From Escherichia coli 042 (GTDB lineage Bacteria > Pseudomonadota > Gammaproteobacteria > Enterobacterales > Enterobacteriaceae): 64,000 nt of DNA. The position numbers were made by a program, and so were the translations under genes. How positions within the stretch are numbered: the first letter of the stretch is position 1; every line of letters begins with the position of its first letter. The notes under the pieces are model-generated. The model was not told the DNA's origin. It was given only the letters and a program-made list of their open reading frames with translations, and searched no databases. This document shows, piece by piece, positions 1-64,000 of this stretch. The stretch is from the NCBI RefSeq assembly GCF_000027125.1, contig NC_017626.1; one strand, written 5' to 3'.

Positions 1-23392: not shown

Positions 23393-24313
23393 ATGCTTAA
23401 TTACGTTATCAAACGCTTACTGGGGTTGATTCCAACGCTGTTTATCGTCTCGGTGCTGGTGTTTTTATTTGTGCATATGCTGCCCGGCGATCCGGCGCGA
23501 TTGATTGCCGGGCCCGAAGCTGATGCGCAGGTTATAGAACTGGTGCGTCAGCAGCTGGGGTTGGATCAGCCGCTGTATCACCAGTTCTGGCACTATATCA
23601 GCAATGCTGTGCAGGGGGATTTTGGCCTGTCGATGGTGTCGCGTCGTCCGGTTGCCGATGAGATTGCCAGCCGCTTTATGCCAACGCTGTGGCTGACCAT
23701 AACCAGTATGGTCTGGGCGGTGATATTTGGTATGGCGGCGGGAATTATCGCCGCCGTCTGGCGTAATCGTTGGCCGGATCGATTGAGTATGACCATTGCG
23801 GTGTCGGGGATCTCGTTTCCGGCATTTGCTCTGGGGATGCTTTTAATTCAGGTATTCTCCGTTGAACTGGGCTGGCTGCCTACCGTGGGAGCAGACAGTT
23901 GGCAGCACTACATTTTACCCTCCCTGACGCTCGGCGCGGCAGTGGCAGCCGTGATGGCGCGCTTTACCCGCGCGTCGTTTGTCGATGTTTTAAGCGAAGA
24001 TTATATGCGTACCGCGAGGGCGAAAGGGGTGAGCGAAACCTGGGTTGTCCTCAAACACGGGCTACGTAACGCGATGATCCCGGTTGTGACCATGATGGGC
24101 TTACAGTTTGGCTTTTTGCTCGGTGGTTCCATCGTGGTGGAGAAGGTTTTCAACTGGCCCGGACTTGGACGCTTACTCGTTGACTCCGTAGAAATGCGCG
24201 ATTACCCGGTGATTCAGGCGGAAATTCTGCTTTTCTCGCTGGAATTTATTCTTATCAACTTAGTGGTGGATGTGCTTTACGCCGCCATTAACCCGGCTAT
24301 CAGGTACAAGTAA
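23393..24313 (+). CDS. gsiC: Glutathione ABC transporter permease GsiC (306 aa)
   Basis: DppB/OppB-like permease; operon position after gsiB. Confidence 0.93.
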
Positions 24314-24315
24314 GG

Positions 24316-25227
24316 ATGCGACTATTTAACTGGCGACGTCAGGCGGTGTTAAACGCCATGCCACTGGTCAAACCTGACCAGGTACGTACACCGTGGCATG
24401 AATTCTGGCGACGATTTCGCCGTCAGCATATGGCGATGACCGCCGCATTGTTCGTTATTTTATTGATTGTGGTGGCTATTTTTGCACGCTGGATCGCTCC
24501 CTATGACGCCGAAAATTATTTTGATTATGACAATCTGAATAACGGACCTTCTTTGCAGCACTGGTTTGGCGTTGATTCACTGGGGCGTGACATTTTCAGC
24601 CGTGTCCTGGTTGGTGCACAAATCTCGCTGGCGGCGGGCGTGTTTGCCGTGTTTATCGGTGCGGCGATCGGGACGTTGCTGGGCTTGTTGGCTGGATATT
24701 ATGAAGGCTGGTGGGATCGGCTGATCATGCGCATTTGCGATGTGCTGTTTGCCTTCCCTGGTATTTTACTGGCGATCGCTGTTGTTGCGGTGTTGGGAAG
24801 CGGCATTGCTAACGTGATTATTGCAGTCGCCATTTTTTCCATCCCCGCGTTTGCCCGACTGGTGCGCGGCAACACGCTGGTGTTGAAACAGCAAACTTTT
24901 ATTGAATCGGCGCGCAGTATTGGTGCCAGCGACATGACCATCTTATTGCGCCATATCTTGCCCGGGACTGTCTCGTCTATCGTGGTGTTTTTCACCATGC
25001 GCATCGGTACCTCGATTATCTCTGCCGCCAGCCTGTCATTTCTCGGCCTCGGTGCGCAGCCGCCGACACCAGAGTGGGGAGCAATGCTCAATGAGGCACG
25101 AGCGGATATGGTTATCGCGCCGCATGTCGCTATTTTTCCGGCCCTGGCTATTTTTCTGACTGTACTGGCGTTCAATTTGTTGGGTGATGGTTTACGCGAT
25201 GCGCTGGATCCGAAAATTAAAGGATAG
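24316..25227 (+). CDS. gsiD: Glutathione ABC transporter permease GsiD (303 aa)
   Basis: DppC/OppC-like permease; follows gsiC with a 2-nt gap. Confidence 0.93.
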
Positions 25228-25404
25228 TTACGTTTGAATATTGCTTGAAAGGGTAATCACCTCACAGGAAATTATTGCCCTAAGCAAGTGTTGTAACTTT
25301 CTGCTGATTTTGTAGAATCGGGTAATTTGGTTAAAAAGCCGCAGCAAGGGACAATTTTTGCAGCGGTACAGCGTTCAGATAGTTATTTTGTTAAATGTAT
25401 TAAC

Positions 25405-27753
25405 ATGCTGAGTTTATACGAAAAGATAAAGATAAGGCTGATAATTTTATTTTTATTGGCAGCACTGTCATTTATTGGTCTTTTTTTCATCATTAACTAT
25501 CAACTGGTATCGGAGCGCGCGGTAAAACGTGCCGATAGCCGCTTTGAACTTATTCAGAAAAACGTTGGCTATTTCTTTAAAGATATTGAACGTTCGGCCC
25601 TGACATTAAAGGACTCACTGTATTTATTAAAAAATACAGAGGAGATTCAACGCGCCGTGATTCTTAAAATGGAAATGATGCCATTTTTAGACTCGGTGGG
25701 ACTGGTACTTGATGATAATAAATATTATCTCTTTTCGCGGAGGGCGAATGATAAAATCGTAGTTTATCATCAGGAACAAGTAAATGGACCGCTTGTCGAC
25801 GAGTCAGGGCGGGTTATTTTTGCCGATTTTAACCCATCGAAACGACCGTGGTCGGTGGCTTCAGATGACTCTAACAACAGCTGGAATCCGGCATACAATT
25901 GCTTTGATCGTCCGGGTAAAAAATGTATCTCTTTTACGCTACACATCAACGGCAAAGATCACGATTTGTTAGCGGTGGATAAAATTCATGTCGATTTAAA
26001 CTGGCGATATCTGAACGAGTATCTTGATCAAATCAGCGCTAATGATGAAGTTCTATTTTTGAAACAAGGCCATGAGATCATTGCCAAGAATCAACTCGCG
26101 CGTGAAAAACTGATTATTTATAATAGCGAAGGTAATTATAATATTATTGATTCTGTCGATACTGAATATATCGAAAAAACATCAGCGGTGCCAAACAACG
26201 CATTATTCGAAATCTATTTTTATTATCCTGGCGGTAATTTATTGAACGCATCAGATAAACTTTTTTATCTGCCGTTTGCTTTCATTATTATCGTATTGCT
26301 GGTGGTTTATTTAATGACCACTCGTGTGTTCCGTCGGCAATTTTCTGAAATGACAGAGCTGGTTAATACGCTGGCGTTTTTGCCTGACTCAACGGATCAA
26401 ATCGAGGCTCTGAAAATTCGCGAAGGCGATGCGAAAGAGATTATCAGCATCAAAAAATCGATCGCGGAAATGAAAGATGCCGAAATTGAACGGTCAAATA
26501 AATTGCTCTCACTGATCTCTTACGATCAGGAAAGCGGTTTTATTAAAAATATGGCGATTATTGAGTCCAACAATAATCAGTATCTGGCTGTGGGGATCAT
26601 CAAACTGTGTGGTCTGGAAGCCGTGGAAGCGGTGTTTGGTGTTGATGAACGCAATAAAACCGTCAGGAAATTGTGTCAGCGAATTGCCGAGAAATATGCG
26701 CAATGCTGCGATATCGTGACATTTAATGCCGATCTCTATTTACTTCTGTGCCGGGAAAATGTACAGACATTTACCCGTAAAATAGCGATGGTAAACGATT
26801 TTGACAGCAGCTTTGGCTACCGCAATCTGCGCATCCATAAGTCTGCCATTTGTGAACCTTTGCAGGGGGAAAACGCCTGGAGTTACGCAGAAAAACTGAA
26901 ACTGGCGATTTCCAGCATCCGTGACCATATGTTCTCAGAGTTTATTTTCTGTGATGACGCGAAACTCAACGAAATAGAAGAGAATATCTGGATTGCGCGT
27001 AATATTCGCCATGCAATGGAAATTGGCGAACTATTCCTGGTCTATCAGCCGATCGTTGATATTAACACCCGCACCATTCTGGGCGCGGAGGCGTTGTGCC
27101 GTTGGGTGTCTGCGGAGCGGGGGATCATTTCACCGCTAAAGTTCATTACCATTGCTGAAGATATCGGGTTTATCAATGAGCTGGGTTATCAGATTATTAA
27201 AATGGCAATGGGTGAATTCAGGCATTTTAGCGAGCGTGCGGTTCTGAAGGACGGTTTCTTACTGCATATTAATGTTTCGCCCTGGCAGTTAAACGAACCA
27301 CACTTTCATGAGCGTTTTACCACCATCATGAAAGAAAACGGTCTGAAGGCGAACAGCCTCTGTGTTGAGATCACTGAAACCGTGATCGAGCGAATTAATG
27401 AACATTTTTATCTCAATATTGAACAACTGCGTAAACAAGGGGTACGGATATCGATTGATGACTTTGGCACCGGTTTGTCAAACCTGAAACGTTTTTATGA
27501 AATTAATCCAGATAGCATAAAAGTGGACTCGCAATTTACCGGCGATATTTTCGGTACTGCGGGAAAAATTGTGCGCATTATTTTCGATCTGGCACGCTAT
27601 AACCGGATTCCGGTGATTGCGGAAGGCGTAGAGAGCGAAGATGTTGCGCGCGAATTAATCAAATTAGGATGTGTTCAGGCTCAGGGGTATCTGTACCAGA
27701 AACCCATGCCATTCTCCGCCTGGGATAAAAGTGGAAAATTAGTAAAAGAGTAG
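25405..27753 (+). CDS. pdeI: c-di-GMP phosphodiesterase PdeI (YliE), 782 aa: N-terminal TM/periplasmic sensor region plus EAL domain
   Basis: Start trimmed to [13 protein letters not shown]-terminal EAL-domain signatures (EALCRW..., DDFGTG..., QGYLYQKP); visibly AT-rich coding sequence. Confidence 0.9.
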
Positions 27754-27760
27754 TTTACGT

Positions 27761-29089
27761 ATGTCCAGAATCAATAAGTTCGTACTTACAGTCAGTCTGC
27801 TGATTTTTATCATGATTTCAGCAGTTGCCTGCGGGATCTACACTCAAATGGTAAAGGAACGGGTGTATGGCCTGAAACAGTCCGTTATTGATACTGCTTT
27901 TGCGGTGGCAAATATTGCTGAATATCGGCGTAGCGTGGCAATTGATCTCATCAACACGCTAAACCCCACGGAGGAACAGCTGTTGGTTGGCTTGCGCACA
28001 GCTTACGCCGACTCGGTTTCACCCTCTTATTTGTACGATGTCGGTCCTTATCTGATTTCCAGTGACGAATGTATTCAGGTAAAGGAGTTCGAGAAAAATT
28101 ATTGTGCAGATATTATGCAGGTTGTGAAGTATCGACATGTCAAAAATACAGGGTTTATCTCTTTTGACGGTAAAACTTTCGTCTATTACCTCTATCCGGT
28201 AACTCACAATCGCAGTCTGATATTTTTGCTTGGTCTGGAGCGTTTTTCTTTACTGTCAAAATCGCTGGCGATGGATAGCGAGAACCTGATGTTCTCTCTG
28301 TTTAAGAACGGTAAACCGGTGACCGGTGATGAATATAATGCTAAAAACGCCATCTTCACCGTTTCGGAAGCGATGGAGCACTTCTCCTATTTGCCGACCG
28401 GATTGTACGTATTTGCGTATAAAAAAGATGTTTATTTGCGGGTTTGTACGTTGATTATTTTCTTTGCCGCATTGGTGGCAGTGATATCGGGTGCCAGTTG
28501 CCTCTATCTGGTACGCAGAGTGATTAATCGTGGTATTGTGGAGAAAGAAGCCATTATTAATAACCATTTTGAACGCGTACTAGATGGCGGGCTTTTCTTT
28601 TCGGCTGCCGATGTCAAAAAACTCTACAGTATGTATAACTCGGCGTTCCTGGACGACCTGACTAAAGCGATGGGCAGAAAATCCTTTGACGAAGATTTAA
28701 AAGCGCTACCGGAAAAAGGTGGTTATTTGTGCCTGTTTGACGTCGATAAATTCAAAAACATCAACGACACCTTCGGTCATTTGCTGGGCGATGAAGTGTT
28801 GATGAAAGTGGTGAAAATCCTTAAATCACAGATCCCGGTAGATAAAGGTAAAGTCTACCGCTTCGGCGGTGACGAATTTGCGGTGATTTATACGGGTGGA
28901 ACGCTGGAAGAGTTGCTATCGATTCTAAAAGAAATCGTTCATTTCCAGGTGGGAAGCATTAATTTAAGCACCAGTATCGGTGTAGCGCATTCAAATGAAT
29001 GTACTACCGTCGAACGCTTGAAAATGCTGGCGGATGAGCGGCTGTATAAGAGTAAGAAAAACGGCAGGGCGCAGATTAGCTGGCAGTAG
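27761..29089 (+). CDS. dgcI: Diguanylate cyclase DgcI (YliF), 442 aa
   Basis: Membrane/sensor N-terminus plus GGDEF domain (RFGGDEFAV); AT-rich. Confidence 0.9.
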
Positions 29090-29106
29090 AATTAGAATAG
29101 TGTTAG

Positions 29107-29130
29107 TACCCCTTAATCAAGGGGTACTAA
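29107..29130. repeat. Perfect hairpin palindrome agtacccctt-aatc-aaggggtact between convergent dgcI and the antitoxin gene
   Basis: 10-bp perfect stem with 4-nt loop read from the sequence; sits between the stops of convergent dgcI (29089) and the antitoxin (29159). Confidence 0.5.
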
Positions 29131-29158
29131 TGAATGTGGTAAATCATTTGCAAACATT

Positions 29159-29488
29159 TTACTTTGCAAAAACTTCCGGTCCTTTTATTGCCAATGTATT
29201 CAAAATACGTAGTGCCGGGCCGCTCGGTTTTATTTCATTTCGTTCCCATTTCGAGACACTTTCTTTTGACATTCCCATTGTATGTGCCAGCACGGATTGT
29301 GACATGCCGTATCGGGTGCGGATGGCTTTGATCTCTTCACCCGTCATTGATTTGACTTTGGCTATACGGGCGCTGACTTCACGAGCTTTGACCATGACGG
29401 CAATGGCATCAACTTCACTATCAGACATCAGGCCCAGTGCATTCAGTTCCTTTGCATCTTCCAGCATCATTTGTAATTTATCGCTCAT
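29159..29488 (-). CDS. HigA-2-like antitoxin with C-terminal XRE-type HTH domain (109 aa)
   Basis: MSDKLQMMLEDAKELN...EIKAIRTRYGMSQSVLAHTMGMSKESVSKWERNEIKPSGPALRILNTL: HTH followed by the W-E-x-x-x-x-P-S-G-P-A signature remembered from HigA-2/YiaG-like antitoxins; ATG overlaps the upstream toxin 3' end by 11 nt. Confidence 0.8.
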   Translation of the reverse strand: MSDKLQMMLEDAKELNALGLMSDSEVDAIAVMVKAREVSARIAKVKSMTGEEIKAIRTRYGMSQSVLAHTMGMSKESVSKWERNEIKPSGPALRILNTLAIKGPEVFAK

Positions 29489-29864
29489 TTTTCACCTCAA
29501 TCAAAAAGCCAGTTTCGATCAAATCCTCTATTTGCTTATTGCTAAAGGCCAGAAATGCATTTGCCATTTTTTTGTAGGCCACCAGTTCATCATCTTCGAT
29601 TTCTTTGGTTCCTTTACTGCTTAGACCACTCTTGGACCAACCATCATAAAAAAACACATGATTTGCTGATTTAAAAAAGATAATTGTTCTGGCTCCACCA
29701 CTCTTTCCTTGTTGGAGGGGTAAACGTTTTTTGATGACACCGCTACCTAAATCAGCCTCCCATATGCCTTGCATCACTTCTTCAGCGGCAGCCATGAGAA
29801 CTTTATCGTGAATACCAAGTTTTTTCGTGCTTTGGCTGAATCGTCTTGCCTTATACACACCCAT
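29478..29864 (-). CDS. HigB-2-like (RelE-fold) type II toxin, putative ribosome-dependent mRNA interferase (128 aa)
   Basis: MGVYKARRFSQ...QQGKSGGARTIIFF...FFYDGWSKSG...IEDDELVAYKKMANAF: GK-GG-R-I-F ... K ... L core resembles Vibrio HigB-2-type toxins (from memory); toxin-first arrangement with translational overlap to a downstream HTH antitoxin. Confidence 0.8.
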   Translation of the reverse strand: MGVYKARRFSQSTKKLGIHDKVLMAAAEEVMQGIWEADLGSGVIKKRLPLQQGKSGGARTIIFFKSANHVFFYDGWSKSGLSSKGTKEIEDDELVAYKKMANAFLAFSNKQIEDLIETGFLIEVKNER

Positions 29865-29879
29865 ACATCCATCCTTGTG

Positions 29880-29916
29880 GTAATGTTTACTATAGTAACC
29901 ATTACGCTTATTTCAA
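29880..29916 (-). promoter_or_regulatory. Putative sigma70 promoter (-35 TTGAAA, 16 nt, -10 TATAGT) of the toxin-antitoxin operon with overlapping operator palindrome
   Basis: Minus-strand read: TTGAAA(29916-29911)-N16-TATAGT(29894-29889); imperfect palindrome GTAATGnTTACTATAGTAAnCATTAC (29880-29905, 2 mismatches) spans the -10. Confidence 0.5.
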
Positions 29917-30040
29917 GTAATTGCGATCAAAACTTTAATTTGGTGTGAAAAAGTGAGAGTTGCCTCGAGTATGATTCATTTTTCTCGATTTATACGTCAG
30001 GGGATTTTGTGCGTAAGGGTAGGACATGGGAAGGGTAGCA

Positions 30041-30078
30041 GAGGCAGATCGAAGAACAATATCCTTGTTAGATCTGCC
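30041..30078. repeat. Interrupted inverted repeat aggcagatc...(aacaa-tatcc-ttgtt)...gatctgcct just downstream of rimO
   Basis: Read from the sequence; possible rimO terminator hairpin and/or right boundary of the toxin-antitoxin cassette. Confidence 0.4.
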
Positions 30079-30088
30079 TTTAGATTAA

Positions 30089-31414
30089 TTAAACCCGGCT
30101 ACCCCACAAATCGTACTCATCGGCGTGCTCGACTTTCACACGCAGGATATCACCTGGCTTAACGTTGGTTTCACCATTGAGATAAACCGCGCCGTCGATT
30201 TCCGGTGCATCTGCCATGCTGCGACCAATCGCGCCTTCTTCGTCCACTTCGTCGATAATCACCAGAATTTCACGGCCCACTTTCTCTTGCAGGCGCTCGG
30301 CGGAAATCTGCTGCTGCAGCTGCATGAAACGGTTCCAGCGTTCTTCTTTCACTTCTTCCGGAACCTGGTCAGGCAGGGCATTGGCGTCCGCACCTTCAAC
30401 CGGGCTGTATTTAAAGCAGCCAACGCGATCCAGACGTGCTTCTTTCAGGAAGTCGAGTAGCATCTGGAAATCTTCTTCCGTCTCGCCAGGGAAGCCGACA
30501 ATAAAGGTTGAGCGTAAGGTCAGTTCCGGGCAGATTTCGCGCCACTGTTTGATGCGCGCCAGTTGGCGATCTACAGAACCCGGACGCTTCATCAGTTTGA
30601 GAATGCGCGGGCTGGCGTGCTGCAACGGAATGTCCAGATACGGCAGGATTTTGCCTTCTGCCATCAGTGGGATGACGTCGTCCACATGCGGATAAGGGTA
30701 AACGTAGTGCAGACGTGTCCAGATCCCCAGTTTCGATAACTGTTCGCACAGGCTGACCATGCTGGTTTTTACCGGCTCGCCGTTGTGGAAGCCAGTACGA
30801 TGTTTAACATCGACGCCATAGGCGGAAGTATCCTGCGAGATCACCAGAATCTCTTTAACGCCCGCATCAACCAGACGTTTAGCTTCACTTAACACTTCGC
30901 CGATCGGACGGCTCACCAGGTCGCCGCGCATAGACGGAATAATGCAGAAGGTGCAGCGGTGATTACAGCCTTCCGAAATTTTCAGATAGGCATAATGACG
31001 CGGCGTCAGTTTCACACCTTGTTCTGGCACCAGGCTCAGGAATGGGTTGTGTTTCGGTTTTGGCACGTAGTGATGAACGTGCTCCAGAACCTGCTCATAG
31101 CTATGAGGCCCGGTGATTTCCAGCACTTTCGGGTGGACTTCGCGGATCTGATCTTCTTTTGCCCCCAGACAACCGGTCACAATTACCTTGCCGTTTTCAT
31201 TCAACGCTTCACCAATGGCTTCCAGTGATTCTTGTACCGCGCTGTCAATAAAGCCGCAGGTGTTGACGATCACCATGTCCGCATCGTCATAGCTCGGTAC
31301 CACGTCATAACCTTCAGTGCGTAGTTCGGTGAGAATACGCTCTGAATCGACAAGGTTTTTCGGACAGCCAAGGGAAACAAAGCCGATTTTCGGCTGGGGA
31401 GTTACTTTGCTCAT
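30089..31414 (-). CDS. rimO: Ribosomal protein S12 methylthiotransferase RimO (441 aa)
   Basis: [20 protein letters not shown]...; radical-SAM CxxxCxxC (CNHRCTFC) and MiaB-like architecture. Confidence 0.95.
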
Positions 31415-31626
31415 AGCTTAAAAAATATTCAGTTACAGGAAAGGTCAGGGCAGGGATTCTACAGAGTTCTGGATAAAATTTGTATCGCAATCTCATTCGC
31501 TGGCGGAGGCGAAGGAAATGTAAATTTTGTTAATTCGGCGTGAAGAATTGATCCTGGACAGCATTTTGCTCAAAAAATAGCCATACTATTTAATTGCAAC
31601 AAGGCTGGAAAGAGGAGGATCGAAGT

Positions 31627-32010
31627 ATGTTCGTTGACAGACAGCGAATCGATCTGCTGAACCGGTTGATCGACGCACGCGTTGACCTCGCTGCATACGT
31701 GCAACTGAGGAAGGCAAAAGGATACATGTCCGTCAGCGAAAGCAATCATCTACGAGATAACTTTTTTAAACTGAATCGCGAACTGCACGATAAATCGCTG
31801 CGGTTGAATCTTCATCTGGATCAGGAAGAGTGGAGTGCTCTTCATCATGCTGAAGAAGCATTAGCGACAGCCGCAGTATGTTTGATGAGTGGGCACCATG
31901 ATTGCCCGACTGTTATTACCGTCAACGCCGATAAGCTTGAAAATTGTCTGATGAGCTTAACGCTGAGTATCCAGAGCCTGCAGAAGCACGCCATGCTTGA
32001 GAAGGCCTGA
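31627..32010 (+). CDS. bssR: Biofilm regulator BssR (127 aa)
   Basis: MFVDRQRIDLLNRLIDARVDLAAYVQLRKAKGYMSVSESNHLRDNFFKLN... matches remembered BssR; start trimmed from ORF 31594. Confidence 0.9.
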   Translation: MFVDRQRIDLLNRLIDARVDLAAYVQLRKAKGYMSVSESNHLRDNFFKLNRELHDKSLRLNLHLDQEEWSALHHAEEALATAAVCLMSGHHDCPTVITVNADKLENCLMSLTLSIQSLQKHAMLEKA

Positions 32011-32120
32011 AAACTAAGGGGGAGAAAGCGTCTCCCCCTTCATGTTTAAGTTTTTGTAAAAATGAATTTGTTATCTCCTCCACTGACTACGCTTTAAGCC
32101 AGAGTCAATCCGGAGGCGTT

Positions 32121-33236
32121 ATGCATCGACAATTCTTTTTCTCTGTGCCCCTTATTTGTCTTTCTTCCGCTCTCTGGGCGGCTCCTGCAACGGTAAATGT
32201 CGAAGTACTGCAAGACAAACTCGACCATCCCTGGGCGCTGGCCTTTTTACCCGATAATCACGGTATGTTAATCACTCTGCGCGGCGGCGAGTTGCTTCAC
32301 TGGCAAGCAGGAAAAGGATTATCTGCGCCGCTTTCCGGAGTGCCGGACGTTTGGGCGCACGGGCAGGGCGGTCTGCTGGACGTGGTTTTAGCGTCTGATT
32401 TTGCTCAGTCGCGCCGCATCTGGTTAAGTTATTCCGAAGTTGGCGATGATGGCAAAGCCGGAACTGCTGTGGGTTATGGCCGCTTAAGTGATGATCTCTC
32501 AAAAGTGACCGACTTCCGCACCGTCTTTCGCCAGATGCCAAAACTGTCTACCGGCAACCATTTTGGCGGGCGGCTGGTATTCGACGGTAAAGGTTATCTT
32601 TTTATTGCTCTGGGCGAAAACAATCAGCGCCCGACGGCGCAGGATCTGGATAAATTACAGGGCAAACTGGTGCGTCTGACCGACCAGGGCGAAATCCCGG
32701 ATGATAATCCTTTTATAAAGGAATCCGGTGCGCGCGCCGAGATCTGGTCTTATGGCATTCGTAATCCGCAAGGAATGGCGATGAATCCGTGGAGTAAAGC
32801 ACTATGGCTGAATGAACATGGCCCGCGCGGTGGTGATGAAATTAATATCCCGCAAAAAGGCAAAAACTACGGCTGGCCGCTGGCAACCTGGGGAATCAAC
32901 TATTCGGGCTTTAAGATACCGGAAGCGAAAGGGGAGATCGTCGCCGGGACCGAGCAACCTGTTTTTTACTGGAAAGATTCGCCCGCCGTGAGCGGCATGG
33001 CCTTCTATAACAGCGATAAATTCCCCCAGTGGCAGCAAAAATTATTTATTGGTGCGCTGAAAGATAAAGATGTCATTGTGATGAGCGTCAACGGCGACAA
33101 AGTGACAGAAGATGGCCGTATTTTAACGGACAGGGGGCAGCGAATTCGTGATGTTCGCACTGGACCCGACGGTTATTTATACGTTCTCACCGACGAGTCC
33201 AGTGGGGAATTACTTAAAGTTAGCCCACGCAATTAG
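32121..33236 (+). CDS. yliI: Soluble aldose sugar dehydrogenase YliI (PQQ-dependent beta-propeller), 371 aa
   Basis: Signal peptide [24 protein letters not shown]-12 order bssR-yliI-gstB. Confidence 0.9.
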
Positions 33237-33859
33237 CTAACGGGAATCATCACCACTTTGCGCACTGCTGGGCGTTCAGTGAGTTGCTGATACCAGCGTT
33301 GCAGATTTGGACGCGGTGTCCAGGTCAGGCCAACGTTAAACAAATTGTAGATGAACGGAGCGATAGCGATATCGCCCACACCAAACTCGTCGCCAGAGAA
33401 CCATTTTACTTTTGCCAGTTCCGCATCGAGCAGGGCAAACAGGGCGTCGCACTCTTTACAACTGGCATCAATGGCGGCCTGATCGCGCTCTTCCGGTGGT
33501 GTTCTGACTAATCCCATCAGGATCCCGCGATGGGCATTACTGAGCGTCTGGTTTGCCCAGTCCATCCATTTTTCTGCTTCCGCACGACGTGCCGGTGAGT
33601 CGATCCACAGGCGTTTTTGCCCGTACTGTGCCGCCAGATAGCGGACAATGGCGTTTGATTCCCAAAGAATGAGATCACTTTCGTCGTCACGCAACAACGG
33701 CACCAGCCCGTTAGGGTTCATCGCCAGAAAATCAGCATCGTGATTTATCCCAAACTCACGGCCCGCGAGAATTTGCTCATAAGGTAGTTCCAGTTCTTCG
33801 AGCGTCAGCAATACTTTTTTTACGTTGGTTGAATTATTCCGACCCCACAGCGTAATCAT
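33233..33859 (-). CDS. gstB: Glutathione S-transferase GstB (208 aa)
   Basis: [37 protein letters not shown]...; GST N- and C-terminal domains. Confidence 0.93.
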
Positions 33860-34105
33860 ACTCACCCCTTTTCCGACAGGCAGCCACAGGCTGAACAGGA
33901 CTCCGATGGTGAAGTAAAGTTAACTTTTAAGCAACAGCTGGCAAAAAAATGACACCAGAAGCAGCGAAGCGGCAGGATATTGCATAAACTTTAAAAACTT
34001 TACCAACTTACGGTTTCTTTAAGTTTGTGTGTGCGTTATTAATCACCGAACTTATCATACGGCGATATAACGTATTTTTTTTGAATGGATACTCGGGTGG
34101 CATTT

Positions 34106-64000: not shown

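Follow-up and report, generated by a model that had tools for sequence, protein, structure and literature searches.

The pdeI–dgcI (yliE–yliF) gene pair of Escherichia coli 042, found within a 64,000-nucleotide stretch of DNA (the window), is very probably a cassette that an ancestor of Escherichia acquired at the gsiD–rimO junction, encoding antagonistic c-di-GMP enzymes with double-Cache-like sensors that would work as a push-pull module. The locus itself is an ordinary one, already named and largely described before. E. coli has 29 GGDEF/EAL genes, and pdeI and dgcI are both among the least understood of them. The forward-looking product of this analysis is a concrete and cheap hypothesis, namely that PdeI senses through a double-Cache domain in which amino acid–binding residues are retained. 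Apart from this ligand hypothesis, nothing reported here would be unexpected to specialists.

The first-pass annotation of the window had placed both genes at exactly the right coordinates, 7 bp apart, and its gene names agree with the RefSeq CDS annotation (Table 1). An open reading frame at 25327–27753 includes the annotated pdeI ATG at 25405; the pdeI TAG ends at 27753 and the dgcI ATG begins at 27761, and the spacer is therefore 7 bp. A weak Shine–Dalgarno-like AAGAG lies within the 3′ end of pdeI, ahead of dgcI, and the terminator scan found no terminator-like site at the junction. In 5425 complete E. coli genomes, a 5.2-kb segment matches the annotated pdeI and dgcI at 95–100% identity, and at least 80% of this 5.2-kb query is covered in 5362 of 5426, making the pair near-universal. 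The K-12 proteins PdeI (YliE, b0833) and DgcI (YliF, b0834) have the same lengths of 782 and 442 aa, with the same gene order, 7-bp spacer, and gsiD and rimO flanks, and the segments share ~98.5% nucleotide identity. The difference lies downstream, where the 46-bp dgcI–rimO spacer of K-12 is replaced in 042 by a RelE/HTH toxin–antitoxin cassette.

Table 1. Features of the pdeI–dgcI locus and its flanks, in window positions
Feature	Position	Strand	Size, sequence, or basis
gsiD–pdeI intergenic region	25228–25404	+	177 bp, GC 0.367
Promoter-like site upstream of pdeI	−35 TTGTAA 25291–25296; −10 TAGAAT 25313–25318	+	Promoter scan
pdeI (yliE)	25405–27753	+	782 aa; ORF and translation; RefSeq annotation of identical segment
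PdeI periplasmic sensor, predicted divergent double-Cache (dCache_1-like)	25501–26259	+	~aa 33–285
PdeI degenerate GGDEF-like domain, cytoplasmic	26497–26979	+	~aa 365–525; read from sequence
PdeI EAL domain	26998–27705	+	aa 532–767; Pfam EAL, model positions 2–236 of 236
pdeI/dgcI spacer	27754–27760	+	TTTACGT, 7 bp; read from sequence
dgcI (yliF)	27761–29089	+	442 aa; ORF and translation; RefSeq annotation
Perfect 12-bp-stem hairpin	29103–29130		TTAGTACCCCTT-AATC-AAGGGGTACTAA; between convergent dgcI and antitoxin gene
HTH_3 antitoxin	29159–29488	−	Pfam HTH_3, E 2e-9
RelE-family toxin	29478–29864	−	Pfam PF06296, E 2e-32
26-bp palindrome	29880–29905		Overlaps toxin–antitoxin promoter-like site
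Toxin–antitoxin promoter-like site	29916–29889	−	TTGAAA-16-TATAGT; promoter scan, 10/12 matches

A sensor–EAL gene followed by a sensor–GGDEF gene, the arrangement read in the first pass, is also what the Pfam domains indicate. PdeI runs from a first transmembrane (TM) helix through a periplasmic sensor, a second TM helix, and a linker to a degenerate GGDEF-like domain and an EAL phosphodiesterase domain. CHASE9 (aa 35–150, E 7e-63) and EAL (aa 532–767, E 1e-68) are its Pfam matches. At aa 441–445, where GGDEF would stand, the protein has NADLY, and the Pfam GGDEF model finds no match in PdeI. The NCBIfam DosP model aligns with aa 389–770, i.e., the GGDEF-like and EAL region, and the architecture has been described as xGGDEF (preprint 10.1101/2025.05.09.653004). 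In the EAL domain, the E562-A-L-C-R signature is intact and the metal and catalytic motifs HINVS, EITE, DDFGTG, KVD, EGVE, and QG are all present; all EAL consensus residues are likewise listed for the CFT073 orthologue in a published residue table (PMC3484386). By its motifs, PdeI fits the class of catalytically competent EAL phosphodiesterases, and with this sensor–TM2–linker–GGDEF-like–EAL arrangement it is predicted to break down c-di-GMP by hydrolysis at the inner membrane. Phage N4, which is c-di-GMP dependent, is blocked by overexpression of PdeI, as it is by other active phosphodiesterases (PMC7553319).

Whether the N-terminal regions are of the CSS-motif or Cache type had been left as a check, and Pfam, profile searches, and AF2 models compared with Foldseek together point to Cache-like sensors, not CSS, in PdeI and, more tentatively, in DgcI. 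CHASE9 spans merely aa 35–150 of the PdeI sensor (~aa 33–285). This sensor is modeled by AF2 (pLDDT 85) as a long N-terminal helix and then two PDC modules, between two TM helices. The best PDB matches to the model in Foldseek are dCache ligand-binding domains (E 2e-8), and the best 50 of 81 PDB matches at E ≤ 1e-3 are nearly all dCache or tandem-PDC ligand-binding domains. When the sensor family profile is compared with PDB sequences, it matches PctA (E 4e-11) and 7k5n (E 8e-11), and the distant matches of an exhaustive profile search all carry Pfam dCache_1. Within PdeI itself, Pfam reports CHASE9 and EAL alone at E ≤ 0.01, with no significant dCache_1 match and no CSS-motif domain at that threshold. 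The CSS-domain phosphodiesterases of E. coli (PdeB, PdeC, PdeD, PdeG, and PdeN) are membrane EAL enzymes whose periplasmic domain carries conserved cysteines. PdeI is like them in having two TM helices around a periplasmic domain and conserved cysteines (the invariant Cys166 and Cys174), but it differs in its predicted double-Cache fold, its lack of a CSS-motif match, and the context in which its cysteine pair is found.

The dCache_1AA sensors (PctA, Mlp24/37, Tlp3, and the Aeromonas caviae cyclase 7k5n) share with PdeI the double-PDC fold and an RPW motif. The dCache_1AA motif is defined by PctA Y121, R126, W128, Y144, and D173, with 13–17 residues between its N- and C-terminal parts (Gumerov et al. 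2022, PMC8915833). At these positions PdeI has F142, R147, W149, Y164, and D197, W149 and Y164 being 14 residues apart; the equivalents of PctA R126, W128, Y144, and D173 are kept, and Phe at the Y121 position is common to PdeI and the proline-bound 7k5n. PdeI departs from the dCache_1AA sensors in having Ser for Y129, in a family-specific Cys166–Cys174 loop after Y164, and in the nonsignificance of the Pfam dCache_1 model. Because PdeI retains the amino acid–binding motif positions, a testable guess about its ligand can be made: the sensor may bind an amino acid–like ligand in the membrane-distal pocket. The first-pass annotation regarded the signals sensed by either N-terminal domain as not established, and the literature searched agrees.

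DgcI is laid out as a TM helix, a periplasmic GAPES2 sensor, a second TM helix, a linker, and a GGDEF domain, with Pfam matches to GAPES2 (aa 26–229, E 2e-142) and GGDEF (aa 295–437, E 3e-25). Its A-site (G369-G-D-E-F) is intact, and the D, N, and D residues that bind metal and substrate upstream of it are present, in keeping with the residue table for the CFT073 orthologue (PMC3484386). An RxxD I-site five residues upstream of GGDEF is common among diguanylate cyclases, though not defining. It is absent from DgcI, where residues 360–363 are VDKG, and the I-site column for yliF is also nonconsensus in the residue table (PMC3484386). Judged by these residues, DgcI would make c-di-GMP from GTP at the inner membrane as a GAPES2–TM2–GGDEF protein free of an I-site. 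In CFT073, deleting dgcI (yliF) affects adherence, and the cyclase WspR complements this phenotype (PMC3484386). In K-12, DgcI could not be detected in standard conditions, and its overexpression is toxic (PMC5635695). The AF2 model of DgcI has a pLDDT of 79, with three of five models at only ~50, and Foldseek with its sensor finds the double-PDC sensors of KinD and CqsR (E 1e-4, TM ~0.5). The DgcI sensor thus models as a double-Cache-like fold with a weak structural match; Cys104 and Cys115 within it are invariant across relatives of 22–34% identity.

Acting as a push-pull module, PdeI and DgcI would set the c-di-GMP pool according to extracytoplasmic cues. The DosC–DosP (dgcO–pdeO) operon is a comparable antagonistic couple of a diguanylate cyclase with a phosphodiesterase, both of which carry a sensor of their own (cited in PMC5635695). 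In that operon the cyclase gene leads, and DosC and DosP are haem-based O2 sensors of the cytoplasm. PdeI and DgcI are instead membrane proteins whose periplasmic sensors model as double-PDC folds, and the phosphodiesterase gene comes first.

The pair was initially noticed for a GC content visibly lower than that of the neighboring core genes, and this is borne out. The GC content of pdeI is 0.416 and that of dgcI 0.438, against a mean of 0.525 (sd 0.028, range 0.460–0.568) for 55 core genes of the window, giving z values of −3.9 and −3.1. They are the most AT-rich ordinary genes in the window, and a sliding GC profile drops to 0.40–0.45 solely between ~25000 and 30000. Codon adaptation index referenced to the window gives z values of −0.01 for pdeI and −0.72 for dgcI, and the shift in synonymous GC amounts to −0.033 and −0.019, respectively, where the core sd is 0.017 (z −1.8 and −0.9). 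GC3 is 0.451 and 0.508 versus 0.567 in the core. About 70–78% of the GC deficit is due to amino acid composition, with the deviation mainly at codon positions 1 and 2. When the two genes are asked to stand apart from the core in both GC and codon usage, the GC part holds clearly and the codon-usage part does not, synonymous usage being nearly core-like. Low GC with near-normal synonymous usage fits an old, ameliorated acquisition. The low GC would be a historical signature, with synonymous sites having largely drifted to E. coli usage and an AT-rich protein composition, rich in FYMINK residues (Phe, Tyr, Met, Ile, Asn, and Lys), frozen by purifying selection. Values of dN/dS against other Escherichia species are 0.046–0.081 for pdeI and 0.031–0.056 for dgcI, similar to the gsi genes; at 0.03–0.08, they indicate purifying selection on both genes. 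Synonymous codon usage by itself would not mark pdeI or dgcI as foreign. In principle, the AT-rich amino acid composition could stem from the protein family and not from the donor genome.

The occupancy of the gsiD–rimO junction was compared in several genera of Enterobacteriaceae. It is occupied in Escherichia, with gsiD–pdeI–dgcI–rimO found in five other loci: E. whittamii, an E. coli–labeled representative, E. albertii, and K-12, all with a 7-bp pdeI/dgcI spacer, and E. fergusonii, where the spacer is 9 bp. It is empty in four outgroup taxa, where gsiD adjoins rimO with no gene called between them (Salmonella enterica, S. bongori, Citrobacter [C. amalonaticus], and Klebsiella), and Phytobacter has different genes there. 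Because a scan of species-representative genomes yielded just 4 loci, with neither the E. coli nor the E. fergusonii representative among them, its failure to find the pair elsewhere carries little weight by itself. An exhaustive sensor profile search gave 65 matches at E ≤ 1e-3 among 1.84 billion representatives, and in the sensor clusters (seven divergent for PdeI, three for DgcI) every named member read was from Escherichia or Salmonella. The sensor family therefore appears, from sequence searches, to be essentially confined to Escherichia and some Salmonella. At pdeI–dgcI, no integrase or mobility genes and no tRNA target are annotated, and a search for flanking direct repeats found short, chance-level repeats only.

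Paralogous phosphodiesterase–cyclase pairs are found on Escherichia and Salmonella plasmids, often just 5′ of accessory bcsABC genes; on IncHI1B plasmids, they are directly 5′ of bcsA–bcsB–bcsC. YliE/YliF homologue pairs beside plasmid accessory bcs clusters have also been described in a preprint (10.1101/2025.05.09.653004). Like the chromosomal pair, they consist of a CHASE9/dCache–EAL gene and then a GAPES2–GGDEF gene, with the same periplasmic cysteine pairs. The phosphodiesterase-then-cyclase order is kept with a tight junction, from an 11-bp overlap to 62 bp, and in a further lineage the same pairing is indicated by adjacent accession numbers. The plasmid pairs differ in being 34–41% identical to the chromosomal one (two pairs compared over full length), in often being disrupted by IS elements, in their position directly 5′ of bcsABC, and in being much more AT-rich, with GC 0.33–0.36 and GC3 0.26–0.31 compared with a chromosomal GC3 of 0.45–0.51. 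Two plasmid lineages (L004 and L005) have a complete Y/R/W/Y/D amino acid motif, where chromosomal PdeI has F first, and another lineage (L015) has lost the motif. No bcs genes are adjacent to the chromosomal pair. The empty outgroup sites, the same-site copies in Escherichia, and the more AT-rich plasmid paralogues support the ancient horizontal acquisition proposed in the first pass. The common ancestor of Escherichia would have gained the two-gene cassette from an AT-rich gene pool and inserted it between gsiD and rimO.

It is improbable that the pair is instead a native part of the Enterobacteriaceae backbone that Salmonella, Citrobacter, and Klebsiella have lost, with AT-richness reflecting nothing but FYMINK-rich membrane sensors. 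Empty sites in four outgroup taxa and unrelated cargo in Phytobacter speak against it, as do plasmid-borne, IS-flanked paralogues that are more AT-rich at synonymous sites and a chromosomal GC3 that is still under the core value. Beyond Escherichia and Salmonella, the only matches of the exhaustive profile search were generic dCache_1 sensors, and the species-representative scan found no PdeI-sensor relative outside Escherichia save one contig labeled as a Sporosarcina MAG. These points outweigh a GC deficit that lies mostly at the amino acid level, a near-normal synonymous usage, and a site free of integrase, tRNA, or direct-repeat scars, which speak for a native pair. The Sporosarcina-labeled contig is 5.6 kb long and probably a misbinned plasmid fragment. 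Another account, which is possible but doubtful, is that the low GC is actively maintained: AT-richness would keep the locus under xenogeneic (H-NS-type) silencing with thermoregulated expression, and amelioration would be selected against. Induction at 37°C over 23°C is typical of H-NS targets. Both genes show it, their expression is very low or undetectable in standard conditions, overexpressed DgcI is toxic, and the GC of the pair stays within 0.39–0.43 in every Escherichia species compared, even though synonymous divergence from E. fergusonii is saturated. Against this, the literature searched holds no H-NS binding data for pdeI–dgcI, and, compared with the plasmid paralogues, synonymous sites have shifted toward the usage of E. 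coli, which speaks against strong AT selection there. Maintenance of low GC complements acquisition and excludes none of it.

The acquired pair would most likely be transcribed together from a conserved promoter that precedes pdeI, with very low expression in standard laboratory conditions and an increase at 37°C. The −10 block TTTTGTAGAATC is invariant in 6/6 aligned Escherichia sequences, including E. fergusonii with its otherwise diverged spacer, and a second conserved block, GAAATTATTGC, lies in the same intergenic region. In CFT073, expression of each gene rises at 37°C relative to 23°C (PMC12890032). Separate transcription units, with dgcI read from its own internal promoter and the 7-bp spacing incidental, are unlikely. 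Genomic SELEX, which measures RNA polymerase binding in vitro, assigned an RpoN-holoenzyme peak to yliE>yliF in K-12 (PMC8743547), and several sigma-70-like hexamer pairs lie inside the dgcI 5′ end; yet promoter-like sites occur at chance density (11 seen versus 11.9 expected), and the sigma-54 consensus has 34 matches in the window where 44.6 are expected, none near the pdeI/dgcI junction. Temperature co-induces both genes, and order and tight junction are kept in paralogues of only 34–41% identity, which also favors a single unit. That the locus is a silenced relic heading for pseudogenization, with no current function, is very hard to credit: dN/dS is 0.03–0.08 across the whole genus, full-length conservation extends to at least 5362 of 5426 genomes, the catalytic motifs are all intact, and deletion and overexpression phenotypes have been published. 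A relic could account for the failure to detect DgcI protein in K-12, the many truncated DgcI and PdeI variants in databases, and the IS1 insertions or deletions at the locus in some genomes.

Since the pair is anciently acquired, still constrained, and has plasmid relatives beside cellulose operons, there is a rationale for testing it in host-like conditions and for effects on cellulose. The plasmid paralogues hint, by analogy, that the ancestral role of the cassette may have been gating of a neighboring cellulose synthase. A more speculative joint reading, put forward tentatively and with low confidence, is that PdeI is gated by amino acids, DgcI answers a second cue, and the cassette originated as a dedicated switch for cellulose-synthase operons that are mobile. 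If this reading is true, E. coli has a nutrient- or host-cue-gated c-di-GMP module induced at 37°C. Binding of an amino acid, or of something closely similar, in the periplasm at F142/R147/W149/Y164/D197 would control PdeI EAL activity, and the response might be modulated by a family-specific Cys166–Cys174 disulfide. DgcI, with its own Cys104–Cys115 pair, would respond to the second cue. The cassette would have begun by turning such mobile operons on and off.

The accessory toxin–antitoxin cassette that the first-pass annotation noted directly downstream is confirmed by Pfam matches for both proteins and by its presence in 1138 of 5426 complete E. coli genomes (21%). It occupies 29159–29864 on the minus strand, with the toxin gene first and overlapping the antitoxin gene by 11 bp; the antitoxin gene begins 69 bp past the dgcI stop. 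The hairpin in this interval was not picked up by a terminator scan that requires a T-run, and it can therefore be put forward only as a candidate bidirectional terminator. By sequence, the cassette fits a type II toxin–antitoxin system of the RelE/ParE superfamily with HigBA-like order, and this is its predicted function; the nearest solved antitoxin is Vibrio cholerae HigA-2, a weak match (E 6e-4). The 26-bp palindrome is probably the antitoxin operator. The synonymous AT shift of the cassette is stronger than that in pdeI or dgcI.

The pdeI–dgcI pair lies exactly where the first-pass annotation had placed it, with two genes 7 bp apart (see table) that RefSeq also names pdeI and dgcI. It is preceded by gsiD and followed by a toxin–antitoxin (TA) pair and then by convergent rimO, so that the locus is the K-12 pdeI–dgcI arrangement plus an additional TA cassette. 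The ECA64 genome is 100% identical to the window over 25000–30200, and almost every other complete E. coli genome shows 95–99% identity there. The full-length locus is kept in at least 5362 of 5426 complete genomes. Coordinates for the genes (60 CDS) were derived anew from ORFs because transfer of the ECA64 annotation to the whole window failed and was dropped; there are indels elsewhere, and PTS/sulfatase genes of ECA64 are missing between rlmC and artJ. At that junction the ECA64 locus (L003 21295–24474) holds three additional genes, for PTS IIC, PTS IIB and a sulfatase, so that the window does not come from ECA64, and upstream of ~16800 the two sequences are offset by 12–13 bp.

Features of the pdeI–dgcI region and other positions discussed, in window coordinates
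Feature	Coordinates	Strand	Description and basis
Upstream block GAAATTATTGC	25268-25278		candidate regulator site
-35 element, TTGTAA	25291-25296		putative pdeI promoter
-10 element, TAGAAT	25313-25318		putative pdeI promoter, within block TTTTGTAGAATC
pdeI	25405-27753	+	782 aa; ORF and translation
pdeI–dgcI spacer, TTTACGT			7 bp; read from sequence
dgcI	27761-29089	+	442 aa; ORF and translation
Hairpin	29103-29130		perfect 12-bp stem
Antitoxin gene	29159-29488	-	HTH_3 (Pfam); 11-bp overlap with toxin gene, toxin first
Toxin gene	29478-29864	-	PF06296, RelE family (Pfam)
Palindrome GTAATGTTTACTATAGTAACCATTAC	29880-29905		near-perfect, 26 bp; probable antitoxin operator
TA promoter-like site	29916-29889		good; overlaps palindrome
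rlmC–artJ junction	53014-53043		ECA64 genes absent
Foreign ORF	58249-60018	+	589 aa

The low GC content that had been noted relative to surrounding core genes is real. Against 55 core genes of the window, a reference without the two TA genes or a single ORF of obviously foreign origin, GC is 0.416 in pdeI (z −3.9) and 0.438 in dgcI (z −3.1), with a core mean of 0.525 (sd 0.028, range 0.460–0.568). In a sliding profile the dip, to 0.40–0.45, is confined to ~25000–30000. Karlin's codon-bias distance is unremarkable for both genes. Because a CAI-type index against the window's other genes also showed no difference (z −0.01 for pdeI and −0.72 for dgcI), GC was split into amino-acid and synonymous components. 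The GC expected from the amino acids at core codon usage is 0.449 for pdeI and 0.457 for dgcI (core mean 0.528), so amino-acid composition carries most of the deficit (70% and 78%, respectively). The FYMINK residues (Phe, Tyr, Met, Ile, Asn, Lys) make up 0.348 of PdeI and 0.329 of DgcI vs 0.236±0.038 of core proteins. The synonymous GC shift is −0.033 in pdeI (z −1.8) and −0.019 in dgcI (z −0.9), with a core sd of 0.017. The first-pass annotation had held that its reading would be refuted if GC and codon usage could not be told apart from those of flanking core genes; this applies by half, as GC is strongly different, whereas synonymous usage barely differs.

The proposal of an ancient horizontal acquisition finds support in three independent lines: synteny, distribution and a mobile plasmid pool. 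The order gsiD–pdeI–dgcI–rimO, with an intergene gap of 7–9 bp, is found in E. whittamii, a second Escherichia representative, E. albertii and E. fergusonii. Convergent rimO follows within ~90–116 bp of gsiD in S. enterica, S. bongori and C. amalonaticus, and Klebsiella has no gene between the two. Across the Enterobacteriaceae compared, the pair is thus present in Escherichia and the gsiD–rimO site is empty in Salmonella, Citrobacter and Klebsiella; parsimony favors a gain by the ancestor of Escherichia. In Phytobacter diazotrophicus (L018 5902–9220), genes unrelated to the pair occupy the junction and encode a LysR regulator, a 2-hydroxyacid dehydrogenase and an MFS transporter. Given this differing cargo, the junction is a variable spot that takes different cargo across genera. 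The dgcI–rimO gap of E. albertii (L008 12815–13575) is ~760 bp vs a ~50-bp spacer in locus L006 and in L007, an E. coli–labelled Escherichia representative. Neither the toxin nor the antitoxin of the window is encoded there at E ≤ 1e-10, and this spot may hold a different insert. Integrase, tRNA and flanking direct repeats were all not found at pdeI–dgcI; this absence of island scars is unsurprising for an old event.

A word-indexed search with the N-terminal 530 aa of PdeI matched solely Escherichia proteins, as did a profile search with the DgcI sensor. When 1.84 billion representatives were searched exhaustively with an HMM of the PdeI sensor, just 65 matches reached E ≤ 1e-3. In ten divergent clusters (seven PdeI-sensor, three DgcI-sensor), the named members that were read all belong to E. 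coli, E. fergusonii or Salmonella enterica, and nine of the ten weaker PdeI-sensor matches examined are generic dCache_1 sensors. The distribution is drawn from the exhaustive search and cluster names because a species-representative genome scan, which returned four loci, with those of the E. coli and E. fergusonii representatives not among them, was treated as low-sensitivity.

Relatives below 60% identity are carried on plasmids, 68 with PdeI-like and 98 with DgcI-like genes, all but one of these plasmids being from Escherichia. The two genes are adjacent and in the same order in all cases examined, with an 11-bp overlap in pS163-2.4, a 9-bp junction in an IncFII plasmid of Salmonella Saintpaul and 62 bp in a third lineage, which is frameshifted. 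These paralogues have a GC of 0.33–0.36 and a GC3 of 0.26–0.31; GC3 of the chromosomal pair is 0.45–0.51 in E. coli and 0.37–0.40 in E. fergusonii. By composition, the chromosomal copies look like partly ameliorated members of this AT-rich family. A similar pair, with 37% and 41% identity to the window proteins and close to the values of the E. coli plasmid pair L004, occurs on contig DYWT01000146.1 (L009; 5.6 kb, GC 0.39), labeled as a Sporosarcina psychrophila MAG; probably a fragment of an Escherichia plasmid was binned wrongly into this Firmicutes MAG.

On IncHI1B plasmids, the paralogous pair sits immediately 5' of bcsA–bcsB–bcsC. Since BcsA requires c-di-GMP, the ancestral role of the pair was probably local control of cellulose synthase. 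Plasmid homologues adjoining accessory bcs clusters have been described (preprint 10.1101/2025.05.09.653004). The chromosomal pair is without a bcs neighbor. A group II intron reverse transcriptase/maturase gene (ltrA) lies between bcsB and bcsC in plasmid cellulose clusters downstream of the paralogous pair (L004 23398–24744, L016 15752–17098 and L017 15952–17298). GC climbs stepwise along the plasmid cluster (bcsA 0.415, bcsB 0.479, bcsC 0.573), which suggests a mosaic origin.

The adjacent genes encode opposing c-di-GMP enzymes, both intact in sequence, and each protein has a periplasmic sensor of its own. Pfam matches are CHASE9 (aa 35–150) and EAL (aa 532–767) in PdeI, and GAPES2 (aa 26–229) and GGDEF (aa 295–437) in DgcI. 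In translation, the PdeI catalytic signatures are intact (E562-A-L-C-R, HINVS, EITE, DDFGTG, KVD, EGVE and QG), as are the DxD/KxN/D residues and G369-G-D-E-F of DgcI; the RxxD I-site is absent from DgcI, with VDKG in its place. A residue table for the CFT073 orthologues agrees with these readings (PMC3484386). Between TM2 and EAL, PdeI has a degenerate GGDEF-like domain in which NADLY replaces GGDEF, and alignment of the DosP family model begins at aa 389. DgcI is toxic on overexpression and undetectable under standard conditions (PMC5635695); a cyclase lacking the I-site would escape product inhibition, which fits this toxicity.

Deletion of yliF in CFT073 alters adherence, an effect that the cyclase WspR complements (PMC3484386), and both genes are induced at 37°C vs 23°C in that strain (PMC12890032). 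Overexpressed PdeI is reported to block phage N4, which depends on c-di-GMP (PMC7553319). Between the window and other Escherichia species, dN/dS (Nei–Gojobori) is 0.046–0.081 for pdeI and 0.031–0.056 for dgcI, comparable to gsiB and gsiC (0.025–0.048), with dN of the pair ~2x higher; both genes are under purifying selection. Locus conservation, low dN/dS and the published phenotypes and expression therefore describe a conserved, constrained and conditionally expressed pair, not a relic. The observation is confirmed and its interpretation supported; the gene pair, its poor expression, its domain architecture and the plasmid homologues are already published. The present analysis contributes numerical backing for an acquisition that is old and partly ameliorated, a comparison with empty sites, signs of purifying selection and a specific hypothesis on the ligand of PdeI.

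Of the two folds that had been suggested for the N-terminal regions, PdeI is Cache-like by fold and profile matches; a CSS-motif domain was rejected, being without a Pfam match. The AlphaFold2 model of PdeI aa 30–320 (pLDDT 85) has a long helix followed by two α/β modules, and Foldseek against the PDB matches it to double-Cache ligand-binding domains, with E down to 2e-8 (the proline-bound A. caviae cyclase 7k5n, Mlp24, Mlp37, TlpC, CqsR, KinD, Tlp3 and PctA). By sequence, the family profile matches PctA (E 4e-11) and 7k5n (E 8e-11). Because fold and profile agree, Pfam CHASE9 is predicted to cover the N-terminal third of a divergent dCache_1 domain, consistent with a "CHASE9-xCache" description (preprint 10.1101/2025.05.09.653004). 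The dCache_1AA amino-acid-binding motif (PctA Y121, R126, W128, Y144 and D173; PMC8915833) maps to F142, R147, W149, Y164 and D197 in PdeI. The corresponding residues are F, R, W, Y and D in 7k5n and Y, R, W, Y and D in plasmid lineages L004 and L005; lineage L015 has Y, H and E at the first, fourth and fifth positions and has lost R126 and W128. These positions are suggestive of amino-acid sensing by PdeI, short of proof. The DgcI model (aa 1–294, pLDDT 79) matches the double-PDC sensors KinD and CqsR (E 1e-4) and is less secure, as three of five models scored ~50. Periplasmic cysteine pairs, one in each sensor (PdeI C166/C174, DgcI C104/C115), are invariant across relatives only 22–34% identical and may form structural or redox-sensitive disulfides.

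No terminator-like element was found in a scan of the 7-bp junction, and a weak AAGAG lies inside the 3' end of pdeI. Gene order and the tight junction persist in paralogues 34–41% identical, which argues that co-expression has been selected. The pair would be co-transcribed and act as a push–pull couple through which two extracytoplasmic cues set a c-di-GMP pool. Signals from the double-PDC sensors would pass via TM2, in PdeI through a linker and the degenerate GGDEF domain to EAL and in DgcI to GGDEF dimerization. The closest functional analogue is the DosC–DosP operon, likewise a cyclase/phosphodiesterase couple, although its proteins are cytoplasmic and its genes stand in the reverse order.

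Upstream of pdeI, block TTTTGTAGAATC with its −10 element is invariant across six Escherichia sequences. The −35 element is kept in all aligned Escherichia except E. fergusonii, whose flanking spacer has also diverged. Six Escherichia sequences share block GAAATTATTGC almost unchanged, ~35 bp ahead of the −10 element, and a regulator may bind there. Genomic SELEX (in vitro RNA polymerase binding) lists an RpoN peak for yliE>yliF (PMC8743547). A sigma-54 promoter was rejected, with 34 consensus matches vs 44.6 expected, as was a two-mismatch site at 25347–25362 that is not conserved in E. whittamii. H-NS binding data for the locus were not found in the searchable literature.

The cassette downstream of dgcI is accessory, as had been proposed; it occurs in 1138 of 5426 genomes, where it takes the place of K-12's 46-bp spacer. 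The hairpin between convergent dgcI and the antitoxin gene differs from the GC-rich one in the K-12 spacer, and therefore the entire spacer was replaced together with the cassette. The nearest solved relative of the antitoxin is V. cholerae HigA-2, a weak match, and a sequence search of the toxin against solved structures gave no match. The palindrome overlaps the −10 of the promoter-like site. The TA genes have synonymous GC shifts of −0.046 and −0.061, and they and the ORF at 58249 look like younger arrivals than pdeI–dgcI. That ORF has a GC of 0.327, a GC3 of 0.297, a synonymous GC shift of −0.096 and a codon usage far more atypical than that of any other gene in the window (bias z ~15). 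It looks like a recent foreign insertion, and the corresponding place in ECA64 holds an annotated truncated pentapeptide-repeat pseudogene.

Follow-up and report, generated by a model that had tools for sequence, protein, structure and literature searches.

Two described toxin–antitoxin systems most closely resemble the gene pair reported here. ToxP/AntitoxP (CBUA0028/CBUA0027), from the Coxiella burnetii plasmid QpH1, is a toxin-first overlapping operon that acts in plasmid maintenance, and its toxicity, inhibition of translation, rescue by the antitoxin and promoter binding have been shown experimentally (PMC10098735). AntitoxP has its helix-turn-helix (HTH) at the C terminus and represses its own promoter, while the K79E substitution in ToxP abolished toxicity in E. 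coli (PMC10098735). The second system, HigB-2/HigA-2 of Vibrio cholerae (VCA0468/0469; PDB 5JA8, 5JAA and 8A0X; PMC5416850, PMC11006873), is located in the superintegron. Its 110-residue toxin, VcHigB-2, belongs to Pfam PF06296 (PMC11980606) and uses K49, R51, R64, Y82 and K84 as catalytic residues (PMC5416850, PMC10098735), with substitution of Tyr82 by Ala causing a 1200-fold loss of activity. The antitoxin, VcHigA-2, binds a single inverted repeat that extends over the −10 box (PMC11006873). By analogy, the pair described here may also share with E. coli K-12 RelBE and with the HigBA modules of Rts1 and K-12 a RelE-superfamily fold, presumed cleavage of mRNA in the ribosomal A site, and an autorepressed two-gene operon (PMC5416850). 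The toxins of these latter modules fall in other Pfam families (PF05016, PF05015 and PF09907). RelBE is antitoxin-first, with an antitoxin of the ribbon-helix-helix type.

In E. coli 042 a gene pair with the organization of the ToxP operon, but chromosomal and at a fixed site rather than plasmid-borne, is located between dgcI and rimO. The window, which is the complete 64,000-nucleotide stretch of contig NC_017626.1 that was analysed, contains two minus-strand ORFs that overlap by 11 nt and occupy the 999-bp gap between the two flanking genes (Table 1), as the sequence-only reading of this DNA had described. The antitoxin gene starts 11 nt inside the toxin gene and has its own GAGG ribosome-binding site. 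Overlap of the two genes is also evident in related loci (8 nt in L005 and 4 nt in L006), and the proposed toxin-first, overlapping arrangement is upheld. The ORF pair is not a chance occurrence, as both proteins display significant matches to known families and the pair recurs in related loci; in 75 of 80 cases the toxin relative is followed immediately, on the same strand, by a homologue of the antitoxin. The only other ORFs of at least 40 codons in the cassette are short frames that overlap the toxin or antitoxin gene, and an Rfam search of positions 28900–30300, at E values up to 1, returned no match, showing that the spacers contain no known RNA element. These data, in combination with the analyses of the two proteins presented below, support the view that the pair is a chromosomal type II toxin–antitoxin operon of the HigBA2 (Pfam PF06296 ‘RelE’) family, a reading to which we assign a probability of roughly 85%. 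Literature searches, which included the RefSeq accessions, the Sakai locus tags and the terms DUF1044 and COG4737, uncovered no experimental study of this E. coli pair; we infer its toxicity, its cleavage of RNA, its dependence on the ribosome and its binding to DNA by analogy with the systems above.

Table 1. Features of the dgcI–rimO interval, in window coordinates.
Feature	Position	Strand	Details
Flanking gene dgcI	27761..29089	+	
Cassette-specific segment replacing the K-12 spacer	29090..30083	.	Alignments to MG1655
13-bp-stem hairpin	29102..29131	.	Between the convergent dgcI and antitoxin stops; + strand −24.4 kcal/mol, z −5.98; − strand −18.7 kcal/mol, z −3.9
Antitoxin gene	29159..29488	-	109 aa, ATG start; ORF list
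Toxin stop/antitoxin start overlap	29478..29488	-	ATGAGCGATAA, 11 nt; read off sequence
Toxin gene	29478..29864	-	128 aa, ATG start; ORF list
Shine-Dalgarno of antitoxin gene	29495-29498	-	GAGG; read off sequence
Shine-Dalgarno of toxin gene	29872..29876	-	AAGGA; read off sequence
26-bp palindrome, candidate operator for antitoxin dimer	29880..29905	.	GTAATGGTTACTATAGTAAACATTAC; inverted repeat, 13-nt arms, no gap
Predicted sigma-70-like promoter	29889..29916	-	−35 TTGAAA (29916-29911), 16-nt spacer, −10 TATAGT (29894-29889); consensus scan, 10/12 matches
Hairpin directly past the rimO stop, in cassette-specific DNA	30042..30079	-	Inverted repeat; fold −16.4 kcal/mol, z −3.2
Flanking gene rimO	30089..31414	-	

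The toxin matches PF06296 across the complete model (E 2.7e-32, 112 bits; query residues 1–124, model positions 1–120 of 120), a domain that is present in all of its database relatives. This was the only Pfam match at E ≤0.001, with none to the three families that house the RelBE and HigBA toxins, and no NCBIfam family matched the protein. In RefSeq it is annotated as ‘type II toxin-antitoxin system RelE/ParE family toxin’, and its counterpart in O157:H7 Sakai, ECs_5400, is labelled ‘addiction module toxin RelE’. The toxin aligns with ToxP over the full length of the protein (36% identity, E 5e-24), and both retain the basic catalytic residues. A single-sequence phmmer search against PDB sequences gave nothing at E values up to 1, and a profile was therefore required to reach VcHigB-2. 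The profile, built from 21 toxin homologues, matched VcHigB-2 with an E value of 2.4e-5, aligning GGvikkR...GKsGGaRtiiFF of the homologues (G53-K-S-G-G-A-R-T-I-I-F-F64 in the toxin) with GGLRKIR...GKRGGSRIIYYF. The AF2 model of the toxin (pLDDT 86.6, pTM 0.82), when compared with the PDB using Foldseek, identified VcHigB-2 as the best structural match, with its chains filling the top nine places (E down to 1.8e-4, TM 0.44–0.65), followed by YafQ, Streptococcus pneumoniae HigB, BrnT and ParE. The earlier assignment of the protein to the HigB-2-type toxins of RelE fold is consistent with these data; the relation is at the level of profile and fold only, with ∼15% identity in the structural alignment.

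The catalytic residues K49, R51, R64, Y82 and K84 of VcHigB-2 align with K45, R47, R59, W76 and K78 of the toxin, while K79 of ToxP aligns with K78. Thus, the four basic residues of VcHigB-2 are all conserved, and none of them varies among the 75 aligned sequences. The fifth, Tyr82, is replaced by Trp76. All 75 sequences have an aromatic residue at position 76 (W in 31, F in 39 and Y in 5), demonstrating that tyrosine does not characterise the family as a whole, and Trp is standard across the entire Enterobacterales clade (31 sequences). ToxP, in contrast, has Tyr at this position and a short loop after the catalytic Lys, a loop that is around five residues longer in the E. coli toxin. The AF2 model and alignment indicate that the additional length of the protein compared with VcHigB-2 likely comprises a longer loop after K78, following strand β4, and the second of two predicted C-terminal helices. 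Although this size had been viewed as the possible mark of a distinct subfamily, that proposal is rejected as the Pfam model (120 positions) and the homologues (mostly 124–132 aa) are equally long, and it is VcHigB-2 that is short. What survives of the suggestion is that the toxin is part of an Enterobacterales branch that has diverged and has Trp where VcHigB-2 has Tyr82.

Replacement of the catalytic Tyr could also be viewed as evidence that the toxin is dead and that the pair is a decayed remnant, in which the HTH protein is left as a small transcription factor. Chromosomal toxin–antitoxin modules often decay, some E. coli genomes contain truncated toxin genes of 73–122 aa (P0013, P0025, P0038 and P0052), and one genome (H20) has only a partial cassette. 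The toxin in the window, however, is full length, its basic catalytic residues are those that never vary, its Trp is typical of its clade, and at least 80% of the cassette is kept in 1128 of the 1138 genomes that carry it. Furthermore, dN/dS is 0.07 for the toxin and 0.08 for the antitoxin when compared with L005, and 0.12 and 0, respectively, within E. coli, values that reveal purifying selection on both genes. Decay is thus a very unlikely explanation.

The antitoxin displays an N-terminal segment (approximately residues 1–46) followed by a C-terminal XRE-type HTH (residues 53–94), the same layout as VcHigA-2 and AntitoxP. The HTH matches Pfam HTH_3 (E 3.4e-9, residues 53–94), and residues 47–106 align with residues 38–96 of the VcHigA-2 chain in the PDB (E 5.7e-4), confirming the view that the protein is a HigA-2-like XRE antitoxin. 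Alignment of the N-terminal part with AntitoxP begins at residue 10, and the two proteins, which are 33% identical (E 2e-12), may by analogy perform the same repressor function. The WE...PSGPA signature reported previously is present, as W-E-R-N-E-I-K-P-S-G-P-A, with five rather than four residues separating its two elements. For the antitoxin, NCBIfam models score below their curated cut-offs (NadS, NF041265, 36.7 against 60; the MqsA family, TIGR03830, 47.1 against 61.8; PRK10072, 26.7 against 110), and these alignments cover only the HTH part.

Matches to phage protein families (phrog_2104 for the antitoxin, E 6.6e-17; phrog_5869 for the toxin, E 1.7e-5), and the discussion of RelE/ParE-superfamily toxins as defence toxins (PMC11980606), speak for anti-phage abortive infection, rather than addiction or a stress response, as the main role of the module. 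No PADLOC defence model matches the toxin, however, and the module was accordingly not filed as a known defence system; the PADLOC matches of the antitoxin are confined to generic HTH models. The locus is positioned outside defence islands, next to housekeeping neighbours, and the literature examined contained no data that tie PF06296 modules to phage defence. A primarily anti-phage function is therefore improbable.

The regulation of the toxin–antitoxin operon may be similar to that of VcHigBA2. A single predicted promoter ahead of both genes suggests that they are expressed as one toxin-first transcript; the promoter is a consensus match only, and the number of sites in the scan was no higher than in shuffled sequences. 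A 26-bp palindrome is centred on the predicted −10 box and occurs once in the window, where none is expected by chance. Most of the 23 Enterobacterales loci that were compared have the motif, GTAATNNTTACTATAGTAANNATTAC, at the same place relative to the start codon of the toxin homologue (−41 to −16), although its flanks differ between these loci. The palindrome is thus likely the operator. Like the VcHigA-2 operator, the candidate is a single inverted repeat over a −10 box, here a predicted one, but the sequences are different (TGTACGC-N5-GCGTACA in VcHigBA2 compared with GTAATNNTTAC-TATA-GTAANNATTAC in E. coli). Downstream of the operon, the hairpin between the convergent dgcI and antitoxin stops is likely a bidirectional terminator, a role that we infer as the structure has no strong T-run.

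Homology to HigB-2 and ToxP suggests that the toxin has a RelE-type ribonuclease fold and would enter the ribosomal A site and cleave translating mRNA, with K45, R47, R59 and K78, together with the aromatic W76, mediating catalysis. On the model of HigA-2 and AntitoxP, the antitoxin would wrap its N-terminal segment around the toxin and block its access to the ribosome, while the C-terminal XRE HTH would dimerise and bind the single palindrome over the −10 box, leading to autorepression of the operon by the antitoxin alone or with the toxin as co-repressor. When the supply of antitoxin stops, free toxin would halt translation.

The cassette is missing from K-12, as the sequence-only reading had anticipated. 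In MG1655 the spacer between dgcI and rimO is only 46 bp; homology to K-12 ends at window position 29088/29089 and restarts at 30084. The K-12 spacer displays no significant similarity to the cassette, and a remnant of it within the cassette is ruled out as the best local score of 12 is inside the range of shuffled sequences (mean 9.7, maximum 15). Among 5426 complete E. coli genomes, 1138 (21%, or about one in five), including O157:H7, ST69 and ATCC 8739, contain the cassette, while 4283 (79%) have the K-12-type junction. The module is therefore a presence/absence polymorphism in E. coli, in agreement with its earlier description as strain-variable content. One dgcI protein allele was found both with and without the cassette, indicating that recombination shuffles the alleles. 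An insert between ybjP and ybjQ occurs in 1128 genomes, close to the number that carry the cassette; strict linkage of the two was rejected, as strain 23CRST031 contains the insert and a compact K-12-type dgcI–rimO junction.

The cassette had been described as ‘inserted’, which probably assigns the wrong polarity to this polymorphism. If the cassette had instead entered an ancestral compact dgcI–rimO junction by recent horizontal insertion and then spread among E. coli lineages by recombination, this would fit the sharing of a dgcI allele by carriers and non-carriers, the occurrence of relatives on Moellerella, Providencia, Xenorhabdus and Coxiella plasmids, and the lack of a match in the scanned genomes that represent other Escherichia species, Shigella and Salmonella. 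The GC content of the cassette (0.408) is also below the window mean (0.50). It is lower than that of rimO (0.528), but the difference from the neighbours that was previously noted does not extend to dgcI (0.438) and pdeI (0.415), which are equally AT-rich. No target-site duplication, integrase, transposase or terminal repeats were found at the cassette, nor any meaningful direct repeats at its borders, and the two junction alleles are unrelated sequences rather than an insert and an empty site. Across distant E. coli lineages the cassette has diverged to the same extent as the flanking core genes (1.50% from O157:H7, compared with 1.06–2.25%). In two other genera homologous modules, in the same orientation, occupy the equivalent gsiD–rimO/bssR interval, adjoining gsiD in Enterobacteriaceae UBA5654 (beside rimO) and in Kluyvera sichuanensis (beside bssR). 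Values of dS, all near saturation, are 1.98 for the toxin and 1.62 for the antitoxin, similar to those of rimO (1.22) and gsiD (2.0). Both the core-like divergence and the shared gene order in two further genera point, indirectly, to long residency followed by loss, and recent insertion is the less likely history. The module is thus probably an old resident of the gsiD–rimO interval that has been replaced by the 46-bp spacer in most lineages, although the scan-negative genomes of other Escherichia species are also compatible with gain within E. coli.

It is conceivable, but rather improbable, that the Enterobacterales PF06296 branch forms a functionally separate sub-branch of the HigB-2 toxins, perhaps with a long-held site by rimO that predates the split between Escherichia and related genera. 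The traits that might define such a sub-branch are the replacement of the catalytic Tyr by Trp, the longer loop of about five residues after the catalytic Lys and the predicted second C-terminal helix. If this were correct the sub-branch could differ in codon or cleavage preference, or in ribosome docking, and long residence beside rimO would hint at a domesticated, rather than selfish, role. A functional tie to rimO, whose product modifies ribosomal protein S12 close to the decoding centre, is speculation.

Nothing about the module's family, fold, gene order or regulatory logic is new, and the pair is annotated by RefSeq in over 1,100 E. coli genomes; little is thus at stake for new biology. 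The module is, however, an uncharacterised HigBA2-type system in important lineages such as O157:H7, ST69 and ATCC 8739, and its absence from K-12 makes the latter a clean test host. The conserved 26-bp palindrome provides a ready operator hypothesis. More generally, the locus looks like a chromosomal toxin–antitoxin module that has long occupied its site and been lost repeatedly, rather than one newly inserted, which bears on how such modules persist.

The two overlapping minus-strand genes that the sequence-only reading placed between dgcI and rimO were recovered at exactly the positions it proposed, sharing 11 nt (ATGAGCGATAA). The pair is absent from the same site in K-12 MG1655, as that reading had held: the convergent dgcI and rimO are there 46 bp apart, the spacer being a hairpin. 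Homology between the window and K-12 stops at the dgcI stop codon and restarts at window position 30084, 5 nt ahead of the rimO stop. As no similarity was detectable between the K-12 spacer and the 999-bp segment (the cassette), the two are alternative, unrelated alleles rather than a filled and an empty site. No meaningful repeats were seen at the cassette borders, and the only ORFs of at least 40 aa within it are the pair itself and short ORFs overlapping the pair. The GC content of the cassette (0.408) was thought to be lower than that of its neighbours, which holds against rimO (0.528) but not against dgcI (0.438) and pdeI (0.415), to which it is close. In the ORF listing pdeI (window 25327-27753) is extended to begin at a TTG and is 808 aa long, compared with 2349 bp (782 aa) in the K-12/O157 annotation; this is an artefact of the listing and no real difference from these strains.

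Features of the dgcI-rimO interval, in window coordinates
Feature	Position	Strand	Description
dgcI	27761..29089	+	one flank of the toxin-antitoxin pair
Hairpin	29102-29131		strong (z -6); separates the stop codons of the converging dgcI and antitoxin genes
Antitoxin ORF	29159..29488	-	109 aa
Toxin ORF	29478..29864	-	128 aa
Palindrome	29905-29880		26 bp, GTAATGGTTACTATAGTAAACATTAC; centred on the -10 box
Predicted promoter	29916-29889	-	sigma-70-like, TTGAAA, 16 nt, TATAGT; sequence match
Second hairpin	30042-30079		after rimO
rimO	30089..31414	-	other flank of the toxin-antitoxin pair

The toxin matched the whole of Pfam model PF06296 ('RelE'; 1-120 of 120, E 2.7e-32), the family to which proteins named HigB-2 belong (PMC11980606), and no other toxin family. 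A single-sequence search of PDB sequences gave no match; a profile built from 21 homologues (alignment A1) did match Vibrio cholerae HigB-2 (VcHigB-2; E 2.4e-5). The best nine PDB matches to the AlphaFold model of the toxin (pLDDT 86.6) were VcHigB-2 chains (TM 0.44-0.65), followed by YafQ, S. pneumoniae HigB, BrnT and ParE. These data bear out the proposed RelE/HigB assignment. The catalytic residues of VcHigB-2, K49, R51, R64, Y82 and K84 (PMC5416850, PMC10098735), correspond in the profile alignment to K45, R47, R59, W76 and K78 of the toxin. In an alignment of 75 sequences, the window toxin plus 74 recovered by a genome scan, all four basic residues are invariant and an aromatic residue always occupies position 76 (W in 31, F in 39, Y in 5); W76 is found in the window toxin, 29 Enterobacterales loci and a single contig bearing a Paenochrobactrum MAG label. 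The closest tested relative is the Coxiella plasmid toxin ToxP (36% full-length identity, E 5e-24), whose toxicity in E. coli is abolished by the K79E mutation (PMC10098735); K79 aligns with K78 of the window toxin.

At 128 aa the toxin had been considered large for its family, but its size is normal: the PF06296 model has 120 positions, homologues are mostly 124-132 aa, and VcHigB-2 (110 aa) is the short member. The additional length is a loop, modelled with low confidence, that follows K78 and spans 8-9 residues in the Enterobacterales clade against 4 elsewhere; a second C-terminal helix is also predicted in the model. The toxin is thus one of a diverged Enterobacterales branch, yet no family outlier. 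Shortened toxin genes (73-108 aa; protein clusters P0013, P0025, P0038 and P0052) occur in some E. coli strains, and one genome (NZ_CP172816.1, H20) contains only about half of the cassette, fused towards dgcI, both suggestive of toxin decay among a minority of carriers.

An HTH_3 match covers antitoxin residues 53-94 (E 3.4e-9), and the alignment to VcHigA-2 pairs residues 47-106 with its residues 38-96 (E 5.7e-4), consistent with the XRE-type antitoxin originally suggested. Coxiella AntitoxP is 33% identical from residue 10 on (E 2e-12). The NadS, MqsA-family and PRK10072 models were rejected, matching the HTH part alone with scores under the curated cut-offs. The ∼46 residues N-terminal to the HTH lie where HigA-2 has its disordered toxin-binding region (PMC5416850).

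The motif GTAATNNTTAC-TATA-GTAANNATTAC, or a close variant, lies at a constant distance from the start codon in most of the 23 Enterobacterales homologue loci whose upstream regions were compared, and the DNA around it is unrelated between loci. It is unrecognisable in two of these, both from Chimaeribacter (L029 and L034), and occurs once in the 64-kb window, where the chance expectation is none. VcHigA-2 likewise binds a single inverted repeat, which begins downstream of the -35 box and covers the -10 box (PMC11006873). We take the 26-bp palindrome to be the likely operator for the antitoxin. There were no Rfam matches in the cassette region.

When one genome per species was scanned for relatives of the toxin, 80 loci were returned, 75 of which have an antitoxin homologue directly downstream on the same strand. 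The dN/dS values for toxin and antitoxin, respectively, were 0.07 and 0.08 against the module of Enterobacteriaceae UBA5654 (74% identical), and 0.12 and 0 against O157:H7; strong purifying selection acts on both genes. One locus, a 1198-bp contig (L004) from a MAG labelled Collinsella sp., holds a toxin and antitoxin 99% and 100% identical to the E. coli cassette together with the dgcI 3' end (100% identity); this Actinobacteria MAG has almost certainly acquired the contig from E. coli through mis-binning.

The cassette is strain-variable, as anticipated: out of 5426 complete E. coli genomes, 1138 carry it, almost all as a single chromosomal copy; the K-12-type junction occurs in 4283, and the two states cover all but a handful. 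Carriers include O157:H7, ST69, ATCC 8739 and HS. RefSeq names the toxin 'type II toxin-antitoxin system RelE/ParE family toxin' and the antitoxin 'helix-turn-helix domain-containing protein' (ECs_5400 and ECs_5399 in Sakai). A second K-12-absent segment, between ybjP and ybjQ (57620-60167, 2.5 kb, AT-rich, GC 0.334), contains a 600-aa ORF (58216..60018, + strand; RefSeq 'pentapeptide repeat-containing protein') with weak PF13599 matches (E 2e-4). It occurs in 1128 of the 5426 genomes, a number near that of the cassette, but strict linkage to the cassette was rejected. A 153-bp segment found between rlmC and artJ in K-12 (899665-899818) is missing at window 53017-53034; an 85%-identical copy lies at window 10012-10163, so the segment probably represents a dispersed intergenic repeat element.

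The description of the cassette as inserted probably has the wrong polarity. A recent insertion would fit the lack of a match in the representative genomes of other Escherichia species scanned, and one dgcI protein allele occurs both with and without the cassette, so recombination shuffles the two states. However, the cassette differs from that of an O157:H7 genome by 1.50%, inside the range of flanking core genes (1.06-2.25%), and like-oriented homologous modules are flanked by rimO, with an additional ORF, and gsiD in UBA5654 (L005 3001-3706) and by bssR and gsiD in Kluyvera sichuanensis (L006 3001-3707), the pair directly adjoining gsiD in both. The dS values against UBA5654 are similar, all near saturation (toxin 1.98, antitoxin 1.62, rimO 1.22, gsiD 2.0). 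Together, core-like divergence, synteny and dS favour an old resident of the interval, replaced in most E. coli lineages, over a recent insertion. As pdeI-dgcI is absent from both loci, these c-di-GMP genes, like the toxin-antitoxin pair, are variable content of the interval across genera.

These data confirm the toxin-antitoxin observation and support its interpretation as a HigB-2/HigA-2-like module. Annotation of the genes already exists, and work in V. cholerae and Coxiella has characterised this known family well (PMC5416850, PMC11006873, PMC10098735); a literature search found no published work on the E. coli pair, which is uncharacterised. The absence of any PADLOC match for the toxin leaves a defence role as no more than a possibility. 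By analogy with its homologues, the toxin would cleave mRNA in the ribosomal A site, the N-terminal segment of the antitoxin would neutralise it, and the operon would be autorepressed at the 26-bp palindrome.

Follow-up and report, generated by a model that had tools for sequence, protein, structure and literature searches.

The two palindromes that bracket a toxin–antitoxin (TA) gene pair between dgcI and rimO in Escherichia coli 042, here HP1 and HP2, are probably ordinary RNA hairpins at transcript ends, and they belong to the TA-bearing one of two alleles of the dgcI–rimO spacer. All positions are those of the stretch of DNA that was analysed (64,000 nucleotides; the window), and the arrangement of convergent dgcI, TA pair and rimO is as the initial annotation had described it (Table 1).

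Table 1. Features of the dgcI–rimO interval, with positions in the window
Feature	Position	Strand	Remarks
dgcI (diguanylate cyclase gene)	27761–29089	+	Convergent with the TA operon; stop codon 29087–29089
Allele-specific segment, ~995 bp	29090–30083		Substitutes for the whole dgcI–rimO intergenic region
HP1, perfect 12-bp stem, 4-nt loop	29103–29130		Between convergent dgcI (+) and the antitoxin gene (−)
Antitoxin gene, 109 aa, HTH_3 (Xre-type) DNA-binding domain	29159–29488	−	Stop codon 29159–29161
Toxin gene, 128 aa, RelE-like (Pfam PF06296)	29478–29864	−	E = 2.3e-32, full-length profile
26-bp palindrome GTAATGTTTACTA/TAGTAACCATTAC	29880–29905		Over the −10 box; putative TA operator
TA promoter-like site, TTGAAA, 16-nt spacer, TATAGT	29889–29916	−	10/12 matches; −35 at 29916
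C-rich, G-poor stretch	29942–30041	−	Directly downstream of HP2 on the rimO strand; candidate Rho-utilisation (rut) region
HP2, interrupted inverted repeat, 9-bp outer stem, 4–5-bp inner stem	30042–30079	−	9 nt past the rimO stop codon
rimO	30089–31414	−	Upstream of the TA operon, co-directional; stop codon 30089–30091

The cargo between HP1 and HP2 has the make-up of a type II TA operon with the toxin gene first, in which a PF06296 toxin is paired with an Xre/HTH_3 antitoxin, the activity of both being predicted. The likeness extends to the full PF06296 profile, the HTH_3 domain, the adjacent small genes overlapping by 11 nt, and the palindrome over the −10 box, which is probably the autoregulatory operator of the TA operon. 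RefSeq labels the toxin as a type II TA RelE/ParE family toxin, while NCBIfam gave no toxin-model match for it and PADLOC no defence-system model. The promoter-like site is kept in related loci of UBA5654 and Kluyvera and in a locus with 82% nucleotide identity (L012), and the operator pattern GTAATnnTTACTATAGTAAnnATTAC is kept across three genera, plus L012. The difference from type II TA operons lies in HP1 and HP2, which are outside the conserved TA module.

Both inverted repeats reported in the initial annotation are present, with coordinates that had been 1–2 nt off. HP1 (TTAGTACCCCTT-aatc-AAGGGGTACTAA) has a stem of 12 bp rather than 10, the 10-bp version being real and lying at 29105–29128 instead of 29107–29130, and HP2 (AGGCAGATC-gaag-AACAA-tatcc-TTGTT-a-GATCTGCCT) lies at 30042–30079 instead of 30041–30078; the outer distance between the two is 977 bp. 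HP1 starts 13 nt past the dgcI stop codon, its other end is 28 nt past the antitoxin stop codon, and as a palindrome between both stops it is transcribed from both sides. Folded as RNA, HP1 is markedly stable on the + and − strands (−21.4/−17.7 kcal/mol; z = −4.6/−5.0), with none of 200 shuffles reaching the same value. The fold of HP2 (−17.6/−16.4 kcal/mol) has a modest z-score (−2.3/−2.6), equalled by 4 and 2 of 200 shuffles. The patterns of HP1 and HP2 did not occur in 100 dinucleotide shuffles of the window, and perfect hairpins with a stem of at least 10 bp number six in the 64 kb, compared with ~0.5 per shuffle.

The spacer exists in two unrelated forms. Homology to K-12 breaks off at the dgcI stop codon, which is TAG here but TAA in K-12, and restarts at ATTAATTAA (30084–30092), 5 nt before the rimO stop codon, so that 999 bp separate the two stop codons in the cassette allele versus 46 bp in K-12. 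The 46-bp spacer holds a hairpin of its own (CAGGCCGG-a-CAAA-tgat-TTTG-c-CCGGCCTG; fold −20.3/−25.2 kcal/mol). A comparison of the two spacers, meant to tell simple insertion from simple deletion, found no significant similarity (best local score 20, equalled by 11% of shuffles) and, judged from the sequences, the intergenic region has been replaced in its entirety, which is not the same as a clean insertion or a clean deletion.

Using a set of 5426 complete E. coli genomes, of which 5425 have the locus, it was possible to establish how the two forms are distributed. A single match to at least 80% of the 1.8-kb query was found in 1129 of the 5425; 1138 genomes have the HP1 region, 1136 have the HP2 region, and 4287 have the K-12 hairpin. 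As 1138 and 4287 together make 5425, the alleles are mutually exclusive and exhaustive, with a hairpin at each gene end in every allele and with unrelated sequences. About 21% of the complete E. coli genomes, O157:H7 among them, have the TA-bearing allele, and SNP density within the cassette is comparable to that of flanking dgcI. HP1 and HP2 each occur once per genome in the census and once in the window. The initial statement that the TA genes are bracketed by the hairpins is thus upheld, and the census assigns both hairpins to the allele that carries the cassette. The same source had proposed a comparison with TA-free genomes, in which unchanged copies of both hairpins would mark them as ordinary core terminators; neither HP1 nor HP2 is present there, an unrelated hairpin being found instead, and since the alleles are mutually exclusive the two palindromes are not core terminators.

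Strict linkage to the presence of the TA genes could equally be expected if the palindromes were relics of the recombination sites of an inserted mobile cassette (att/attC-like sites, terminal inverted repeats, or hairpin targets of a transposase), a reading that the low GC content of the cassette (39–44% vs 52–55% for rimO) and a single GTTAGAT in HP2, which fits the attC R' core GTTRRRY, may seem to favour. This origin is nonetheless very improbable. There is no target-site duplication, the cassette ends share no direct or inverted similarity, the K-12 spacer is not split by an insert but wholly replaced with no residual similarity, and each hairpin is single-copy in every genome, the same hairpins being absent from unrelated sites in about 5400 genomes and in the plasmid and phage sets. 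A transposon or insertion junction, with terminal inverted repeats and a target-site duplication, was accordingly rejected, as no repeat links the ends and, where an empty site would be expected, the TA-free allele has an unrelated 46-bp sequence.

Two classes of palindrome were compared with HP1 and HP2 in the same context. REP/BIME elements and attC sites are, like them, imperfect or perfect intergenic palindromes, often between convergent genes, and in chromosomal integrons TA cassettes have attC sites on either side. The attC definition, applied by inspection, comprises paired RYYYAAC ... GTTRRRY cores, a length of about 57–141 nt, and extrahelical bases. HP1 and HP2 are too short and lack paired core sites: HP1, a perfect palindrome of 28 nt, has no core sites at all, and HP2, at 38 nt, carries GTTAGAT on one arm with no matching RYYYAAC on the opposite arm of that strand. 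REP/BIME elements occur in many copies, whereas HP1 and HP2 have a single location in each of about 1137 genomes and no REP consensus. A dif-like reading was also rejected, and an Rfam search of 28900–30300 at a permissive E-value returned only a chance snoU49 match, with no family for either hairpin.

Matches in mobile elements give a similar picture. The phage collection contained no match to the cassette. In the plasmid collection, the three matches at ≥99% identity were all to very large records, two of them chromosome-sized (~4.9 Mb) and one of 730 kb. Matches to true plasmids (Providencia, Moellerella, and Xenorhabdus) were distant (64–70% identity) and confined to coding sequence, covering query positions 80–810, or about 29169–29899 of the window, and excluding HP1 and HP2. 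Both the lack of phage copies and the distant, coding-only plasmid matches argue against relics of a mobile cassette.

Relatives of the TA pair were sought in other genomes by a contig search, which gave four loci, two of them informative, and further contexts were obtained through protein look-ups. Related pairs (67–80% toxin identity) occupy the same neighbourhood in other Enterobacteriaceae. The order in UBA5654 is rimO (96% aa identity), a SUKH-domain gene, the TA pair, and convergent gsiD and gsiC; in Kluyvera sichuanensis it is bssR, the TA pair, and convergent gsiD; in K. georgiana-like contigs it is PTS genes, the TA pair, and convergent gsiD; and in a further locus (L025) the TA pair is followed by gsiD. 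This recurrence near gsiD in other genera indicates a TA pair that is either long established in the gsiD–rimO/bssR interval or has entered it repeatedly. In UBA5654, K. sichuanensis, and the K. georgiana-like contigs, a stable hairpin without a U-tract lies between the antitoxin and convergent gsiD stop codons, and its sequence is unrelated each time (CCCGTCAGAA...TTCTGACGGG; AGCCCGGCC...GGCCGGGCT; GGCGCTGCGTA...TACGCAGCGCC). The rimO of L012 is followed by another distinct hairpin (ATACCGCCTGC-cggat-GCAGGCGGTAT). The L012 alignment runs from 29932 to 29220, which is the end of its contig, leaving HP2 and the C-rich stretch outside; as this contig ends within the antitoxin gene, it is uninformative on HP1.

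Overall, the TA module conserved in other genera ends inside the hairpins, at about 29159–29932, and across four lineages a hairpin is kept in the same place while its sequence is not. The promoter and operator (TTGAAA...GTAATnnTTACTATAGTAAnnATTAC), in contrast to the gene-end hairpins, are conserved in sequence. RNA structures at gene ends, unlike recombination sites, are expected to be conserved in position but not in sequence, and both the limited extent of TA homology and the unrelated hairpins found with TA pairs in the same gsiD neighbourhood count against relics of recombination. The suggestion in the initial annotation that the palindromes are remnants of insertion junctions is therefore not sustained, given the missing target-site duplication, the dissimilar ends, the single-copy hairpins, the homology that stops inside them, and the unrelated hairpins at the same relative positions elsewhere.

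As to how transcription might end at these hairpins, the initial annotation had offered factor-independent termination, in which HP1 and HP2 would be classical intrinsic terminators that release polymerase alone and insulate the cassette. Like canonical intrinsic terminators, both are stable, G/C-containing stem-loops directly downstream of stop codons, near gene ends; the stem core of HP1 is G/C-rich (GTACCCC), and there is weak U content past HP1 on the − strand (CACUAUUCUAAUUCU) and past HP2 on the + strand (UUAGAUUAAUU). The U-rich tract 3' of the stem is absent from both. Carafa-type tail scores are 2.5/1.9 for HP1 and 3.2 (+)/2.1 (−) for HP2, the + strand thus having the more U-rich HP2 tail of the two; on the transcribed strands, the scores (1.9–2.5 and 2.1) are those of the background in the window (mean, 2.09; 95th percentile, 3.34), while canonical terminators in the same window reach 5.4–5.8. 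None of the scores exceeds the 95th percentile, and a consensus terminator scan called neither hairpin, in agreement with the initial observation that there is no clear U-tract. Intrinsic termination at the two hairpins is thus unlikely and, lacking a U-tract, HP1 in particular would not be a classical intrinsic terminator. The initial proposal of factor-independent terminators fares poorly for the same reason, and also because of the rut-like stretch, rich in C and poor in G, that comes after HP2 on the rimO strand.

That stretch (29942–30041) has, read on the rimO strand, C34/G11 per 100 nt and begins CUGCUACCCUUCCCAUGUCCUACCCUUACGCACAAAAUCCCC; its C–G difference of +23 is at the 99.9th percentile when all 100-nt windows from the two strands of the 64 kb are ranked. 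Downstream of HP1, the composition on the TA (−) strand is C32/G16 (97.7th percentile), and on the + strand, which is that of dgcI, it is C20/G19. Rut-like RNA therefore follows HP2 and HP1 on the − strand, whereas past HP1 on the dgcI strand there is no C>G skew, and composition gives no sign of Rho loading there. The promoter scan found no divergent promoter on the + strand from which a small antisense RNA ending at HP2 could arise.

Such an arrangement has precedents. Dar & Sorek described Rho-dependent E. coli transcripts that end at stable stem-loops without U-tracts, which protect against PNPase and RNase II and have rut sites directly downstream (PMC6061677). On the rimO strand, HP2 shows each of the three sequence features of this system (a stem-loop after the stop codon, no U-tract, and a rut-like region downstream), HP1 on the TA strand fits in part, and HP1 on the dgcI strand differs in having no C>G skew; both hairpins are stable stem-loops without a U-tract at gene ends whose transcript 3' ends are predicted. 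Rho dependence and exonuclease trimming are known for the described system, to which HP1 and HP2 are likened in sequence. The U-less tails and the rut-like stretch past HP2 point to Rho-dependent termination with a protective stem-loop, and HP2 together with the C-rich stretch suggests that such termination would occur upstream of the TA promoter. HP2 would then form the stem-loop at the 3' end of the rimO mRNA: polymerase would pass through it and reach the untranslated C-rich, G-poor stretch, Rho would terminate transcription there, about 25–125 nt before the TA promoter, and exonucleases would trim the RNA back to HP2. The presumably autoregulated TA promoter may thereby be shielded from rimO read-through. 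The supplements of PMC7815308 contain no mention of rimO, yliG, dgcI, or yliF.

For HP1, which lies between convergent genes, a second known system is relevant. The discovery of bidirectional terminators between convergent gene pairs is reportedly due to Ju et al. 2019. Liu and colleagues described hairpin-encoding bidirectional terminators between convergent E. coli genes, unlike intrinsic terminators, in which the hairpin makes polymerase pause and so sets the site at which converging polymerases collide (bioRxiv 10.1101/2022.10.23.513370). HP1 has the corresponding location, between the dgcI stop at 29089 and the antitoxin stop at 29159, and like the K-12 hairpin that it replaces it is a single palindrome between convergent genes that gives a hairpin in both transcripts. 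Overlapping 3' ends are a trait of the known system seen by SEnd-seq, and the likeness of HP1 to it is one of sequence. HP2 is not a candidate for this type, as rimO and the TA operon are co-directional. More probably than a classical intrinsic terminator, HP1 is a hairpin of this bidirectional type that pauses polymerase and defines 3' ends, in which case it would block 3'–5' exonucleases for both the dgcI and TA mRNAs and limit antisense read-through from dgcI into the antitoxin gene and from the TA operon into dgcI. For both hairpins, an insulating role at transcript ends appears to be the most plausible function.

The only common variant of HP1, 29114 T>G in the O157 lineage, opens the loop-closing pair alone, and the arms of HP2 are invariant across five diverse genomes; covariation or other informative variation is lacking within both because TA-bearing genomes differ from each other by only 1–2%. 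In strain CFSAN018748 an IS element in the loop of HP1 is tolerated, from which it follows that HP1 is not essential. In the TA-free allele, the hairpin of strain 2013C-4282 (CAGGCAGGGCAAA...TTGCCCTGCCTG) differs from that of K-12 by a double compensatory change from C-G to A-T and by repair of an internal A.C mismatch. In strain 2015C-4136CT1, 20 nt are lost between two GGCAG repeats, a perfect 11-bp stem is kept, and dgcI now terminates at a TGA in the hairpin loop; a history of deletion followed by compensatory substitution was ruled out for this strain, since the alignment of 2013C-4282 places the substitutions before the 20-nt deletion. The one compensatory change in the TA-free allele supports selection for a hairpin structure at the dgcI–rimO junction.

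These observations also bear on the idea that the palindromes are DNA-level sites for a dimeric protein (an operator or a nucleoid-protein site) or have no function. HP1 is a perfect 28-bp palindrome, and the tolerated IS element and the lack of covariation within HP1 or HP2 would be in keeping with either, but both palindromes are found downstream of genes rather than at promoters, another, conserved palindrome is the probable TA operator, and the preservation of hairpin place without sequence in four lineages fits an RNA-structure role, as does the compensatory change in the hairpin of the alternative allele. A DNA site or lack of function is therefore distinctly doubtful, and transcript-end RNA hairpins continue to be the favoured reading of HP1 and HP2.

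A more speculative extension, to which only a small chance is given, is that HP1 is a collision/pause insulator that co-evolved with the TA pair and keeps dgcI read-through from making RNA antisense to the antitoxin; strong induction of dgcI or disruption of HP1, as in CFSAN018748, would then cause the antitoxin to fall and the RelE-like toxin to be released. Were this true, transcription of a c-di-GMP gene would be tied to growth arrest, and the locus would be a natural case of gene-end hairpins re-invented with unrelated sequence at each intergenic swap.

HP1 and HP2 fit as uncharacterised instances of the already known stem-loops without U-tracts at 3' ends. In the literature, no paper was found that joins rimO, dgcI, and toxin–antitoxin, and none that cites WP_000539521. 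The result matters little beyond annotation, where core terminators and insertion scars can be set aside and the two palindromes entered as gene-end hairpins of one of two exclusive spacer alleles. The locus is a small, clean example of 3' hairpins without U-tracts that are conserved in position and not in sequence and, as both alleles, toxin-deletion variants, and an HP1 disrupted by an IS element exist, it could be a convenient natural setting in which to study Rho-dependent and collision-type termination beside a TA promoter.

At the toxin–antitoxin (TA) promoter lies a 26-bp palindrome, GTAATnnTTACTATAGTAAnnATTAC, which overlaps the -10 box (TATAGT). The palindrome has been kept in E. coli, UBA5654, Kluyvera and locus L012 (an SRR26188678 contig), while the flanking DNA has diverged, and it is the probable operator of the antitoxin.

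Coordinates of the features in the window and in the comparison loci
Feature	Location	Remark
Palindrome GTAATnnTTACTATAGTAAnnATTAC	window 29880–29905	26 bp
Counterparts of GTAATnnTTACTATAGTAAnnATTAC	L004 2460–2486; L005 2460–2486; L012 about 999–1025	
Octamer TTTGCAAA, two copies	window 29147–29154, 29163–29170	copies 16 nt apart
bssR hairpin, AAGGGGGAGA-aagcg-TCTCCCCCTT	window 32016–32040	perfect 10-bp stem; 6 nt past bssR stop codon
K-12 hairpin (TA-free allele)	L001 701–730	
In-frame 24-aa toxin deletion	L013–L015 (E. coli contigs)	window equivalent 29625–29696
dgcI 3′-end remnant	L012 864–911	48 nt; 94% identity to window 29042–29089

Beyond the other end of the module, HP1, the hairpin between dgcI and the antitoxin gene, is interrupted exactly at its loop by an IS481-family element in E. 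coli CFSAN018748 (NZ_CP028192.1; L011 290–1510). The insertion point (window equivalent about 29111–29117) carries a duplication of CCTTAAT, and the element places the HP1 arms ~1.2 kb apart. CFSAN018748 is a natural HP1 knockout in which both TA genes are retained. Just upstream of HP1 on the TA transcript, the two copies of the self-complementary octamer TTTGCAAA straddle the antitoxin stop codon (29159–29161), and by pairing they can form a small second hairpin. The hairpin past bssR likewise lacks an immediate U-tract (tail score, a measure of the U-tract, 2.2); it adds a further U-less gene-end hairpin to the neighbourhood of HP1 and HP2, the latter lying 3′ of rimO.

The hairpin of the TA-free allele differs among strains (2013C-4282, L026; 2015C-4136CT1, L021; IrN, L027). 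One strain has a compensatory change of a C-G to an A-T pair together with repair of a mismatch; in another, derived strain, 20 nt are deleted between GGCAG repeats, leaving the hairpin stem perfect and dgcI two codons longer; and in a third, ATTCGCA (7 nt) is duplicated upstream of the hairpin.

In part of the E. coli population, the toxin seems to be undergoing decay. At least 24 contigs of E. coli carry an allele that lacks residues 57–80, the conserved core, and several further shortened variants were found (P0018, P0024, P0025 and P0038). E. coli EFF60 (NZ_CP086678.1; L022 1030–1800) keeps HP1, HP2 and the antitoxin gene but has lost most of the toxin gene, together with the TA promoter, through an IS1A insertion and an adjoining deletion.

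The TA module of L012 is 82% identical to that of the window. Its locus runs from rimO through a hairpin and a HEAT-like ORF to the dgcI remnant, which lies upstream of the TA promoter; the L012 lineage therefore has dgcI and the TA pair in a rearranged order relative to rimO, which identifies the interval as a hotspot of recombination. Linkage of gsiD to the TA pair was compared between the window (23150–25240) and L004, L005, L016–L019 and L025. In Kluyvera and UBA5654, gsiD is linked to the TA pair and convergent with the antitoxin gene; in E. coli, the pdeI-dgcI pair, with a low GC content (42–46%), lies between gsiD and the TA pair. The pdeI-dgcI genes may themselves be a later arrival in the interval.

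Follow-up and report, generated by a model that had tools for sequence, protein, structure and literature searches.

A conserved palindrome across the -10 element as candidate autoregulatory operator of a HigB2/HigA2-type toxin-antitoxin operon in Escherichia coli 042

A HigB2/HigA2-type gene pair between dgcI and rimO

We focused on a pair of minus-strand genes between dgcI and rimO in Escherichia coli 042 (NC_017626.1), which lie in a 64,000-nucleotide stretch of DNA that was analyzed as a whole and is referred to here as the window (all positions are counted from its first letter). The toxin gene comes first and the antitoxin gene second, with an overlap of 11 nt, and the same toxin-antitoxin gene order is annotated in E. 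coli O55:H7. The main features of the locus are as follows.

29089-30083, both strands: strain-variable 995-bp segment with the whole toxin-antitoxin (TA) module and its promoter
29103-29130: perfect stem of 12 bp closed by a 4-nt loop, located where the antitoxin gene and dgcI converge; candidate bidirectional terminator
29488-29159, minus strand: antitoxin gene, 109 amino acids, with a C-terminal XRE-type helix-turn-helix (HTH) domain at about residues 48 to 100
29864-29478, minus strand: toxin gene, 128 amino acids, Pfam PF06296 (HigB-2-type mRNase of the RelE fold)
30042-30079: terminator-like hairpin between rimO and the TA module, downstream of rimO

The toxin covers the full PF06296 profile (E value, 2.3e-32; 112 bits at a cutoff of 27), a family that includes HigB-2 of Vibrio cholerae (PMC11980606). 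A pairwise search of solved structures with the toxin sequence returned nothing, even at an E value of 1, and the likeness to V. cholerae HigB-2 is thus seen at the profile level only, where a toxin family profile built from 22 homologues matches the HigB-2 chains 5ja8 and 5ja9 (E value, 2e-5). When aligned to the active-site residues of HigB2 (K49, R51, R64, Y82, and K84, as listed in PMC10098735), the toxin shows K45, R47, R59, W76, and K78, i.e., four identical residues and a replacement of Tyr by Trp (W76), and all five are invariant or nearly so in the 22 toxin homologues.

The antitoxin matches the HTH_3 model with its C-terminal part (E value, 1.9e-9), and a profile of 65 antitoxins matches HigA-2 (5j9i and 5jaa) at an E value of 5e-14, ahead of P22 C2 and MqsA. 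In the AlphaFold2 model of the antitoxin (pLDDT, 93.9), the N-terminal region consists of two confident helices. The best Foldseek matches of this model are HigA2 chains (5jaa and 5j9i), including that of the HigB2-HigA2-operator complex 8a0x, and its C-terminal domain superposes on HigA2 with a root mean square deviation (RMSD) of 1.1 to 1.2 Å (best, 1.1 Å over 61 alignment columns; Foldseek against 5j9i, RMSD of 1.1 Å and TM score of 0.83). As in the V. cholerae higBA2 operon (5j9i, 5jaa, 8a0w, and 8a0x), a PF06296 toxin is encoded first, and the antitoxin resembles HigA2 in combining an N-terminal toxin-binding part with a C-terminal XRE-type HTH dimer domain; the N-terminal region is disordered in V. 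cholerae HigA2, whereas it is predicted to be helical here. An inverted repeat located between the -35 and across the predicted -10 element, a trait of HigB2/HigA2-type operons, is present at the sequence level as well. Given the PF06296 match together with the profile, HTH, Foldseek, and active-site results, the gene pair is, as judged from sequence and predicted structure, a HigB2/HigA2-type type II TA module.

Other assignments were tried and abandoned. A MqsR/MqsA module was rejected because the toxin matches PF06296 only. The antitoxin has matches to MqsA and NadS models that stay below threshold and are confined to the C-terminal HTH domain, and an identity as MqsA was dismissed on the same grounds (TIGR03830, 47.1 bits at a cutoff of 61.8; PF15731, 20.6 bits at a cutoff of 30; C-terminal HTH only). 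Moreover, no cysteine occurs in its 109 amino acids and hence no zinc-binding CxxC...CxxC domain. A Tad-Ata module was also dropped, since Tad has been placed in PF05973 (PMC11980606) and the toxin described here belongs to PF06296. PADLOC returned generic HTH matches only, with no defense-system assignment, and a literature search retrieved no study of the E. coli dgcI-rimO TA locus.

Distribution of the module in E. coli

E. coli has two alleles of the intergenic region between dgcI and rimO. In K-12, the two genes are separated by a 42-bp terminator, which is replaced here by the 995-bp TA-bearing segment, and homology to the segment stops exactly at the stop codons of both dgcI and rimO. 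The segment has no flanking repeats and no recombinase gene. It is carried by 1,138 of 5,426 complete E. coli genomes (∼21%), among them O157:H7, O55:H7, and IAI39, and among the matches listed, every one overlaps rimO or dgcI. The segment is annotated only generically. One copy of the module was found on a 730-kb E. coli record labeled as a plasmid (CP088669.1), which may be a chromid or a part of the chromosome that was wrongly assigned.

At the dgcI end of the segment, the stem at 29103-29130 (TTAGTACCCCTT aatc AAGGGGTACTAA) folds strongly on either strand (-17.7 and -19.3 kcal/mol; z score, about -5), and only two further palindromes of its class occur in the window. The stem lacks a clear U-tract. 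We consider that it probably acts as a bidirectional terminator standing in for the K-12 terminator.

The 60 bp comprising the promoter and the candidate operator are identical in 1,122 of 1,135 carrier genomes, and the one promoter variant that was inspected carries its change at palindrome position 21, a variable position. Likewise, the window differs from an O55:H7 strain by 14 substitutions per kb, with none between 29845 and 29971. Given that these genomes are clonally related, the near identity of the 60 bp within E. coli is weak evidence.

A palindrome spanning the -10 element of the predicted toxin promoter

Directly upstream of the toxin gene, the minus strand reads cgcaattac TTGAAA taagcgtaatggttac TATAGT aaacattaccac AAGGA tggatgt ATG, with the toxin ATG at 29864. 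The following elements can be recognized in it.

29916-29911, minus strand: -35-like hexamer TTGAAA (5 of 6 matches to TTGACA), with a 16-nt spacer
29905-29880, minus-strand reading GTAATGGTTACTATAGTAAACATTAC: 26-bp palindrome without a spacer, 12 of 13 pairs; candidate operator
29905-29895: upstream 11-bp subpalindrome GTAATGGTTAC (GTAA-N3-TTAC), within the promoter spacer
29894-29889, minus strand: -10 hexamer TATAGT, from sequence reading and consensus scan
29890-29880: downstream 11-bp subpalindrome GTAAACATTAC, from the end of the -10 hexamer to the predicted start site
29876-29872, minus strand: Shine-Dalgarno sequence AAGGA, 7 nt ahead of the ATG

The original prediction had proposed a minus-strand promoter TTGAAA-N16-TATAGT about 20 nt upstream of the toxin ATG, followed by a Shine-Dalgarno sequence AAGGA. 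The same hexamers were obtained here both by direct reading and by the consensus scan (10 of 12 hexamer matches), and the AAGGA was found ahead of the toxin ATG; the position of the promoter upstream of the toxin gene holds too, with the distance corrected to 24 nt between the end of the -10 hexamer and the ATG. Judging from the -10 position, transcription is predicted to start at about 29882-29881.

According to the repeat finder, the two 13-nt arms of the palindrome abut directly (0 nt apart) and are 92% complementary. The palindrome begins in the promoter spacer, spans the -10 hexamer, and extends to about the predicted +1, leaving 15 nt up to the toxin ATG. That a 26-bp imperfect palindrome lies over the -10 had been claimed before and is borne out, although it is not exactly centered on the hexamer: the dyad axis falls at 29893/29892, 1 bp off the hexamer center.

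Promoter-like sites as such are not above chance in the surrounding 1.2-kb region, where 2 were found and 2.5 were expected from shuffles. Strong palindromes, in contrast, number 3 in the 64-kb window versus 0.08 expected from 100 first-order Markov simulations, and a pattern derived from the element (GTANNNNTTACTATAGTAANNNNTAC, at most 3 mismatches) has 1 match in the window versus 0 in 100 shuffles. The significance of the site stems from the conservation of the element in homologous loci, as described below.

Elsewhere in the window, a perfect 26-bp palindrome, CTGCATGGTTATGCATAACCATGCAG, occurs at 1595-1620, 11 nt past the stop codon of a 299-amino-acid membrane-protein open reading frame (ORF). 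It is located between the minus-strand ORFs 1631-2530 (299 amino acids) and 829-1455, upstream of the latter; the two ORFs are putatively rhtA-like and dps-like, respectively. This palindrome may serve as a terminator or as a site for a protein.

Conservation of the element in enterobacterial relatives

A scan with one genome per species yielded 80 loci that encode toxin relatives, and the DNA upstream of each toxin start was read. The enterobacterial set consists of 24 homologous loci (22 nonredundant), whose toxins are 43 to 74% identical to the E. coli 042 toxin. An element of the form GTA-N4-TTACTATAGTAA-N4-TAC is present in 20 of these 24 loci, 13 to 24 nt before the start codon and always centered on the -10 hexamer, and the flanking DNA is unalignable. 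When the pattern was searched for on both strands of all 127 kb of these loci, allowing at most 4 mismatches in 18 positions, every match fell at a toxin promoter, in 20 of the 24 loci.

Within the 22 nonredundant loci, palindrome positions 1 to 3, 8 to 19, and 24 to 26 carry 1.0 to 1.9 bits each, versus about 0 to 0.7 bits at positions 4 to 7 and 20 to 23 and in the flanks, with the flanking positions themselves at about 0 to 0.3 bits. The -10 hexamer TATA(G/A)T is nearly invariant at its position in these loci, and palindrome position 25 is an A in all of the homologues. Since the 22-locus alignment was anchored on the pattern itself, it was repeated as an unguided MAFFT alignment, in which the palindrome block is the only conserved stretch besides the ribosome-binding site (a GAGG/GGA block). 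The -35 hexamer is loosely conserved (at least 4 of 6 matches in 14 of 20 homologues, with a spacer of 15 to 19 nt), and is kept far less well than the outer blocks GTA and TAC. Of the 18 conserved positions, 6 belong to the -10 hexamer and would be expected to be conserved without any operator; the other 12 (GTA, TTAC, AA, and TAC) are mirror-symmetric and match no σ70 element.

Two loci with unexpected taxonomic labels were observed. One is a 1.2-kb contig binned as Collinsella sp. (JAIJJM010000872.1), which encodes a toxin 99% identical to that of E. coli and has an essentially identical promoter region. The other is binned as Paenochrobactrum (CANQXU010000004.1), and its upstream region differs by 1 base from that of Morganella psychrotolerans. 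In both cases, a binning error or a very recent transfer seems likely.

The operator pattern was also matched by 10 stretches of viral contigs, none of which encodes a relative of the toxin or the antitoxin; a rough estimate puts the chance expectation at this same number. Four of the 10 are phage repeats of a ATTACTATAG-like motif. In the IMG/VR contigs concerned (L087, L090, L091, and L093), which have no TA homologue, several tandem copies of a motif resembling (A/T)TACTATAG(G/T) are found, and the pattern matches there are due to these copies only. The tandem copies may be phage promoters.

A different palindrome in more distant relatives and the antitoxin recognition helix

More distant relatives, with toxins 30 to 42% identical, carry a different, 19-bp palindrome, TATAnCACTnAGTGnTATA, located in the promoter spacer with its right arm forming the -10 element. 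The carriers include Legionellales, Thiotrichales, betaproteobacteria, and others, and among them are ToxP/AntitoxP of Coxiella. The two operator types go along with different antitoxin helices: M(S/T)xESVSKWE is found with the GTAA-type operator in 19 of 24 cases and with the other type in none, and xSxSTVQKWE is found with TATAnCACTnAGTGnTATA (the CACTnAGTG type) in 30 of 45. The two apparent exceptions to this pairing are weak pattern matches. As the correlation separates two clades, it amounts to about one evolutionary event rather than to many independent changes.

The antitoxin residues that differ between the two types, 76 and 79, align with Arg68 and Glu71 of V. cholerae HigA2. In the crystal structure of HigA2 with its operator, Arg68, Glu71, Asn72, and Arg77 make base contacts (PMC11006873), and all four are different in the E. 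coli antitoxin (Glu76, Ser79, Lys80, and Glu85). The operator type switches along with changes in the recognition helix, which fits a role of the antitoxin as reader of the palindrome.

Comparison with characterized relatives

Autorepression by the antitoxin at the promoter has been reported for three relatives (PMC11006873, PMC10098735, and PMC5906591). In V. cholerae, HigA2 protects 24 bp that contain TGTACGC-N5-GCGTACA, starting directly behind the -35 and extending over the -10 (PMC11006873). The inverted repeat here likewise starts after the -35 and covers the -10; the two differ in that V. cholerae has one 19-bp site, TGTACGC-N5-GCGTACA, whereas the E. coli element spans 26 bp and comprises four GTA(A)/TTAC blocks.

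The ToxP/AntitoxP pair of Coxiella burnetii plasmid pQpH1 (CBUA0028/CBUA0027) has the same gene order as the E. coli pair, and ToxP is 35.5% identical to the toxin described here (tblastn). Its antitoxin and TA complex bind a promoter fragment in electrophoretic mobility shift assays (EMSA), and repression of the promoter was seen in vivo; binding was shown at the level of the fragment, and the site within it was left unmapped (PMC10098735). In this promoter, we found a CACTTAGTG-type palindrome between a TTGACA -35 and a TATAGT -10 hexamer. It is of the other type (TTCACTTAGTGA within TATAnCACTnAGTGnTATA), unlike the E. coli palindrome, and the -10 forms its right arm, versus the center of the palindrome in E. 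coli. The antitoxin helix differs accordingly in sequence (SVSTVKQWE in Coxiella versus SKESVSKWE here).

The CBUA0028 coding sequence as annotated in pQpH1 (NC_004704.2; positions 1111-1566 of the locus) starts 90 nt upstream of where the family homology begins (ATG at locus position 1201), and in this long form it would run through the TTGACA-N17-TATAGT promoter and the palindrome. The database start is probably too long, since PMC10098735 places K79 in the active site, a numbering that agrees with the shorter protein.

On plasmid pAB120 of Acinetobacter baumannii, HigA2 represses the operon promoter with the toxin as corepressor, as seen in gfp reporter assays (PMC5906591). This system is of the HigB2/HigA2 type like the one described here, a likeness drawn from its description only, and its operator is undefined in PMC5906591.

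The MqsA system of E. coli (3gn5, 3fmy, and 3o9x) is also a toxin-first operon, and the HTH domain of MqsA is a relative of that of the antitoxin (TIGR03830, E value of 1.8e-12, below cutoff; 3gn5 profile, E value of 1.4e-5; Foldseek match to 3fmy, RMSD of 1.8 Å). The systems differ in that the toxin here is not MqsR and the antitoxin lacks the N-terminal zinc-binding CxxC domain. The MqsA palindromes, AACCT-N3-AGGTT (PMC4894380), have the same N3 geometry as GTAA-N3-TTAC, with another half-site sequence. MqsA reportedly regulates other promoters as well, whereas there is no second copy of the full 26-bp operator pattern within the 64-kb window.

Alternative explanations for the palindrome

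The symmetry might be a by-product of AT-rich promoter sequence with no specific binder. Such a view can draw on the -10 hexamer forming the center of the palindrome, on the self-complementarity of TATA, on the AT richness of the region, and on the consensus scan, which finds no more sites than shuffles do. What it does not explain are the 12 conserved positions outside the hexamer, which fit no σ70 element (TTAC sits in the place of the extended -10 TGn) and which are kept in mirror symmetry across genera with unconserved flanks. It also leaves the outer GTA/TAC blocks much better conserved than the -35 hexamer, and palindromes of this kind are ∼40 times rarer in simulations than observed. 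We regard a promoter without a dedicated binder as very improbable. A structural role, as a cruciform or, e.g., as an RNA stem in rimO read-through that controls translation or stability of the toxin transcript, appears even less probable. It is true that rimO lies upstream on the same strand and that the palindrome can fold into a stem (-7.6 kcal/mol), but the terminator-like hairpin at 30042-30079 separates rimO from the module, and the stem excludes the Shine-Dalgarno sequence. The fold is no better than that of shuffled sequences (z score, -1.8; 9 of 200 shuffles fold as well), and from the predicted start, only ∼2 to 3 nt of the element would be transcribed. Furthermore, the variable arm positions 4 to 7 and 20 to 23 are complementary in 34 of 80 cells, versus 31.8 expected when the arms are shuffled among the sequences, and this lack of compensatory change argues against a hairpin. 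The RNA hairpin was rejected on the grounds of its weak folding and the missing covariation.

A further candidate binder is another protein, either a host regulator or the recombinase that inserted the 995-bp segment, considering that the module lies within a strain-variable segment replacing the 42-bp terminator of K-12. Against a recombination site, which we rejected, speaks the location of the element 178 bp inside the segment rather than at its edge, and the segment contains no recombinase gene. More generally, the element travels with the toxin gene into unrelated contexts and genera, and its sequence type changes along with the antitoxin helix. We consider another protein a very unlikely occupant. 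Taken together, the 26-bp palindrome is most probably the autoregulatory operator of the HigB2/HigA2-type operon, a reading to which we assign a probability of roughly 0.85. The suggestion that it is the likely binding site of the HTH antitoxin, made originally from the window sequence, is thereby strengthened by the conservation of the element, the absence of covariation, the tracking of operator type by the recognition helix, and the precedent of the relatives.

One site or two

The 26 bp can be decomposed into two 11-bp palindromes that flank TATA and are 15 bp apart from center to center. GTAA-N3-TTAC occurs 4 times in the window versus 0.58 expected, and 2 of the 4 occurrences are in the operator; the isolated exact matches are at 2697-2707 and 22263-22273. 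Because the element resolves into two 11-bp sites, two antitoxin dimers may bind.

Several lineages bear on this point. In Providencia rustigianii, Pantoea allii, Pantoea ananatis, and Chimaeribacter, the upstream 11-mer by the -10 is kept and the downstream one is lost, with the toxin and antitoxin genes intact, and in one Enterobacter locus, GTAA-N6-TTAC is present, only on the downstream side. Owing to these upstream-only lineages, the Enterobacter locus, and the MqsA-like N3 spacing, we lean toward two dimer sites over a single dimer. The 26-bp palindrome is thus probably not one single site, and the sequence data give about even odds to two adjacent 11-bp GTAA-N3-TTAC sites, each bound by one antitoxin dimer. 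Against this arrangement, a half-site spacing of 7 bp would need a dimer geometry other than that of V. cholerae HigA2, which binds a single 7-N5-7 site with half-site centers 12 bp apart (PMC11006873).

The element could also be an operator covered as a whole by one antitoxin dimer centered on TATA, with the HTH helices on the inner TTAC/GTAA blocks and the N-terminal regions on the outer GTA/TAC blocks. The V. cholerae precedent favors such an arrangement, since a single HigA2 dimer occupies the operator there, protecting 24 bp and gaining affinity through N-terminal contacts (PMC11006873); so do the superposition of the C-terminal domain on HigA2 at 1.1 Å and the global dyad, which is well kept in E. 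coli (12 of 13 pairs). However, several independent lineages keep only the upstream 11-bp palindrome with intact genes, the Enterobacter locus retains GTAA-N6-TTAC on the downstream side only, there is no conserved pair of inverted blocks 12 bp apart, and the N-terminal region of the antitoxin is predicted as two confident helices and not as disorder. Coverage by one dimer therefore seems to us a serious but rather doubtful option.

An enterobacterial antitoxin of the HigA2 family might have been retargeted through residues 76 and 79 from a single 19-bp operator to a two-site composite that has MqsA-like half-site spacing and brackets the -10. We put this forward tentatively, as somewhat short of an even chance.

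Proposed mechanism and implications

In the proposed mechanism, a dimeric XRE-type HTH antitoxin, alone or bound to the toxin, would recognize the conserved GTA(A)/TTAC blocks, which flank and overlap the -10 and extend to the predicted start site. As the recognized blocks cover the -10 and the predicted start, the bound antitoxin would keep RNA polymerase off the promoter and repress the toxin-antitoxin transcript; depletion of the antitoxin would open the promoter, and both proteins would be made again. We infer binding, repression, and stoichiometry from the features described above, as well as the transcription start and any role of the toxin as corepressor. If two dimers do bind, they could be bridged by the toxin, so that repression would be cooperative and dependent on the toxin ratio, and some lineages would rely on the upstream site alone.

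An operator of this kind at the promoter is the ordinary arrangement for type II TA pairs, and the understanding of their regulation is unchanged by our findings. The novelty appears to lie in the operator sequence found in the enterobacterial clade and, probably, in its two-site layout. The analysis offers a precise candidate operator, with the consensus given above, for a chromosomal TA module present in about one-fifth of sequenced E. coli. At the level of the family, three operator types (V. cholerae, CACTnAGTG, and GTAA) would be paired with three recognition-helix variants on one fold, and these three operator/helix pairs form a compact natural system for the coevolution of HTH specificity and operator layout.
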